Below are positions 1 through 64,000 of a DNA stretch of 64,000 bases, one piece after another. Within the stretch, counting starts at the first letter, position 1, and each line of letters opens with the position of its first letter. The stretch covers positions 33,287 through 97,286 of the forward strand of contig JALGVJ010000013.1 in assembly GCA_029838195.1 (NCBI GenBank), written 5' to 3'. Origin of the DNA: Promethearchaeota archaeon (lineage in GTDB: Archaea > Asgardarchaeota > Lokiarchaeia > Sigyniarchaeales > SOKP01). Position numbers and translations under genes: made by a program. The notes beneath the pieces were generated by a model. The model was not told the DNA's origin. It saw only the letters and a list, made by a program, of their open reading frames with translations, and searched no databases.

Positions 1-102
1 AAAAATAAATTATGAATATAAAAATAAAAATTGTGAACAAAGATACCAATCATTGAATATATTATTTAAAAATCGAAATATTTTAGTTAATAAAAAAGAG
101 GG

Positions 103-561
103 TCAAATCTCCACGTGGGGTGAAGATTTATATTCTTTTAATACTAAATTAGAAACCGTTCTCGAAACGTGAGGATGTTCATTTAATTCCCGAATGAACG
201 CGTGTACATCATCTGATTCCTTGAATCGGCAAATTAAAGCGGCAGATTGATCTCCAGTAGTATGGAAGACAGAACATACTTCCGGCATTTTAGAAAGCTC
301 TAAAAGCACCTCTTCCGTATGCTTTCCATCTATTTGAATCCGAATTAAAAACGTTAATTTGTACCCCAATTTGGTATTATTTAATTTAAGGGTATATCCT
401 TCGATGATTTGATTTTCTTTTAATTTGGTAATTCGGTTATGGATGGTACCGATACTGATTCCTAATTTTTCTTGGATTTCTCTATAGGAGGTGCGAGCAT
501 TTTCTTGGAGTATTCTAATGATATCCTTGTCAATTTCATCTAATTCCTTCCCTTTTTTCAT
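103..561 (-). CDS. Lrp/AsnC family transcriptional regulator
   Basis: N-terminal LDEIDKDIIRILQENARTSYREI...SIGTIHNRITKL HTH followed by a RAM-like domain; 152 aa. Confidence 0.93.
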   Translation of the reverse strand: MKKGKELDEIDKDIIRILQENARTSYREIQEKLGISIGTIHNRITKLKENQIIEGYTLKLNNTKLGYKLTFLIRIQIDGKHTEEVLLELSKMPEVCSVFHTTGDQSAALICRFKESDDVHAFIRELNEHPHVSRTVSNLVLKEYKSSPHVEI

Positions 562-782
562 GAGATAACCTTTTGAAGGTCGATTTTATTCTAACAATAA
601 TTGATTATTTGAACAATATTTAAAATTTTTCTATTATTCCAAAAAAATTTAAAATATTTGAAAAAAAAAATATCTCTTTATTAAAGAAATTTTAATAATA
701 GTGAAATTGTTTTTTAAATAATTAAATAGTATCCAAACGATAATAAATTGCTTTAAATAAAACCATTAACGCGATAAATTTC

Positions 783-800
783 TCATGATAATTATCATGA
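783..800. promoter_or_regulatory. Perfect 18-bp palindrome, candidate transcription-factor operator
   Basis: TCATGATAATTATCATGA is its own reverse complement; intergenic, about 220 bp upstream of the Lrp gene. Confidence 0.35.
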
Positions 801-918
801 TTATTAAAATAGTAATTGATGATTCAATAAGACTAGTTGAGTGTGTTTCAACCAAGTTGTTCTTAAAAGCGGGGTTGTTGATTTTTATAGAATTTTTAAA
901 CTAATGAGAGAATATTCG

Positions 919-1071
919 TCATATTTCGTATTTTTCCTTCCATTCTCGCTGTTTTTTTATGGGGTCATCTCTCATTTTACATTTATGATGGATCTCATTT
1001 TGTCGTGAAAATTCTTGATCTAATAACTCTTCTAACTTTTCGTCAATAGGTTCTTCTTTATTATTTACCAT
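919..1071 (-). CDS. Small hypothetical protein (50 aa), below the ORF-track cutoff
   Basis: Manual translation MVNNKEEPIDEKLEELLDQEFSRQNEIHHKCKMRDDPIKKQREWKEKYEI*; SD-like AAGGTGGGA upstream. Confidence 0.55.
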   Translation of the reverse strand: MVNNKEEPIDEKLEELLDQEFSRQNEIHHKCKMRDDPIKKQREWKEKYEI

Positions 1072-1492
1072 TCTTTCATCCCACCTTTAGAAACTAAGAT
1101 TTCGTTAAATAATTCATCATATATTTCTTATGGTTTCGAAAAATTAAAAATATAATGGAAATAAATTATAATTCCTAAATAATAAAAAAATCCCACCCTT
1201 TGTTGAATTTGTAATGCAACGAGGAAAAAAAGAATATTTTGATAAATTTCCTGCTTAGACAATTCCATATCACTTTATCTTGATTGAAACATCAGCTCTC
1301 ATTTTTCATTGTTTTTCTCTTTCTTTTTCCCGAAGTAATTGTATTTAAAATGGTAAATTTTTAAAAATTGCTTCCGTCTTGTTTAATTTAAGCTTTTAAT
1401 ACAAAAAATTTAACCATCATTAATTTTTTTATGAATAAAGATTTTGTGTACCAAGGTCTAAATCATACTCGGTGAAAAAACTCTTTTTTATT

Positions 1493-1897
1493 CTAAGAAC
1501 TTTCTTTTGGCTTAAATTTTAATGCGTCAGAATTCATGCAATATCGCATATTAGTAGGTGGAGGGCCATCATCAAATATATGTCCTAAATGCCCTTTACA
1601 TTTACTGCATGAGGCTTCCGTACGAATTATGCCGTGGCTATAATCCGTCTTGGTTTCTATGCTTGAGTTTTCAATAGGAGCAAAAAAACTTGGCCATCCT
1701 GTGCCCGAATCGAATTTCGTTTCAGAATCAAATAAAGGATTTCCGCATCCTGCGCAATAATATGTTCCTTTCTGGTGATTATCCCAATATTTACCGGTAA
1801 AAGGACGTTCTGTTCCTTTTTTTCTGAGAATGTAGAATTGTTCTTTGGTGAGGATTTTTTTCCAATCTTCTTCCGTTTTTTTTATAGAAGATTTCAT
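1493..1897 (-). CDS. msrB: Peptide-methionine (R)-S-oxide reductase
   Basis: GTERPFTG, CAGC, KFDSGTGWPSF, HLGHIFDDGP, RYCMNS motifs. Confidence 0.97.
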   Translation of the reverse strand: MKSSIKKTEEDWKKILTKEQFYILRKKGTERPFTGKYWDNHQKGTYYCAGCGNPLFDSETKFDSGTGWPSFFAPIENSSIETKTDYSHGIIRTEASCSKCKGHLGHIFDDGPPPTNMRYCMNSDALKFKPKESS

Positions 1898-2000
1898 GAG
1901 AAATATAAATTCAAAAATAAATTTTAACTAAATGGTTCTAAATTATTTGAAATTACACGGGAGACCGAATAGAAGAAAAATTGAAATCTCTTTTTAATTA

Positions 2001-2411
2001 TTATCCATAAACCTTTTTTGGATCAAATAATTGCGTACTAATTTCGACGAGCTCTCCCTCCTTGAATTCTCTATAAAAACAAGAATAGTACCCCTCATGA
2101 CAAGCAGCACCTTCCTGTTTTATCTTAAATAACAAGCAATCCATGTCGCAATCTATTAAAACCTTTTCTATTATTTGAATGTGTCCTGATGTTTCCCCTT
2201 TTTTCCATAAAGTGTTTCTAGAACGCGAGTAGTAATGCGCATAGCCTGTTTGAAGAGATTTTTTCACGGCTTCCTTATTTGCAAAGGCAAGCATTAAAAC
2301 TTCTCCAGAAATATTGTCCTGGGCGATGATGGGAATTAATCCTCCTTCCAATTTAGAAAAATCTAATTTTTCTATTAACGTTTCAATTTGTTGGTCTGTA
2401 TATTTAATCAT
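2001..2411 (-). CDS. hisI: Phosphoribosyl-AMP cyclohydrolase
   Basis: YYSRSR..LWKKGETSGH, DCDMD, ACHEGYYSCF motifs. Confidence 0.97.
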   Translation of the reverse strand: MIKYTDQQIETLIEKLDFSKLEGGLIPIIAQDNISGEVLMLAFANKEAVKKSLQTGYAHYYSRSRNTLWKKGETSGHIQIIEKVLIDCDMDCLLFKIKQEGAACHEGYYSCFYREFKEGELVEISTQLFDPKKVYG

Positions 2412-2472
2412 ATTTTAGTAAATTTTTTTGACAATATTTAATTTATCATGCAAAAAAGAAGTGAAGTTAAGA

Positions 2473-3573
2473 ATGACAGACGAGTTCAAAATTGATCCCT
2501 GGAGTTCCACTAATATCATGGAAGAAGATTACAAAAGATTGATAAAGGAATTCGGAATTGAAGAAATGTCGGATTCTTTAAGGGAAATTTTTAAAAAAAA
2601 TCGGTTTATTCGGAGAAAAATTATTTTTGGCCATCGTTCGTTAGATACTATCTACAGAGCTATTGAAAAAGGTAAGAATTGGGCAGTAATGAGCGGAATT
2701 AAACCTTCGGGACCATTTCATTTAGGGACCATGACAACTGCTTTAGAAATCGTTGAATTCCAAAAGATGGGAGGGAAAGCCTATTATTGCATCGCAGATA
2801 TTGAATCATGGGAGGATAATGGGATCCCTTATGAAGAAGCAGAAGAGATAGCAGTGGATAATTTGGCAGATATTTTAGCCTTAGGATTGGATCCCTCTCC
2901 GAAAAAAGCTTATATTTGGAGACAATCCCAAGAACCAATCGTAAAAGATGCTTGTTTCAAGGTTAGCCGGCTGGTAACAAATAACATGTTACATGCGATA
3001 TATGGAGAAAAAACGTTTGGATTATATTTGGCCGCACTCATTCAAGTTGGTGATATTCTCCTGCCCCAAATCCTTGATGGCGCTCAACCGACAATTGTAC
3101 CCGTCGGAATTGATCAAGATCCTCACATTCGATTAACACGTGATTTAACCCGCCGATATTATAAGAAGTTCTTCCTACCCGGCTCTACGTATCATTATTT
3201 ATTGACAGGGCTCGATGGCTCGGAAAAAATGTCTAAACGAAATCCAAATAGTTATTTCACGTTTAATGAAGATCTCAAATCCATTGAAAAAAAAATCATG
3301 GGGACTCTGACGGGAGGCCGTAGAAATAAAAAAGAGCAGAAAGAATTAGGTGGTGAGCCCCAAAATTGCATGATATATAAAATTTTGATGTATCATTTCG
3401 AAGAAAGCGATGAAAAACTGAATGAGGATTTCTTAGCATGTATTCATGGAGAATTAATGTGTGGACCTCACAAGAGAGAATGCGTGGAGAAAGTAATAGA
3501 GTTCATTAAAAAACATAGGGAAAAAAAGGAAAAGCTAATAGATAAAGCAAGAGAATTACTCAATATCATTTAA
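2473..3573 (+). CDS. trpS: Tryptophanyl-tRNA synthetase (archaeal type)
   Basis: PSGPFHLG (HIGH-like), VPVGIDQDPH, KMSK motifs; start moved to ATG 2473 (MTDEFKIDPW). Confidence 0.93.
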   Translation: MTDEFKIDPWSSTNIMEEDYKRLIKEFGIEEMSDSLREIFKKNRFIRRKIIFGHRSLDTIYRAIEKGKNWAVMSGIKPSGPFHLGTMTTALEIVEFQKMGGKAYYCIADIESWEDNGIPYEEAEEIAVDNLADILALGLDPSPKKAYIWRQSQEPIVKDACFKVSRLVTNNMLHAIYGEKTFGLYLAALIQVGDILLPQILDGAQPTIVPVGIDQDPHIRLTRDLTRRYYKKFFLPGSTYHYLLTGLDGSEKMSKRNPNSYFTFNEDLKSIEKKIMGTLTGGRRNKKEQKELGGEPQNCMIYKILMYHFEESDEKLNEDFLACIHGELMCGPHKRECVEKVIEFIKKHREKKEKLIDKARELLNII

Positions 3574-3751
3574 ATATTTTACCTTTTTTCTCATAAATTA
3601 CTTATTTTCTGAACTTTATCCTCTCCCTCTCTCATTATTTTTAAAGGATGGAGGAAAATAAAAAACTTTCATGTTTTATCCCTATTATTAAATGTTTATT
3701 CTTTCTAAAAATGTAAAAATATAAAGAATTTAATTTTTTATTTATCGACGA

Positions 3752-4696
3752 TTACGGGATTAAGTCGTTTAAAATTTCGCTACTATTTTTAATTAAATCC
3801 GGAATGTGATCTAATATCTTGAATTTTAAATCTTCCTCAAAAATTATCGATAAATAAAATTTTTGTCCCTTGCATTGAAATTGGTGTAAATAGGAAACAT
3901 GTGGGTTTTTTTCATTAAGGTAATTATAATAATCGCTATAAGACTCCTCTTCAATGCGCTTTAAAATAAAAAGATGCTCCTTAATAGCTTCTAATAATTT
4001 AACGTGTGATTCCGCCTCTACTTGATTATTATAAAATTCACTCACGATTATCCCTCTTTCATCAAATAACACCAGAGAAACGCAATCAAACTCCACTAAA
4101 AATTTCTCTATCACTAAAGATAATTCTAAAAATTTATCATTAAACATAGAAAGTCCATAAGAGATAAGATGCACGATAGAAACAATATCATAAATTGAGG
4201 TCTGTTGGAATACTATTTTGAATGAGGTGTATTTTTCTTTAATTATATTGGTTAATTCATTGACATCTTCATTTATTTCCTCGTAATCGCGTACAATGGG
4301 GTCATATTTATGAAATGTCACGATGACATGCACGCTTGGATTTTCTTCTTGAAAATATGATAAAATATTATCTAAATAATCCAAGGATGTTTGAAACTTT
4401 TCCCGGTCTTGAATGTCAATTACATAAATTAGTAAATCTGTTTCGCCAAAATATAGATCTTTATGCGAAACATAAAGGTTGCGGTAGACCTCCTGACCAC
4501 CCATATCCCAAAATGAAATTAACATTCCTAAAAAGATAGTTCTGGAATATTGTACTTTTATGGTAGGTTTTAACTCTTGAATTTCTTCTTCAAAATCATA
4601 TTTCTTATTAAGAGCAGTCAATATAGAGGTTTTTCCGGCGTTATCGAGCCCAGAAATGATGACTTTCCTTGCAATTAATTTATATTTTTTCTCCAC
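3752..4696 (-). CDS. Small GTPase (Arf/Rag-like G domain) with C-terminal roadblock/longin-like extension
   Basis: G1 GLDNAGKTS, G2 PT, G3 WDMGGQ, G4 HKYD; about 130-aa C-terminal domain (SLVLFDERGIIVSEF). Confidence 0.88.
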   Translation of the reverse strand: MEKKYKLIARKVIISGLDNAGKTSILTALNKKYDFEEEIQELKPTIKVQYSRTIFLGMLISFWDMGGQEVYRNLYVSHKDLYFGETDLLIYVIDIQDREKFQTSLDYLDNILSYFQEENPSVHVIVTFHKYDPIVRDYEEINEDVNELTNIIKEKYTSFKIVFQQTSIYDIVSIVHLISYGLSMFNDKFLELSLVIEKFLVEFDCVSLVLFDERGIIVSEFYNNQVEAESHVKLLEAIKEHLFILKRIEEESYSDYYNYLNEKNPHVSYLHQFQCKGQKFYLSIIFEEDLKFKILDHIPDLIKNSSEILNDLIP

Positions 4697-4954
4697 AGTA
4701 AATGTAGCTCCTTTTTTTATTCAAAACCTTCCTCTTATAGGATAAAAAGTAAAGATCTTGATCTTAATTTTTAAATAAAACAAAAAAAAACTTGTTTTTA
4801 ACTTTTTATATTTTTTATTTAAAAGGCGTGTCCGCTTTTTAACTTTTTTTGAGCTTGAAAATAGTTCCTTTATTAATTGCTCCAAAAATTTATTGTAGAA
4901 AACAAGAAAAAACTTCGAAATCTGATGATATCCACATGACATTCATTTTTAAGA

Positions 4955-5209
4955 ATGAAAATGACGAGCTATTCTTCAAGAAAATTACTAAAATTAAGGA
5001 TAATATTGATCGAAGAACAAGATGTATTTTTAGGAAATTTATTGTATCAAGTGAAATATGAATTTTTTAATAAAATTTCGGATTATAAAGCCAAATTAAA
5101 CGAATGTATTCAAAATATCGAAGAAAAATTAAAATCCACGATATATAAGGAGCTATACCGGGAAGTAATGGCGGAATTGATGAAATATTTTGAGGAAGAT
5201 AAATTTTAA
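4955..5209 (+). CDS. Small helical hypothetical protein
   Basis: 84-aa ORF with charged amphipathic composition, divergent from the GTPase. Confidence 0.5.
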   Translation: MKMTSYSSRKLLKLRIILIEEQDVFLGNLLYQVKYEFFNKISDYKAKLNECIQNIEEKLKSTIYKELYREVMAELMKYFEEDKF

Positions 5210-5374
5210 GAGCCTTTAGCAATATGAGCTTATCCGATAATTGGCTTTCCCTTTTCAAGATATACTCCAAGGTTAAAAAACGAATTTATATAAGAAGAAA
5301 AGAGGTTTAGAGTAAAATTTAGAATAGAAGGCGGTTTATTGACACGTGTAAAAGAGTTAAAAGAAATAAAAAAA

Positions 5375-5797
5375 TTATTCTCCTATAATAGTACAAAAAA
5401 TAGTTCTCGTGCGGGATTTTTCATCAAATTCGCAAAATATAATTTGTTCCCAAGTTCCAAGTAATGCTCTCCCTCTTTGAACCGGAAACGTCTGAGAAGT
5501 TTTAATTAGAAAACTCCGCACGTGGCCTGCTCCGTTATGATCTCCCCAAGTATCGTGATGCTTATATCGACGATCATACGGAATAATTTTTTCTAAGAAT
5601 TCTTCTATATCGTTGTTTACTAAGCCAGGTTCATATTCTGTAGTAGAAATTGCACCTGTGGAGCCAGGTACGTGTATATTGACAATACCGTTTTGAATCT
5701 CGCTTTCTTTTATGATGTCTTGAACTTGAGATGTTATATTAACGATATAGCAATAGGGTTTTGTTTTAATTTGAAATGCTTTTTGAAAGACCGTCAT
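5375..5797 (-). CDS. YjbQ/UPF0047 family protein (secondary thiamine-phosphate synthase)
   Basis: Y.HH....DHNGAGHVRS and LGTWEQIIFCEFD motifs. Confidence 0.92.
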   Translation of the reverse strand: MTVFQKAFQIKTKPYCYIVNITSQVQDIIKESEIQNGIVNIHVPGSTGAISTTEYEPGLVNNDIEEFLEKIIPYDRRYKHHDTWGDHNGAGHVRSFLIKTSQTFPVQRGRALLGTWEQIIFCEFDEKSRTRTIFCTIIGE

Positions 5798-5950
5798 TTT
5801 TAAGTGGTCATGATTGCTTTTATTTTTAATAAATAACGTGAGATTTTACATTTATTTGTTGTTTTAAAAAATTTAATAGACATGCATTTTTAAGTAAAAT
5901 AACGATTTGAATGTTTAGCTTTTTTTGAAAAACTTGAGTCATGTGCTACA

Positions 5951-6376
5951 ATGAGTGAACGGCTAAAAGAATTTTACAATAAAATTCATGATAAGAAAAA
6001 CAATATTCCATTATACGTATCTATTTTAATAAGGGAACCCAAAGGAAGTTTGATTGACTTCAAGATTAAAAAAGAGGAAAGCAATATTCTAAAAATCATT
6101 GCACATGATGATGATCAAAAGGGCTGGTATCCTCACTCTGTTCATATCCCTTTAAAGAATTTAGGATTAGATGACAGCGCTAAAAACAAGGAAATATTAA
6201 AATACCTTTCTAATCCCGCATTAATCACGAGCGATAAGGCAACAAGAGAATATGTAGAAGATCTCTTGAGGAGATACGTGGAAATCTTACCAGAAAAGAA
6301 AAAGCATTTTTTCAAAACAAAAAGGTTCAAGAAAAAGAAAGAATTTCAAATGGGCATGAAAATGAAAGGATTTTAA
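5951..6376 (+). CDS. Hypothetical protein, basic C-terminus
   Basis: 141-aa ORF with typical composition; no recognisable motif. Confidence 0.7.
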   Translation: MSERLKEFYNKIHDKKNNIPLYVSILIREPKGSLIDFKIKKEESNILKIIAHDDDQKGWYPHSVHIPLKNLGLDDSAKNKEILKYLSNPALITSDKATREYVEDLLRRYVEILPEKKKHFFKTKRFKKKKEFQMGMKMKGF

Positions 6377-6379
6377 ATG

Positions 6380-6715
6380 TCATTTAACTTGGCTTCCGGG
6401 AGGGATGTTTTTACCACGCTCATCTACTTTTAACAAGAAGGGTTCCCCATTAACATCCACGGCAAGGAGCATTCCTTGGCTTTCATATCCCATGAATTTT
6501 TTTGGTTTCAAATTTGTAAGGACGATAATTTTTTGTCCAATCAAGGCATTTTGCTCATAGAATGGTGCTATTCCTGTAATGATCTGCCTTAAAGAACGTT
6601 CTCCTAAATCTACCATTAATTTATATAACCTTCGAGAATTTGGTATTTTCTCACAATTTTTTACCATTCCTACCCGTAAATCTACTTTTTTAAAATCTTC
6701 TAACTCAATGATCAT
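6380..6715 (-). CDS. tRNA-binding OB-fold protein (Trbp111/MetRS C-terminal-like)
   Basis: EDFKKVDLRVG, RQIITGI, NLKPKKFMGYESQGMLLA. Confidence 0.92.
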   Translation of the reverse strand: MIIELEDFKKVDLRVGMVKNCEKIPNSRRLYKLMVDLGERSLRQIITGIAPFYEQNALIGQKIIVLTNLKPKKFMGYESQGMLLAVDVNGEPFLLKVDERGKNIPPGSQVK

Positions 6716-7607
6716 TATTTTCACCTCTTAGGGGCATTCCTGTCATGTCTATTATTTCCTTCTTTTTTGGTTTTTTTTCTCTATATGGATTTTCTTTAAA
6801 TGGTTCCACTTTTCTCCCAAAAGTTAAGTATCCCGTGTGACCAATCATGCGCGTTTCAGGGCGAGTGGCATTTTCTTTTACTTGTAATCTCCTTTCTAGC
6901 AATTCTATCGTTATTACTTCAATGAAATCGTTATTTTTTAAGGAAAACGTATTTTTTTTTACTTGTTCCATGGTAGGCGAAAAACAACAAATACTACCGC
7001 TAAGTCTCAAATACTTTTTAATTTTAGGAATGGCGTCCCATGGTGTGGGCATGTCTAAAACAACGCAGTCGACATCTCGAAGTTCCAGATCTTTTTTTAA
7101 GATATCTCCTTCTTGAATGGTCACGACTTCTTGCAGTCCGGCTCTTTTCACATTTTTAAGGGCACGATTTAAGGATTTTTCTCGCACGTCATAGGAATAC
7201 ACGTGTCCATTTGGCCGAACATAATTTCCTAAAATACACGTTAAGGCACCTGATCCGCATCCTGCTTCAATTATAATGCTTCCTGGACCAATACCCGTAT
7301 ATAAGAGTATTAAACCGGCATCTTTCGGATAAATAATTTGAGTTTTTCTTTTCATGTGGAGGATGTAATCTGAGGGAAGGGGTTTCATGACGTAGAATTT
7401 ATAGCCTTGTGTTTCTAAAGGCTTGGAGAAAATACACGATCCAAAAGGTTTCTTGTTAATAAGCTCATCAAACTCGATAAACCCATGATGCGTGTGGAAA
7501 GTTTCCCCCGCTCGTGCTTGAACAAGCCATCTTTTTCGATCCTCTAGGATCAAATAAATTAAATCATTTTCTTGAATAATGTTCTCATTCTCTTTTTGCA
7601 CTGTCAT
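6705..7607 (-). CDS. trmI: tRNA (adenine-N1)-methyltransferase
   Basis: RKTQIIYPKD, EAGCGSGALT, LDMPTPW, TRPETRMIGHTGYL. Confidence 0.95.
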   Translation of the reverse strand: MTVQKENENIIQENDLIYLILEDRKRWLVQARAGETFHTHHGFIEFDELINKKPFGSCIFSKPLETQGYKFYVMKPLPSDYILHMKRKTQIIYPKDAGLILLYTGIGPGSIIIEAGCGSGALTCILGNYVRPNGHVYSYDVREKSLNRALKNVKRAGLQEVVTIQEGDILKKDLELRDVDCVVLDMPTPWDAIPKIKKYLRLSGSICCFSPTMEQVKKNTFSLKNNDFIEVITIELLERRLQVKENATRPETRMIGHTGYLTFGRKVEPFKENPYREKKPKKKEIIDMTGMPLRGENNDH

Positions 7608-7774
7608 GGCATGAAGGTTGTATCTTACTTAATTTTAATGCATTCAAGTTATTCTACTTTATTCTAAATTAAATTTTATTTTTTAAAATCTGGAATAAAA
7701 AGATATAAAAAAAATAAATTCTTTTTTCACTTAAACCTAATAATGTTTGGTTCTTTTTTATATAAATAACTTTC

Positions 7775-8698
7775 ATGAGTTCATCTATGAGCAAGGATAA
7801 ATCCCGTAGAAATCCCCCTTCTTATAGAGATCTTCAACGTAAAATAGAAATTTCTCGAACGAAAAGAGACAATTTAAATAAGAAAACTAAAGAATATATC
7901 AACCAACTTCAAGAGATCGAAGATGATATTAACGAATCTCTTAAAATTGCCAGGGAAGAATATAAAAAGAAAAGAGATTACTGGAATGACAAGGTTAAAA
8001 AATTAAAAATAAAAAAGAATGAATATAAAAATCTATTAGAAACGCTCACCGAAGAGAGAAAAAAAATACTTAAAAAAAAAGGAGATCCAGCTTCCAAAAA
8101 CAACTTTCTTACCATTAAACAAATTGAACGTAAAATAGAAAACTTGGAAAGAAGAATAGAAACAGAAAATTTAGAAATTGCTGAAGAAAACGCTATCATT
8201 GATAAGATAAAAGAATTGGCGAACAAGAAACAAGAAATCTTGAGTGAGCAATTAAATGATAATTTATACAAGATAGAACGTAAAATTGAAATCGTGAAAA
8301 TCAATTTAAATAAAATCTATGAACAACTAACCAAGTGGTCCAATAAATCTCAAGAATATCATAATAAAATGCTGGGACTGTATGATAAAGTCGACACTCT
8401 GAAAAAAGATAAAAAGCGTATCGAAGAAGAATTAATAGAGAACAAAAAAATGGCAGATCGATACCATGAAGAATTCATTACGCTAATGAATCAATTAAAA
8501 ACCGTGTATAAGGGACAACGGTTTAAAAGAACTACCCAGAGAAAAAGACCATTGAAAAAAGATAAAAGAAAAGATTTAAAGAAGGAATTAGAGAAAATAA
8601 AACAAGACAAATTGGCAGAAGCATTAGAAAAGCAGAAAGCTGGAAAGAAATTAAATATTTATGAAGTTCGACTCATTTTAGAGAAATCAAAAGGATAA
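7775..8698 (+). CDS. Archaeal coiled-coil protein (COG1340-like)
   Basis: Continuous heptad-rich K/E sequence ending KAGKKLNIYEVRLI. Confidence 0.8.
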   Translation: MSSSMSKDKSRRNPPSYRDLQRKIEISRTKRDNLNKKTKEYINQLQEIEDDINESLKIAREEYKKKRDYWNDKVKKLKIKKNEYKNLLETLTEERKKILKKKGDPASKNNFLTIKQIERKIENLERRIETENLEIAEENAIIDKIKELANKKQEILSEQLNDNLYKIERKIEIVKINLNKIYEQLTKWSNKSQEYHNKMLGLYDKVDTLKKDKKRIEEELIENKKMADRYHEEFITLMNQLKTVYKGQRFKRTTQRKRPLKKDKRKDLKKELEKIKQDKLAEALEKQKAGKKLNIYEVRLILEKSKG

Positions 8699-8818
8699 AT
8701 TCGTTTTTCTCTTCAAGGGGAAGGGTCTGATAAATTAACTAAGGGGGGGATAAAATTTAAATAAATTTCCTTTATACTTTTTTTAATACTTAATTAAAAG
8801 TTATAGGTTTTTATTAAA

Positions 8819-9553
8819 ATGCCAATTGAAGGCTTGACACTCTTAGACCTATTATTTGGGAGTTTTGGATTAATTTTCATGATTGTTTCCATAATAATTG
8901 GCTTGAAAATCGTTTCGAAATATTTTACATATAAACTTAAAGCTACCATTCCAGTTGGACTAACTTGGTTATTATTAAGCACGGCATGGTGGGGTGCTGC
9001 CATATCTTTCGTGTTATATCTAATTGCTGGCACGACGCTAAGTCTTTTTTATTATTTATTAGTGGATAATATTTTTCTTCCCATTGCTCTTCTGTGCTGG
9101 ATCTATTCATTTGCCACCATAATGTATCCTCAAGTAAAACGAAAATTATTGATAATATATTCCGTAATTTGCCTTCCTTATGAGGTTCTCCTCCTCTCAT
9201 TTTTAATTATCGATCCAGAACTCGTGGGTACGAAAGAAGGCATTTTTAATTCTTCGAATGACCTATTTGTCTTAGTGTTCTTATTGTTCAGCATCGCAAC
9301 TGCTCTGATTACCGGAATATTATTTGCTAGGAAATCCATGCAATCTGAAGATCCCAATATTCGATGGAAGGGGAGATTTCTATTAATAGCATTTATCTTT
9401 TTTACAATAGCGGGATTATTAGACGCTGGAATTCCAACAACTCCCGTGACCTTGATCATTGCTAGATCAATTCTGATTTCTAGCGCATTTCTTTTCTATT
9501 TAGGATTTTTCTTACCCGAAAAATTAGCCAATAAACTAGGGAAGAGGGAGTAA
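8819..9553 (+). CDS. Integral membrane protein (about 7 TM)
   Basis: Seven hydrophobic segments. Confidence 0.8.
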   Translation: MPIEGLTLLDLLFGSFGLIFMIVSIIIGLKIVSKYFTYKLKATIPVGLTWLLLSTAWWGAAISFVLYLIAGTTLSLFYYLLVDNIFLPIALLCWIYSFATIMYPQVKRKLLIIYSVICLPYEVLLLSFLIIDPELVGTKEGIFNSSNDLFVLVFLLFSIATALITGILFARKSMQSEDPNIRWKGRFLLIAFIFFTIAGLLDAGIPTTPVTLIIARSILISSAFLFYLGFFLPEKLANKLGKRE

Positions 9554-9859
9554 TGATAAAAATTATTTTTTTTTCCATAATTTTATTTTAATCTGAATTC
9601 TCATTATAATTAATGAAGTATGCGATCCGCGTGAATTTCTCAAAAATTTCCTTGTTTTCCATGGTTCTTTATGAGTTGTTCTTAAAAAAGCGTGAAAATA
9701 AAAGTAGAAATTTTTTTCCTGTTGAATTAAAACGATTTTGGAGGTTTTTCTATTGAAAATTAAATTTTTAAGGTTAAGGGATAAATATAAATGAATTAAA
9801 TTTTAATTTCACTATTTCTTTTTTATTTCCATCAATAATCATTAAAGAAATGACCAACA

Positions 9860-11188
9860 TTGAGTGAAAAATTAGAAAAAATACGATCGATTTTAATGAA
9901 TCATCATGAGACCTTTAACCAATCCATTCCATTAATAGCATCGGAAAATATTACCAGTCCTGCTGTCCGAGAAGCTTGTAATTGCGATTTCTCTCATCGT
10001 TATGCAGAAGGCTGGGTAGGGCAAAGAGTTTATGCTGGTTGCAAATATATTGATGAGATTGAACAAATTTGTATCGATTTAGCAAAACAATATTTTAGAT
10101 GCGTTCATGCGGACGTGCGTCCGATATCCGGAGTAGTGGCGAATTTAGCATTATACAATGCTTTTACTTCAGAAAATGGTGGAAGGATGTGTGCCATGCC
10201 CATTCCGAAAGGAGGACATATCTCTCATGCTCCAAAAATCGCGAGTTCAGGACGTCCCATTTATGGAACGGCAGGCACGGTAAGGGGATTGGACGTGCGG
10301 TATTTAGCTTTTGATGAAAAAAACATGAACATTGATGTAGATGGCTCAATAAAAATCATTCGTGAATTCAAACCAGAATTAATTTTATTTGGAGGATCCG
10401 TGTTTCTCTTTCCTCATCCCGTTAAAGAGTTAAGAAACGTAGCAAATGAAGTAGGAGCAAGCATCGGATATGATGCAGCACATGTTGCCGGACTCATAGG
10501 GTCAGGCTATTTCCAAGATCCATTGAGAGAAGGTGCAGATGCCATAGCCATCAGTACTCATAAGACTTTACCTGGACCTCAACACGGAGCAGTGCTCACG
10601 GATAGAGAAGATCTCATTGATGAGTTGAAAAATGCGGTATTTCCCGCATTAATGTCAAATCATCACCTTCATAATGTAGCGGGGTTAGCCATTGCGTTAT
10701 TAGAAATGCTAGAGTTTGGAAAAGAATATCATAAAAAAGTAATTGAAAATGCTCAAACATTCGGAGAAGCTCTAGCTGAAGCAGGATTTAATGTACTCTG
10801 TGAACATTTGGGATTCACGAAATCCCATCAAATAGTAGTGGACGTGTCCAACTTTCAAAAAGACGTGGGCTTGGGAGGAGATATTGAGAAACTCCTAGAA
10901 AAAGCAAATATCATCATCAATAGAAATCTCTTACCCTGGGATATCCGAGAAGGCAGACATTACATGAATCCTGGTGGATTACGACTTGGAACTAGCGAAG
11001 TGACTCGCTTAGGAATGGGAAAAAGCGAAATGAAGCAAATCGCCGAATTTTTTAAATCTTTAATCATTGATAAAAAAGACCCCAATAAAGTAAAAAAAGA
11101 AGTGGCAAAATTTAGAAGAGAATTTCAATCAGTAAAATATTGTTTTCAATCCACCAATTCTGCCTATGGATACTTAAAATTCTATTAA
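9860..11188 (+). CDS. glyA: Serine hydroxymethyltransferase (archaeal type)
   Basis: LIASEN, RYAEG, GGHISH, YDAAHV, STHKTLPGPQ, GLRLGT. Confidence 0.97.
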   Translation: MSEKLEKIRSILMNHHETFNQSIPLIASENITSPAVREACNCDFSHRYAEGWVGQRVYAGCKYIDEIEQICIDLAKQYFRCVHADVRPISGVVANLALYNAFTSENGGRMCAMPIPKGGHISHAPKIASSGRPIYGTAGTVRGLDVRYLAFDEKNMNIDVDGSIKIIREFKPELILFGGSVFLFPHPVKELRNVANEVGASIGYDAAHVAGLIGSGYFQDPLREGADAIAISTHKTLPGPQHGAVLTDREDLIDELKNAVFPALMSNHHLHNVAGLAIALLEMLEFGKEYHKKVIENAQTFGEALAEAGFNVLCEHLGFTKSHQIVVDVSNFQKDVGLGGDIEKLLEKANIIINRNLLPWDIREGRHYMNPGGLRLGTSEVTRLGMGKSEMKQIAEFFKSLIIDKKDPNKVKKEVAKFRREFQSVKYCFQSTNSAYGYLKFY

Positions 11189-11292
11189 ATTTTTTTCCTT
11201 TCTTTTTCCAATCGAGGCATAAAATTTAACTAGAATAAAGTATTTTATACCTCATCAACGTTTTTTATTACAATTATAACACGATTACGAAA

Positions 11293-12126
11293 ATGAATAT
11301 CGAAATTCTCGAAAGAGATGAGCATTCTTTAACCTTCTTAGTGGAAGGAATTTCCATAGAAATGGCAAATGCCATAAGAAGAATCATCTTATCAGAAATT
11401 CCCGTAATGGCTATAGATGAAGTTATCATTTTAAAAAATGACTCTGTCCTTTATGACGAAATCTTAGCGCATCGATTAGGTTTAATCCCTCTCACTACGG
11501 ATTTGGAAACCTATAAACTTCCTCAAGAATGTGAGTGTGGAGGGTATGGATGTCCTCTTTGCCAAGTTTCATTAACATGCGAAATCACGAATACTACTAA
11601 CAGTCCTCTCATGATCTATTCTCGGGATTTAAAATCCAATGATCCTAAAATTGTACCTGTAAGTCCTGATATTCCCATCATCAAGATTGATAAGAATGAC
11701 AGCATCATTTTCGAAGCTTATGCCGTACTTGGAACTGCAAAGGAGCATGTAAAATGGCAAGCAGTATCTAACATTTTTTACAGATATTTACCGGACGTTT
11801 CCATCGATAGTGAGAGATGTAAAGATTGTTCTGATAAATGCGAAGGAGGAAAAATGTGTCCGGAGAGGCTTTTTCGATATTCCGAAAAGAATGCTCCTTC
11901 TTTAATCGAGGATTACTGGAGATATTGCACGCTATGCGAGGCGTGTGCAAAAAACTGTCCGAATAAAGCTATTAATGTGAATTGGAAAGAGAACTCCTAT
12001 ATTTTTTCCATTGAAAGTGATGGTGTTTTACCATTCAATGTTTTAATCAAAAAAACTTTTGAAATTTTTTTAGAGAAACTAGATGAATTTGAAAACAAGC
12101 TCATGAACCTTCAAATAGAGACATGA
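11293..12126 (+). CDS. rpoD: DNA-directed RNA polymerase subunit D (Rpo3)
   Basis: ANAIRRIILSEIP, NDSVLYDEILAHRLGLIP, AKEHVKWQ; Cys-rich Zn and ferredoxin-like inserts. Confidence 0.97.
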   Translation: MNIEILERDEHSLTFLVEGISIEMANAIRRIILSEIPVMAIDEVIILKNDSVLYDEILAHRLGLIPLTTDLETYKLPQECECGGYGCPLCQVSLTCEITNTTNSPLMIYSRDLKSNDPKIVPVSPDIPIIKIDKNDSIIFEAYAVLGTAKEHVKWQAVSNIFYRYLPDVSIDSERCKDCSDKCEGGKMCPERLFRYSEKNAPSLIEDYWRYCTLCEACAKNCPNKAINVNWKENSYIFSIESDGVLPFNVLIKKTFEIFLEKLDEFENKLMNLQIET

Positions 12127-12200
12127 AGCATCAAAAATTTATTAAAATATCCATGATTTAAACTATTAAACGATAATATTAACTGTGAATGTATTAAAAA

Positions 12201-12557
12201 ATGAGCCATCGAATAACCGGGCCATCCAACTATTATCAGCGTAAACTGATAAGGGACTTATGGAAAACTAAAAAAAGAATCTGGAAAACCGTGTCAAAAA
12301 AGCTTAGTGGTCCCAGAAAAAATCGTGTTGAAGTCAATCTTTATAGAATAAACAAGAAGACGAAGGAAGGCGATGTTATAGTCGTTCCGGGAAAAGTTTT
12401 AGGCGTAGGAGAATTGGATCATGAAATTACTATTGCGTGTTTAAATTGCTCGGAATCTGCTAGAACAAAAATATTATCTTCAGGAAGCAAGCTCTTGTCG
12501 ATAGAAGAATTATTAGAACAAAATCCGAAAGGAAGTAATGTTAAAATCTTTTGTTGA
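12201..12557 (+). CDS. rpl18e: 50S ribosomal protein L18e
   Basis: VVPGKVLGVG motif; position after rpoD. Confidence 0.96.
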   Translation: MSHRITGPSNYYQRKLIRDLWKTKKRIWKTVSKKLSGPRKNRVEVNLYRINKKTKEGDVIVVPGKVLGVGELDHEITIACLNCSESARTKILSSGSKLLSIEELLEQNPKGSNVKIFC

Positions 12558-12583
12558 TAAAATTTGGTTAAGAGAGGTTTTAC

Positions 12584-13054
12584 ATGCCTGAATACATACT
12601 ATTAGATGCTAAGGATAAGATATTAGGTAGGTTTTGTAGCCAAGTGGCAAAAAAACTATTGTTAGGTCAGCATGTTGTGGTAATCAATGCAAAAGACGCC
12701 ATTATTAGTGGAAATAAGAGAGCCATTCATGAGAAATATTTAGCACGCTTGAAAATTCGAACAGCAACGAACCCACGGCGAGGTCCCTTTCATAAAAGGC
12801 GTCCTGATACGTTCATGAGAAGGGTGATCAAACAAATGCTACCCCGCAAGAAACTTAGAGGAAAAGAAGCTCTTACTCGTGTTCACGTGTATATTGGAGA
12901 TATTCCTGAGAGATTTAAAAAAAGATATAATAAATTAATACATGGCGAAATAAAAAATGCAGATAAAAGGCGCCTTTCCTATTACAATAAATACATTACA
13001 TTAGATAATTTATGTTCGAGAATTGGATGGAATAAGGAGAACATTGAGGTGTAA
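12584..13054 (+). CDS. rpl13: 50S ribosomal protein L13
   Basis: DAKDKILGR, NPRRGPFH..RP, MLP motifs; operon context. Confidence 0.96.
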   Translation: MPEYILLDAKDKILGRFCSQVAKKLLLGQHVVVINAKDAIISGNKRAIHEKYLARLKIRTATNPRRGPFHKRRPDTFMRRVIKQMLPRKKLRGKEALTRVHVYIGDIPERFKKRYNKLIHGEIKNADKRRLSYYNKYITLDNLCSRIGWNKENIEV

Positions 13055-13059
13055 AAATC

Positions 13060-13476
13060 ATGTCTGAAAAAGTTAAAATTATTCAAAGTTCAGGTAAACG
13101 AAAAACTGCCATTGCAAGAGCTACGTTAAGACATCCTGCAAAGGGCCAAATTAAGATTAACAATGTCCCTCTTCATTTATATGAACCCGAACTCGCCCGA
13201 TTAAGAATTCAAGAAGTATTAGAGATAGGATATCATCCCAAATTAGATAAGTGTGATATTTCAATAAAAGTAAAAGGTGGAGGAATAATGGGACAGACAG
13301 ATGCCGTCCGAATTGCCTTGGCAAGAATCATTACTAAATTTATAGGGACTAAAACCGTTGAACAGGCGTTTCGAGAATATCAAGACACCCTTTTATCAGG
13401 AGATTCAAGAAGAACCGAACCGAAGAAATTTGGAGGCAAGAAAGCCAGAGCTCGCCGTCAAAAATCTTTTCGGTAA
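13060..13476 (+). CDS. rps9: 30S ribosomal protein S9
   Basis: GKRKTAIARA, VKGGGIMGQ, EPKKFGGKKARARRQKSFR. Confidence 0.97.
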   Translation: MSEKVKIIQSSGKRKTAIARATLRHPAKGQIKINNVPLHLYEPELARLRIQEVLEIGYHPKLDKCDISIKVKGGGIMGQTDAVRIALARIITKFIGTKTVEQAFREYQDTLLSGDSRRTEPKKFGGKKARARRQKSFR

Positions 13477-13500
13477 ACGTTTACTTTCCATCTCTTAACC

Positions 13501-14823
13501 TCATTTAAATTCTATTTTTGCATTTAGTTTTTTTAAGTGTTCCGTGAAATTAGGATAAGAATCGTTTATTATTTCAATATTTTTTATTATCGTGCTAGTA
13601 GATGCACGAAGGGCGGCAATGGTACACGCCATGGCGATTCGATGATCATTATTATGATTAATCTCTGTTCCATTTAACTCCTTACATTGATGTATTATCA
13701 TTTTATCCTCAAATTCTTCTACTTTTACTCCCATTTTTCTTAATTCCCTTGCCATTACGGAAATACGATCGGATTCTTTTAATCGTAAACTTGTTGCATT
13801 GTATAGCGTAGTGTTCCCTCTTGCTTGTGTTCCCAAGACGCAAAGAATGGGGAATAAATCTGGAATGTCCTTACAATCGATATCGATTCCTTCTAAAGGA
13901 TGCGTATCAATGTTTCCATTAATGAGGACGCGGTGGTTTTTTGAATCTACTTCAATTTCAGCTCCCATTTCTTTTAAAATTTCAATGATTTGCTTATCGC
14001 CTTGAGGTGTTTCAATATCTAGATTGGAAATGACGACTTGTTCTTTTGAACTTAATACAGCCGCACATATTAAAAAGGCTGCGGAAGAAAAGTCGCCGGG
14101 AATTTCATATTCTCTCCCTTCTAATTCTTGATTCACGGGAATCCGAAAATAACCGGTTCTATCCTTTTTTAACACCTCCTGAACCTCACCTCCAAATGCG
14201 CTTAATACATCTTCAGTAATTTTAATATAAGGATAAGAAATGAGAGGAGAGATGATATTTATAATAATAGAATCTTTCTGAGCGCATTTAATCATGGGAC
14301 ACGTAATTAATAGAGCGGTAATGAACTGTGAGCTAATATCTCCTGGAATTGAAATGGACTTACATGATTCTTTTACTCGCTCAACATGTAAGATATCATC
14401 CGTTAACTTGTATGTAGCTCCTAAAGAATCAAGAGATTCCAAAAGAGGTCGAATGGGACGATTTTTCGCAAGAAATTCTCCGGTCAAAGTTAAGCCTCCT
14501 TCTACGAACAAGCTTATCGCACTAAACATCCTGATGGAGGTCCCGGAATTCTTACAATCCAATATTTTTTTACATGCTTTAAAAGGAAAGTCCTTTTTTT
14601 TTATTCGGTATCGATAAGATGATAGTTCTTTTATTTCAACTCCCAGTTCCTTTAATATATTTATTGTTACTCCCACATCTCCGCTCGTTAAAGGGTTGAT
14701 TAGGGTAGATGGATCATTTGCGAGACTTGCAACTACAAAAGCTCGATGAGAATAGCTTTTAGAAGGAGGAGCTCTCACTTCGCCTCGCAAACAGTGAGAA
14801 CCACCATTAATCTTTAAATCCAT
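13501..14823 (-). CDS. aroA: 3-phosphoshikimate 1-carboxyvinyltransferase (EPSP synthase)
   Basis: PPSKSYSHR, NSGTSIR, SSQFITALL, LRLKESDRI, DHRIAM; start probably ATG 14823. Confidence 0.97.
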   Translation of the reverse strand: MDLKINGGSHCLRGEVRAPPSKSYSHRAFVVASLANDPSTLINPLTSGDVGVTINILKELGVEIKELSSYRYRIKKKDFPFKACKKILDCKNSGTSIRMFSAISLFVEGGLTLTGEFLAKNRPIRPLLESLDSLGATYKLTDDILHVERVKESCKSISIPGDISSQFITALLITCPMIKCAQKDSIIINIISPLISYPYIKITEDVLSAFGGEVQEVLKKDRTGYFRIPVNQELEGREYEIPGDFSSAAFLICAAVLSSKEQVVISNLDIETPQGDKQIIEILKEMGAEIEVDSKNHRVLINGNIDTHPLEGIDIDCKDIPDLFPILCVLGTQARGNTTLYNATSLRLKESDRISVMARELRKMGVKVEEFEDKMIIHQCKELNGTEINHNNDHRIAMACTIAALRASTSTIIKNIEIINDSYPNFTEHLKKLNAKIEFK

Positions 14824-14909
14824 TAAATAATTTAAAATTGTATTGAATAAAATATTAATCACGAAGGATTAAAATAGAACGGAACGTAAAGGAAAAATAG
14901 TGAGTTAAA

Positions 14910-16013
14910 ATGGGTGATAATGTCCTCGGAACGCGTTTAAAAATAACGTCATTTGGTGAAAGTCATGGAGATGTTATTGGTATCGTATTAGATAGTATTC
15001 CCGCGGGATTAGAAATAGATATGGACTACGTGCGCACGCAACTTCGGTATCGAAGGCCAGGACAATCTCGTTTGACTACAAACCGCACGGAACATGATGA
15101 ACCCGTGATACTTTCAGGTGTTTTTAAAGGGAAAACCACGGGGGCTCCTCTCTGCATAATAATAAAAAACAAGGATGTAGATTCTTCTTCTTATGAAAAA
15201 AATAAATTTCGCCTAAGGCCTTCCCATTGCGATTTTTCCGCATGGAAACGATATGGAGGCCATGCGGATTATCGGGGCTCGGGAAGATTTTCCGGAAGAA
15301 TAACGGCAGGATTTGTAATGGCGGGGTCAATTGCAAAACAAGTCTTAAAAAAATATAGCATCTTTATCTTCGCATATACGAAAAGCATAGGTGCCGTGAC
15401 AGATGATAAAACTTATATCATTGATGATTTAAGTAAATATCTCGAAAAAAGAGAACAATCACCAGTGAGAGCTCTAAATGATGAAAAATCAAAATTAATG
15501 GAAGAATTAATTGAGCATGTCAAAAAGGAGAATGATTCAATAGGGGGTACCATAAAATGCATGATATATAACGTACCCCCCGGCATCGGCAGTCCTGTAT
15601 TTAACAACCTTGAATCTAACATCAGTAAGGCAATCTTCTCGATTCCAGCTATTAAGGGTGTAGAATTTGGTGCCGGATTTAAAGCTTCTCTAATGAGAGG
15701 CTCCCAACATAATGACCCTTGGATCATAAAAGATGGGGTAATTAAAACATCAAAAAATGATGCTGGAGGTATAATCGGGGGAATTTCCACGGGAATGCCC
15801 ATTGAATTTACAGTTGCCGTGAAGCCTACTTCTACTATCGGAATCCCGCAAAATACAGTAGATATTGAAACCATGCAAGAAATTCAAGTAAAATTTGAGG
15901 GCCGTCATGACCCTTGCATCGTGCCGCGAGCGGTTGTCGTGGTGGAATCAATGGCCGCCATCGCTTTACTCGACCAAATGCTCATGGAAGGAAAAATACC
16001 TCTAGTTTTATGA
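14910..16013 (+). CDS. aroC: Chorismate synthase
   Basis: FGESHG, RRPGQS, GRFSGRIT, GRHDPCIVPRA. Confidence 0.97.
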   Translation: MGDNVLGTRLKITSFGESHGDVIGIVLDSIPAGLEIDMDYVRTQLRYRRPGQSRLTTNRTEHDEPVILSGVFKGKTTGAPLCIIIKNKDVDSSSYEKNKFRLRPSHCDFSAWKRYGGHADYRGSGRFSGRITAGFVMAGSIAKQVLKKYSIFIFAYTKSIGAVTDDKTYIIDDLSKYLEKREQSPVRALNDEKSKLMEELIEHVKKENDSIGGTIKCMIYNVPPGIGSPVFNNLESNISKAIFSIPAIKGVEFGAGFKASLMRGSQHNDPWIIKDGVIKTSKNDAGGIIGGISTGMPIEFTVAVKPTSTIGIPQNTVDIETMQEIQVKFEGRHDPCIVPRAVVVVESMAAIALLDQMLMEGKIPLVL

Positions 16014-16249
16014 AAAACATTAATCCTTAATAGAATCAAGTTTGCATTAGACGTCCTTGTATTTTTAGCAAGAGTGAAGGTAAAAACCTCTTGTTAAGAA
16101 AATTACTTAAGATTCCTTGAGGAGCTGCTTAAAGGAAAAAAATAAGAATTTTTAAAAGGTTCAAAGGATTAAAAAGCATGTGAATCAATTTATAAAAATT
16201 GCACTCCATGTGAAATGAATATAAGGTGAAAATATAAAAGGCTAAAAAA

Positions 16250-16483
16250 ATGAACGAGAAAATTGATACATCCGGCCAATTTATTGAATTCTACAAAAAA
16301 AAAGGAGATTATTTGTATGAGCTTTCTCAGAATCACTTCATGAACAGAGAATATAAAAAGACTTTAGAATTATTGAATCAGGCTTATAGCATGTACGTGA
16401 AAGCGGGCGCAAAAGAAGATGCTGAAAGAATCAAGCAACGATTTAATCAAATTAAGGAAAAGTATTTAAAAAAAAAAAAATAA
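16250..16483 (+). CDS. Small TPR-like helical protein
   Basis: 77-aa helical hairpin pattern (LELLNQAYSMY..AG...DAE). Confidence 0.7.
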   Translation: MNEKIDTSGQFIEFYKKKGDYLYELSQNHFMNREYKKTLELLNQAYSMYVKAGAKEDAERIKQRFNQIKEKYLKKKK

Positions 16484-16634
16484 AATCTTGAATCATGGTT
16501 TAAATGTTTATTTCCTCTATTTTTTGAATTTCGGATGTATTGTAATTGTTCTAACGAGAATCTCCTTGAGAATTTTCCCGTTAGTAATCATTAATGAAAG
16601 AAAAAGATAGCACCACGAAAAATACCTTTAAAAC

Positions 16635-17129
16635 CTAAGAAATTAACCCCGCATTTTTCATGCCTTCCAAGATATTCTTTATATGGGTTCCCCTCCAAAA
16701 AATTTTACGACAAGCGGGATTTCGACATCGGTAAAAGATGTCATGATAATTAAAAGTAGCTTCTTCCACCTCTTTTTTAATACTCTCTTTATTTGTTATT
16801 AATTGTAATTTAGAATTACATTTTGAGCATCTTGCTTTATCCATGGTAAAATCAAATTCTAAATTCAATTTTTCTTTTAATTGCTTTAAATAATTGTATA
16901 CGCCTTCTCCTTTTACGTAAATCGATATGGGGCGAGCTTTTTTGTAAAAGGAATAATCTCTTGTAATAAGGATTCTATTCTCTCTCAAGGCATGTTCTAA
17001 TAACTTCTTGTCAGAAATGGGATTCATTCCATAATATTTCTCTAAATCATTCGCATAAAGGGTATCATGACCAAAAATTCTCAAAAATCGCGCGAGTCGA
17101 CCTAACATCGCATCCACTAAAAACTTCAT
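16635..17129 (-). CDS. Mut7-C RNase domain protein (PIN-like plus Zn ribbon)
   Basis: KFLVDAMLGRLARFLRIFGHDT, RILITRD, RCSKCN, C..C.KIFWRGTH. Confidence 0.93.
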   Translation of the reverse strand: MKFLVDAMLGRLARFLRIFGHDTLYANDLEKYYGMNPISDKKLLEHALRENRILITRDYSFYKKARPISIYVKGEGVYNYLKQLKEKLNLEFDFTMDKARCSKCNSKLQLITNKESIKKEVEEATFNYHDIFYRCRNPACRKIFWRGTHIKNILEGMKNAGLIS

Positions 17130-17455
17130 GGAGTTTCTCAAGGATAAGAATGATAAGAGAAATAAATAAATATTTTCTTTTTATGAAATTTTATCGTTCC
17201 TTATCTTATAAAAATTTAGCTAAATCTAAAAAAATCATCATGTCATTATAACCAATTTCATCTTTAAAACCTTCGGAGAAGAAGGGAAGACAATGGAAAC
17301 GAATGGGGATTCCTATTTAAAATTACGTCTTCCTTATTTTTTTCTCCTTAAATGAACGGCTACATTTCCATGTACGATTCATAAAAATTTATAATGATAA
17401 ATGTCTTTTTATTCCACAATTAAAAGAAAAACCGCATGGAAGTGAAAAATAAATT

Positions 17456-17995
17456 TTGGACGCTAAACAACTCATGAAAAAAGCAGTAAAATTTCATGGA
17501 CATGCATGTCCCGGTTTAGCTTTAGGTGTCATGGTCGCTAAATATATTCTAGAACACGGTAATGACTTTTCTATAGATGAAGAATTAGTTGCTGTCGTTG
17601 AAAATAATAACTGTTCGGTCGATGCCATTCAAGCATTAATTGGTACTACCTTCGGTAAGGGAAATTTAATTTTTCTCGATTTCGGAAAGAATAATTATAC
17701 CATTTATAATCGAACTCAAAAAAAAGGAATAAGAATTTCCTTAAAATCGAGTGGATTACGAAGCCGTGATATGTCTCGGGAAGAACGCATCGAACAATTG
17801 TTAAATTCTGCTCCGGAAGATGTGTTTGAAATCAAGCCTGTAGAATTTAATCCGCCAAAAGAAGCAGAGATCCATGAATCCATTCGCTGTGATAAATGTG
17901 GAGAACCGACCATGAGCACCCGCATTAAAATACATGAAAATAAAAAGTTATGCATTCCCTGTTATAATCAAATGGTGAACCGTTTAAATGAATGA
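17456..17995 (+). CDS. FmdE family protein (formylmethanofuran dehydrogenase subunit E-like) with C-terminal Zn finger
   Basis: FHGHACPGLALG, CSVDAIQ, TFGKGN, CDKCGE...CIPC. Confidence 0.92.
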   Translation: MDAKQLMKKAVKFHGHACPGLALGVMVAKYILEHGNDFSIDEELVAVVENNNCSVDAIQALIGTTFGKGNLIFLDFGKNNYTIYNRTQKKGIRISLKSSGLRSRDMSREERIEQLLNSAPEDVFEIKPVEFNPPKEAEIHESIRCDKCGEPTMSTRIKIHENKKLCIPCYNQMVNRLNE

Positions 17996-18749
17996 AACAG
18001 ATCCACCAATCCTGCCTGGAGCAGGTCCTTTCTTTTTTGAGGGAAATGAAATTGGAATCTTGTTGCTTCATGGTGGTGGAGGAGGGACCTGCGCTGATTT
18101 AGAACCATTAGCTCGTGAGCTTCATGAATTAGGGGGATTTACGGTTTCTGTCCCCCTATTACCCGGTTACGGTCGCTCTCCCGAAATATTGAGAAAAACA
18201 ACCGTGATGGAATGGAAAGAACACATAAAAAAAGAATTAAACCGTTTAAAAAAGAGCTGTAAAAAAATTTTCGTAGGAGGACACTCCATGGGTGGATTAT
18301 TGACGCTCATTACTGCCAGCAAATTCGAGTTAAATGGCATCTTTCTTATTGGCACTCCCATTGGATTTGGAAGTAAACTTCCCTTACTTGTCCCTCTTTT
18401 GAAAGTGTTTATAAAGTACTATCCTGTAGGAGTTGAAGAATTAAAAAAAGAAACCCAGGGAAAATGGGTGGGATATGATAAAATTCCTTTAAATCTCGTA
18501 GGCAAGGTTAAAAAATTAATGAAAGAAATGAAAACCGTGTTACCACGCATTACTATTCCCGTTTTAATAATGCAAGGACGCTTGGATACTGTGATAAAAA
18601 AAAACAGCCTGGAGTACATCTATAATAATATAAGTTCCAAGGAAAAAGAAAAAGTTTGGTTAGAGCATAGTGATCATCCCATTTTAGATTGTCCCGATCA
18701 TGAGGTAATCGTCCAAAAGGTATATGACTTCATTAAAAAATATAGCTAG
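17988..18749 (+). CDS. Alpha/beta hydrolase (carboxylesterase/monoacylglycerol lipase-like)
   Basis: LLLHG, LPGYG, GHSMGG nucleophile elbow, Asp and His at expected spacing. Confidence 0.92.
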   Translation: MNETDPPILPGAGPFFFEGNEIGILLLHGGGGGTCADLEPLARELHELGGFTVSVPLLPGYGRSPEILRKTTVMEWKEHIKKELNRLKKSCKKIFVGGHSMGGLLTLITASKFELNGIFLIGTPIGFGSKLPLLVPLLKVFIKYYPVGVEELKKETQGKWVGYDKIPLNLVGKVKKLMKEMKTVLPRITIPVLIMQGRLDTVIKKNSLEYIYNNISSKEKEKVWLEHSDHPILDCPDHEVIVQKVYDFIKKYS

Positions 18750-18922
18750 AAGATCTATTTTCTCTAATAAGAAAACCTTATTTCAAAACTCCAAAATATT
18801 TAAATAGTATCAGTAATGTCTTCTTTTTTACATGATATTTAAAAATTAAAAATCATGTCTAAAAGAACCTATTTTAAAAACACCATGAAATATCTTAACC
18901 AAAATAAAGGGTTTGAGTTTTA

Positions 18923-19861
18923 ATGGATTTAGAAGATTTAAAGGTTGTAGTAGTGGGTGCCGGCACGATGGGGCACTCCATTTGCCAAGTGTATGCTCAA
19001 GCCGGATATCGAGTAAGTTTAGTAGATTTAAATTCCGCTATCTTAGATAAGGCATTATCAAAAATAACTTCAAACTTGGATGTCTTAAAGGAATTTAACA
19101 TGTTGGGAGGCCAAGAAATACCAAAGATTCTTAACCGAATTCAATTCACGACTGATCTCAAGAAAGTCGCAACAAAAGCGGATCTAATCGTCGAAGCGGT
19201 GTTTGAAAGGGCGGATATAAAACGAGATTTGTTTGTTAAATTAGATGAGTATTGCTCGAAAGATACCATATTCGCAAGCAATACCTCGGGATTAAACGTG
19301 TTTAAAATAGCAAAAATTAGCCATCCTGAGCGATTGATCATCCATCATTGGTTTGCCCCTCCTCACGTGGTCCCACTAGTAGAAGTAGTTCCGGGGCGTA
19401 AAACTTCTGATGATGTCATTGAGTTTTCCCTTAGATTGTTAAAACGATTGGGGAAAAAACCAATAACATTGCGAAAATTTTCCGACTATTTTATTGTAAA
19501 TAGAATTCAAAATGCCATCTCATCTGCTGTATTCCAATTAATCTTAATGAAAACAGCCACTCCCGAAGATATTGATGTGGCGGTAAAACATACTTTGGGA
19601 ATTAGATTGCCCATTGTTGGAGTCGTTCAGACCTTGGATTTTACTGGTTTAGATTTGGTCTATGATGTGGTTAAAAATCTCGGCACGGAACTTGGATTCA
19701 TCAAGGAAAAAATTGATCAAGGGCATCTTGGAGTGAAGACTTCAAAGGGTATATATGATTATGGAAACCGCTCAGAAGAACAAATTCTTAGAAAAAGAGA
19801 TGAGAAATACTTGAAATTATTGAATTTTCTTTGGCAAATCAATGCGTTTGAGCCTATTTAA
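18923..19861 (+). CDS. 3-hydroxyacyl-CoA dehydrogenase family protein
   Basis: VVGAGTMG, VEAVFE, ASNTSG, HWFAPP, LGVKTSKGIYDY. Confidence 0.93.
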   Translation: MDLEDLKVVVVGAGTMGHSICQVYAQAGYRVSLVDLNSAILDKALSKITSNLDVLKEFNMLGGQEIPKILNRIQFTTDLKKVATKADLIVEAVFERADIKRDLFVKLDEYCSKDTIFASNTSGLNVFKIAKISHPERLIIHHWFAPPHVVPLVEVVPGRKTSDDVIEFSLRLLKRLGKKPITLRKFSDYFIVNRIQNAISSAVFQLILMKTATPEDIDVAVKHTLGIRLPIVGVVQTLDFTGLDLVYDVVKNLGTELGFIKEKIDQGHLGVKTSKGIYDYGNRSEEQILRKRDEKYLKLLNFLWQINAFEPI

Positions 19862-19999
19862 TCCAAGTTAAGGAATCGCTTTCGTACAATGAACGTAGTG
19901 CCGGAAAATTTTTAAAAAGATTTAATATTATCAAAAGATTTGAATTATTAGAAATGAATTATCTTCCTTAAAAAAAGATGTAATTAAAACCATTTCAGA

Positions 20000-20443
20000 A
20001 TGTTAATACGTGAATTTTTTGAAAGAGACATTGACGAGATTACACATCTCATGAAAAATCTGTGCACGTTAAAAGGGCAAGAGTTTGATGAAGAAAAATG
20101 GAGGGAGAATTTACAAAAAAGCATGAAGGAAGATATTAATTCTGAAGTGATTGTAGCGGTCGATGATACATCTCAAGAAGTAGTGGCAATGGGGCATTTT
20201 TGTATCAAAAAGAGTAAAAATGAGATTCCATTTGGATACATTTCAGATTTAATCGTTAAGGAGGAGAATAGAAGATCGGGAATTGGAGAGAAAATCATGC
20301 GATACATGATCGATCGCTTTAAAAATAATCACGTGCAATCCGTTCGGTTAGTGGTTGATTCTAATGTTAAAGAATCAGCGAGAACGTTATTTAAAAAGTT
20401 AGGATTTCAAGAGATTGCACGGTTATATGAATTAAAGATTTAA
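20000..20443 (+). CDS. GNAT family N-acetyltransferase
   Basis: ISDLIVKEENRRSGIG acetyl-CoA motif, LFKKLGF. Confidence 0.92.
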   Translation: MLIREFFERDIDEITHLMKNLCTLKGQEFDEEKWRENLQKSMKEDINSEVIVAVDDTSQEVVAMGHFCIKKSKNEIPFGYISDLIVKEENRRSGIGEKIMRYMIDRFKNNHVQSVRLVVDSNVKESARTLFKKLGFQEIARLYELKI

Positions 20444-20514
20444 TCCTAACTCATGAAACAAATTACACTTTTTTATAACAACCATGAATAATTTAATTTA
20501 TTTGAGAGATAGTC

Positions 20515-21765
20515 ATGATAAGAGAAGTAGAAAAAGGGCATACCTTATTAGTTAAAGGGCCCACGAGAGTAACGCTGTTAAATGGAAAATTAGAAATATT
20601 TGGAAAATTAATCACGCCTCCCAAGGAGCGAACAAAAGAAGGAGAGGAAGAGAGAGAATATCATGAAGAAAAAGGAGTTTTAATCATTCCTGCAGGTACT
20701 TCTTATCCCTTATATTGTGTTGAAAAATGCAAATTCGAAATTTTTTCTTCGAACTTGGACGAAAATTTAATGGAAGTGGACGAAAATACGATAAGCGATA
20801 GCTGGATAGAGATCAAGGATAAAATCCTTAGCTTTATCAAGAAAAATACAGATAAAAAACCGATAAAAATAATGGTTTTAGGTATCAGTAGTGGAAAGAC
20901 CACGATTTTAAAATATCTAGCGAATAATTTTTTAAGAGAAGGATTAAAAGGGGGATACCTCGATACGGATCTTGGGCAACAATTCATTTATATTCCAACA
21001 ACGATAAATATTGGAGAAATTTCGGAACCGTTAGTTTCAGGGGATAACATCCATCCCGAAGAGACTATTTTTATTGGAGCAACCTTTCCAAAAGGTAATT
21101 TCAAGTTTATATTGCCTAAAGAAAGTAAAAATCTCATCGAGAAGTTTAAACAAAACCATGAAGATGCCGATTTTATCCTAATCGACACGGATGGATGGAT
21201 TAAAACAGAAAACGGCATCATTTATAAGAATTTTTTCATTAAAACTGTAGATCCGGATATTATCATTGTATTTTATGATGAAACGGTGGAAGAATTAATA
21301 AAAATTGTTGAAGAAGCGAGCCAAAAAAAGGAGAGAAAGATCTTTAAAATTACCGAATTAAATAAGTATTATTTTGAGAAAAATAAAGATGAGAGGCGGT
21401 TTATTAGGCAATCCCTTTTTTCAAAACATTTTGCATCATTTCGAAAAATCGTGCTTCCCTTAGATGATATTAAATTCGTTAAGAAAGAATATGATAAAGA
21501 AAAGGACGAAATCATCGAAATCGAATTGGATCTGGAGGAATTAATTAAATTACCTTATCATTATGTCATAACGGCACTATTAACAGAAAATTCAGAGTTA
21601 ATTAACATGGCTTTGCTCTTTAACATTAATGCAGAGCCAGAAAAATCGTATATTTTAATTTATAGTGATATCCCCTATAAGGAGCAAGTAAAAATAAAAA
21701 AAATTCTAATTGGGAGCCTCCGCTTGTCAACAAAAGGAAATCATCAGGGATATTTATATCTCTAA
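20515..21765 (+). CDS. Clp1/Grc3(Nol9)-family polynucleotide 5'-kinase-like protein
   Basis: TLLVKGP N-terminus, P-loop-like GISSGKTT, DTDLGQ, IDTDGWI. Confidence 0.85.
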   Translation: MIREVEKGHTLLVKGPTRVTLLNGKLEIFGKLITPPKERTKEGEEEREYHEEKGVLIIPAGTSYPLYCVEKCKFEIFSSNLDENLMEVDENTISDSWIEIKDKILSFIKKNTDKKPIKIMVLGISSGKTTILKYLANNFLREGLKGGYLDTDLGQQFIYIPTTINIGEISEPLVSGDNIHPEETIFIGATFPKGNFKFILPKESKNLIEKFKQNHEDADFILIDTDGWIKTENGIIYKNFFIKTVDPDIIIVFYDETVEELIKIVEEASQKKERKIFKITELNKYYFEKNKDERRFIRQSLFSKHFASFRKIVLPLDDIKFVKKEYDKEKDEIIEIELDLEELIKLPYHYVITALLTENSELINMALLFNINAEPEKSYILIYSDIPYKEQVKIKKILIGSLRLSTKGNHQGYLYL

Positions 21766-21927
21766 AAATCGTTTTTTAATTTCCCTCTCCCTTTATTTAA
21801 AGGAATATTATTTTAAATAATTCAATATCTTTTTTTGAAACCCGTAGATTTAATAAGTTATTAATGCTTTATGGATGCTTTAACAATTGGTTCTCATCAT
21901 GGTACTTCTGAGCGTTTTCTTCAATAA

Positions 21928-23442
21928 TTGTACTTTAGCGCCGTGACAAATTATATAGGCATGAATGAAAATATATTTATCAAGCGTCCCATGGTAAACG
22001 ACTTGATATCACATTTTGTTAAATTAATGAGGAAAGAGAGTTTTTCTGACTCAGAATTAGATTTATTTCGTTTAGGAAATTCTTTAGGACTGGATTTAAC
22101 GGGTTTTGCTAGCTTAAAAGCTTCTCAAGATAATGAATACGTGAACACGATTCGAGCGGCATGCTTGAAATTATTTACATCAAACGAGAATCATCTTTCC
22201 CAAAATAACATGTTCTATATAGGTTCCATCGATTTCATGACTTGTGATGAGCCAAATGGTAAAAAATTCTTTTTATTAGAAACAAACGGGGGCTCTAATA
22301 GAGGGCTTTCCATTCTCACTAATGAACAACAAGGATTAATACATGACGGATATCTCGAAGCAGTTAAACAAGCCTTGAGATTAAATAGGAGAAATGATGA
22401 TAAATTGCTCGTATTGGTGGGGATCCCTCCTGAGGATGGACTAATCCACGAAAAATTACTCCTCATCGAACATTTGAGGAAATGTTTGAGAAAAACGGGA
22501 AAAACCATGAGCGTGTGTGATATACATTCGGTTAAAAAGAATTTAAAATTTGATATCGTGTTTATTATAGCGGATTACCGCCAATTATCCGGAACATTAT
22601 CATATTCAAATAACTGGGTGTTATTGAATGGCGAAAAAATTAGTGTATTAATAGGCGATGGCATTGCCAGGCGATTAGCAAATAAGCAGTTTCAAGATTT
22701 ATTTCATGAAAATGTCCAAAAAATTAATACCCTCATTGTGAATCCAATTTTCAAGATCACTGATGATAAATCGCTGACTTACCTCGCTAGTTATCTTTCT
22801 AAGGAAGATCTTGAAAAATTTAATTTGAAAAATCTTATATTTACAAAAGTATGGAATGAACAAAAATTAATTGAAAAATTACAATATTTATTAAAAAAGT
22901 ATAAAAGACCTTTTATCATAAAGCCTCATGGAGGCTCTGGTGGAGCAGGTGTCCTCCCTTTTGGATCAGAAATGTTCCAATCGAAGGAATTTTCCATTGA
23001 AAAAGTAATCTCATGGAGTAAAAAGGAATATTATGATAAATTCTTGAAAAATCGCAACCCTTTCCCATACACCGTCCAAGAAATGGCTCAGTTTTCACTA
23101 ATCGACTGGAAAAATTCTAAACACGCTTTTGATTTAAGATTATATTTAGCTCAACAGAATTCAAGAATCATTCCAATTGGGGGATTAGCTAGAATTGCAA
23201 GAGGTACATTTAAAGGGACCTTAAATAAACAAGAATTTGTCGTGAATCTATCGGGTTATGATGGTCAAATTGAAGTAGAGAGAGGATTAGGGCTCTCAAG
23301 AAAGAATTGTGAAATTTTAAACTTAACTCACGATGATTTAGTTAAGTGCTTTTCGATCGGGTGTGTACTGTTTGCCAATATGGCAAAAAATTATTATAAA
23401 ATCGTTAAATTTTCTAAATGGGATGAGATTCTCGGAGAATAA
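21928..23442 (+). CDS. Circularly permuted ATP-grasp amidoligase-like protein
   Basis: IDFM...FLLETN (normally C-terminal) at about aa 97-120; IIKPHGGSGGAGV at about 330, TVQE, FDLRLY at about 401; start may be ATG 21961. Confidence 0.75.
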   Translation: MYFSAVTNYIGMNENIFIKRPMVNDLISHFVKLMRKESFSDSELDLFRLGNSLGLDLTGFASLKASQDNEYVNTIRAACLKLFTSNENHLSQNNMFYIGSIDFMTCDEPNGKKFFLLETNGGSNRGLSILTNEQQGLIHDGYLEAVKQALRLNRRNDDKLLVLVGIPPEDGLIHEKLLLIEHLRKCLRKTGKTMSVCDIHSVKKNLKFDIVFIIADYRQLSGTLSYSNNWVLLNGEKISVLIGDGIARRLANKQFQDLFHENVQKINTLIVNPIFKITDDKSLTYLASYLSKEDLEKFNLKNLIFTKVWNEQKLIEKLQYLLKKYKRPFIIKPHGGSGGAGVLPFGSEMFQSKEFSIEKVISWSKKEYYDKFLKNRNPFPYTVQEMAQFSLIDWKNSKHAFDLRLYLAQQNSRIIPIGGLARIARGTFKGTLNKQEFVVNLSGYDGQIEVERGLGLSRKNCEILNLTHDDLVKCFSIGCVLFANMAKNYYKIVKFSKWDEILGE

Positions 23443-23447
23443 TCGAT

Positions 23448-24602
23448 ATGAATCTTGAAATCTTAAAAAAAATCCTTTTTCCCGAACAAAGAAAGATTCT
23501 TTTTGAGCAAATTTTAACTGATTTCCAAAGAGCATGTCAACTTCCTTGGTTACGCTTTGAGGTGCATGAAACACCCGAAGGAAAAATTCTTTTCATTAGA
23601 TTTAGCTCAAATAAAGGGGAACAAAAAAGTAATTCCTTAAAAATCTTTATTGGGGCTCAACACAATGAATATAATGGATTATTTGGAATTTTAGAATTTT
23701 TAAGGATAATTAATAGAAATGAAAATCTATTACAAGAATTTCTAAATAAGAATCAGGAAGTATTTTTCTTTCCCTTAATGAATCCCCACGGCTTTTTAAA
23801 TCCTACTATTACTAATAAATCAGGCTATTATCTTAAAGATGGTACTAACTTAAATCGTTATTGGTATCGAACATTCATGGGCGATTTAAGGAGAAATATT
23901 ACTAATGACTCTCTATTTGATGTTCCACCTCAAGCTAAATTATTAAAAAAAAAAATGGTGCCATTCTGGAAAGAGGAGGAGGTATCCATCTTTATTGTGG
24001 ATTTTCATGAAACGTCTCTATTAAGAAGATTTCCGTTAGATTTGAAAAATACGCTTACTCCTCATCAAATCATTGACCATTGGCTTAAAAAAGAATTAAT
24101 TGAAAATATCATGACACTTAATCAAATTCCCTTAACCAACGAAGAAGTTTTTAGAGTAGAATCGCTCGATAAAGAACAAAACTGGGTCTTGAATTTAAAA
24201 ATTGAAGAGGCAGAATTAATCAAAAAAGGATTTAAAGAATTTCTAAAATTAAATGAACATAAATTGCCCTTTTATTTTTATTGTAGCAGAAAAAGCAAAA
24301 AATTCTGTCAAAGAGTAGCATTTAATGTATATCAAAAAATGAAAGATAAATTATGGACGATAATTAACCCTGTTATTGGACACTATTTTCACGAGCACGG
24401 CTGTTTTATTCACCTGAATGAGAATGCTCAGCGAAAGAATTTTTATGTGTTTGAATTAGAATCAGATAAACATTTTTTCGATTTATTTGATGAAATTAAA
24501 AAGGTCCACTCGAATCCCAATTATTTAAATGAGAAACGCGTGTATTTAAATTATTCGATCGAATTAGTAGCGAACGTGATTCAAGAAATCCTGAAAATTT
24601 GA
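23448..24602 (+). CDS. M14-like zinc carboxypeptidase/desuccinylase-fold protein
   Basis: IGAQHNE, FPLMNPHGF, GTNLNRYW, VDFHE, VFELE motifs in M14 order. Confidence 0.8.
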   Translation: MNLEILKKILFPEQRKILFEQILTDFQRACQLPWLRFEVHETPEGKILFIRFSSNKGEQKSNSLKIFIGAQHNEYNGLFGILEFLRIINRNENLLQEFLNKNQEVFFFPLMNPHGFLNPTITNKSGYYLKDGTNLNRYWYRTFMGDLRRNITNDSLFDVPPQAKLLKKKMVPFWKEEEVSIFIVDFHETSLLRRFPLDLKNTLTPHQIIDHWLKKELIENIMTLNQIPLTNEEVFRVESLDKEQNWVLNLKIEEAELIKKGFKEFLKLNEHKLPFYFYCSRKSKKFCQRVAFNVYQKMKDKLWTIINPVIGHYFHEHGCFIHLNENAQRKNFYVFELESDKHFFDLFDEIKKVHSNPNYLNEKRVYLNYSIELVANVIQEILKI

Positions 24603-24784
24603 TCTTTATGAAGGAAAGGAGGTATTTGATTAAACCCCTTGAAATTTCCCCGGAATGTATTAAAATTCCTTTTTATTTATCCTTTAATATAAAGATCAAT
24701 TTTCTTCTTTTCTTAAATGAATTCAAAAATCAAAATTAATAATTTCAATCTCCTTATATTTTCTTTTTCCTTGTTTCTTTTCCG

Positions 24785-25771
24785 TCAATTTTCCGTGCGG
24801 TTAAAAAATTCTATAATTGAGGCTACTATGAGTAATTCGTTTTTTTTCTGGAGATGCCCTCCTTTTTTAAATAGAATTTGATTGGACGGTGGCACGTCTA
24901 AAAATGAGATAAGCTCCTCAAAATTGAAAAATTTGGTAATTTTATCGTTTTTCGCATGAATTAATAACAATCGCTCAACGAGCTTTTTCCATTCTTGCGG
25001 CTTAACTTGTTTTTTATAGATTTTCAATTTTAAAACGGGAGATAATTCTAAATTTTGCTCCTTTCGGATCTTTAAGATATTACCTCTAATATAATATCTT
25101 AATTTAAGGATGGGATTTAATCGCTGGAATGTTTTTCTAAAATTAGCAACGGAAGAAATTACTACAATTTTTTTAATTTTCTCATTTGGAAAAGCTTTAA
25201 TTAAAGCTGGTAACGTTCCATGACTTACCCCAATACAATAAATATTCGAATTTTTTAAAAAATCTTGATTCATGACCCATTGTAATATGAAATCAAAATC
25301 TTGGATTCGCTGAACATGGTCCGTTTTCTTCCCGACTTTTTTTGATTTTCCGAGCCCTCTTGGGTCATGAATTAAAATCTGATACCCGTGAAGTGCAAGC
25401 GGATAATAAAGATATTGAAGAGATTCTTTAGTATCAGAAAACCCTTGGTTCACGATAATTATTGAATTTCTTGAAATTCTTTTTTGTTCATTTTTGGATC
25501 GTATAAGTTCACCTATTAACCAAGCTTTTCTGGGTCCTTCAACAGGAATTTTAATTGGTGAGACTTCTAATGAATCGATTTTAAGTAAGGGCCATCGATC
25601 ATGCCATAAGTCCTTACAATTCCAATATATTTCAAAAGGGAAGTAGACAATTAAAAAGGTAGTAAAGGATAAAATTAAACATGTTTTGAAATCATTTCCC
25701 CATGAAGCATTCACGTACCAGATAAAGGCACTAAATATTAAATCGAAAGCAATTAAAACAAATCGTTTCAT
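24785..25771 (-). CDS. Membrane-anchored alpha/beta hydrolase
   Basis: Two N-terminal TM segments, DPRGLGKS, GVSHG elbow, IHAKND, GGH. Confidence 0.85.
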   Translation of the reverse strand: MKRFVLIAFDLIFSAFIWYVNASWGNDFKTCLILSFTTFLIVYFPFEIYWNCKDLWHDRWPLLKIDSLEVSPIKIPVEGPRKAWLIGELIRSKNEQKRISRNSIIIVNQGFSDTKESLQYLYYPLALHGYQILIHDPRGLGKSKKVGKKTDHVQRIQDFDFILQWVMNQDFLKNSNIYCIGVSHGTLPALIKAFPNEKIKKIVVISSVANFRKTFQRLNPILKLRYYIRGNILKIRKEQNLELSPVLKLKIYKKQVKPQEWKKLVERLLLIHAKNDKITKFFNFEELISFLDVPPSNQILFKKGGHLQKKNELLIVASIIEFFNRTEN

Positions 25772-26104
25772 TGTTTAATTCTTTAAAGAATAACCCTTTT
25801 CATTTTTCATCCTCAATTATTTTGAATACATGATGCTTATTATTAAAGTTTGAGCCATGGAATTACGCGTGTAAGCTTTTCTGATTCTTGTTTATAGAAA
25901 CCGTGAGGAGTTGAGAACCCGAAAGACTTTATAAAATCCTTTATCTTTTTTTTAAAAAAGTTTTTCAAGTTAAAATGAGGTTAAAAAGAAATCCATGAAA
26001 ATTTCAATTTATTCTTGACACTCCTCTTTCATTTGATTTAGCACTCTCATATAAAAATAGTCAATTCAGTTATTTTTAAAAATAATTATCCATGATCTAA
26101 ACCC

Positions 26105-27403
26105 ATGACTGAAAATAATACAAATGCTCAAGTTTCAAGGTCATCCAAGTATTTCAAATTAATGCTTATCATCCTCTTATTCGTCCAGATTCTTGATGCT
26201 TATACGACTACTTACACCGCATCTTTTCCGTCAAAAATTATTGAAGAATTTCTTCCTAATTATTCTCCCAATGAGGCAAATTCCATCATGGCATTAAGTA
26301 TTGGCATTGCTACAATTGGCATGTATTTCGTGTTTATCAATCAATTTTTATCAGATAAGGTAGGAAGAAAAACCATGCTTTTCATCACGACTCTGGGAAT
26401 GGGAGCTTCGGCATTACTATTGGCACTTTCAAGCAATATTATCCAATATACTATTTTCCTATTTCTCACATACTTATTTTTCTCAAGCGACATGTGGATT
26501 ATTTATATTAATGAAGAAGCAGAATCAGAGAAAAGAGCGTATTATACAAACCTCCTCTTAGCCGGTGGAGTATTGGGACCTATATTAATGCCCATTTTTC
26601 GCTCTATTTTCATAACGGAAACTTCTCCGGTAGGGTCTTGGCGGGGAATGACTTATTTCCCCACCTTTTTAGGAATTCCCTTAGCACTTATCATTTTATT
26701 TACCATTAAAGAAACATCTAAATATGAAGAAATAAAAAGGGGAAATGTACCACGTTCATCCATGGAAAACTCCTCCCTACTAAAAGTAAATTTGAAATAT
26801 TTATTTACTTCTTCTCGAAAAGAAGAATATCTTGCTATTTTAGTCATGAGTTTTTTGACGGGCTTGAATTTTATTTTTCTGCAATTGGCAGAAAGCTTTG
26901 CAGCCTCCTACACGACTCTTTCAGAGAGTTTAATAAATATAGTAATATATATTGTAGCAATTAGCGTAATAATAGCATATTTACTCACGGGAATCTTGGC
27001 CGATAAATTTGGAAGAAAACCATTACTCTACCTCTTTTCTTTATTGATGCCAATCGGGGCGATATTATTATATCTTGGAGGCCAAATGACATCAAATAAC
27101 TTTATTATCGTGGTACTTGGAATTGTTTGTGGTTATGTAGCTTATGATGCGCTTCAAGTATTATTACGAATTGTGGTGTTTGAAGTCGTGCCTACGGATA
27201 AACGTGGAACGGGTAGTGGATTAAGGGCTTTTACTCAATCCCTTGGAATCACTCTGGGTTTCATGATTGGTAGCGTTTTAACCTTATTTTTCGGATTAGG
27301 AATGGCCTTCATCCTATTAAGCCTGCCCTTACTTCTGAACATGATATTCATATTTAAATTTTTAAAAGAAACAAGGGGTACGAATTTGAGCTTGATTAAA
27401 TAA
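26105..27403 (+). CDS. MFS transporter
   Basis: About 12 TM segments; motif A twice (LSDKVGRK, LADKFGRK). Confidence 0.93.
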   Translation: MTENNTNAQVSRSSKYFKLMLIILLFVQILDAYTTTYTASFPSKIIEEFLPNYSPNEANSIMALSIGIATIGMYFVFINQFLSDKVGRKTMLFITTLGMGASALLLALSSNIIQYTIFLFLTYLFFSSDMWIIYINEEAESEKRAYYTNLLLAGGVLGPILMPIFRSIFITETSPVGSWRGMTYFPTFLGIPLALIILFTIKETSKYEEIKRGNVPRSSMENSSLLKVNLKYLFTSSRKEEYLAILVMSFLTGLNFIFLQLAESFAASYTTLSESLINIVIYIVAISVIIAYLLTGILADKFGRKPLLYLFSLLMPIGAILLYLGGQMTSNNFIIVVLGIVCGYVAYDALQVLLRIVVFEVVPTDKRGTGSGLRAFTQSLGITLGFMIGSVLTLFFGLGMAFILLSLPLLLNMIFIFKFLKETRGTNLSLIK

Positions 27404-27668
27404 CTCATTTATGAAACTCTTTTTTATTCCTTCTATTCCATGAAATTGAAAATATTCAAAAGCATAATAAAAACAAGTAGATTAAAAATTCTATGACCTA
27501 TCTTAAGAAAAATGTCAAATAATAGAAGCTCTCGATAAAAAAATGTAATTTCTCTCTTGATAAATAGTTCATTTTATTTTTCTTGAAGGCATTCAAATAG
27601 TTTCATTCAGTTCCGTTCTGGCTCTATGAAATCACTCATTCTCGTTTATAGTAATTTTTTTTTTCAAA

Positions 27669-27995
27669 TTATTTTTTTGCCTTATCTGGAGGACATCCGA
27701 AATCATTCCGAACTTTGCAATCAATTTTACTCGAACTCCCCGGGCATGGTTCACATTTAACTTTTCGCAACATTTTCACTACCTCGTCAACCTCCGGTCC
27801 GAATTCCTCATCTTCCGTTTCGTCCGCAAGCATCTCATCGTCAATTTTACTCAAGTCATAATCCAAATCTTCTTCCAAATTATCTTCTACTTCATAGAGA
27901 TCAATGACTTCATCCCCATCTTCATCTTTTTTTCCCGTTGGAATTTCATCATCTATTTCTTCAATGAGTGGTTGTTTTTTCTTTTTTTTAGCCAT
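27669..27995 (-). CDS. Small acidic protein with basic N-terminus and C-terminal Cys cluster
   Basis: MAKKKKKQ, D/E-rich middle, CEPC-x7-C-x7-C; SD GAGGT upstream. Confidence 0.75.
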   Translation of the reverse strand: MAKKKKKQPLIEEIDDEIPTGKKDEDGDEVIDLYEVEDNLEEDLDYDLSKIDDEMLADETEDEEFGPEVDEVVKMLRKVKCEPCPGSSSKIDCKVRNDFGCPPDKAKK

Positions 27996-28132
27996 GATAA
28001 ACCTCTTTATTATTTTTTTATATTGAATTTAAATGATCATAAAATGAAATAAAATTTAGATTTTTTGATTGGACTCTCTTGAAAAAATTAACAAAACAAG
28101 GAAAAAAAGTAAAAAGAAAAAATTTATATAAT

Positions 28133-29422
28133 TTATTGTTTTTCCGCGATAATGGCCTGTTCTAATTGTTTTCTTGCTTTCTCCTTTTGTTCTTCGCTCA
28201 ATGGGCAGTCGGTTATTTTCCAGAATCGATATTCTTGGTTTAAATAGGCGGGACATTTCTTCCTACGCTCCTTAGCACAATCCGTTATTTGCCAGCATTG
28301 AAAGGTTTTTTCATAGAACTTGTGAAACTTACGTGGTAATTTTTTATAATTGAATTCTGTTTCCCTGAGATAATCATCTAAATTATTAGAATTATAAGTA
28401 TTCCAAAATAATACGGTTTTCCCCTTGTTCTCTTCTTCAGTTATATAATCCATGAGAGCAGCCATCGTTTTTCCCGTATACGTAGTATCTAATTTAAATC
28501 CTTTTTCTTTTCCTTCTAATTCATGCACGAGATCAACAGCCTTCTGACTTTTTTCTGTTACAATCCCATATGCAGAGCCTCGATATCCTTCAATGATTTT
28601 GAAATCATTTTCGGTTACTTCCACGTGCGGAATGGAAGGATCACGTTCATGTAAATAGTTTAAAGCCTTATTTGCAACTTTAAGAAAATTAGAGGGATTA
28701 ATTACAATATCTTCTGAGACTTTAACAACATGGATCTTCGTTTTCAAGCCCAAGAGCTTACAGCCTGCGCCTATACCAGCAGCAGTTCCAATCGATCCTC
28801 CCGCGCAGAATATGACATCAGGAATGGACGCAATTCCTTGATCAATTTGTTCTTTTAACTCAAACATGGCATCGATGAATCCTACAGTGCCCAAAGAGGT
28901 ACCAAATCCGAAGAGGGGAGTTCCTCCAAACGGCATTAAAAAATATCGAGGATGAATTAATCGAAATACTAAACTTTTTAATAAAGCTCTTTCATTACTC
29001 TTAGATAAATGCAATTTTGCTCCAAAATAATCATATAATAACAAGGAACGCTGTACATGCCAAGTAACTGGTTGAGGGGCAAGAAATAGGTGACATTTTA
29101 ATCCCAATTGTTGGGTCGTTATAGCACAAGCCAAACCTTGATTTGTTCCAATTCCTCCGAGGGTAATTACCCCTTTTTTCTTTTCTTTTAAGATTTTCCC
29201 GAAAATGAATTCAAATTTTCGGAGTTTATTTCCTCCATAAACATCACTAACTTTATCATCTCGCTTGATAAAAATTTTTTCTTCCTTTAGATTTAAATGT
29301 TTTTCCAAATTAGTCAATCGTTCCACAGGAGTAGGCGCATTAGGAATGAGAGGGATAAAAGGAACTTTTCCCTTTAAATTAGGAAATTTTTTATATAAAA
29401 TAGGTTCCCTAGTAGTCTCCAT
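28133..29422 (-). CDS. D-cysteine desulfhydrase/ACC deaminase family PLP enzyme with C-terminal Cys-Trp domain
   Basis: PTPVE, IKRDD...GGNKLRKFE, GSIGTAAG, LDTTYTGK. Confidence 0.9.
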   Translation of the reverse strand: METTREPILYKKFPNLKGKVPFIPLIPNAPTPVERLTNLEKHLNLKEEKIFIKRDDKVSDVYGGNKLRKFEFIFGKILKEKKKGVITLGGIGTNQGLACAITTQQLGLKCHLFLAPQPVTWHVQRSLLLYDYFGAKLHLSKSNERALLKSLVFRLIHPRYFLMPFGGTPLFGFGTSLGTVGFIDAMFELKEQIDQGIASIPDVIFCAGGSIGTAAGIGAGCKLLGLKTKIHVVKVSEDIVINPSNFLKVANKALNYLHERDPSIPHVEVTENDFKIIEGYRGSAYGIVTEKSQKAVDLVHELEGKEKGFKLDTTYTGKTMAALMDYITEEENKGKTVLFWNTYNSNNLDDYLRETEFNYKKLPRKFHKFYEKTFQCWQITDCAKERRKKCPAYLNQEYRFWKITDCPLSEEQKEKARKQLEQAIIAEKQ

Positions 29423-29560
29423 ATAATTATTAACTTTCGTTCATAAAAAATCTTTATTGGATGATGAAAGAAGGGAGGAAAAAGAACAAGCCATCAAGAA
29501 CAAAGGGGAAAACTATGCATGCTCTTTTTCTAAAAAACAGGGTTTTTAAAAATAAAATCC

Positions 29561-30541
29561 TCATGTCATTCCAATATCTGATTCAATGAGGCGGGTTATT
29601 CCGATATCGAAGAAATTATCAAAAATACTGAGAAAATAATTAATAATATTTCTAATTCGCAATTCATTTCCATCACCGTCATTAACTTCTATTTTCTCGA
29701 ATCGTTCATGAAGGCTAGTTAAATAATCTTGAAATTGCGAAATTAATTCTAAAGAAACTTTTTCATAATTGTGGATGATTTGAATTAAGAGATCGGGAAT
29801 TCTAGAAAGGAGTGGAGCATATTTCTGAATGATAGGGGTGGGAAGATTTTGAAGATTTAAGGACGCATTAATAAAATCTCTTGTATATAATAATATTACC
29901 CTATTACCTAAAAAGTGAATCACGGGTAAATTAGAAAATCCTTTAGAATAGGGATATTCGGATAATCCTGTAATAAGAATACGTGTACCTAAAGAATATT
30001 TTCTATCAATTTCTGCTAAAAGTAAGTCATCAAAATTACCTTTTCTTCCCTCTATAATATGGGATATAATAGTGTTAAATACATTAGCAAGATCTATTAA
30101 AACTTCGTAAAAGGTAGTTTTTCTCGTGTCTAATAAAAAATTAACGAAAAACTCATTAGTTTCGGGGAGATTTTTAAAATCTAAACCGATTATTTCTTTC
30201 CGGGATTCTATTAGTAATTCATATAAAAGAGACTCATTTTCTGGATAATATTTAATGAAGATTTTATCGGTGTTTAATTTAAATGCTGATATTAACGCTT
30301 GTTTCATTAATTTCAGGGGCCATTCTTTACTATCGATTCTTAGTACCGTCTCTTCTTCTTCGTCGTCATCTCTTGTTCGAATAATAATTGATTTATTATC
30401 GATTGGATAAAGATTGACTTCAGATTTCTCTACTAAATGGGCTTGATTCGTCCATTCTTGGGGAAACGTTATTGCTTTAGAATTTCCCAATTTAATTACA
30501 CTTCTCACGTATCTCTTTTTTAAATTGTCCTTTCTCGTCAT
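29561..30541 (-). CDS. AbrB-PhoU type regulator (phosphate uptake regulator-like)
   Basis: N-terminal RSVIKLGNSKAITFPQEW AbrB-like motif followed by helical PhoU-like region. Confidence 0.75.
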   Translation of the reverse strand: MTRKDNLKKRYVRSVIKLGNSKAITFPQEWTNQAHLVEKSEVNLYPIDNKSIIIRTRDDDEEEETVLRIDSKEWPLKLMKQALISAFKLNTDKIFIKYYPENESLLYELLIESRKEIIGLDFKNLPETNEFFVNFLLDTRKTTFYEVLIDLANVFNTIISHIIEGRKGNFDDLLLAEIDRKYSLGTRILITGLSEYPYSKGFSNLPVIHFLGNRVILLYTRDFINASLNLQNLPTPIIQKYAPLLSRIPDLLIQIIHNYEKVSLELISQFQDYLTSLHERFEKIEVNDGDGNELRIRNIINYFLSIFDNFFDIGITRLIESDIGMT

Positions 30542-30635
30542 TTTATTTCATAAATAAGTAATTATAATGGTTATATTGATATATAAATAAAACAATTTAT
30601 TATATGTTTTAAGTGTTATATAATTTTATTAAGAT

Positions 30636-32756
30636 TTAAGAATCATGCGAAATAAATGAATGAGTAATAAAACGATTTAAATAATGAAAATTTTTCCAAA
30701 GATATCCATTTTCTTTTAGTTTCTCAAGATTTTGAATAAACATGTCAATTTTTTTTTTAATCTCATTTTGCAATGATGGTTCTAATAGATCATCTTTGTT
30801 AAAACTAATATAATTCAAGGGAAGATTCAAGAAATAATTCGGCTGAGAAATAAATTTTTCTAAAATATGATATTCTTTGCTCTTTTTCGAGTAAATATCT
30901 TTTAAAAAAAAATAATTGACTAAACCATTGGTTAAAACATTCAAAATTTTCAAGCAGTCTTCAAGCTTTTTTTCTCTTGTAGAATTTAACCAGTATACAT
31001 GTTTATTGCCGTGTTTAATATCATGGTTGAGTTGAGAGAGGAACTGTAATATTTTACCTAACTGGCTTAAAATGGGATGATATTCATCCGGAACAATTAA
31101 TCTTTTAAGAAAACTGCCATTAAAGCGCAAAAAATTGCCTGCCATGTGAAGGGTTCCAAAAAGAGTCTTGAACACGTGATCCATTAAATTAGAATTCATG
31201 ATTGTTTCTAACCAATAATATTGTTCCACCGTGAACGAAGGAATGATTAAAAAATAGAGTCCCGTGATATTGGTATACATTCCATCAAGATCAAATGCAC
31301 ATGTTAATTCTCGTGCGATTTCTCTAAAAATCAATTTTTTCGTGCATAATTTTTTATGGATATTCGAACATGCGGAATCATGATAAAATGCTGAAACTTT
31401 TAAATTCTTTCTCGCAATTTTTATGGGCTTATATAAATCTATATGATATTTATTTACATTTCCCGTCCCTAACACGAATAAAAAATCCCGATTACCATTT
31501 TTCCTCTTATCATTAGGTATTCCCACGGAAGATGAGCTCACGGTCTCATCGATCTCATTTAAATATTGAGCCCAATTGAGGAAACCATATGGGCGATATA
31601 TAATTTTAAGATCTTCAAAAGTTGATTCCAAGGTTTTAAAGCGGGAATAGAGAAAATGCACGAGTGAGATATTTCCATGAATGGGGATCACGTGAGAAGG
31701 AAATTTTTTAATGGTGACTTGTGGAAATTTTTGAACGATTTTTGGGCGCTTTTCTTTTATCTCCTGCTCATAATGATATTCTTGAACTATAATTTCATGG
31801 AGATCCCCTCCTTTTCTTTTATTCAATAATATAATGATGGGATAAATTGATTTTCCACGGAAAAGAGGAATGGTAGAGATATTGAATATACGTTCGATCT
31901 TAGATTCCTTTAAAATCAACTCTCTTATTTTAATCCCATAATCCGCCGCCAAGAATTTATTAGGCATGACATAACAAAGTAGCCCCGTTTTATCCTTCAT
32001 GTACTTTAAAGATCGTTCAATAAAAAGGATGGACAGATCATATAATTTATATGCAGAGTAGAATTTCTCACGCAATTGTTTTTTATATTTACCATTTTTA
32101 AGCTTTTTATTTTCCACGTATGGGGGATTTCCAATAATAAGATCAAATTGATTAGTAATAATTTCATCAAGGAGAAAATCTCCGATTGATATATTGTGTT
32201 TTATTCCAATTTGGTCAAGAAAATCCTCCCGCTTATCTAAATCTAACTCATTAAAAAAAAGTTTTTTGACCGGGATGGAATTTTGGTGTTTTTGATATAA
32301 CCATTGAATTAAATTTAATTCCGAGACAAACCGAGCAAATGGGTCCATTTCAATTCCAAATATATTATTTTCAATAATGTTTTTTTTTAATTCGAACGCC
32401 TCTCCCGTGAAATCCAGCATTTCCTGAATTTTAAATAAAACGTCCGCAACATGCAATAAAAATCTGCCAGAACCACAAGCAGGATCTAAAATTTTAACAT
32501 GTTTGATCTCTTTCATGAGATCTCTCTTTAAAGAGGGAACTTCATCTAAGATCTGTTTTAGCTCTTTAAGAGTAATTTCTCTGTCAAAAATGCATTTTGA
32601 GTGGATCTTATCAAAGATAAAGGGTTTTAATAATGCTTGGGAAACCATGAACTTTATTATAGAAGGAGGAGTAAATACCATTCCTGATTGAGAATTTAAG
32701 TTGTCATGGCTCACTTGTTCTTCAAATTTAGTAATTAGCGATTGAAGCCCATTCAT
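30636..32756 (-). CDS. DNA amino-methyltransferase (N6-adenine, Eco57I/TaqI-like gamma class)
   Basis: VFTP, ILDPACGSGRFL, FDLIIGNPPY, TaqI-C-like TRD (KKLIFREIA, MNSNLM). Confidence 0.9.
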   Translation of the reverse strand: MNGLQSLITKFEEQVSHDNLNSQSGMVFTPPSIIKFMVSQALLKPFIFDKIHSKCIFDREITLKELKQILDEVPSLKRDLMKEIKHVKILDPACGSGRFLLHVADVLFKIQEMLDFTGEAFELKKNIIENNIFGIEMDPFARFVSELNLIQWLYQKHQNSIPVKKLFFNELDLDKREDFLDQIGIKHNISIGDFLLDEIITNQFDLIIGNPPYVENKKLKNGKYKKQLREKFYSAYKLYDLSILFIERSLKYMKDKTGLLCYVMPNKFLAADYGIKIRELILKESKIERIFNISTIPLFRGKSIYPIIILLNKRKGGDLHEIIVQEYHYEQEIKEKRPKIVQKFPQVTIKKFPSHVIPIHGNISLVHFLYSRFKTLESTFEDLKIIYRPYGFLNWAQYLNEIDETVSSSSVGIPNDKRKNGNRDFLFVLGTGNVNKYHIDLYKPIKIARKNLKVSAFYHDSACSNIHKKLCTKKLIFREIARELTCAFDLDGMYTNITGLYFLIIPSFTVEQYYWLETIMNSNLMDHVFKTLFGTLHMAGNFLRFNGSFLKRLIVPDEYHPILSQLGKILQFLSQLNHDIKHGNKHVYWLNSTREKKLEDCLKILNVLTNGLVNYFFLKDIYSKKSKEYHILEKFISQPNYFLNLPLNYISFNKDDLLEPSLQNEIKKKIDMFIQNLEKLKENGYLWKNFHYLNRFITHSFISHDS

Positions 32757-32929
32757 TTTAAATTGAAATTCCTTTCAAAAGATTTATTAATGGAAAAAAC
32801 ATGCTCGCGTGCTTTATTTTTTAATAGTATTTATACTCTAATAAAACTGAGTTTTTTAATTGCGTTGATAATTAATATAAAGGTTCTTAAATATTACAAA
32901 TATAGTAGAAAAAATAGGGAAAGACGGAA

Positions 32930-33835
32930 ATGGAAAAATCATTTTTGGAAAAATTATTAAAGAATCCGGATAAGATCTCTAACTTAAAATTTGATGAGAT
33001 TTCCCCCATCATCTCAGAAGCAAAAACCATCATCCAGGAGGAAACTCTAATAATGGACCTCCAGATGAAAAATGAAGACGATATTGCTCTCGTAATCGGA
33101 GATATTCATGGAAATTTAGAATCTTTAAAAAATTTCTTGAACATGATTAAAAAAGACCAACCTGCGCACGTGATTTTTTTAGGAGATATCGTGGATAGGG
33201 GAGCTAAACAATTAGAATGCCTAATAACTGTTCTCTGCTTGAAAATTCTGGAGCCTAAACGATACGTATTTTTAAGAGGCAACCATGAAACCATTGAAAT
33301 GAACAGATACTATGGATTTTACGATGATTTTCATTATAGATTTGGAAATAAAGGTCGTTATTCTGAAATCGCTTCCTTATATGAAGTTCTTCCTATCTGT
33401 ACTATTGTAAATGAAAAAATTGCTTGCCTTCACGGAGGAATTCCTGAATATATTGATGTATTTAATGAATTAAAAGATAAAAGAGCCGTGGATCTTTTTG
33501 ATCATGAGGATTCGTCCTTAGAAGAAGCAATATATCAAATTTTATGGAATGACCCAAAAGAGGGCTTAAAGGGCTACATGGGCTCGTATAGAGGACCAGG
33601 CATAAAATTTTTTGGAGAAGATGTATTTGAAGAGTTTTTGGAAAAAAATAACTTGAATTACGTGATACGTGCACATGAATGCTTTGAAGGAGTAGGATAT
33701 AGATGGTTTTTTAATGGACGCCTTCTTTCTCTTTTTTCCTCAGAAAATTATCGAGGAGATTTTTTTCCAAATCCCGCGGGTTATGCATTAATCCAAAATA
33801 CTCAAATTTCTCCAGAAGAATTCGTGAGTTCATGA
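32930..33835 (+). CDS. PPP-family serine/threonine protein phosphatase
   Basis: GDIHG, GDIVDRG, LRGNHE, CLHGGI, LWNDP, RGPG..FG, IRAHE, SLFSSENY. Confidence 0.94.
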   Translation: MEKSFLEKLLKNPDKISNLKFDEISPIISEAKTIIQEETLIMDLQMKNEDDIALVIGDIHGNLESLKNFLNMIKKDQPAHVIFLGDIVDRGAKQLECLITVLCLKILEPKRYVFLRGNHETIEMNRYYGFYDDFHYRFGNKGRYSEIASLYEVLPICTIVNEKIACLHGGIPEYIDVFNELKDKRAVDLFDHEDSSLEEAIYQILWNDPKEGLKGYMGSYRGPGIKFFGEDVFEEFLEKNNLNYVIRAHECFEGVGYRWFFNGRLLSLFSSENYRGDFFPNPAGYALIQNTQISPEEFVSS

Positions 33836-34276
33836 AATTAGTTCTGGAAATTCTTTTATTAATTCCGGATTTTTTTTCAATTCTTCTTTCCATTGATCAT
33901 GCGGATCAATTAATGGGTCTAACCCCCATGTTTTAATAGTCTTTTCTGTTGGAACATAAATATATGCTGAAGCTTTTTTCCCATTCTTTAAAATTACGGT
34001 GATGAGAACACGTTTATAAAGTCCAGCGTCAACCCCCTCATAATAATCTAATTGTTTTAATTCTTCCTTGGATATACTAAATTTTAATGCCCAAAAAGAC
34101 GCCCCTTTTTTTTCTAACACAAAAGGATACCAATTTCCTTCAGGTAAGATTCTCACATGATCTTTTACCAAACAAGGTTCTACATTCTTCTTATTTTTCC
34201 ACAGTCCTTTCGTGAGAAACGTTCCATACCCGACCACTGAAACTAAATCATCGTTATCATTATCTACCGAATTCAT
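33830..34276 (-). CDS. Gamma-glutamylcyclotransferase (AIG2-like) family protein
   Basis: GYGT, LDYYEGV..GLYKR, AYIYV. Confidence 0.88.
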   Translation of the reverse strand: MNSVDNDNDDLVSVVGYGTFLTKGLWKNKKNVEPCLVKDHVRILPEGNWYPFVLEKKGASFWALKFSISKEELKQLDYYEGVDAGLYKRVLITVILKNGKKASAYIYVPTEKTIKTWGLDPLIDPHDQWKEELKKNPELIKEFPELIS

Positions 34277-34509
34277 TTTTACTCTTTTAGTGTAATTATC
34301 TTCTTTGTTTTTAAATTTTAATGGGAACTATTATTGATTGTACCTGTTTTCCCATTTAAAATAATTTAAGAATACAATTCAGAATAAAATAATTTATCAT
34401 TAATCTATTTATAATTATTCTTCATGATCGTATCTAATAACTTCTCCACTAAATTAGCTTCTTGAATTAACCGAATTTTTATTTAACATAATATACTATA
34501 TTTTATCCA

Positions 34510-36471
34510 ATGAATGGGAAAGAACCCTCTTCTTTTCTACAAAAAGCAATTAGTCAAATTTTTACTCCCCCTCAAGTTGCCGATTTCATGGTAAAGAATA
34601 GTTTAAAGTATTTATCCCGCGTTAAAGATGCCCCGACCTTTAGTACGTTAGATCCTTGTGCTGGAAAAGGCGTTTTTCTGAAATCATTGTTAAATCATGG
34701 TATAACCAATATTGTTGCTTATGAAATCGATTCTGCTTTGAAACCTCATTTAATAAAGCATTTTCCGCAAGTTGACCTTAGATTTGAAAACGTTTTTAGT
34801 TCAGATTTAAAAGAAAAACATGATTTGATAATTGGAAATCCTCCTTATTTAGGGCAAAACTATAATGCATCCTTATTTCGTGATTATATTAGTCAATTTC
34901 CTTTTTGTAAAAAATTTTTCGCGGGAAATATGGATTTTCATTACTTTTTCATCCACCTCGGAATTGAAAAGCTCAAGCCTGGAGGTATTTTGTCGTTCAT
35001 CACGACTAATTATTGGATATACAAATCCAGAGGCACTGGAATTAAACTTTTAAAGCCGCACGTGTTAGAAGAATGTTTTTTATTGGAATATGTTGATTTG
35101 TCCCCCCTAAAAATATTTAAAAATGCAAAGGGTCACCATGATTGTATCTTTTTTTTACAAAAAAAGACACCAAAACAAAAACAACGGCATTCAAATAAAA
35201 AAATTAAAATCATTCAAATTAGGCCAAAATTAGATCCCGCTCTTACTGATGAAGAATATAATGATCAAGTTTTTTATGGATTGAATTCTGGAGAAGAATT
35301 GCAAAACATCTTAAAATATGAGTCCGCACTCACCAACAAGGATTTAAAAAGCGATGGCGTGTGGAATTTAACGTATCCTTTAGAAGTAAAACGAGTAATT
35401 GAACAAATTGAAAAAAAGTGTTATAAAAACGGTAAACCCTTTTTATTAAAAGATCTCTTTATCATCCGTAATGGCTTGATTTTCATTAAAGATGAGATTT
35501 TTATCTTAGAATTAAATAAAAACTTAAAAATTCAAAAAGATGAGATCTTCATAAAAATTAACGATGATTTCGTGAAAATTAATGAACGTGAAAAAGAAAG
35601 ATTAAAACCCCTCTATAAAAGTAAATGTATTCGACCCCTTGGTCATATTCTCGATAAAGAAGGACTACAATTTGCTATTTTTCTTAATAAGCTTGAATAT
35701 ACTAGAAAAGACCCAAACAAGAGAAATGAATATTTTAAAAAAACGTACCCGAACTTAACGAGATATTTGGAACAGTTTAAACCCGAGTTAGAATCCATCT
35801 TACGCAACGCAAAAGAAAATCCTAAAAATATTTACTTTCCTAGAAGAGGTGCTCACGTGAAAAATTTGAATCCAAGCGATAATCGCACGCTTAGCGACTT
35901 AGAACCCTTTTATGAACACGGAAAAAAAATCTTTATCAAATACATCACGGATACGAATATTTTTGGCTATTCTTCTAAATGTTATTATGCCACCTCTGAT
36001 ACTTATTTTCTTTGGCCTAAAATTCCGGAATCCAAGATAAATTACCCTTTCACGTTAGCTTATCTAAATTCTAAACTAATACATTTCATGTTTAAAGCAA
36101 AAAATATCGTGATTAAACGCTCTAAAACCAAATTAGAAGATGAGCTACCTATTTTAAATCTCGATAATTTCAAGTCAGAAAACCAAAAACAAATTCTGTC
36201 CACAATCGAATTGCTCGCTTCACGATTAATGGATGACAATGATTCAAGGGGACTTCCCTCCTCTATGCCTTCACGAGAACTAATAAAATGGCTTGCGAAT
36301 TTTCTTAACGACAGCAAGAATGAAGTCATTCTCACTCATGATGAGATCGAACTTTTTATAATGCGCAAAAACGAGAATAAACTTAGAAAAATTATTGATC
36401 GCCTTATTTTTGCATTCTTTGAAATAGAGGAGAAAAACATTGATTATTTACTCTCTAAATATTATAACTAA
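34510..36471 (+). CDS. DNA amino-methyltransferase (N6-adenine, Eco57I/TaqI-like gamma class)
   Basis: QIFTP, LDPCAGKGVFL, DLIIGNPPY, LKPGGILSFIT, LAYLNSKL. Confidence 0.9.
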   Translation: MNGKEPSSFLQKAISQIFTPPQVADFMVKNSLKYLSRVKDAPTFSTLDPCAGKGVFLKSLLNHGITNIVAYEIDSALKPHLIKHFPQVDLRFENVFSSDLKEKHDLIIGNPPYLGQNYNASLFRDYISQFPFCKKFFAGNMDFHYFFIHLGIEKLKPGGILSFITTNYWIYKSRGTGIKLLKPHVLEECFLLEYVDLSPLKIFKNAKGHHDCIFFLQKKTPKQKQRHSNKKIKIIQIRPKLDPALTDEEYNDQVFYGLNSGEELQNILKYESALTNKDLKSDGVWNLTYPLEVKRVIEQIEKKCYKNGKPFLLKDLFIIRNGLIFIKDEIFILELNKNLKIQKDEIFIKINDDFVKINEREKERLKPLYKSKCIRPLGHILDKEGLQFAIFLNKLEYTRKDPNKRNEYFKKTYPNLTRYLEQFKPELESILRNAKENPKNIYFPRRGAHVKNLNPSDNRTLSDLEPFYEHGKKIFIKYITDTNIFGYSSKCYYATSDTYFLWPKIPESKINYPFTLAYLNSKLIHFMFKAKNIVIKRSKTKLEDELPILNLDNFKSENQKQILSTIELLASRLMDDNDSRGLPSSMPSRELIKWLANFLNDSKNEVILTHDEIELFIMRKNENKLRKIIDRLIFAFFEIEEKNIDYLLSKYYN

Positions 36472-36539
36472 TCATGCCCTTTTCCCCTTAATTTTTTTTA
36501 GAAGCAATAATTTTAAAAATAAATTCTTAGAGGTGTATC

Positions 36540-37601
36540 ATCTTATCATTTCCAGAATTTGATGACGTGGGTAGCTTCCCTCTCCCTACGTATATTGATA
36601 AAGAGACCTTCAATCAATTTTATTGGGTTGCTTATGAAGCTATGTTAAATAAATCGGATATTTTTAATCATCGAGGAATTTATAACTATTACATCCATCC
36701 TTTATTACAATCTTTTCAATTAAAATATAATGCCGGCGTAGAAATTATCAATTATCCACAGCACGTTAACATGTATACCCAATTCTTAAAACCCATTAAA
36801 GAATATGAAATAGAACCGAATCTGATAGACCCGCAAAAAGCACTAATAACAGAAATGCTTGTATTAAAACATTTCGCCAAAGAATTACATGAGAGGACCC
36901 AAAATGTTCTACGGGTAAAAGTTTGCATTACCGGCCCAATTGAACTATACATAAAAACGAGTGGATTTACCATTTATTCTGACTTAGCACTAAATTTCTC
37001 AAAATCGATTAATTCCTTCCTCAAAAACGGAATTCTAAATAATAAATATATGAAAACGGAAATTGTTTCTATTGACGAGCCCTCTCTAGGATATATCGAA
37101 CTTTTTGGCATATCGGACGATGATTTAATCCAAATTTATGATAAATCCGTTGAACAACTCCCAACTATTAATCAAATTCACCTTCACTCTTTAAATCGAG
37201 CAGATTTAGCTTTAAACTCGAAAAATATCGACGTGCTTACTTGTGAATATGCATCGGATAATAATAATGAGATCCCTAAAAAGGACTTGGATGTTCACGA
37301 TAAATACATCCGTGTAGGCATTACTAGAACTAACATTGATTCCATCATGGCAGAAGCCCTGGATGCCGGCATTCCTCATGAACAACTTAAGACATTTGAG
37401 GGCGCCATGAGTTTAATTGATCCCAAAGACTCTATTAGAAAAAATCTCTTGCACGCCCTCAAGCATTACGGAGATCGCCTAAAATATGTAGGTCCTGATT
37501 GTGGTCTTTCAGGTTGGCCTTATCCTCAAGTAGCTCACGAGTTATTGCACCGGACATATGAAGTAATTCAAGAAGTAAAAAAGGACACTAAAAATAATTA
37601 A
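36540..37601 (+). CDS. Cobalamin-independent methionine synthase catalytic-domain-like protein (archaeal short MetE type)
   Basis: FDDVGSFP N-terminal motif, TGP, SIDEPS, IHLH, VGPDCGL; start uncertain (36540 ATC, 36543 TTA or 36567 GTG). Confidence 0.8.
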   Translation: MLSFPEFDDVGSFPLPTYIDKETFNQFYWVAYEAMLNKSDIFNHRGIYNYYIHPLLQSFQLKYNAGVEIINYPQHVNMYTQFLKPIKEYEIEPNLIDPQKALITEMLVLKHFAKELHERTQNVLRVKVCITGPIELYIKTSGFTIYSDLALNFSKSINSFLKNGILNNKYMKTEIVSIDEPSLGYIELFGISDDDLIQIYDKSVEQLPTINQIHLHSLNRADLALNSKNIDVLTCEYASDNNNEIPKKDLDVHDKYIRVGITRTNIDSIMAEALDAGIPHEQLKTFEGAMSLIDPKDSIRKNLLHALKHYGDRLKYVGPDCGLSGWPYPQVAHELLHRTYEVIQEVKKDTKNN

Positions 37602-37710
37602 GTTTCAACTCATCCTCTCTTCTATTATAGAGAAAAGGAAAAAATAGTTCCTTTTTAATATAAATTAATAGAAATCTTTTTATAATTGAAAAACCATAAT
37701 TAACATGGGT

Positions 37711-37731
37711 TTGTCAAGAATAAATTTACAA
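37711..37731. promoter_or_regulatory. Imperfect inverted repeat upstream of hsp20-cdc48, candidate heat-shock repressor operator
   Basis: TTGTCAA-N7-TTTACAA (1 mismatch), about 40 bp before the hsp20 start. Confidence 0.3.
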
Positions 37732-37770
37732 TCTCTAATTTAAATCACTTGAAAAATAAAAATAAAACTC

Positions 37771-38397
37771 GTGATGAGAATGGACGAATGGGATGATGAT
37801 TATCAAGATCTTTATGAAAAAATAAAGGAATTCTTTAAAGATAATCCGAAAATTTTTGATTTAGATTTTTTAATCTTCATGGGCCCAGATCCAAATTTTG
37901 ATAAAAAAAATAGGAAGCCTAAATCATTTAAAATTCATTACCATTTTGAACCGGGCATGAAAGCTCCGGAAGTTAAAATTGATGGAAACATGGATAAAAA
38001 GCACTTGAATGAATATATGAAACATTTAAGGTTCAATTTTCCTTTTAATCCAAAGTTCAAACCTCAGAAAAAATTCAAATCAAAAGGACCTTTAGATGCA
38101 AATCAATTGAGTTTCGAACCTATCACGATTAATGAGGTAGAGAAAGAAGTTCAAGAACCTCGATTGGAAATTTGTAAAGCTCCTGATTGCCTGAAGCTCG
38201 TGTTTGAAGCACCTGGTATTGAAAAAAATGATATTATCTTGAGCATGAGTGATGATGGTGAGATCTTGAATTTTTCTGCGGAAGGACCACATCGGAGATA
38301 TTTTAAACATGTACACCTTCCCGAAAAATGCGCTCTAAAGGGATACGATATCGATGTTAATAATGGTCTGGTCATTTTAACCGTGAAAAAAAAATAA
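37771..38397 (+). CDS. hsp20: Small heat-shock protein (Hsp20/alpha-crystallin, archaeal type)
   Basis: C-terminal EP..EI, EAPGIEKNDI, RRYFKHVHLP, NNGLVILTVKK. Confidence 0.85.
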   Translation: MMRMDEWDDDYQDLYEKIKEFFKDNPKIFDLDFLIFMGPDPNFDKKNRKPKSFKIHYHFEPGMKAPEVKIDGNMDKKHLNEYMKHLRFNFPFNPKFKPQKKFKSKGPLDANQLSFEPITINEVEKEVQEPRLEICKAPDCLKLVFEAPGIEKNDIILSMSDDGEILNFSAEGPHRRYFKHVHLPEKCALKGYDIDVNNGLVILTVKKK

Positions 38398-38485
38398 AGG
38401 GTACACGTTTATATTTTTATAAATTTTTTACCATGATCGTAATTATTTTAATACATGATAAGCATCACATGAAAATGAATGAAAT

Positions 38486-40708
38486 ATGAGTTTCGCAAAA
38501 GAATTTAAGGGAAAAAACTATAAAATTCGGGTAAAGGACGCTTTCAAGGAAGATGCGGGCAGGGGTATCGTGCGGTTAGATCCGCATATCGAGGAAGAGT
38601 TAAGATTACGCACGGGCGACGTAATTGAAATTTCTCATCCCGTTTTGAACAAGAGAACCGCCGCACTTCTGTATCCTGGCCGTGAAGAGGATCGCGGAGC
38701 AAATATCATCAGAATGGATCCCTCCCTTCGCCGCAATTTGAATGTTTCTGTAGATGATATCGTGGAAATCCGTAAAATTGAAGCTGCTCTGGCAAAAAAA
38801 GTTACGTTTGCCGGATTAGAAGAGGCTGTAATCCTTAGAAATTCACAACAATTAGCCAGAAAACTGGAAAATAGGGTGATTACTAAAGAAGATATCCTTA
38901 GCTTTTACGCAATGGGGCGTCGCGTCGACCTCGTGGTCGTAGACTACACTCCTCGAGCCGATGCCGTGCGCATTCATATTGACACGAAAATCATATTGTC
39001 CGAAAAGAGCCATAAGGAACTTAAAGAATTAGAGAAGAGCAGAGTGACGTATGAAGATATAGGTGGTTTAGCGGATGAAATTCAAAAAATCCGTGAAATG
39101 ATCGAATTGCCGATTCGGCACCCCGAACTCTTCAAGCGCATCGGAATTGATCCCCCTAAAGGCGTGTTGCTCCATGGCCCTCCAGGAACAGGTAAAACTT
39201 TATTAGCACGGGCTGTTGCCTATGAAACGGAAGCTCATTTTATCACGATCAGCGGGCCGGAGATCATGAGTAAGTTCTATGGCCAGAGCGAAGAGAACTT
39301 GCGAAAGGTCTTCAATGAGGCAAAAGAAATGGCTCCATCAATAATTTTTATCGATGAATTGGATTCAATCGCACCAAAAAGAGGAGAGGTCACGGGGGAA
39401 GTGGAGCGGAGAGTTGTTGCTCAACTTTTAAGCTTAATGGATGGTTTAGAAGGACGGGGCGAGATAATCGTCATAGGAGCGACGAATCGAGTGAATGACA
39501 TCGACCCCGCCTTGCGACGCCCTGGACGATTCGACCGGGAGATTGAGATCGGGGTTCCTGACACGGATGGCCGCTTTGAAATCTTACAAATTCACACTCG
39601 CGGCATGCCTTTATATCATAATGTAGATTTGAGACTCATTGCGGAAAAAACTCATGGGTTTGTTGGGGCGGATATTGAAGCATTAGCAAAAGAGGCGGCA
39701 ATGCTTGCTATTAGAGAATTGTTGCCACAGATTAATCTCGATAAGCCCATCCCCATAGAAATATTATCTGACTTGCAAATCAAAATGGAGCATTTTCAGG
39801 CAGCTCTCACGAGTATTGAACCTTCTGCCTTGCGAGAAGTTCTAATAACGCAGCCCACGGAAACGTGGGACGATGTGGGAGGGTTAGATCACGCCAAACA
39901 ACAATTACAAGAAGTGATTGAATGGCCCTTGAAGTATCCAGAACTGTATCGGCACTTGAATTCTAAACCGCCGAGCGGAATTTTGCTCCATGGCCCCCCC
40001 GGAACGGGAAAAACTCTCATTGCCAAAGCTTTAGCTCATGAAAGTGAAGTAAACTTCATATCCGTTAAAGGACCGGAATTTCTATCCAAATGGGTAGGAG
40101 AAAGCGAGAAAGCCGTGCGAGAAACCTTTAGAAAAGCAAGATCTGCAGCCCCTTGTATCATTTTCTTTGATGAAATTGATGCTATTGCGGGAATGAGAGG
40201 CCGATTTGCCAGTTCTCAAGTCACTGAACAAGTGGTATCTCAATTGTTAACAGAAATGGATGGCTTAGAAGGATTAAAAGACGTTATATTAATCGCTGCA
40301 ACTAACCGCGCTGACATGCTGGACCCCGCATTATTGAGATCAGGACGATTTGGAAGGCATATTGAGATCCCCATGCCTAACTTAGAAGCTCGAAAAGAGA
40401 TCTTCAAAATTCACCTGAGAAATAAGCCCTTGGCTGACGATGTAAATATCGACAAAATGGCAGAAAAATTGGATGGATACACCGGAGCCGATATTGCGGC
40501 TATCTGTGAAGAAGCCACTCTGCTTACGATTCGCAAGGCTATAATGGACTCTAGTATGAATCCGCATGATGATAAATCCGTAAAAACCGTGAAAATTTCG
40601 AAGAAAGAATTTGATGCAGCTATTGAGAAAATATTAAAGTCTGCCAACAGGGCACAAGAAGCATACAAGAGGGATTTGAAGGAGCCCTCAGAAGAATTAT
40701 ACAGGTAA
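38486..40708 (+). CDS. cdc48: CDC48/VCP/p97 family AAA+ ATPase
   Basis: [11 protein letters not shown]-domain, two AAA modules (GPPGTGKT twice; IFIDELD and IFFDEID; [11 protein letters not shown]). Confidence 0.97.
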
Positions 40709-40787
40709 GGGAATTTTTTCTTTGGCACCCTCCTGTATTATAATCTCTAATTAATATAAAAACCAATGAAAAAAACGAGGTAAAAGA

Positions 40788-41573
40788 ATGGAAATAGAAA
40801 AACAAGCTAAAAAAGAAATTAAATTGAATTTGGATACTTTATTAGAAATTCTGGGAAATCCAACCCGACGAGCCATATTAGCCAAGCTCGCAAAAGTACC
40901 TCATTCGACCTCTGAACTCGCTCGCTCTCTTAAAATCTCTCGTCAAGCAACTCATTCTCAATTAGATATATTAGAAAATTATGGCCTTATAGAAAAAATT
41001 GAAACCGAAAAAAGAGGGAGCAAATATAAGATTAAATCAAACATTAACGTTAGAATTGATATTTCACCCGATTATTACAATATCAATTATAATTTTTCTT
41101 TCCCTCTTAACAATAATGACTCTCGATATCGAAAAAAAATTGGATTCCCTCCTGATTATAATAAATTAAAAAAACCAGGAGACAAGATTAAAGTTTTAGC
41201 CAAAAAAATAAAAGACTTGGAAACCAACTTGGAAAAAATAGAAAAAGAGCGGCAGGATATGGTTCATTTTAAGCAATGCCTGATTTCCGAATTGAAAAAC
41301 GTCATTGAAATGACGTATGATACTAAGTATTTCAGAAATGACCCTGAATTTGACAACTTGGAGAAAGAAATTGCTCTTTCCTTATTCTTTAATCCAAAAC
41401 GATATTTCGATGAAATTAATATCGATGAACTCCTGGAAGATGTCTTTTTCACGGAAATGGATAAGATACGCAAGGAACAGAGCAATGTTTTGATTAGACA
41501 TTTATTAAGAGACTTGTCTCGGTTCATTGATTTCCTCTATGAAGAAGATGATTCGTGGTTTTTCAGGCTTTAA
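40788..41573 (+). CDS. ArsR-like wHTH plus coiled-coil regulator (archaeal heat-shock regulator Phr/HSR1-like)
   Basis: LLEILGNPTRRAILAKL..P...SELAR.L.ISRQA..SQL..LE..GLI, then coiled coil; adjacent to hsp20-cdc48. Confidence 0.8.
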   Translation: MEIEKQAKKEIKLNLDTLLEILGNPTRRAILAKLAKVPHSTSELARSLKISRQATHSQLDILENYGLIEKIETEKRGSKYKIKSNINVRIDISPDYYNINYNFSFPLNNNDSRYRKKIGFPPDYNKLKKPGDKIKVLAKKIKDLETNLEKIEKERQDMVHFKQCLISELKNVIEMTYDTKYFRNDPEFDNLEKEIALSLFFNPKRYFDEINIDELLEDVFFTEMDKIRKEQSNVLIRHLLRDLSRFIDFLYEEDDSWFFRL

Positions 41574-41629
41574 GGAAATCAACTATTTTTTCATTTTATA
41601 TATTATGAATATAAAAAGAGGGGTAAAAA

Positions 41630-42130
41630 ATGGATTATACCGAATTGAAAAAAGAGATCCCCGAAATCTTTGAAAAAGTAAAAAAAAATGTTAAGAAAAC
41701 CCTAAATCTCCATCGAGCGGGAGTTAGTTTAGGCATAGTAGAAATGGGCATGAGTATGCACGGATTTATCGGAGGAATGCATTTTTCACCGGGAACGGAC
41801 ATTGTCATGAATAAAACTCCGCTAAAAATTTTATTAACGACACAACCCGATGAAATCGTGCGGGCTTATGTGTATCATATCTTATTGCACGAATATCTTC
41901 ATTCTCTTGGCATCTTGGATGAAAGGATGTGCCGTGAGCTCACTTTGAAAATCACGGAACAAGTGTATCCTCAAAACGATTATCCGGCTCGAATAATTGC
42001 GAAAAAAGGAATTGCCGCTTTCATTTCAAATCAACACCTGATCTATGCGCCTCCCGCTTTAAAACCGGATGGGATCTCCATTGAACGAATTGATGGGTTT
42101 GATAGTGAAAGTTATTCATATTATTCTTAA
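41630..42130 (+). CDS. Zincin-like metallopeptidase domain protein
   Basis: HILLHEYLHSLG..DE (HExxH). Confidence 0.8.
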   Translation: MDYTELKKEIPEIFEKVKKNVKKTLNLHRAGVSLGIVEMGMSMHGFIGGMHFSPGTDIVMNKTPLKILLTTQPDEIVRAYVYHILLHEYLHSLGILDERMCRELTLKITEQVYPQNDYPARIIAKKGIAAFISNQHLIYAPPALKPDGISIERIDGFDSESYSYYS

Positions 42131-42375
42131 AAGGTCCTTATTCTCTTTCCTTTTTCTTAACAATATATCCCGAATAATTGAAGAGACTCTCGAACTCTGA
42201 TTAATTGAATTATCCTCTCATCATTTTACTTAATTTAGATTTTATAAGTTCGCTTTTTCTTATCCAATGAAAATAAATTTTAACAAACATCTTTAGTTCT
42301 AAATAATTAAAATTATTTAAAAAAAAACTCTAATTAAAAATAGAGGAAAATATATCATCCGCATGGTGATCCCCC

Positions 42376-43449
42376 ATTTCAAATAGCACACCGTCATCAA
42401 ATAACAAAATTCCAGAAGAAAAAATCGAAAAAAAACTTGGAGTGACTCCTAATCAATTTATTTTGGAATGGAAATTTAAAAATGTGGATAAAAAATTAGT
42501 CTATGACATCAAAAAATGCATTGGGTGTAGCTTGTGTAAGTTAGTTTGTCCCGTGGACGCCATTGAATTGGGGCCCATTCCTGAAATAGCTCAAGGTATC
42601 TTGGACGAATCTACTCCCAAATTGTTAATCGACCACGATAAATGTTGTTACTGCATGTTGTGTGCCATCGTGTGTCCTAATGATGCATTCCATGAAAATA
42701 TCACGCCCGCAGACCAAATCATTTTAGATCAATACCCTTCCCTTGACAAGTTTTATATAATTGACCAAGAGAAATGCATCAAAGATGAAAGCAATGAAGT
42801 TTGCCGCAGCTGTTTGACCGTCCGCGAACGAAACAATATTAAAGAATATTTTCGAATTCAGAAAGAATGTCCAACAAAATGTTTCTCCATTTCTTCTCCC
42901 ATTAAAGGAGAAGTTATCATTAAAAAACCTATGCTATGGAAATGCGACCCACAAGGATGCAAGGCATGTGTGAATATTTGTCCTACTGAATCTTTTTTCA
43001 TTCCTGAAAGTGCAGAGGAGGTGAAAAAACACGGAAAAATTGCCTGCGACGAAAAGGCTTGTTTCTATTGCGGCGCTTGCGAAAATTCTTGTCCGGATAA
43101 TTTGATTAAAGTGAATAGAACGGAGGTCACCATTCTTGAACCGAAAGAAAAAAAGAATTATCCGTGGATTAAGGGCTGGGTAAACAATATTAAAAAAATC
43201 CTCAGAAAACGGTTGGTCGAGGGAAAGGAGCAAATCAAGATTCCGGTCATCGAAAAAGAACTTAAAAAAATAGAAGAAACCATCGAAGAAGAGGTACCGC
43301 AATTATCCGAAGAAGACAGGAAAAAATTAAATCAATTAAATGAAAAAATTCAAAAACTCTTGCGATCACCAAAAATCAGATATTGGATTAAAGATAAAAA
43401 AATTGAGAGACTTTCGAAAGAATTAAAAAAATGTATAACTGAGAATTGA
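42376..43449 (+). CDS. Polyferredoxin (FwdF-like 4Fe-4S protein)
   Basis: Multiple CxxCxxCxxxCP motifs; start uncertain (GTG 42442, or ATT 42376 after SD GGTGAT). Confidence 0.88.
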   Translation: MSNSTPSSNNKIPEEKIEKKLGVTPNQFILEWKFKNVDKKLVYDIKKCIGCSLCKLVCPVDAIELGPIPEIAQGILDESTPKLLIDHDKCCYCMLCAIVCPNDAFHENITPADQIILDQYPSLDKFYIIDQEKCIKDESNEVCRSCLTVRERNNIKEYFRIQKECPTKCFSISSPIKGEVIIKKPMLWKCDPQGCKACVNICPTESFFIPESAEEVKKHGKIACDEKACFYCGACENSCPDNLIKVNRTEVTILEPKEKKNYPWIKGWVNNIKKILRKRLVEGKEQIKIPVIEKELKKIEETIEEEVPQLSEEDRKKLNQLNEKIQKLLRSPKIRYWIKDKKIERLSKELKKCITEN

Positions 43450-43747
43450 GGAAAGCCGAAACACGTGAAAGCAAGCGGGAATCAGCGTGAGCGTGAGACA
43501 AATGTTCGGATCATCGTCAAAAACCCAAATCTCCTTAAAATGTAAAGCTAATCTGAGAATCATACTGAATTTAAATCTGTAATATCCTTGACAATTTTAA
43601 AATCAAAAGAAAATCAAAAGTAAAATTCAAAGAAATAAAATAAATTACTAAAAAATTAATCTTTAATAAAAGAAAATTTATATATGAACTTTTTCTGCAT
43701 TCTAAAATACATATTATATGAAACATTTAGAAAAAATCGTATGAATT

Positions 43748-46700
43748 ATGCCTCGAGCATTTATCGTCTATTCTTCCAGTCCTCATGTTCCATATATTGA
43801 AGATGTCTTGAATATAATTAATTCGGTACTTCTTAGCTTGAATATCGAACCCTATTATCTAAGAGATTTGATAAGAGGGGGAGAAATTTATAAAATCAAA
43901 ATTAAAAAATTGATAACTCAAAGTGATTTAGGAATAGTCGTGCTAGATGGTCTTAGACCAAATGTTGCGTTTGAATATGGTCTTTTAATGGCATGTGATA
44001 TTGATGTGATTCCATTAAAAAAATCGGATGCTAAATATTCTATTAAAACTGTATATTTTGATCCAACCAAAAAAGATGTAAATCCTGATTTAGCATTTGA
44101 GGATTATTCCCTTTCAAAACAAGCATTTGAACATTTAAAAGATCCTCCATTAGATATAAATATCCATCTTTCAGATTGCCAAGGAATACATGTTATTAAT
44201 TTTAATTCCATTGAAGATAGTGAGGGCCCTGAATCTCTTGGATATCTATTGAGGCAGGAAATTGAAAAAATAATTCCTAAGTTAAGATCAAGAGAAGGTC
44301 CAGGACTTAAGGATTTAACTTTAAGATATATGGATCTAAACCATGAACTATTAATCGAATCACTACAATTACTCTCTCTATTTTCATTTTTAGGATGGCG
44401 AAAAGGATTTAATGGCGATACTCGATTTCAAGACATCCGAAAGGAATTTGTATCCCTCTTTCAAAAGACTAGAAATCCGAAAGTAGAGGATGTTGATAAA
44501 ATTTTTGAAGAATTACTTGAAAGTGACAAGCCAATTCTAAGAAGATATGGGCGTTATTTAACCGTAGATTCCGAAAAAATTATAAATGAATCATTTGATT
44601 ACTATCTAAACACTAATTATAATGAATTTATTATAATCCTAAAATCAATCATAGAATCTGAAGTAGCTGAATTAAAAATTAGACTTTTTGATCGATTACG
44701 TACTATTAAAATAAAAAAACCTCAATTTGCTGAGGATTTAAGTGATTTTATTATTACCAGATCGAATTTATTCGGAGATATAACCGCATTAAAAAATTGG
44801 CAAAATAGTCGTCTTTTTGCAAGGGTAGGAACTATTATTCCTTCTAGTGCATTGAACAAATTATATGATTGGATAAACCCTCTTTCTCCAAAAGAGCTTG
44901 CAGATCTATTTCCATTCCAAAGCTCGTTAACTTTTCCCAGAAATCCCCAAGATGAGATTATTTGGTTTTTATCAAGTTTAGCAAAACATGAAAACTATTT
45001 TGATAAAGCAATGGAAATATTATCAAAATTTTCATTAATGATTTTAGTTCACCAAAAACAGATTCATGATGGCATCCATCAATTTGTCAATGACCTTGCA
45101 TTAGAACAATTTATGGAAAATTGTTATTGTCTGTTGGGTGGAGTAAATGTAGAGACAAGGTGGAATTTTATTAAAAATATCGATTACATAAAAATGTGGC
45201 CAGATGATTACAAATCTGCTTGTAAAAAATTAAAATATTACGCAATCAAGCTCTTTTTAAAGAAATCATGGGATATTCTAGGTCCTTTAGTTAATGGCAA
45301 GATTACTTTTACTCATTATAATATTATTGATGATAAAAAATACGATAAATTAGAAAATTGTCGTAAAGAAGCATATGAAATTCTCATGAATTGGCTGGAA
45401 AATCCAAAAGATAATGAAATTATTTATGACGATCTTTTTGAATATTTTTACCGTGATTTATCAGAATGGATAAAACATGTTTCTTGGGAAGATATAAAAA
45501 ATGTTTATCAAGATATCTTTTTAAAAGATAAAAAAAAATTATTAAAATTTTTAAGCTATATAGATAACCTTAAAGCTTATGAAAATAAATATTGGCAAGG
45601 TAGTTTTTCAAAAGAACATCTAGAATTAATATTTCAATTTCAAGAGGATTTAGAACATAGCTTCTCCCTTGAGGATCATTTTAGACGAAAAATTAGACTT
45701 TCTATCGATAATCCAGTGATTCATGTAAAATATCCAGATAAATCTAAAAGGGAAGAATATTATAATAAAATACGAAAAGAATTGGCTAAAGAATACATTG
45801 AATTAGATGAAACAGATAAAAAAAGAATTAGAGAAATTTTAGTTATGGAAAATTTTTCGTTAGACATCCAGTTTGTGCTTTTTTTAAAAGATAATTTAAG
45901 TATAAGAGAATTGATTCACGAAATTGAAGAAACATCCAAATTAATTAAAGGAAAAAATTTAACGATAATTTCAGAATATTTTATCAATCTATGGTATTCT
46001 CTTTTTAATAAAGATCAAAAAACTTGGAAAGGGCTTCTTAATAAATATTGGAATGAGTCATTTTTTAATCCCTACAGAGAAAGAATCTTAATAGCAACTA
46101 ATGACTCTTTAGATGAATTCAGATGGAGAAAATATGAAGAGCTTCTGAAAAGCGAAAGTGTAGATCCCGATATGGTATTAAGAACTTTAATAAATAAAGA
46201 ATTATCTCCTTCTGTTTCAATCGATGATAAAAGAGAAATCATTATAAATTCAATGAACCTTCTTGGAAAGTCAATTTCCGTGGAAAATCAAAATATAATT
46301 GACAATCTTTTGATTTATATTTTACATTTAGAAACTCTATTAAAATCAAATGAAAATTTAATCAATGAAGAATTAGCAACCGTATTCCTCAATATTTTTT
46401 ATCCCAAAAGTGAAGAAATTATTAGCTATTTACCCAATTTTGACATGTTAATTAAATTTGGAAGCTTTTCGAGAAAATGTTTTATAAAATGGTTGAAAAA
46501 AGGTTTTATTATTCATCAACAAACAGATAAGAATTTTCTAATAAAATGTTCTGAATTATATAATGACGATATTTTTCAAATCACTGAAGATTTTTTTGAA
46601 CAATCACAAAAAAAGAAAATTAGCTCTAAAAAATCCACTGAACTAAAGCGCTTTGAAATTTCAATAAATCCAGAAATTCTTCTTAAGTTTACAGAAGAAC

Positions 46701-47056
46701 AGATTAATAAATTATATGAATTAAATCCCTCTTTATTAGGAAAAATTTTTGGTAGATTATTAAGAATTCTTAAAGCAGAATCATCCTTTCCTGAAGCCCT
46801 TAAAATCCTAATTATTAAACATGGAAATGAGCCCAAGTTTAAAAATAGTATTTTTCAAGAATATTCATCTGGAGTTCGAGGTTTTTCGGGGAATAATTAT
46901 GACCAACAATTTTCTGAGGATTATAAAAAAATCATTCATTGGCGTGAAGAAGCCGTTGATAACGCAGTTAAAATATGGCTCCAAGAATTCCATCAATATA
47001 TCGATTCTCTTAGAGAGCAATCCCAAGATTTATGGAGAGAACTTGAAGTTGAATGA
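43748..47056 (+). CDS. Large protein with N-terminal nucleoside 2-deoxyribosyltransferase/TIR-like domain and helical C-terminus; putative defence protein
   Basis: AFIVYS...SDLGIVVLDGLRPNVAFEYGLL signature; 1102 aa; very AT-rich. Confidence 0.65.
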   Translation: MPRAFIVYSSSPHVPYIEDVLNIINSVLLSLNIEPYYLRDLIRGGEIYKIKIKKLITQSDLGIVVLDGLRPNVAFEYGLLMACDIDVIPLKKSDAKYSIKTVYFDPTKKDVNPDLAFEDYSLSKQAFEHLKDPPLDINIHLSDCQGIHVINFNSIEDSEGPESLGYLLRQEIEKIIPKLRSREGPGLKDLTLRYMDLNHELLIESLQLLSLFSFLGWRKGFNGDTRFQDIRKEFVSLFQKTRNPKVEDVDKIFEELLESDKPILRRYGRYLTVDSEKIINESFDYYLNTNYNEFIIILKSIIESEVAELKIRLFDRLRTIKIKKPQFAEDLSDFIITRSNLFGDITALKNWQNSRLFARVGTIIPSSALNKLYDWINPLSPKELADLFPFQSSLTFPRNPQDEIIWFLSSLAKHENYFDKAMEILSKFSLMILVHQKQIHDGIHQFVNDLALEQFMENCYCLLGGVNVETRWNFIKNIDYIKMWPDDYKSACKKLKYYAIKLFLKKSWDILGPLVNGKITFTHYNIIDDKKYDKLENCRKEAYEILMNWLENPKDNEIIYDDLFEYFYRDLSEWIKHVSWEDIKNVYQDIFLKDKKKLLKFLSYIDNLKAYENKYWQGSFSKEHLELIFQFQEDLEHSFSLEDHFRRKIRLSIDNPVIHVKYPDKSKREEYYNKIRKELAKEYIELDETDKKRIREILVMENFSLDIQFVLFLKDNLSIRELIHEIEETSKLIKGKNLTIISEYFINLWYSLFNKDQKTWKGLLNKYWNESFFNPYRERILIATNDSLDEFRWRKYEELLKSESVDPDMVLRTLINKELSPSVSIDDKREIIINSMNLLGKSISVENQNIIDNLLIYILHLETLLKSNENLINEELATVFLNIFYPKSEEIISYLPNFDMLIKFGSFSRKCFIKWLKKGFIIHQQTDKNFLIKCSELYNDDIFQITEDFFEQSQKKKISSKKSTELKRFEISINPEILLKFTEEQINKLYELNPSLLGKIFGRLLRILKAESSFPEALKILIIKHGNEPKFKNSIFQEYSSGVRGFSGNNYDQQFSEDYKKIIHWREEAVDNAVKIWLQEFHQYIDSLREQSQDLWRELEVE

Positions 47057-47202
47057 ATTTCAAAATTAAAATTTAAAAAAGAAATCTTTTTCATTAATAA
47101 AAACGGCTTTTTCATGGTACTTTCCTCCTCTTTAAACTCCTTTTCTGACATTTACTCACATAAAAAAAGAAAGAAGCAATGTATTGATTAAAGATATAAT
47201 TG

Positions 47203-47985
47203 CTAACAGGGAAGAGGCTTCTCTCTGTTCTCCTTTTTCCATTTTTCCCATGTTTCCATTCTAGTATATGGATTAACTTTCATAATATCATAAGATTCTA
47301 AACCATCCATATAGTAGAATTGTACTGGTATTTTTATGATTTTTTCAAAACAAAAATGATAAACAAGCACGTAATCAAGGTTCTCAATAAATTTGCGATT
47401 ATAATCTTTTTCAAAATTTTCCGACTCCAAGTCCCTTTCTAAATCCGATTTATATGATAAGATTTCATTCATTGTACGATTAAATTCTTTTCCATGATCT
47501 AAATTTTTACTGTCTTTTAATAATTGAATAATAGTTTGATCGATCATATATAATCTATTTTGTTTAATTTTATAATGAATCGTATTGGTTTCTTGATGGT
47601 AATTAAAATATCTTAAAAGTTCTTTTATTTTGATTAGTGTTTCAGCCGAATTGATTAAAATTGGTTTTGAGAGTGTGGATTGGTCAAGAATTTTCTCGGA
47701 TATTTCATATCTTATCATTATTAATTCTTCTTTAAGGAGATAAAATTGGTGAACATCAGATTGATAATTTTTTCTTATATTATTTAAACATAAAAAAATA
47801 GGAATTGCTATGAAAACATTAAGGATGCTAGATGCAAATATGTTAATTATAGTCGTTGAGGAAGTACACTGGTCTATCACAATTAAAAAAGCTGAGAATA
47901 TTAAAATAGTTAATAACAAGAAAAATTTAAATTTGTAAATTAACCATTTATTTTTTTTAATTGAATGAAATTTTTGGATATTCAT
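47203..47985 (-). CDS. Hypothetical protein with two N-terminal TM segments
   Basis: 260-aa ORF, two hydrophobic helices then a soluble region; very AT-rich. Confidence 0.7.
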   Translation of the reverse strand: MNIQKFHSIKKNKWLIYKFKFFLLLTILIFSAFLIVIDQCTSSTTIINIFASSILNVFIAIPIFLCLNNIRKNYQSDVHQFYLLKEELIMIRYEISEKILDQSTLSKPILINSAETLIKIKELLRYFNYHQETNTIHYKIKQNRLYMIDQTIIQLLKDSKNLDHGKEFNRTMNEILSYKSDLERDLESENFEKDYNRKFIENLDYVLVYHFCFEKIIKIPVQFYYMDGLESYDIMKVNPYTRMETWEKWKKENREKPLPC

Positions 47986-48264
47986 TTTTATTATTCTATT
48001 ATTGTTTCATTTAATAATCAATTTTTTTCTTTTAATTTTTAATAGCTCGGTTACTTTTTAAAAATTCATATTTGCCTATTAAAATGATTAAAATATAATT
48101 CAAAAGCGAAAAACGTTGTATTTTACCTCAATTACCTAAAATGTTTAATTTAGTTAAATGAAGATATAAAAAAATTTATATAAGCGATCTCAAAAAGCAT
48201 CACATCTTTATTGAAATTCATCCCAAGTTATATTAAATATCTGAAAAAAATATCTGAAAAAAAA

Positions 48265-48461
48265 TTAAAAGAATAATTCTTTCATTAAAATGAATTTGAA
48301 AATGTCAGGAACAAGATCGCCTTCTTCCCATGACTGAAAAATTGTTTCATGTTCTTGCAAGCCATTAAACGTGATAAAAATCTTTGATAATTCTTCATGA
48401 AATAGGTATTTACTGCCTCTCTTCTCATCTTGAATTTATTTATCTAATTCTTCAATATTCA
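48265..48461 (-). pseudogene. Degraded ORF fragment
   Basis: MNIEELDK*IQDEKRGSKYLFHEELSKIF...WEEGDLVPDIFKF, protein-like text with an internal TAA; ends approximate. Confidence 0.35.
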
Positions 48462-48734
48462 TTGCATTTTTTTTATTGTTATATTAATCTTGATGGTCAC
48501 GTTTAAATCTTCTTTATTTAGTTTTATTTATTCTTCATTTAACAAACCTAAAGCTATGAATCTACTAAAATAAAAAATATAATAGTCTACCTTTTTTAAA
48601 AAAAATAATGTGAAATTGATGTAATCATGATTTTTTCTTTAAATAAGATTATCATGTTATAATACCATGCTCTCTCTAAACAAAAAATAAACTAAATTTA
48701 CAAGAAATAAAGTGACCAAATTGATCGCAGAAAC

Positions 48735-48954
48735 ATGGTGTATGAAAAATCATCTTACCAAATTAAAATCATCTTGAAACCTAAGAACATTCTCCCTTTC
48801 CTGTTCCTAGGCATCTCCATGGCCATCCTTCCTGAATTCATGTAAATACATCTTTTTGGAATCAAAATCAGCTCCCCAATTGGAAGTAATGTTCACTGCT
48901 ATTGGCTTTATCATCGTGATAAATCTTATCCGATTAAGTAAAAAAAGTTCCTAA
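48735..48954 (+). pseudogene. Degraded membrane-protein fragment
   Basis: MVYEKSSYQIKIILKPKNILPFLFLGISMAILPEFM* followed in another frame by SAPQLEVMFTAIGFIIVINLIRL; ends approximate. Confidence 0.35.
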
Positions 48955-49109
48955 TCTCTTTTTTATTATTCTTATTTTCTTTTTTCTAACCCTTGCATGA
49001 TTCTATTTTATCCAGCAACCTGCTTACTAATTAACCTCCTTGTTTAAATATGAATTTCTAGAATGCAAGTAAATATAATTATTCAAAAATAATAGAAAAG
49101 GATAGCTAA

Positions 49110-49367
49110 ATGAAATTAAAACTAATCATAAAAAAAAACAAAAAGACTCAACAACATGAGATTGTCCTATGGATTCAACAAAAGACAGAACTCTCGAAAG
49201 ATTTGAATGATATCATTAAATTCTTCAAAAACGAAATCATTGTTTCTAAAAAAAATCGCCTCCACACCTATCTTAAAATTCACTCAGAAAACCCCGCTAT
49301 CATGCTCTCTCTTCTCTCCAGCCTCCAAGAAATTCTCCCGGACATTTATTTTTCCCAAAAAACGTGA
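49110..49367 (+). CDS. Small hypothetical protein
   Basis: 85-aa ORF with ATG and purine-rich upstream sequence. Confidence 0.6.
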   Translation: MKLKLIIKKNKKTQQHEIVLWIQQKTELSKDLNDIIKFFKNEIIVSKKNRLHTYLKIHSENPAIMLSLLSSLQEILPDIYFSQKT

Positions 49368-49615
49368 TCCCACTCCTTGAGACCCGTTTACTCCCACCTA
49401 TTTTTACTATTACTCCCCCAGTAATGAATAGTAAAAAAAATCGATTTCCTTGAAATCCTTTACTAATTAAAAAAGATTTATTTTTTACCTCTTCTTTTAA
49501 TTCTCAACAAGGTAACAAACTACCCTTACTTAAATCATCAATTTAATGAGAACTTATGAAATTAAAAACCCCACGATCAATAAAAAAACCGAAAAGAATT
49601 ATCATTTCCTTAATA

Positions 49616-49718
49616 GGGAGGATGGTCTAGCTTGGTATGATTGCACCAAGATATTACTTGATGCTATAAATCTAGGTTTGGGACCTAGGGGTCGAGGGTT
49701 CAAATCCCTCTCCTCCCA
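49616..49718 (+). tRNA. tRNA-Pro(TGG) with a 29-nt intron at position 25/26 (exons 49616-49641 and 49671-49718)
   Basis: Acceptor GGGAGGA/TCCTCCC+A; anticodon stem CTAGG/CCTAG with loop TTTGGGA; T arm GAGGG-TTCAAAT-CCCTC; spliced length 74 nt; no encoded CCA. Confidence 0.93.
49642..49670 (+). other. BHB tRNA intron
   Basis: CUUGG/CUAGG outer helix, UAUG/UAUA 4-bp helix, 3-nt bulges AU^U and AA^U, inner hairpin GCA-C-CAAG/CUUG-A-UGC. Confidence 0.9.
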
Positions 49719-49821
49719 TTCATGCCCTTAAAGATCTGGTTTATCTCATTCATTCTCAAATAGAATGTCCAATTATTTTAAGGGATTAAATAGCTGAAAT
49801 GGTTAACCATCAAGCTTTTGA

Positions 49822-50304
49822 TTAATTAATGCAAGAGGGCTTGGATTTCACTTAGGTATTATTTGCCCTTCCCTCACCACCGGTTCAAGGCCAAATATAA
49901 CCATTCGAATCACGCCCATAGCATTGGGGGAATGGGAAAAATTGAGACAAGAAGATAGGAAAAAGTATAATGAAGAAAAAAAAAAATGGGGACAATTTTT
50001 TATCTCTCTTGTTGAGAAGTATATGATACCCGATCTTTCTAAACATATTTTGGTAATGGATGTTTCTACACCAGCAACTTATAAACGGTACTCTGGAAGT
50101 CCTACGGGCTCAATTTATGGCATGGCCCCCTATACCGACAATTTCGGGAGAACTCGATTGAAGATGAGAACGCCGATAAAAGGACTTTTTAATCCAAAAT
50201 TTGTTCATGGCGTGTTTGGAGCATTATTGGCGGGAATGCAAGCTATTGACATGATATTAGAAGGAAAAATAATGAATGGATATGCTCGCTATAAAGCTCA
50301 ATGA
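49822..50304 (+). pseudogene. C-terminal fragment of a phytoene desaturase/FAD-dependent oxidoreductase
   Basis: DVSTPATYKRYSGSPTGSIYG and TPIKGLF motifs; the N-terminal FAD-binding domain is missing and there is an in-frame stop just upstream. Confidence 0.75.
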
Positions 50305-50424
50305 TTATTTATGAATTTTCTTTTTTTTTTAGCACCCTAGATTTACTTAAAAAATAGATATAATTCGGTTATTTTTAAATTAACTTTCTCTCTAATTTAT
50401 ATAAAAAAAAAAGAAGTTTATTAA

Positions 50425-52332
50425 TTATTCAATTTTTAAATTCCTTTTTTTTATACATACTACTAATGCTATAATACTTAAGCTCATGAAAACTAAGAAA
50501 AAGCCACCTAAAGGAATGATTTGTTGTTCAATGATAATTGTTGGTGGTGTTTCAGGAATTTCGAAATTTAATTTAAAATTTCTAAACCAGTCCCAATTCC
50601 AATTCCAAATAAGATGTTTAGTGCCTGATAATGTGAAGTAGCATAAGTGATCTATTGTAAAAGAAATGGTATCTCCTTGAATTTGGATTGGTATTTCTTC
50701 CCAAGCGCCTTCTCCATTATTTGCTGTGTCATTAAACCAGAATAGTTGAAAATCGGAGTATAAATTCGTATTCACGGTAATTGTTATATTAATGGGGCCG
50801 GACAAGTTATCTGTATTGTTAATATGAAGATCAAAATAAAAAATAGCTCTTGAAGGAACGTTTTGTAAAGGTATTTCAGTAAAACCAGAAAAAAGTAATA
50901 TGTCGTCACGTGATACCGAAATATTTGCTGTAATTTGAAAACCCGATTGGCCTGAAGGATTAAAAACAATTTGATTTGTAATTCCTTGCTGTAAAGTGGT
51001 TAGATAAACGGGAAAATCGGTTAGATAGAAAAACATTTTGGTTTCATCACGAGGATCCCATAATGTATTGTTTGGTGCATACATGACATGAAGCAAGCCA
51101 TTTTTATAATATTTCAATAGAGCAATTACATTGGTAGAGCTATTTCGTATTTTAACCCAATTTTGCCCGTGTGATACCATGTCGAAATAAAAATTGGATT
51201 TGGCTTTATCATACCAAGAATCTAATGCATCTCCTAAATTGCTTACTTCAGAAGGTACGATATATGGATATTGCAATTGAATATCTCCACTAAGAATGAA
51301 AGGATCGATTTCATTAGCTGCTGCTATATTTGTATCCGTTCTCACTTGAACCCAAGTATTTCCATCCCATTCTGATATGTTAGCTTTTATTACTTGAGCC
51401 GTTAGTAATCCTTTATGAGTATCTACATTAATGTTTTTAAAATTAGTGATAGTAAAGCGCAATTTAGTTGAATAATTATTAATATAAAGAACATCATTTA
51501 TATTAACGGGCCATGTTAAATTGTCAACAGGATTAAAATCGTAAGTTCTGGTATAGTTAATAGTCTGTGGTTCATGATTTTCTCCCGGAGGACCAATGTA
51601 TCCTCGAATCTCTCCCGTTTGAAGTATTCCATTTTCATCATAAATTAAGCGTGCATAAGTTTGTTCGGTATTATTATAGTAATAAATCGAATTACTTGTA
51701 GTAGTCAAGTAAGCTCCATACGTGGGAAGTCTTCCTGAACCATTACTTAACCAATATCCATAAAGCCAGCGCAAGGCATTTGCACACCAAGGAATTTCTA
51801 AAGCACCGGATTCATTTTTAGGAATGAACGGATTTGCTAACAAAGGATCTCCTCCTAACGGACCATTTACATCATAAGGTAACATTTTTTGAGTAACCTG
51901 AGCATTAGTGAAATTAATTAGAGAGGCATTCACTATTGGATGTGCTGACAAATCAGTATATTCCTTCACTGTCATTAAAGTAGCATTAAAATACATTTGT
52001 TTTAGCATGACCGCATAATAATTGACATTTTCACCTGTAGCATTAGGTAAATATCTCATGCTCGTGATATTAAATATTTTCATAGAATCTTGAAAAGAAG
52101 ATCCTTCCAGATTTTTAAGACGCCAAGCTATTATAGTATTATTATTAAAGTCCCAATAACGGTCATAGGATGCACCGATATCTGTAGGAGCAGTCTCCCA
52201 ATCCATGAAAGGAGGACCACCGCCTTGATCTGCCGCAACATAAGTAATTTCTCGTGATACCAACAAAATTCCCGTTAAAGATATAGCTAATAGTAGTATT
52301 AGGAAAATCCCCTTATTTTTCATTAAGACCAC
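50425..52332 (-). CDS. Secreted/surface protein with signal peptide and Loki-CTERM-like membrane anchor
   Basis: Hydrophobic N-terminus, many NxS/T sequons, internal repeats (ARLIYDENGIL and ALLKYYKNGLL), C-terminal IPLGGFFLVF...IKKR. Confidence 0.85.
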   Translation of the reverse strand: MVLMKNKGIFLILLLAISLTGILLVSREITYVAADQGGGPPFMDWETAPTDIGASYDRYWDFNNNTIIAWRLKNLEGSSFQDSMKIFNITSMRYLPNATGENVNYYAVMLKQMYFNATLMTVKEYTDLSAHPIVNASLINFTNAQVTQKMLPYDVNGPLGGDPLLANPFIPKNESGALEIPWCANALRWLYGYWLSNGSGRLPTYGAYLTTTSNSIYYYNNTEQTYARLIYDENGILQTGEIRGYIGPPGENHEPQTINYTRTYDFNPVDNLTWPVNINDVLYINNYSTKLRFTITNFKNINVDTHKGLLTAQVIKANISEWDGNTWVQVRTDTNIAAANEIDPFILSGDIQLQYPYIVPSEVSNLGDALDSWYDKAKSNFYFDMVSHGQNWVKIRNSSTNVIALLKYYKNGLLHVMYAPNNTLWDPRDETKMFFYLTDFPVYLTTLQQGITNQIVFNPSGQSGFQITANISVSRDDILLFSGFTEIPLQNVPSRAIFYFDLHINNTDNLSGPINITITVNTNLYSDFQLFWFNDTANNGEGAWEEIPIQIQGDTISFTIDHLCYFTLSGTKHLIWNWNWDWFRNFKLNFEIPETPPTIIIEQQIIPLGGFFLVFMSLSIIALVVCIKKRNLKIE

Positions 52333-52429
52333 ATTAATTTAGAATTTTATTAGTTATAATTGGTTTTTAAAGATTAAATGTTATAATACTAATTTACTAT
52401 TAAACTTAAAAATTTTCTTATAACTTTTA

Positions 52430-52680
52430 ATGAAGGATTATGAAAAATCAATCGCTATTTTAGGTGGAGGTAATGGCGGCCATCAAATGGCAATAGATTT
52501 AACTCTTAGAGGCTTCTAAGTTATTTTATGTAACATCCTAAATTTAAAAATAATTTACAAAAAACTCTAACGACCAAAACAATAGAATGCACCGGCTTGC
52601 TTGAAGTAAAAGCAGAAATATATAAGACTATTATTGAATATAAAGAATCCTTGGAGCAAGCAGATTTTATTTTAAATTTT
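52430..52680 (+). pseudogene. 5' remnant of an NAD-dependent opine/octopine dehydrogenase-like gene
   Basis: MKDYEKSIAILGGGNGGHQMAIDLTLRGF* then frameshifted HPKFKNNL...ESLEQADFIL; internal stop, frameshift and truncation. Confidence 0.7.
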
Positions 52681-52895
52681 AGATCATGGTCTAAACTTAA
52701 TGTAATCTTGGAAATTTAAAATTTGCTAAGAAATAGAAAATATTTGGGTAAAAAATTTCATGTTTGGTTGTTAATTTTATTTGGAAATACCGATTATTTT
52801 TTATATTGTTTGGATTTTTCATGTTATTGTATATAAAAAGTCAAGCATTATAGGTAATTATAATCAAGGTTATGGGGGGTTTTGATTAATAAATA

Positions 52896-53480
52896 ATGAA
52901 AAGAATCGTGTTCCTTCAACCCGTTGGTATTGTAGAGAGAGATATTCTAATAAAATTGAAAAAGGATTTAGAGTGGGTGTTAAAAGGATATATTAATAAA
53001 GTAAAAATTTCGCTCGAGCCTCTCGAATTAAAACATTCGGAGTATGATGCGTTTCGCAGGCAATATGATGCTTCAAAAATCTTAAAAAGAATAAAGCAGC
53101 TGCAGAGAAAAGAGAATGGATTTCGCATTTTAGGGATTATTGAGGAAGACATGTATGTAACACATTTAAATTTTGTATTCGGAATTGCCCAAAGTCCGAG
53201 AGGAATATTCATTACTTTACCTCAAGCCTGCTTGATTTCAACCACGCGATTACGAGAAAGTTTTTATCGTCGTCCTAAAAATGAGTCGTTATTTGAATTA
53301 AGAATCTTAAAAGAAGCCATTCATGAGCTCGGTCACACGTTCGGGCTTGATCATTGTCGCGAGGAATGTGTCATGCGCTTTTCTAATTGTCTTTCCGACA
53401 CGGATCTTAAACCGGCTAAATTTTGCGAGTCTTGTATCGAAATATTGAATCTTAATTTTTCTTACTTGCGAAGAGATTGA
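52896..53480 (+). CDS. amzA: Archaemetzincin (AmzA-type zinc metalloprotease)
   Basis: RRQYDA, LNFVFGIA, KEAIHELGHTFGLDHC...CVMRFSN...D.K...FCESC. Confidence 0.93.
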   Translation: MKRIVFLQPVGIVERDILIKLKKDLEWVLKGYINKVKISLEPLELKHSEYDAFRRQYDASKILKRIKQLQRKENGFRILGIIEEDMYVTHLNFVFGIAQSPRGIFITLPQACLISTTRLRESFYRRPKNESLFELRILKEAIHELGHTFGLDHCREECVMRFSNCLSDTDLKPAKFCESCIEILNLNFSYLRRD

Positions 53481-54511
53481 ATATTGTCATTATTAGGGGA
53501 ATATTTTTGGCAATATTTGGCGTATAATTCATCTGCTATTTTAAGAATCTTCTTTTTATCCCGTATTAAATCAATCAAATCGGCAGGGATTTCATTGAAT
53601 CCCTTGTATGCTCCGATTAATGAGCCACCTATCGCCGCAACCGTGTCCGTATCTCCTCCAGAGGTTGCCAGCTCGTACAAGCATCTTTTAAAAGAATCTT
53701 TAAGGCTGAGGAAAATAAAGAGGGCGCAAGCAACGGTGCTCATGGCATAAGGATGGACGAAAGCCTTTCCCATGAATTCCTCGATAAAGTATGGCTTTTT
53801 TACTCCAATTTGGGAAAATTTTATCAATCCCGCTTCAAGTGAAAGGTTCATGGCAACACTCGCATGTACTTCCTTGAGCACTTGTCGAAATTCATCTCCT
53901 ATATCATTTTGAGCATAATTTATAGAAGAGATTAACTCTTCGAATAACCTCTCAAGAGAAAAGTTCTCTTTAGGAGCTATATTAACAAGAAAAGCAATAG
54001 CTCGCGCAATGATTACTGCTCCCAATTCTCCTGCTGGATGGAGGTGCGTGATCTTACTGGATTGAATTGCTGCATTTTTCAATTCCATTAAAGATTTATT
54101 GTAAAAAAGCCCTATAGGAGCAATTCTCATGACAGTTCCATTTCCTCCCGAATGGGAAGCGGCTTGTTTCCAATCGATCCCCTGTTTTAATTTTCGAATG
54201 GAACTGTAGCATCCATAGCCAGGACCGATGGGAGGGTCTTCTAACCATTTTATGTATTCTTTAATAAACGTTTTTAAATCAAATCCATCTCCATTTATTA
54301 GTGCTTGAGCCGTATGAAGAGTGAGCTGAGTGTCGTCGGTATAAGTATTAAAAAGAAATTTATTGTTTTGGAGGAATTGTTCAAAATTAGAAAAGCGGGA
54401 TAATACATGAGCACGTGTTTGCCCTTCAAATGGGTGACCCAGAGTGTCACCTATAGCCACTCCGAACAATGTTCCTCGAAATTTATCCAGATAATCTATT
54501 TTTACTTTCAA
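53462..54511 (-). CDS. ADP-ribosylglycohydrolase family protein
   Basis: GVAIGDTLG, YTDDTQL, GNGTVMRIAPIG, GGDTDTVAAIGG. Confidence 0.94.
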   Translation of the reverse strand: MKVKIDYLDKFRGTLFGVAIGDTLGHPFEGQTRAHVLSRFSNFEQFLQNNKFLFNTYTDDTQLTLHTAQALINGDGFDLKTFIKEYIKWLEDPPIGPGYGCYSSIRKLKQGIDWKQAASHSGGNGTVMRIAPIGLFYNKSLMELKNAAIQSSKITHLHPAGELGAVIIARAIAFLVNIAPKENFSLERLFEELISSINYAQNDIGDEFRQVLKEVHASVAMNLSLEAGLIKFSQIGVKKPYFIEEFMGKAFVHPYAMSTVACALFIFLSLKDSFKRCLYELATSGGDTDTVAAIGGSLIGAYKGFNEIPADLIDLIRDKKKILKIADELYAKYCQKYSPNNDNIQSLRK

Positions 54512-54846
54512 GAGGATACTTACCTTTTTTATGGCATTATCATAATATTATCTAATTTTTTTTTGGTTGTTGATAAAATAATAGTGTATTTTCTAAATAA
54601 ATCATGTAAAAAATAACTTTTCATGCGGTGACTAGAAAGGAGGGTTTAATTTCATTGTTTTCTAATTAATCTGACATTTTTGATTTTTCATGGGTTCTTA
54701 GCTCGTGTTGAGAGATACCTCATCTTTTTTGGTAAATTCTTTTCAAGAAAAATTACCTCGATGGGGAGATCTTGAACCATAAAGTATAAGTAAAAAAGCG
54801 CATTATTTTAACAAGAAAATCATCACTAATTTTCAAGAAAGAGCAC

Positions 54847-56150
54847 GTGAGTGAAGAACCCAAAATGAATCAAATTAGGCCAAAAAAGAAAAAGTATGAT
54901 AAAGTCTTGTTGATGTATTCTGGTGGTCTTGACATTCAGAAGGGCTCCTTCTAGTGTGGACATACACCTCCTGCATGATTCGCTGGATACAAGAGACTTA
55001 TGATGCTAAAGTATACACGTTTACAGCAGACTTAGGGCAAGAATTTGCAGATCCTACGAGGTTCAAGGAAATTGAAGAAAAAGCTTATAATTTAGGGGTT
55101 GTCAAGCATTTTACTGTGGATCTAAAGGACGTATTCGTGAAGGATTATATTTTTCCCACGATAAAAGCAAATGGCTTATATCAAGGTGTCTATCCCTTGA
55201 GCACGGCTATTGGGCGTCCGCTAATTGCCATTGAGGCTGTTAAACTTGCTAAAAAAGAAGGGATTACGGTATTAGCTCATGGATGTACGGGGAAAGGAAA
55301 TGATCAGATTCGGATAAACGTGACGGTAAAAGCTCATGCTCCAGAAATGGAGATCTTACAACCGATTATCGAATGGAACATGGGACGAGATGAAGAATTA
55401 AGATACGCAGAACAGCAAGGAATTCCCATTAAAAATCAAAACAAAAAATATAGTACGGATGAAAACTTGTTTGGGCGCAGTGCAGAATGTGATGTCTTAG
55501 AAGATCCAAGCATGGAGCCACCAGAAGATTCTAAAGAATGGACTACTGCTCCAGAAAAAGCTCCTGATACCGCAGAATATATAACCATTAATTTTGAAGA
55601 AGGAGTACCGGTAGGTTTGAACGGCGAGAAAATGAATGGCGTGGACTTGTTAAGAGAATTACATGAAATCGGATGCAAGCACGGCGTTGGCAGAATTGAA
55701 CACATGGAGGATCGAGCAATTGGGTTAAAATCGAGGGAAACATATGAGGTACCAGCTGCTCTGATCCTAATTAAAGCCCACAAGGATCTTGAAAAATATG
55801 TCTGCACGAAGCATGAAAATTCTTTTAAAAATATCGTAGATCAAAGGTGGACGGAATTAGTATATGAAGGACTTTGGGTCGATCCCTTAAGAGAAGCTTT
55901 AGAAGCTTTCATAAATGAGATTAATAAAAAAGTCACGGGCAGCGTGAAAGTAAAGTTATTTAAGGGAAGCGCTGAGGTGGTAGCGCGCGAATCTCCTTTT
56001 GGTTTATATGACCTAAATTTAGCCACCTATGAGACTAAAAGTACATTTAATCAAAGACTAAGTTATGGTTTCATTCCGCTCTTTGGTCTTCAAAGTGAAA
56101 TGGGTTTTTTAGTCAAGCAAAAAATCAAGCAAGAGGAAAAGAAGAAGTGA
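54847..56150 (+). CDS. argG: Argininosuccinate synthase interrupted by a 32-nt intron-like insertion: join(54847..54931,54964..56150), 423 aa
   Basis: Upstream exon ...KYDKVLLMYSGGL joins to DTSCMIRW...; YPLSTAIGRP, AHGCTGKGNDQIR, YSTDENLFGRS, GLKSRETYE; alternative start ATG 54865. Confidence 0.93.
54932..54963 (+). other. Putative bulge-helix-bulge mRNA intron in argG
   Basis: ACATTCAGAAGGGCTCCTTCTAGTGTGGACAT; in-frame TAG at 54952; BHB-type fold whose cut sites restore GGT GGT CTT GAC ACC TCC. Confidence 0.85.
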
Positions 56151-56247
56151 TTCTTTTTCTTGCTTAATTTAAAAATATAAAAAATTTAAAAAAGATAATT
56201 ACTAATTTTATTTTTAAGCAAGAGGAAATAAAAGAGTTTAGCTTATC

Positions 56248-57147
56248 ATGTCAAAATTAGAAAAATTAAAAGGGGTCATTACCGCATTGATTACTCCTTT
56301 TAATGAGGATTTTTCCCTAAATGAAGAAAAATATCGGGAATTCATACGATTTCAAGTGGAAAATGGTTGCCAAATTTTAACCATGGGCACAACTGGAGAG
56401 TCTGCTACTTTATCTCATGAAGAGCATCATATAGCAATCGATATTGCCGTAGATGAAGCCAAAAAAACTGGTAAGGATCCGTTTGTATTAGCGGGGGCGG
56501 GCAGCAATTCTACTAAAGAAGCAATTAGTCTCAGTCAATATGCGGAAAAAGCAGGAGCCGATGCGTTGCTTCAAGTGGTACCTTATTATAACAAACCCGT
56601 TCAACATTCCTTAATTGAACATTTTTCCGCTATAGCAGATTCCGTTTCCATTCCCATCATTTTATACAACGTTCCCAGCAGGACCGTGAGAAATTTAGAC
56701 GTAGAGACCGTGATCACCCTTGCGAATAAAAAAGATAATATTGTGGGCATCAAAGAGGCAAGCGGAAATATTGATCAAATCACGAGGATTATTAAAGGAA
56801 CGCCAGATGATTTTATAGTGTTGAGTGGAGATGATGGAATGACTTATCATCTCATGGCATTGGGAGGGCACGGGGTAATTAGCGTTGCCTCCAACATTAT
56901 CCCTTTAAAAATGGTAGAATTTATTAATTCCATGAAGGAAGGAAATTGGGATAAAGCAAGAAATATGCAGCTGGAATTTTACGATCTTTTTAAAATTTTA
57001 TTCATAGAAACGAATCCGGGGCCGGTAAAATATGCTGCTGAACGTATGGGGATAATGAACATGAGAATGCGCTTGCCGTTAACCCCTCCCTTGGAGCAGA
57101 ATAGAGCAAAAATAGACAAGGTATTAAAGGAATTAAATCTCATTTAA
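56248..57147 (+). CDS. dapA: 4-hydroxy-tetrahydrodipicolinate synthase
   Basis: GTTGES, VPYYNKP, LYNVPSRT, GIKEASG, ETNPGPVK. Confidence 0.96.
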   Translation: MSKLEKLKGVITALITPFNEDFSLNEEKYREFIRFQVENGCQILTMGTTGESATLSHEEHHIAIDIAVDEAKKTGKDPFVLAGAGSNSTKEAISLSQYAEKAGADALLQVVPYYNKPVQHSLIEHFSAIADSVSIPIILYNVPSRTVRNLDVETVITLANKKDNIVGIKEASGNIDQITRIIKGTPDDFIVLSGDDGMTYHLMALGGHGVISVASNIIPLKMVEFINSMKEGNWDKARNMQLEFYDLFKILFIETNPGPVKYAAERMGIMNMRMRLPLTPPLEQNRAKIDKVLKELNLI

Positions 57148-57162
57148 ATGACCTTCTAAGAG

Positions 57163-57993
57163 GTGAATGTCATGATCAAATTGTTAATTTTCGGACCAAC
57201 GGGTTCCATGGGACGATTAATTAGTGGATTGGCTTTAGAAGACGAGGAAATTAAAGTGGTTGCAGCATGTGACGTGGCAGAAATAGGAGAAGATTTGGGG
57301 ATTGTCGTGGGAAAAAGCAACCCGGATCAGATTAAAATCAGCGACGTGAAACATCTTGAAGAAATTATTCAAGCTACAAAACCTGATGTAATGGTGGATT
57401 TTACAACAGCGAGTGCTACTGAATATAATTCAAAAATTTGTATCAACCATCAAGTTCGATGTGTCATAGGAACTACAGGACTATCTGATGGATATCTGAA
57501 AGAATTAGATGAGCTAATAAAAAAAAACCGATGCCCGTGTGTCTTATCTTCAAATATGGCAACAGGTACCAATATTTTTTTCAAAATAGCTTCCCTTTTA
57601 GCTACTTATTTATCGGACTGGGACATTGAAATAATTGAAGCACATCATCACCGTAAAGTGGATGCTCCAAGCGGAACGGCTTTAACGGTGGGGAAATTGA
57701 TTTCAGAAGCCTTAAACGTAAATTTCGAGGAAGTTGCTAAATTTGGCAGGGATAAAGGTCCGAATAAACGAAAAATTGGAGCAAAACAAGAAATTGGAAT
57801 TCATTCAATTCGAGCAGGCGATATTGTAGGAGATCACGTGATAATATTTGCTGGTCCTGGCGAGCGTATTGAATTAAAGCATCAAGCCCATAGTAGAAAT
57901 TGTTTTGCTACAGGTGCCATTAAAGCCATTAAATTCATACAGAATGCCACGGAAAATAAAATTTATTCCATGACCGAAGTTTTAAATTTATAA
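57163..57993 (+). CDS. dapB: 4-hydroxy-tetrahydrodipicolinate reductase
   Basis: G.TGSMG, VDFT, VIGTTG, EAHHHRKVDAPSGTA, IRAGDIVGDH. Confidence 0.96.
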   Translation: MNVMIKLLIFGPTGSMGRLISGLALEDEEIKVVAACDVAEIGEDLGIVVGKSNPDQIKISDVKHLEEIIQATKPDVMVDFTTASATEYNSKICINHQVRCVIGTTGLSDGYLKELDELIKKNRCPCVLSSNMATGTNIFFKIASLLATYLSDWDIEIIEAHHHRKVDAPSGTALTVGKLISEALNVNFEEVAKFGRDKGPNKRKIGAKQEIGIHSIRAGDIVGDHVIIFAGPGERIELKHQAHSRNCFATGAIKAIKFIQNATENKIYSMTEVLNL

Positions 57994-58061
57994 TTTTTTT
58001 TAAAAATAGTTCACTTTTTTTCTAAACTTATTTAACAATTGAATGAATGAGATAAAATTAT

Positions 58062-58085
58062 AAATTGATCAGAGCAGATCAGTTT
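58062..58085. terminator. Hairpin between convergent dapB and dapF
   Basis: AAATTGATC-AGAGCA-GATCAGTTT, 9-bp stem with one G-U pair. Confidence 0.3.
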
Positions 58086-58234
58086 TATCATCAATCTTAT
58101 AGTAGATTTCATCCCGTCTACTCTTCATCGAACTCGATTAAAGGGTATCCAAGCTCTAATCGAATTCATTTATAATTTTATCTCAAGAATCTTAAGAAAG
58201 GAAAGCGTAAAAAATTTATCGGGAAGCAATTCGA

Positions 58235-59116
58235 TTAAAAAGTTAACTCTTCTATATAACCTTTAAAAACATGCGTGATGGGGCCTTCCATGAGTACAGT
58301 CTCGCCCGTGTAGGTGATTAATAAATCGCCTCCATCATTATGCACGGTAATGGGTTTATTTTCTTCCAATATTCCTAAGATCGTTCCAGCAACAACAGCC
58401 GCACAACTGCCCGTGCCACATGATTTGGTAATTCCAACACTCCGTTCAAAAACTCGTAAGCTCAATTCGGTTTTAGACAAGATTTGAATAAACTCAACGT
58501 TCGTATTTTTTGGAAATTTCTCATGAGATTCGATAAGTGCCCCATATTTAAATAAATCGTTATCATCCAATTGATTTTTTACGACAATTACCGCATGAGG
58601 ATTTCCCATGGATACCGCTGTGAATCGCAAGATTTTATCTAAGATGGGAAGAGGTTCATTAATGCACTCCGCCGTATTACTCGAAGGGATCACGGGAATC
58701 TCATTACAATTCAAGATAGGAGGCCCCATGTCAATCTGTACACTAATGACATTACCATTCTTGATATTTAATTTAGCGTGTTGAATCCCTTTAAGAGTTT
58801 CAATGTTTAAGCTCTCTTTTTTCACGATATCGTTTTCATACACGTGTTTGGAAAAGCATCGAATTCCATTTCCACACATCTCAGCTTCCGAACCATCATT
58901 ATTAAAAATTCGCATTCTAATGTCTGCTACCTCTGATTCATTTACAAAAATTAATCCATCGGCGCCTACGGAAAAATGGTGTTCACATAATTTTCGTGCC
59001 AAGTCCGGTTTTTTCTGTTCCGGAATTTTATACTTAATATCATTAATTACGATATAATCATTTCCTAACCCGTGGAGTTTTTCAAATTCGAGATTTTTTA
59101 TGCTTATTGAGCTCAT
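58235..59116 (-). CDS. dapF: Diaminopimelate epimerase
   Basis: KLHGLGNDY, FNNDGSEAEMCGNGIRC, SMGNPH, NVEF, CGTG. Confidence 0.96.
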   Translation of the reverse strand: MSSISIKNLEFEKLHGLGNDYIVINDIKYKIPEQKKPDLARKLCEHHFSVGADGLIFVNESEVADIRMRIFNNDGSEAEMCGNGIRCFSKHVYENDIVKKESLNIETLKGIQHAKLNIKNGNVISVQIDMGPPILNCNEIPVIPSSNTAECINEPLPILDKILRFTAVSMGNPHAVIVVKNQLDDNDLFKYGALIESHEKFPKNTNVEFIQILSKTELSLRVFERSVGITKSCGTGSCAAVVAGTILGILEENKPITVHNDGGDLLITYTGETVLMEGPITHVFKGYIEELTF

Positions 59117-59363
59117 GAGCCATTTCACTTTTATTGGCTTGTTTTTAATGTAAAAGGTACTGAGAAAATAATATTAAAAATCAGTTAAAAAATATTCATT
59201 TTTAAAAATTAAACGTGAATCAAATTAATTGGTGAATTTTATCATGATTTTACTACTAATTTCAGCCATTTTGAATTGCTTTTACCTATAAGATTTATTT
59301 GGTTTATGCCATTCAATCATTTATAGTTTAAGCTAAATCATCCTTACAAGATTGTAGAGAACC

Positions 59364-60638
59364 ATGGGCTTTACCATAACGGAAAAAATTTTAAGAGATC
59401 ATGCTGAAAATAGAAATGTCGTTGCGGGCGATTACGCAATGGTTAAAGTTGATAAATGCTTAGCGAATGACATAACCGCTCCCATAGCCATTGAGGTATT
59501 TAATCAACTCACCGAAGGAACTAATATAGATGTTTTTAATAGAGAAAAAATCATTTTTACTCCTGATCATTTCACTCCTAATAAAGACGTGAAATCCGCT
59601 GAACAATGCAAGTTCTTGCGCGAATTTGCTCATCGGCATGCTATTAAAAATTATTTTGAAGTCGGTCGAGGGGGAATTGAACATTGTCTCATTCCAGAGA
59701 AAGCCTTAGTATCTCCAGGAGAAGTCTTTATTGGAGCAGATTCCCATACATGTACGTTTGGGGCTCTCGGAGCCTTTGCTACTGGCGTAGGTTCTACAGA
59801 TTTAGGTTTTACCTTGGTGTTTGGAAAGTGTTGGTTTAAGATCCCAGAAACAATAAAATTCATCTATTCAGGAAATTTGAATCGGTGGGTATCGGGAAAG
59901 GATCTAATCTTGCATACCATTGGAACGATAGGAGTGGATGGTGCTACTTATAAAGCCATGGAATTCACCGGTGAAGTCATTAAAAGACTTTCAATGGCCG
60001 GTAGATTTACCATGTGTAACATGGCGATTGAAGCTGGTGCTAAAAATGGTATGATCATTCCGGATGAAATCACTATATCATATTTAGAACAAGTGGAAAA
60101 TCACAATTATAAGATTTATAATAGTGATGAAGATGCAGAATATGTTGATACTATTAACATTGAATGTAGTAAACTGGAACCCCAAATCGCCTTGCCTCAT
60201 TCACCGGGTAATGTGAAGCCCATATCTGAAGTAGAGAACATGCGTATTGAAATTGATCAAGCAGTGATCGGTTCATGTACTAATGGACGGTTAGAGGATT
60301 TAAGAATAGCTGCCCAAATATTGAAAGATAACAAGATCCATTATGACGTGCGGTGCATAATCATTCCTGGCACTCCACACATATATCTTGAAGCAGTAAA
60401 AGAAGGCTTAATAGAAATTTTTCTTGAAGCGGGAGCCATCGTGTCGACGCCTACGTGTGGCCCTTGTTTAGGGGGATACATGGGCATATTGGGTGCGGGA
60501 GAAAAAGCCATTTCCACAACCAATCGAAACTTTAAAGGACGAATGGGACACGTTACAAGTGAAATTTATCTCTCGAATCCTGCGATAGCAGCAGCTTCAG
60601 CAATTAAGGGATATATCTCCGCACCTTTCTTGAATTAA
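59364..60638 (+). CDS. leuC: 3-isopropylmalate dehydratase (aconitase family) large subunit
   Basis: GADSHTCT.GA, IGSCTNGR, CGPCLG, TNRNFKGRMG; HacA not excluded. Confidence 0.88.
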   Translation: MGFTITEKILRDHAENRNVVAGDYAMVKVDKCLANDITAPIAIEVFNQLTEGTNIDVFNREKIIFTPDHFTPNKDVKSAEQCKFLREFAHRHAIKNYFEVGRGGIEHCLIPEKALVSPGEVFIGADSHTCTFGALGAFATGVGSTDLGFTLVFGKCWFKIPETIKFIYSGNLNRWVSGKDLILHTIGTIGVDGATYKAMEFTGEVIKRLSMAGRFTMCNMAIEAGAKNGMIIPDEITISYLEQVENHNYKIYNSDEDAEYVDTINIECSKLEPQIALPHSPGNVKPISEVENMRIEIDQAVIGSCTNGRLEDLRIAAQILKDNKIHYDVRCIIIPGTPHIYLEAVKEGLIEIFLEAGAIVSTPTCGPCLGGYMGILGAGEKAISTTNRNFKGRMGHVTSEIYLSNPAIAAASAIKGYISAPFLN

Positions 60639-60686
60639 TTTTATTTTCAATATAATGTTTCACTATTAAGAGGAATAGTTGTTAAC

Positions 60687-61190
60687 ATGAGAGGAAAAGT
60701 CATAAAATATGAACAAGCAAATATTAATACGGATTTAATAATTCCAGCAAGATATCTCGTAAAATCTGATCCCGAATTTCTCTCAACCCATTGCATGGAA
60801 GATTTGGATCCCCTTTTTCATCAAAAAAAGGAAAATTTAGGGGCAGAAATCCTAGTAGCAGGTCCTAATTTTGGAAGTGGGTCCAGTCGAGAGCAAGCAC
60901 CCTTAGCGCTAAAACATTCCGGTATCAAATGCGTGATTGCGCCATTTTTTGCCAGAATTTTTCTTAGAAATGCTATTAATATAGGGTTACCTCTTATTGA
61001 ATTTAATGAAATCGATGAGTTAAATGAAGGTGATGAGTTAGAAATAGATTTTCAAGCCGGGGTTCTGAGAAATATTACAACCGGACAATCGTATTCCGTG
61101 ACTAAAATGCCAAAATTTCTCCAAGAGATTATTAATGCTGGTGGACTCTTGAAATATGGGAAAAGCCTTTTGAAAGAAATACATCGTTAA
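60687..61190 (+). CDS. leuD: 3-isopropylmalate dehydratase small subunit
   Basis: NINTDLIIPARYLV, NFGSGSSREQA, FARIFLRNAINIGLP. Confidence 0.88.
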   Translation: MRGKVIKYEQANINTDLIIPARYLVKSDPEFLSTHCMEDLDPLFHQKKENLGAEILVAGPNFGSGSSREQAPLALKHSGIKCVIAPFFARIFLRNAINIGLPLIEFNEIDELNEGDELEIDFQAGVLRNITTGQSYSVTKMPKFLQEIINAGGLLKYGKSLLKEIHR

Positions 61191-61265
61191 TTTAAAATAG
61201 ATAAGAATTAATAGCATCGACGATTAGTAAAAAATTAAAATAGATAATAAACGCCTATTATTAGA

Positions 61266-61775
61266 ATGAAATATAAAAAAACCAGCTTGTTAATCGCTTT
61301 CATTCTCGTTTTCTTCCCGATTTCAACGGTTGTAGGATATGAGAATGTTGAAAAAATCTCGGAATCAACTTCAGCGTTCTTTCTCGTTAATCTGAATAAA
61401 GGAGAATTATTAGAAATAAAAGTTGAATCCTTAGAAGGAGGATGGTTTGGCCTTTTTCTTTTTGATGAACGACCGGAAGAAACACATGTAAATTTTGATG
61501 GCACTCTTGATAATGAAATATATAATAAGGCAATTTTATATGACATTGGAAATGAGCCAACACTTATTTATATTGCAGAAAACACGCAAATTTATTATAT
61601 CCAACTCATACTTCTTGAAAATGGCCCTGATACCTATATAATAACGTCAAATAGAGAACTTTCTAGATATTATTTGCCTCAATTACATGGATATTCTATT
61701 CCAATTCTCCTTGTTTCCGTGATTTCTACCATGGTCTTCCTTTTCGTGAAATATAAAAACAATCTTAATGAATAG
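61266..61775 (+). CDS. Small surface protein with signal peptide and Loki-CTERM-like anchor
   Basis: Hydrophobic N-terminus; C-terminal LHGYSIPILLVSVISTMVFLFVKYK. Confidence 0.78.
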   Translation: MKYKKTSLLIAFILVFFPISTVVGYENVEKISESTSAFFLVNLNKGELLEIKVESLEGGWFGLFLFDERPEETHVNFDGTLDNEIYNKAILYDIGNEPTLIYIAENTQIYYIQLILLENGPDTYIITSNRELSRYYLPQLHGYSIPILLVSVISTMVFLFVKYKNNLNE

Positions 61776-62152
61776 AGCTTAATTCTTTTATTCCCATTTA
61801 CATAGAGGAAGATCTAAATTACAAATTCAATTATTAGCATGTGCCTATTTTATCGGAAAAGAAAAAAGATAATCGGGACACGATAAGGTGGCTCTCTTCT
61901 AATTTATAAGAAACCATTCTTTCATTCCTCTTTCTCTCAAATATCAATAAATTTGCAAGAAAAAATAAAAAATATAAAATCATTCGCCCCCGTTCATTCA
62001 TTATTCTTGAGTTTTAACAATATTCGTGTTTATAAGGAATGGTGAATTTTAAATTTTATAAAATCATTCCTTAATTATCATATCTTCAACTATTGAGCAA
62101 AAAGTGATGAGTCATATCATTTGAAGAATTAAGTAAAAAATTAGAAGAATTC

Positions 62153-63316
62153 ATGAAAAACACGCAAGAACTTGAATTAAAAGATGTTGAATTATTCGCG
62201 GAACACTTGGAATTAGAAATGCTGCCGCAAGTAGTAGTCTCTGCAGCACAAGCAGCAGGTCTACCCGCCCCCTCCCAACTTGGTAAAGCGGAATGGACTT
62301 CCGCAAAATTAAAGCTAGAACTTGAATATCCCGGTGAAATAGAAACAATTCAATTCATCCGGACTAATGGTAAAACTTGTACCATCGGAGGCGAGAAAGT
62401 ACCCCCATTTTTTAATTTTCTCGGATTAGAAAAAAGAAATCCTAATCCTCCTCTCGTAACGTACGATGTTTTCGATATGGGTTCTGAAATGATGCTTCCT
62501 AAACCCATCAAAGAAGAATACAAGGACGTATTGGCCGATCCTGCCCAATGGGCAAAATTCGTCGTGGACAAATTCGGAGCAGAGTGCATTACCTTCCATT
62601 CCTTAGGAATCGATCCTGGCACCCTAGATTGGCCCGTTTCAAAATCTCGTCAGCTCTTTGAAGAAATCCTTCAAGCAGTCGATGTGCCCGTCATTATTGG
62701 TTGTTCGGGAAACAAGAAGAAAGACGTCGAGATGTTTAAAGAACTTGCTGCAGTAGCTGAAAGTGAAGTCCTCATGCTCTCTGCTGCTGATAAAGCAACA
62801 TGGGAAGAAGTCGTGCCTTTAGCCGTGAAATACGACCATAATTGCCTCTTATGGACGAGTCTGGATCTAAATAATCAAATTAAAATGAATAAAGATGCCA
62901 TAGAACTTGGACTCCCACGTAATCGGATTGTCATGGACCCAACATGTGCTACGCTAGGATATGGTATGGAGTACTCATTTAGCATTTATCAGCGAATGCG
63001 AATGGCAGGACTTCTCGGTGAGAAAGATCTTGCTTTTCCAATTAGCGGAGGAACGACAAACGCATGGGGTGCACGTGAGGCTTGGATGAGTGAGAAAAAT
63101 GTTCCCGGATGGGGTGTGAGAAAATATAGGGGGCCAATCTGGGAAATCCTAAACGCTCTCTGTCTAGCAATAGTTGGTCTTGATTTAGCCATGATGTTTC
63201 ATCCAATCGCCGCAAAAGCCATAAAGGATATTACTTCTCAATTCTTTGCTGAAATCCCAAAAGAACTGGAAGCAAAAGGCTATTATGATTGGGTTTCAGC
63301 ACAAATAAAACGGTAA
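62153..63316 (+). CDS. cdhD: CO dehydrogenase/acetyl-CoA synthase complex delta subunit (corrinoid Fe-S protein small subunit)
   Basis: IGGEKVPPF, DVFD, DPAQWAK, IVMDPT..LGYGMEYS, NAWGAREAWM, MMFHP. Confidence 0.93.
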   Translation: MKNTQELELKDVELFAEHLELEMLPQVVVSAAQAAGLPAPSQLGKAEWTSAKLKLELEYPGEIETIQFIRTNGKTCTIGGEKVPPFFNFLGLEKRNPNPPLVTYDVFDMGSEMMLPKPIKEEYKDVLADPAQWAKFVVDKFGAECITFHSLGIDPGTLDWPVSKSRQLFEEILQAVDVPVIIGCSGNKKKDVEMFKELAAVAESEVLMLSAADKATWEEVVPLAVKYDHNCLLWTSLDLNNQIKMNKDAIELGLPRNRIVMDPTCATLGYGMEYSFSIYQRMRMAGLLGEKDLAFPISGGTTNAWGAREAWMSEKNVPGWGVRKYRGPIWEILNALCLAIVGLDLAMMFHPIAAKAIKDITSQFFAEIPKELEAKGYYDWVSAQIKR

Positions 63317-63523
63317 AAAAAAAAAAGAAGGGTTCTATTTTTTTCTTCCTACTTATCTTTTCATGGTATAATTTTTTCCCAATAAAGCCTTCCAACCATT
63401 CATAAATTCATAAAAGCTTACATGGAATTCTTATAGAATAAATCATGCCACTATCTACCCGTTCTGGATGAATTCTTTTAAAAAAATATTGATCTTTTTA
63501 TCCTTTTGTCATGATAAAATAAG

Positions 63524-64000
63524 ATGAATTTGGACTATTTTTTGTTCCAAAGCTTAATTTTTTTTTTATTCTGTGGATTGAATTATTATCTTTATCGAAG
63601 ATATAAAAACCAGCAAGTATATACACTTTCAAAAAAATTTAGATTATTACGCCTTGGAACCATTATTCTTCTCGTTTCCATCATTTTTGCGATTATATTA
63701 AACCGTAATTTATTTACTCTTGAAGATCCCGATCTTAATTTTTTATTAAAAATTAATGGTTTCATGTTCCTTTTGATTTTTTCTTTTCCCCTTTTAATTC
63801 ATTCTTTCCAAAACTTAAATGATTGTAAAATCAAGTTAGAATATCCAACACGCTCTAAAAGTCATGTTGGCAAGATAAAATTGGGTAGAATTCTTTATAA
63901 AAATAAAAAAAAATACCATTATTATTTAAACCTCGACGATCTCACACAGCACGTGTTCGTGTGCGGCATCACGGGCTCCGGGAAGAGCAATTTTGTCCAG
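63524..64000 (+). CDS. Membrane-anchored HerA/VirD4-like (DUF87) ATPase, 5' part; runs off the window end
   Basis: Manual translation from ATG 63524: three hydrophobic segments then IKLGRI...LNLDDLTQHVFVCGITGSGKSNFVQ (Walker A). Confidence 0.85.
   Translation, partial: MNLDYFLFQSLIFFLFCGLNYYLYRRYKNQQVYTLSKKFRLLRLGTIILLVSIIFAIILNRNLFTLEDPDLNFLLKINGFMFLLIFSFPLLIHSFQNLNDCKIKLEYPTRSKSHVGKIKLGRILYKNKKKYHYYLNLDDLTQHVFVCGITGSGKSNFVQ

What the first reader, a model, noticed from the sequence alone, without database searches (positions are those of the whole stretch)
54922..54968. Candidate bulge-helix-bulge (tRNA-type) intron inside the protein-coding gene argG of an Asgard-like archaeon
Seen: the ORF track starts ArgG at a spurious GTG (54954), but the true N-terminus (MSEEPKMNQIRPKKKKYDKVLLMYSGGLD) lies upstream in another frame and hits TAG at 54952. 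The conserved ATP-binding motif YSGGLDTS is split by exactly 32 nt, and the rest of the gene shows no stop or frameshift. The RNA folds as outer helix GGUG(54922-25)/CACC(54965-68), 3-nt bulge AUA(54962-64), 4-bp central helix GUCU(54926-29)/GGAC(54958-61), bulge UGA(54930-32), then the inner hairpin CAUU-C-AGAAGG-gcu-CCUUCU-AGUG. A54932 can alternatively pair with U54957, so the 5' side is a relaxed BHB/BHL form. Established: archaeal tRNA-splicing endonuclease (EndA) cuts after the second nucleotide of each bulge. Applying that rule (UG^A, AU^A) gives CUUG+ACACC = CTT GAC ACC = L-D-T, restoring motif and frame with no free parameters. BHB introns in archaeal mRNA are, to my knowledge, well documented mainly for crenarchaeal cbf5. 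Inference: this organism splices an mRNA with the EndA/RtcB machinery, so arginine synthesis would depend on splicing and might be regulated by it, conceptually like eukaryotic HAC1/XBP1 non-spliceosomal splicing. Other Asgard genes annotated as truncated may hide similar introns.
Basis: partly seen in the sequence, partly recalled or inferred. Interest (0 to 1): 0.95.

Follow-up and report, generated by a model that had tools for sequence, protein, structure and literature searches.

The report
tRNA-type mini-intron splitting Asgard argG
The only argininosuccinate synthase gene of this Asgard archaeon is broken inside its ATP-binding motif by a 32-base insert shaped like an archaeal tRNA intron, and relatives carry a similar insert at the same nucleotide, so the mRNA very probably has to be cut and rejoined by the tRNA-splicing enzymes.

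Summary
argG (window 54865-56150, +) is interrupted by 32 nt (54932-54963). Removing them restores YSGGLDTS and the reading frame.

- outer helix GGUG/CACC
- 4-bp central helix GUCU/GGAC
- 3' bulge AUA
- a relaxed 5' bulge
- an inner hairpin

Comparative evidence supports an intron rather than a broken gene:
- Six related genomes in four other genera, plus three further metagenome contigs, carry a 30-nt insert at exactly the same nucleotide. Its BHB is cleaner and shows compensatory changes.
- These genes are under strong purifying selection (dN/dS 0.06-0.08 between intron-bearing copies).

The genome has:
- one argG and an intact argH
- a crenarchaeal-type EndA pair and RtcB
- a tRNA-Pro with a 29-nt BHB intron 5 kb upstream
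- at least four other genes split by 30-31-nt BHB-like inserts

Best reading: an EndA/RtcB-spliced pre-mRNA intron, the kind documented in print only for crenarchaeal cbf5 in the papers I could search. Splicing was not observed, because no RNA run was listed. The proposed regulatory role is untested.

This scan had already reported the 30-nt argG intron in other genomes, and other mRNA introns in this genome. New here: the 32-nt insert is unrelated in sequence to the 30-nt family, although it sits at the same site.

The parts
54865..54931 (+). argG exon 1: 22 codons (MNQIRPKKKKYDKVLLMYSGGL) plus the G of the Asp codon. An upstream in-frame GTG at 54847 is an alternative start.
   Evidence: The N-terminus matches relatives, which read MNQLGPKK.KYDKILLMYSGGL.
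54932..54963 (+). 32-nt BHB-type intron. The placement is ambiguous up to 54935-54966 because ACA is repeated at both borders. It carries the TAG (54952-54) that closes the exon-1 frame and the spurious GTG (54954).
   Evidence: It is single copy in the genome.
54964..56150 (+). argG exon 2: AC of the Asp codon, then TSCMIRW... and 394 codons to the stop at 56148-56150.
   Evidence: Pfam Arginosuc_synth (profile positions 12-162) and Arginosuc_syn_C match. It is 86% identical to the uninterrupted same-genus ortholog over residues 23-416, with no stop or shift.
54922..54925 (+). Outer (exon-exon) helix, 5' strand GGUG. It pairs with CACC at 54965-54968.
   Evidence: 4 of 4 pairs.
54926..54929 (+). 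Central 4-bp helix, exon strand GUCU. It pairs with the intron strand GGAC at 54958-54961.
   Evidence: It is paired in 7 of 7 genomes, with two pairs changed on both sides relative to the 30-nt family.
54930..54932 (+). 5' bulge UGA, with the predicted cut UG^A. The motif is relaxed here: U54957 lies opposite, so this is either a 3x1 internal loop or a 2-nt bulge with A54932-U54957 paired.
54933..54957 (+). Inner intron hairpin: CAUU-c-AGAAGG, loop GCU, CCUUCU-AGUG, then the unpaired U.
54958..54961 (+). Central helix, intron strand GGAC.
54962..54964 (+). 3' bulge AUA, with the predicted cut AU^A.
54965..54968 (+). Outer helix, 3' strand CACC.

Best explanation
The 32 nt at 54932-54963 are an archaeal bulge-helix-bulge intron inside the argG pre-mRNA. 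The transcript folds so that exon codons GGU-GGU-CUU-G pair partly with downstream exon (CACC) and partly with the 3' end of the intron (GGAC). This presents two bulges four base pairs apart. The heterotetramer-type splicing endonuclease EndA cuts after the second nucleotide of each bulge (UG^A and AU^A). RtcB then joins the exons to give ...GGU CUU G|AC ACC..., which restores the Asp codon of the PP-loop motif SGGLDTS and the frame of a 417-aa argininosuccinate synthase. Shown here: the geometry, its conservation and covariation at the same site in relatives, selection on the host gene, and presence of the enzymes. Inferred: the cleavage and ligation themselves. The intron is most likely a tolerated, sporadically lost or gained element rather than a regulator.
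For: (1) The geometry and frame restoration are present in the sequence.
(2) The site is shared. Of 55 argG-bearing genomes in the class (161 searched) and 78 in the phylum sample (400 searched), 7 have an insert, all in one family and five genera. In every case it sits between G and A of the same Asp codon. Four of 13 full metagenome loci also have it, one of them the same sequence as genome G052.
(3) The 30-nt family is a textbook hBHBh' motif, with bulges of 3 nt each, a 4-bp central helix and a 9-bp inner helix. 95.7% of cells are paired, against 58% or less when the register is slid. Four pairs show double-sided changes and the central helix is 100% paired.
(4) Including the window, the central helix covaries with synonymous exon codons: GUCU/GGAC versus GAUU/GAUC, GAUU/AAUC and GGUU/GAUU.
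(5) Splicing gives L-D-T-S in all cases.
(6) dN/dS is 0.06-0.08 between intron-bearing genes and 0.039 for the window against its intronless congener. No other stop or frameshift occurs.
(7) There is one argG in a genome that is 96.6% complete, and argH is intact.
(8) An EndA catalytic paralog retains the Tyr, His and Lys of the catalytic triad as I read them in its sequence. Its best solved relatives are chains 3p1z_B and 3ajv_B (E 6e-36). A second paralog lacks the His, and RtcB is present. PMC5829648 states that Asgard archaea have (alpha-beta)2 EndA with the loop that confers broad specificity for relaxed motifs.
(9) The same genome shows comparable cases. tRNA-Pro(TGG) at 49616-49718 is found by ARAGORN only after a 29-nt BHB intron is excised. 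moxR, elp3, rnhB and an E2 gene are each split inside a Pfam domain or motif by 30-31-nt BHB-like inserts.
Against: There is no RNA evidence. In this genome the 5' side is relaxed (U54957 lies opposite the bulge) and the fold energy is not exceptional (z = -1.34). The 32-nt sequence is unique to this genome: the same-genus relative and the closest metagenome contigs (84% identity) lack any insert. The covariation evidence therefore comes mostly from the unrelated 30-nt family. A very recent insertion cannot be excluded by dN/dS, because dS to the nearest relative is saturated (2.17). My homology-free scan of the genome for strict BHB sites that join open frames gave little excess over decoy registers (410 against 350-373). 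The count of such introns in this genome is therefore not established.
Confidence: 0.83

Rival explanations
1. A fresh pseudogene: a recent 32-nt insertion has inactivated argG in this lineage, and the BHB resemblance is fortuitous.
For: The 32-nt sequence is found only in this genome. The 5' side of the motif is imperfect and the fold is not unusually stable. Many relatives in the family lack argG altogether, so the gene is dispensable in some lineages (argG was found in 39 of 134 family genomes besides the window's own).
Against: The insertion lies at the very nucleotide used by the 30-nt introns in four other genera. Canonical cut positions restore the frame and the essential Asp. Only 0.14% of intron shuffles keep the central and inner helices in register, and the outer helix is 4 of 4. 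The remaining 1.2 kb has no defect, and argH is intact. Four other conserved genes in the same genome have the same kind of insert.
Confidence: 0.08
2. An assembly or sequencing artefact that created the 32-nt insert.
For: The genome is a metagenome-assembled bin with 7.9% contamination.
Against: An independently built Logan contig from run X2 spans 54810-55243 with zero differences, although X2 may be the source sample. Analogous inserts occur in ten independent assemblies of relatives.
Confidence: 0.02
3. The insert stays in the mRNA and is dealt with at translation, either by ribosomal bypassing of the T4 gene 60 type or by producing two separate polypeptides.
For: An in-frame stop lies within or just after the insert in all cases, and a hairpin follows the break. 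This is superficially like a bypass element.
Against: No matching take-off and landing codons restore the frame. GAC occurs at 54931-33 and 54959-61, but landing there gives the wrong frame. In the 30-nt family no intact GAC or GAT codon exists downstream, so the invariant Asp of SGGLDTS can only be made by joining G to AC. A 22-residue peptide plus a protein lacking half its PP-loop is not a plausible enzyme.
Confidence: 0.02
4. A DNA-level mobile element (a miniature transposon or similar) that is excised or tolerated by another route.
For: Presence is patchy among close relatives, needing at least 5 changes on the gene tree.
Against: The insert is single copy in the genome, with no related copies at blastn-short sensitivity. 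The only repeat at its borders is the 3-nt ACA (1 nt in the 30-nt family), and its arms pair with the exon rather than with each other. 30-32 nt is too short to encode anything. The conserved features are exactly those of an EndA substrate.
Confidence: 0.03

Closest known systems
BHB intron of the cbf5 (pseudouridine synthase) pre-mRNA in Crenarchaeota (Desulfurococcales, Sulfolobales); PMC2738675 and the references in it
   Same: A short protein-free intron inside a protein-coding gene, bounded by a BHB motif that is often relaxed. The organisms have a hetero-oligomeric EndA of broad specificity. The intron is present or lost by lineage among close relatives, and genome annotation mis-calls the gene.
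   Different: The host gene (argG), the phylum (Asgard/Promethearchaeota) and the position (inside the PP-loop ATP-binding motif) all differ. Two unrelated intron sequences (30 nt and 32 nt) occupy the identical site in different genera. It is one of several such split genes in the same genome. Splicing of cbf5 was shown experimentally, whereas here it is inferred.
Non-canonical BHB introns of archaeal tRNA genes, abundant in Asgard archaea (PMC11291895; bioRxiv 10.64898/2026.10.13.758758)
   Same: Same size class and architecture: 1 nt, then a hairpin of 8-10 bp, then a 4-nt central strand, then 2 nt. The tRNA-Pro intron 5 kb upstream in this window is 29 nt and built the same way. The same enzymes are expected to act.
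   Different: The host is an mRNA. The exon part of the motif is therefore made of codons (Gly-Gly-Leu / Asp-Thr) and is constrained by the protein, and no mature tRNA body can help recognition.
HAC1/XBP1 unconventional cytoplasmic splicing in eukaryotes
   Same: A non-spliceosomal, protein-catalysed cut in two small loops of an mRNA, followed by ligation with a tRNA ligase (RtcB in metazoa). The splice restores or changes the reading frame.
   Different: The nuclease is IRE1, not the tRNA endonuclease. The recognised structure is a pair of 7-nt loops, not a BHB. That splicing is a regulated stress switch, and no regulation is indicated here.

Membership tests
Archaeal BHB intron (EndA substrate) | A 4-bp central helix between the two cleavage sites | tested here: met
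   GUCU/GGAC in the window. It is paired in 7 of 7 genomes and 9 of 9 members of the 30-nt family, in register only.
Archaeal BHB intron (EndA substrate) | A 3-nt bulge at the 3' splice site flanked by an outer helix | tested here: met
   AUA 54962-64, followed by CACC paired with GGUG at 4 of 4 positions.
Archaeal BHB intron (EndA substrate) | A 3-nt bulge at the 5' splice site flanked by an inner helix | tested here: inconclusive
   The window has UGA with U54957 opposite, giving a 3x1 loop or a 2-nt bulge, which is a relaxed form. The feature is strictly met in the 30-nt family of relatives (AGA or GGA bulge with a 9-bp inner helix). PMC5829648 says relaxed forms are cut by (alpha-beta)2 EndA.
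Archaeal BHB intron (EndA substrate) | Cuts after the second bulge nucleotide give a functional product | tested here: met
   The product is L-D-T-S with the frame restored in all 7 genomes and the 4 metagenome loci. The cut rule itself comes from my own knowledge of EndA structural work, not from a paper read here.
Archaeal BHB intron (EndA substrate) | Splicing endonuclease and RNA ligase encoded by the organism | tested here: met
   PF01974 gives two full-length paralogs plus a fragment, and PF01139 gives RtcB at 553 bits. The catalytic paralog resembles chains 3p1z_B and 3ajv_B.
Archaeal BHB intron (EndA substrate) | The intron is actually excised from RNA (spliced junction, free or circular intron) | not testable with these tools
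   No RNA run is listed for this stretch.
Pre-mRNA BHB intron (cbf5-like) | The host gene stays functional (purifying selection, no other lesions) | tested here: met
   dN/dS is 0.06-0.08 among intron-bearing genes and 0.039 for the window against G001. Alignment to the intronless ortholog is contiguous.
Argininosuccinate synthase (ArgG) | Both Pfam domains and the PP-loop SGGxDT/S motif | tested here: met
   PF00764 E 4e-52 and PF20979 E 5e-86 on exon 2. The motif is complete only after the 32 nt are removed.
Programmed translational bypass (T4 gene 60 type) | Matched take-off and landing codons that restore the frame | tested here: not met
   The GAC...GAC pair lands out of frame. The 30-nt family has no downstream Asp codon.
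Miniature transposable element | Multiple copies in the genome | tested here: not met
   Single copy; blastn-short against the whole genome finds only chance matches of 17 nt or less. Terminal inverted repeats and target-site duplication were not searched for separately; from the sequence, the only border repeat is ACA.

The most novel reading that the evidence does not exclude
In this family of Asgard archaea, EndA-dependent introns are an active, recurring feature of protein-coding genes rather than a single relic. The same argG nucleotide carries two unrelated intron sequences (30 nt in four genera, 32 nt here), and presence needs at least 5 changes on the gene tree. This would mean repeated insertion into a structurally permissive site (a Gly-codon-rich exon able to form the BHB helices), or intron replacement, together with frequent precise loss. 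It would be a working intron gain and loss cycle for mRNAs in the closest prokaryotic relatives of eukaryotes.
Probability: 0.3. Interest if true: 0.9.

Novelty: new member of a known kind. Interest (0 to 1): 0.74.

Why it matters
In the papers I could search, protein-catalysed splicing of an archaeal mRNA is documented for a single gene, cbf5, in Crenarchaeota. Here a biosynthetic gene of an Asgard archaeon, and several other genes in the same genome, appear to need the tRNA-splicing machinery to be translated at all. If RNA data confirm this, three things follow. Some Asgard archaea would be shown to process interrupted mRNAs routinely. Gene calls in these genomes would be shown to be systematically wrong at such sites, giving truncated or split genes and false metabolic gaps. 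And intron gain and loss in protein genes of the lineage closest to eukaryotes would become directly testable. No evolutionary link to spliceosomal introns is implied by this evidence.

Tried and rejected
RNA evidence: no RNA holder was listed for window 54300-56300, so splicing could not be observed. Only DNA contigs could be laid.

Fold stability as a criterion: the z-score of -1.34 is not informative.

Homology-free genome scan: I looked for strict BHB geometry that joins two open frames.
- With 40-50 open codons on each side it is swamped by chance hits: 1155 against 1115-1182 in decoy registers, and 3758 against 3622-3711 without an outer-helix requirement.
- With at least 80 codons on each side there is only a small excess (410 against 350-373).
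- It recovers elp3 and the E2 gene. It misses argG, moxR and rnhB because their motifs are relaxed or lie near the gene start.
- It is therefore not a usable census.

ARAGORN on the raw window finds no tRNA. The tRNA-Pro appears only after its intron is removed.

The metagenome search for more copies of the 32-nt type found none, only four loci of the 30-nt type.

The phylum-wide search found no argG insert outside the one family. Stops flagged in G005, G154 and similar matches are read-through of the normal C-terminal stop.

Translational bypass, a split protein, a mobile element and an assembly error were considered and rejected, as set out under the rival explanations.

Literature searches found no paper reporting BHB introns in Asgard protein-coding genes. 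This covers open-access papers and bioRxiv only.

Full report
**What is in the sequence**

On the plus strand an open frame starts at GTG 54847. The more likely start is ATG 54865, by comparison with relatives that begin MNQLGPKK.KYDKILLMYSGGLDTS. The frame reads ...KVLLMYSGGL and then runs into TAG at 54952-54954. The long ArgG frame is called from a GTG at 54954 and ends at 56150. From 54966 it reads TSCMIRW... and carries both ArgG Pfam domains. The N-terminal domain match starts only at profile position 12.

Removing 54932-54963 (32 nt) joins CTT G to AC ACC. This gives L-D-T and rebuilds the PP-loop motif YSGGLDTS in frame. ACA is repeated at both borders, so four placements of the deletion give the same product.

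**The fold**

The RNAfold MFE of 54915-54975 contains the elements described:
- outer helix GGUG/CACC
- central helix GUCU/GGAC
- 3' bulge AUA
- an inner hairpin (CAUU-c-AGAAGG, loop GCU, CCUUCU-AGUG)

On the 5' side A54932 pairs with U54957. The 5' bulge is therefore 2 nt, or else 3 nt with one opposing U. This is a relaxed motif.

The energy is not unusual (z = -1.34). The geometry is less likely by chance. Only 0.14% of shuffles of the 32 nt keep a 4/4 central helix in the canonical register together with an inner helix of at least 4 bp. The exon-exon outer helix is 4/4 as well.

A Logan contig of DNA run X2 covers 54810-55243 without a difference. This may be the source sample, so it counts only against an assembler artefact. 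The stronger argument is the relatives.

**Relatives**

I searched with the uninterrupted same-genus ortholog.
- 55 of 161 genomes of the class have argG, as do 78 of 400 in the phylum sample.
- Seven have an insert, all in one family and spread over five genera. In every case it lies between the G and the A of the same Asp codon.
- Six of these carry a 30-nt insert. It is in frame but always holds one or two stop codons.
- Four of 13 full-length JGI metagenome loci carry the 30-nt insert too, one of them identical to genome G052.

The 30-nt inserts form a canonical motif. The bulges are AGA (GGA in one) on the 5' side and AAA, AUA or AGA on the 3' side. The central helix is GAUU/GAUC (or AAUC, GAUU), and the inner helix has 9 bp around a 5-nt loop. 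In three sequences the outer helix is a perfect GGUG/CACC.

On nine distinct sequences:
- 95.7% of cells are paired, against 22-58% when the 3' partners are slid.
- The central helix is 100% paired.
- Four inner-helix pairs show changes on both sides.

When the window's sequence is added, the central helix still pairs in all genomes. Two of its pairs are changed on both sides (U-A to A-U and C-G to U-A), following the synonymous choice of the Gly and Leu codons. Splicing by the same rule yields L-D-T-S everywhere.

**The host genes are alive**

Apart from the insert, none of the interrupted genes has a stop or frameshift. dN/dS values:

| Comparison | dN/dS | dS |
|---|---|---|
| Three intron-bearing genes of one genus, against each other | 0.06-0.08 | 0.12-0.16 |
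| Intron-bearing genes against their intronless neighbours | 0.04-0.07 | 0.6-2.2 |
| The window against its intronless congener | 0.039 | 2.17 |

The window's genome is 96.6% complete and has a single argG. It has an intact argH, scoring 448 bits against a cut-off of 279.5.

**The machinery**

The genome encodes two full-length EndA paralogs.
- One (202 aa) keeps the Tyr, His and Lys of the catalytic triad as I read them in the ORF translation. Its closest solved relatives are chains 3p1z_B and 3ajv_B (E 6e-36). From memory these are the catalytic subunit of the Aeropyrum pernix heterotetramer. The aligned ..KPR.. segment matches the region where the crenarchaeal specific loop lies.
- The other (199 aa) has lost the His.

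A truncated third copy and RtcB are also present. PMC5829648 reports that Asgard archaea have the (alpha-beta)2 enzyme with the L1 loop, and that only this type and the epsilon2 type cut relaxed motifs.

**Context in the same genome**

- Five kb upstream in the window, tRNA-Pro(TGG) at 49616-49718 is invisible to ARAGORN until a 29-nt insert (49642-49670) with the same architecture is removed.
- ARAGORN finds 36 tRNA genes in the genome, 23 of them with introns.
- Following leads from earlier notes of this scan, I located four other split genes and checked them myself:
  - moxR: 30 nt between GGHGGGK and TT.
  - elp3: 31 nt, with 161 and 390 open codons on either side.
  - rnhB: 30 nt inside GIDEAG-R-GS.
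  - a ubiquitin-conjugating E2: 31 nt, with Pfam UQ_con profile positions 21-62 on one side and 68-139 on the other.

**Gain or loss**

On an argG tree of 44 sequences, intron presence needs at least five changes. If the intron was gained only once, about 15 losses are needed by my count on that tree.

The 30-nt introns of four genera resemble each other although synonymous sites between those genera are saturated. The window's 32-nt intron has no similarity to them beyond structure. Its congener and the nearest metagenome contigs have no intron. It is also single copy in the genome. I cannot decide between fast divergence, replacement and independent insertion at a permissive site.

**Rivals**

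- A fresh pseudogene is the only serious rival for this particular genome. It would have to hit by chance the exact nucleotide used by the introns of relatives, with canonical cut sites.
- Translational bypass fails because no codon pair restores the frame, and in the 30-nt family the Asp codon exists only after joining.
- A mobile DNA element fails on copy number and the absence of a target-site duplication.

**What is known**

The searches returned cbf5 of Crenarchaeota as the documented archaeal pre-mRNA BHB intron. It has a relaxed motif and lineage-specific loss (PMC2738675). They also returned recent work on the abundance of tRNA introns in Asgard archaea (PMC11291895; bioRxiv 10.64898/2026.10.13.758758). 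They returned nothing on Asgard protein-coding genes.

This scan had already followed up the 30-nt argG intron in other genomes, and other mRNA introns in this genome. I found the 30-nt family independently before reading those notes.

**Verdict**

The regulatory idea is untested and, given the patchy distribution, unlikely. This is a new member of a known kind.

Noticed in passing
window 49616-49718 (+): tRNA-Pro(TGG) is interrupted by a 29-nt BHB intron (49642-49670) at a non-canonical position between the D arm and the anticodon stem. ARAGORN finds no tRNA in the raw window, but finds a 74-nt tRNA-Pro once the 29 nt are removed.
   Followed up: yes
G000 contig C23 (loci L058, L059) and C72 (loci L057, L060): Four further protein genes are split by 30-31-nt BHB-like inserts inside conserved motifs or Pfam domains: elp3, rnhB (about 5 kb from elp3 on the same contig), a MoxR-type AAA ATPase (Walker A) and a ubiquitin-conjugating E2.
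   Followed up: partly
L005, L013, L028-L031, L064, L068, L071 (argG of relatives): All 30-nt argG introns are in frame, yet every one carries one or two in-frame stop codons (TGA or TAA). Unspliced mRNA can therefore never give a full-length protein with 10 extra residues in the PP-loop. Whether this is selected or just reflects AU-richness was not tested.
   Followed up: no
L037 (G000 contig C53, locus 1492-1812, minus strand): A truncated 106-aa copy of the beta-like EndA paralog, nearly identical to part of the full copy on C8. It may reflect strain heterogeneity or contamination in the bin (7.9% contamination).
   Followed up: no
family-wide: argG itself is patchy in the family. It was found in 6 of 54 genomes of one genus and 4 of 42 of another, including genomes that are 99-100% complete. 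Arginine biosynthesis therefore seems dispensable in many relatives.
   Followed up: no
window 56248-57993 (+): dapA- and dapB-like ORFs (299 and 276 aa) follow argG on the same strand. An ADP-ribosylglycohydrolase-like ORF (53462-54511) lies upstream on the minus strand. These assignments are by eye from the translations, not by a family search.
   Followed up: no
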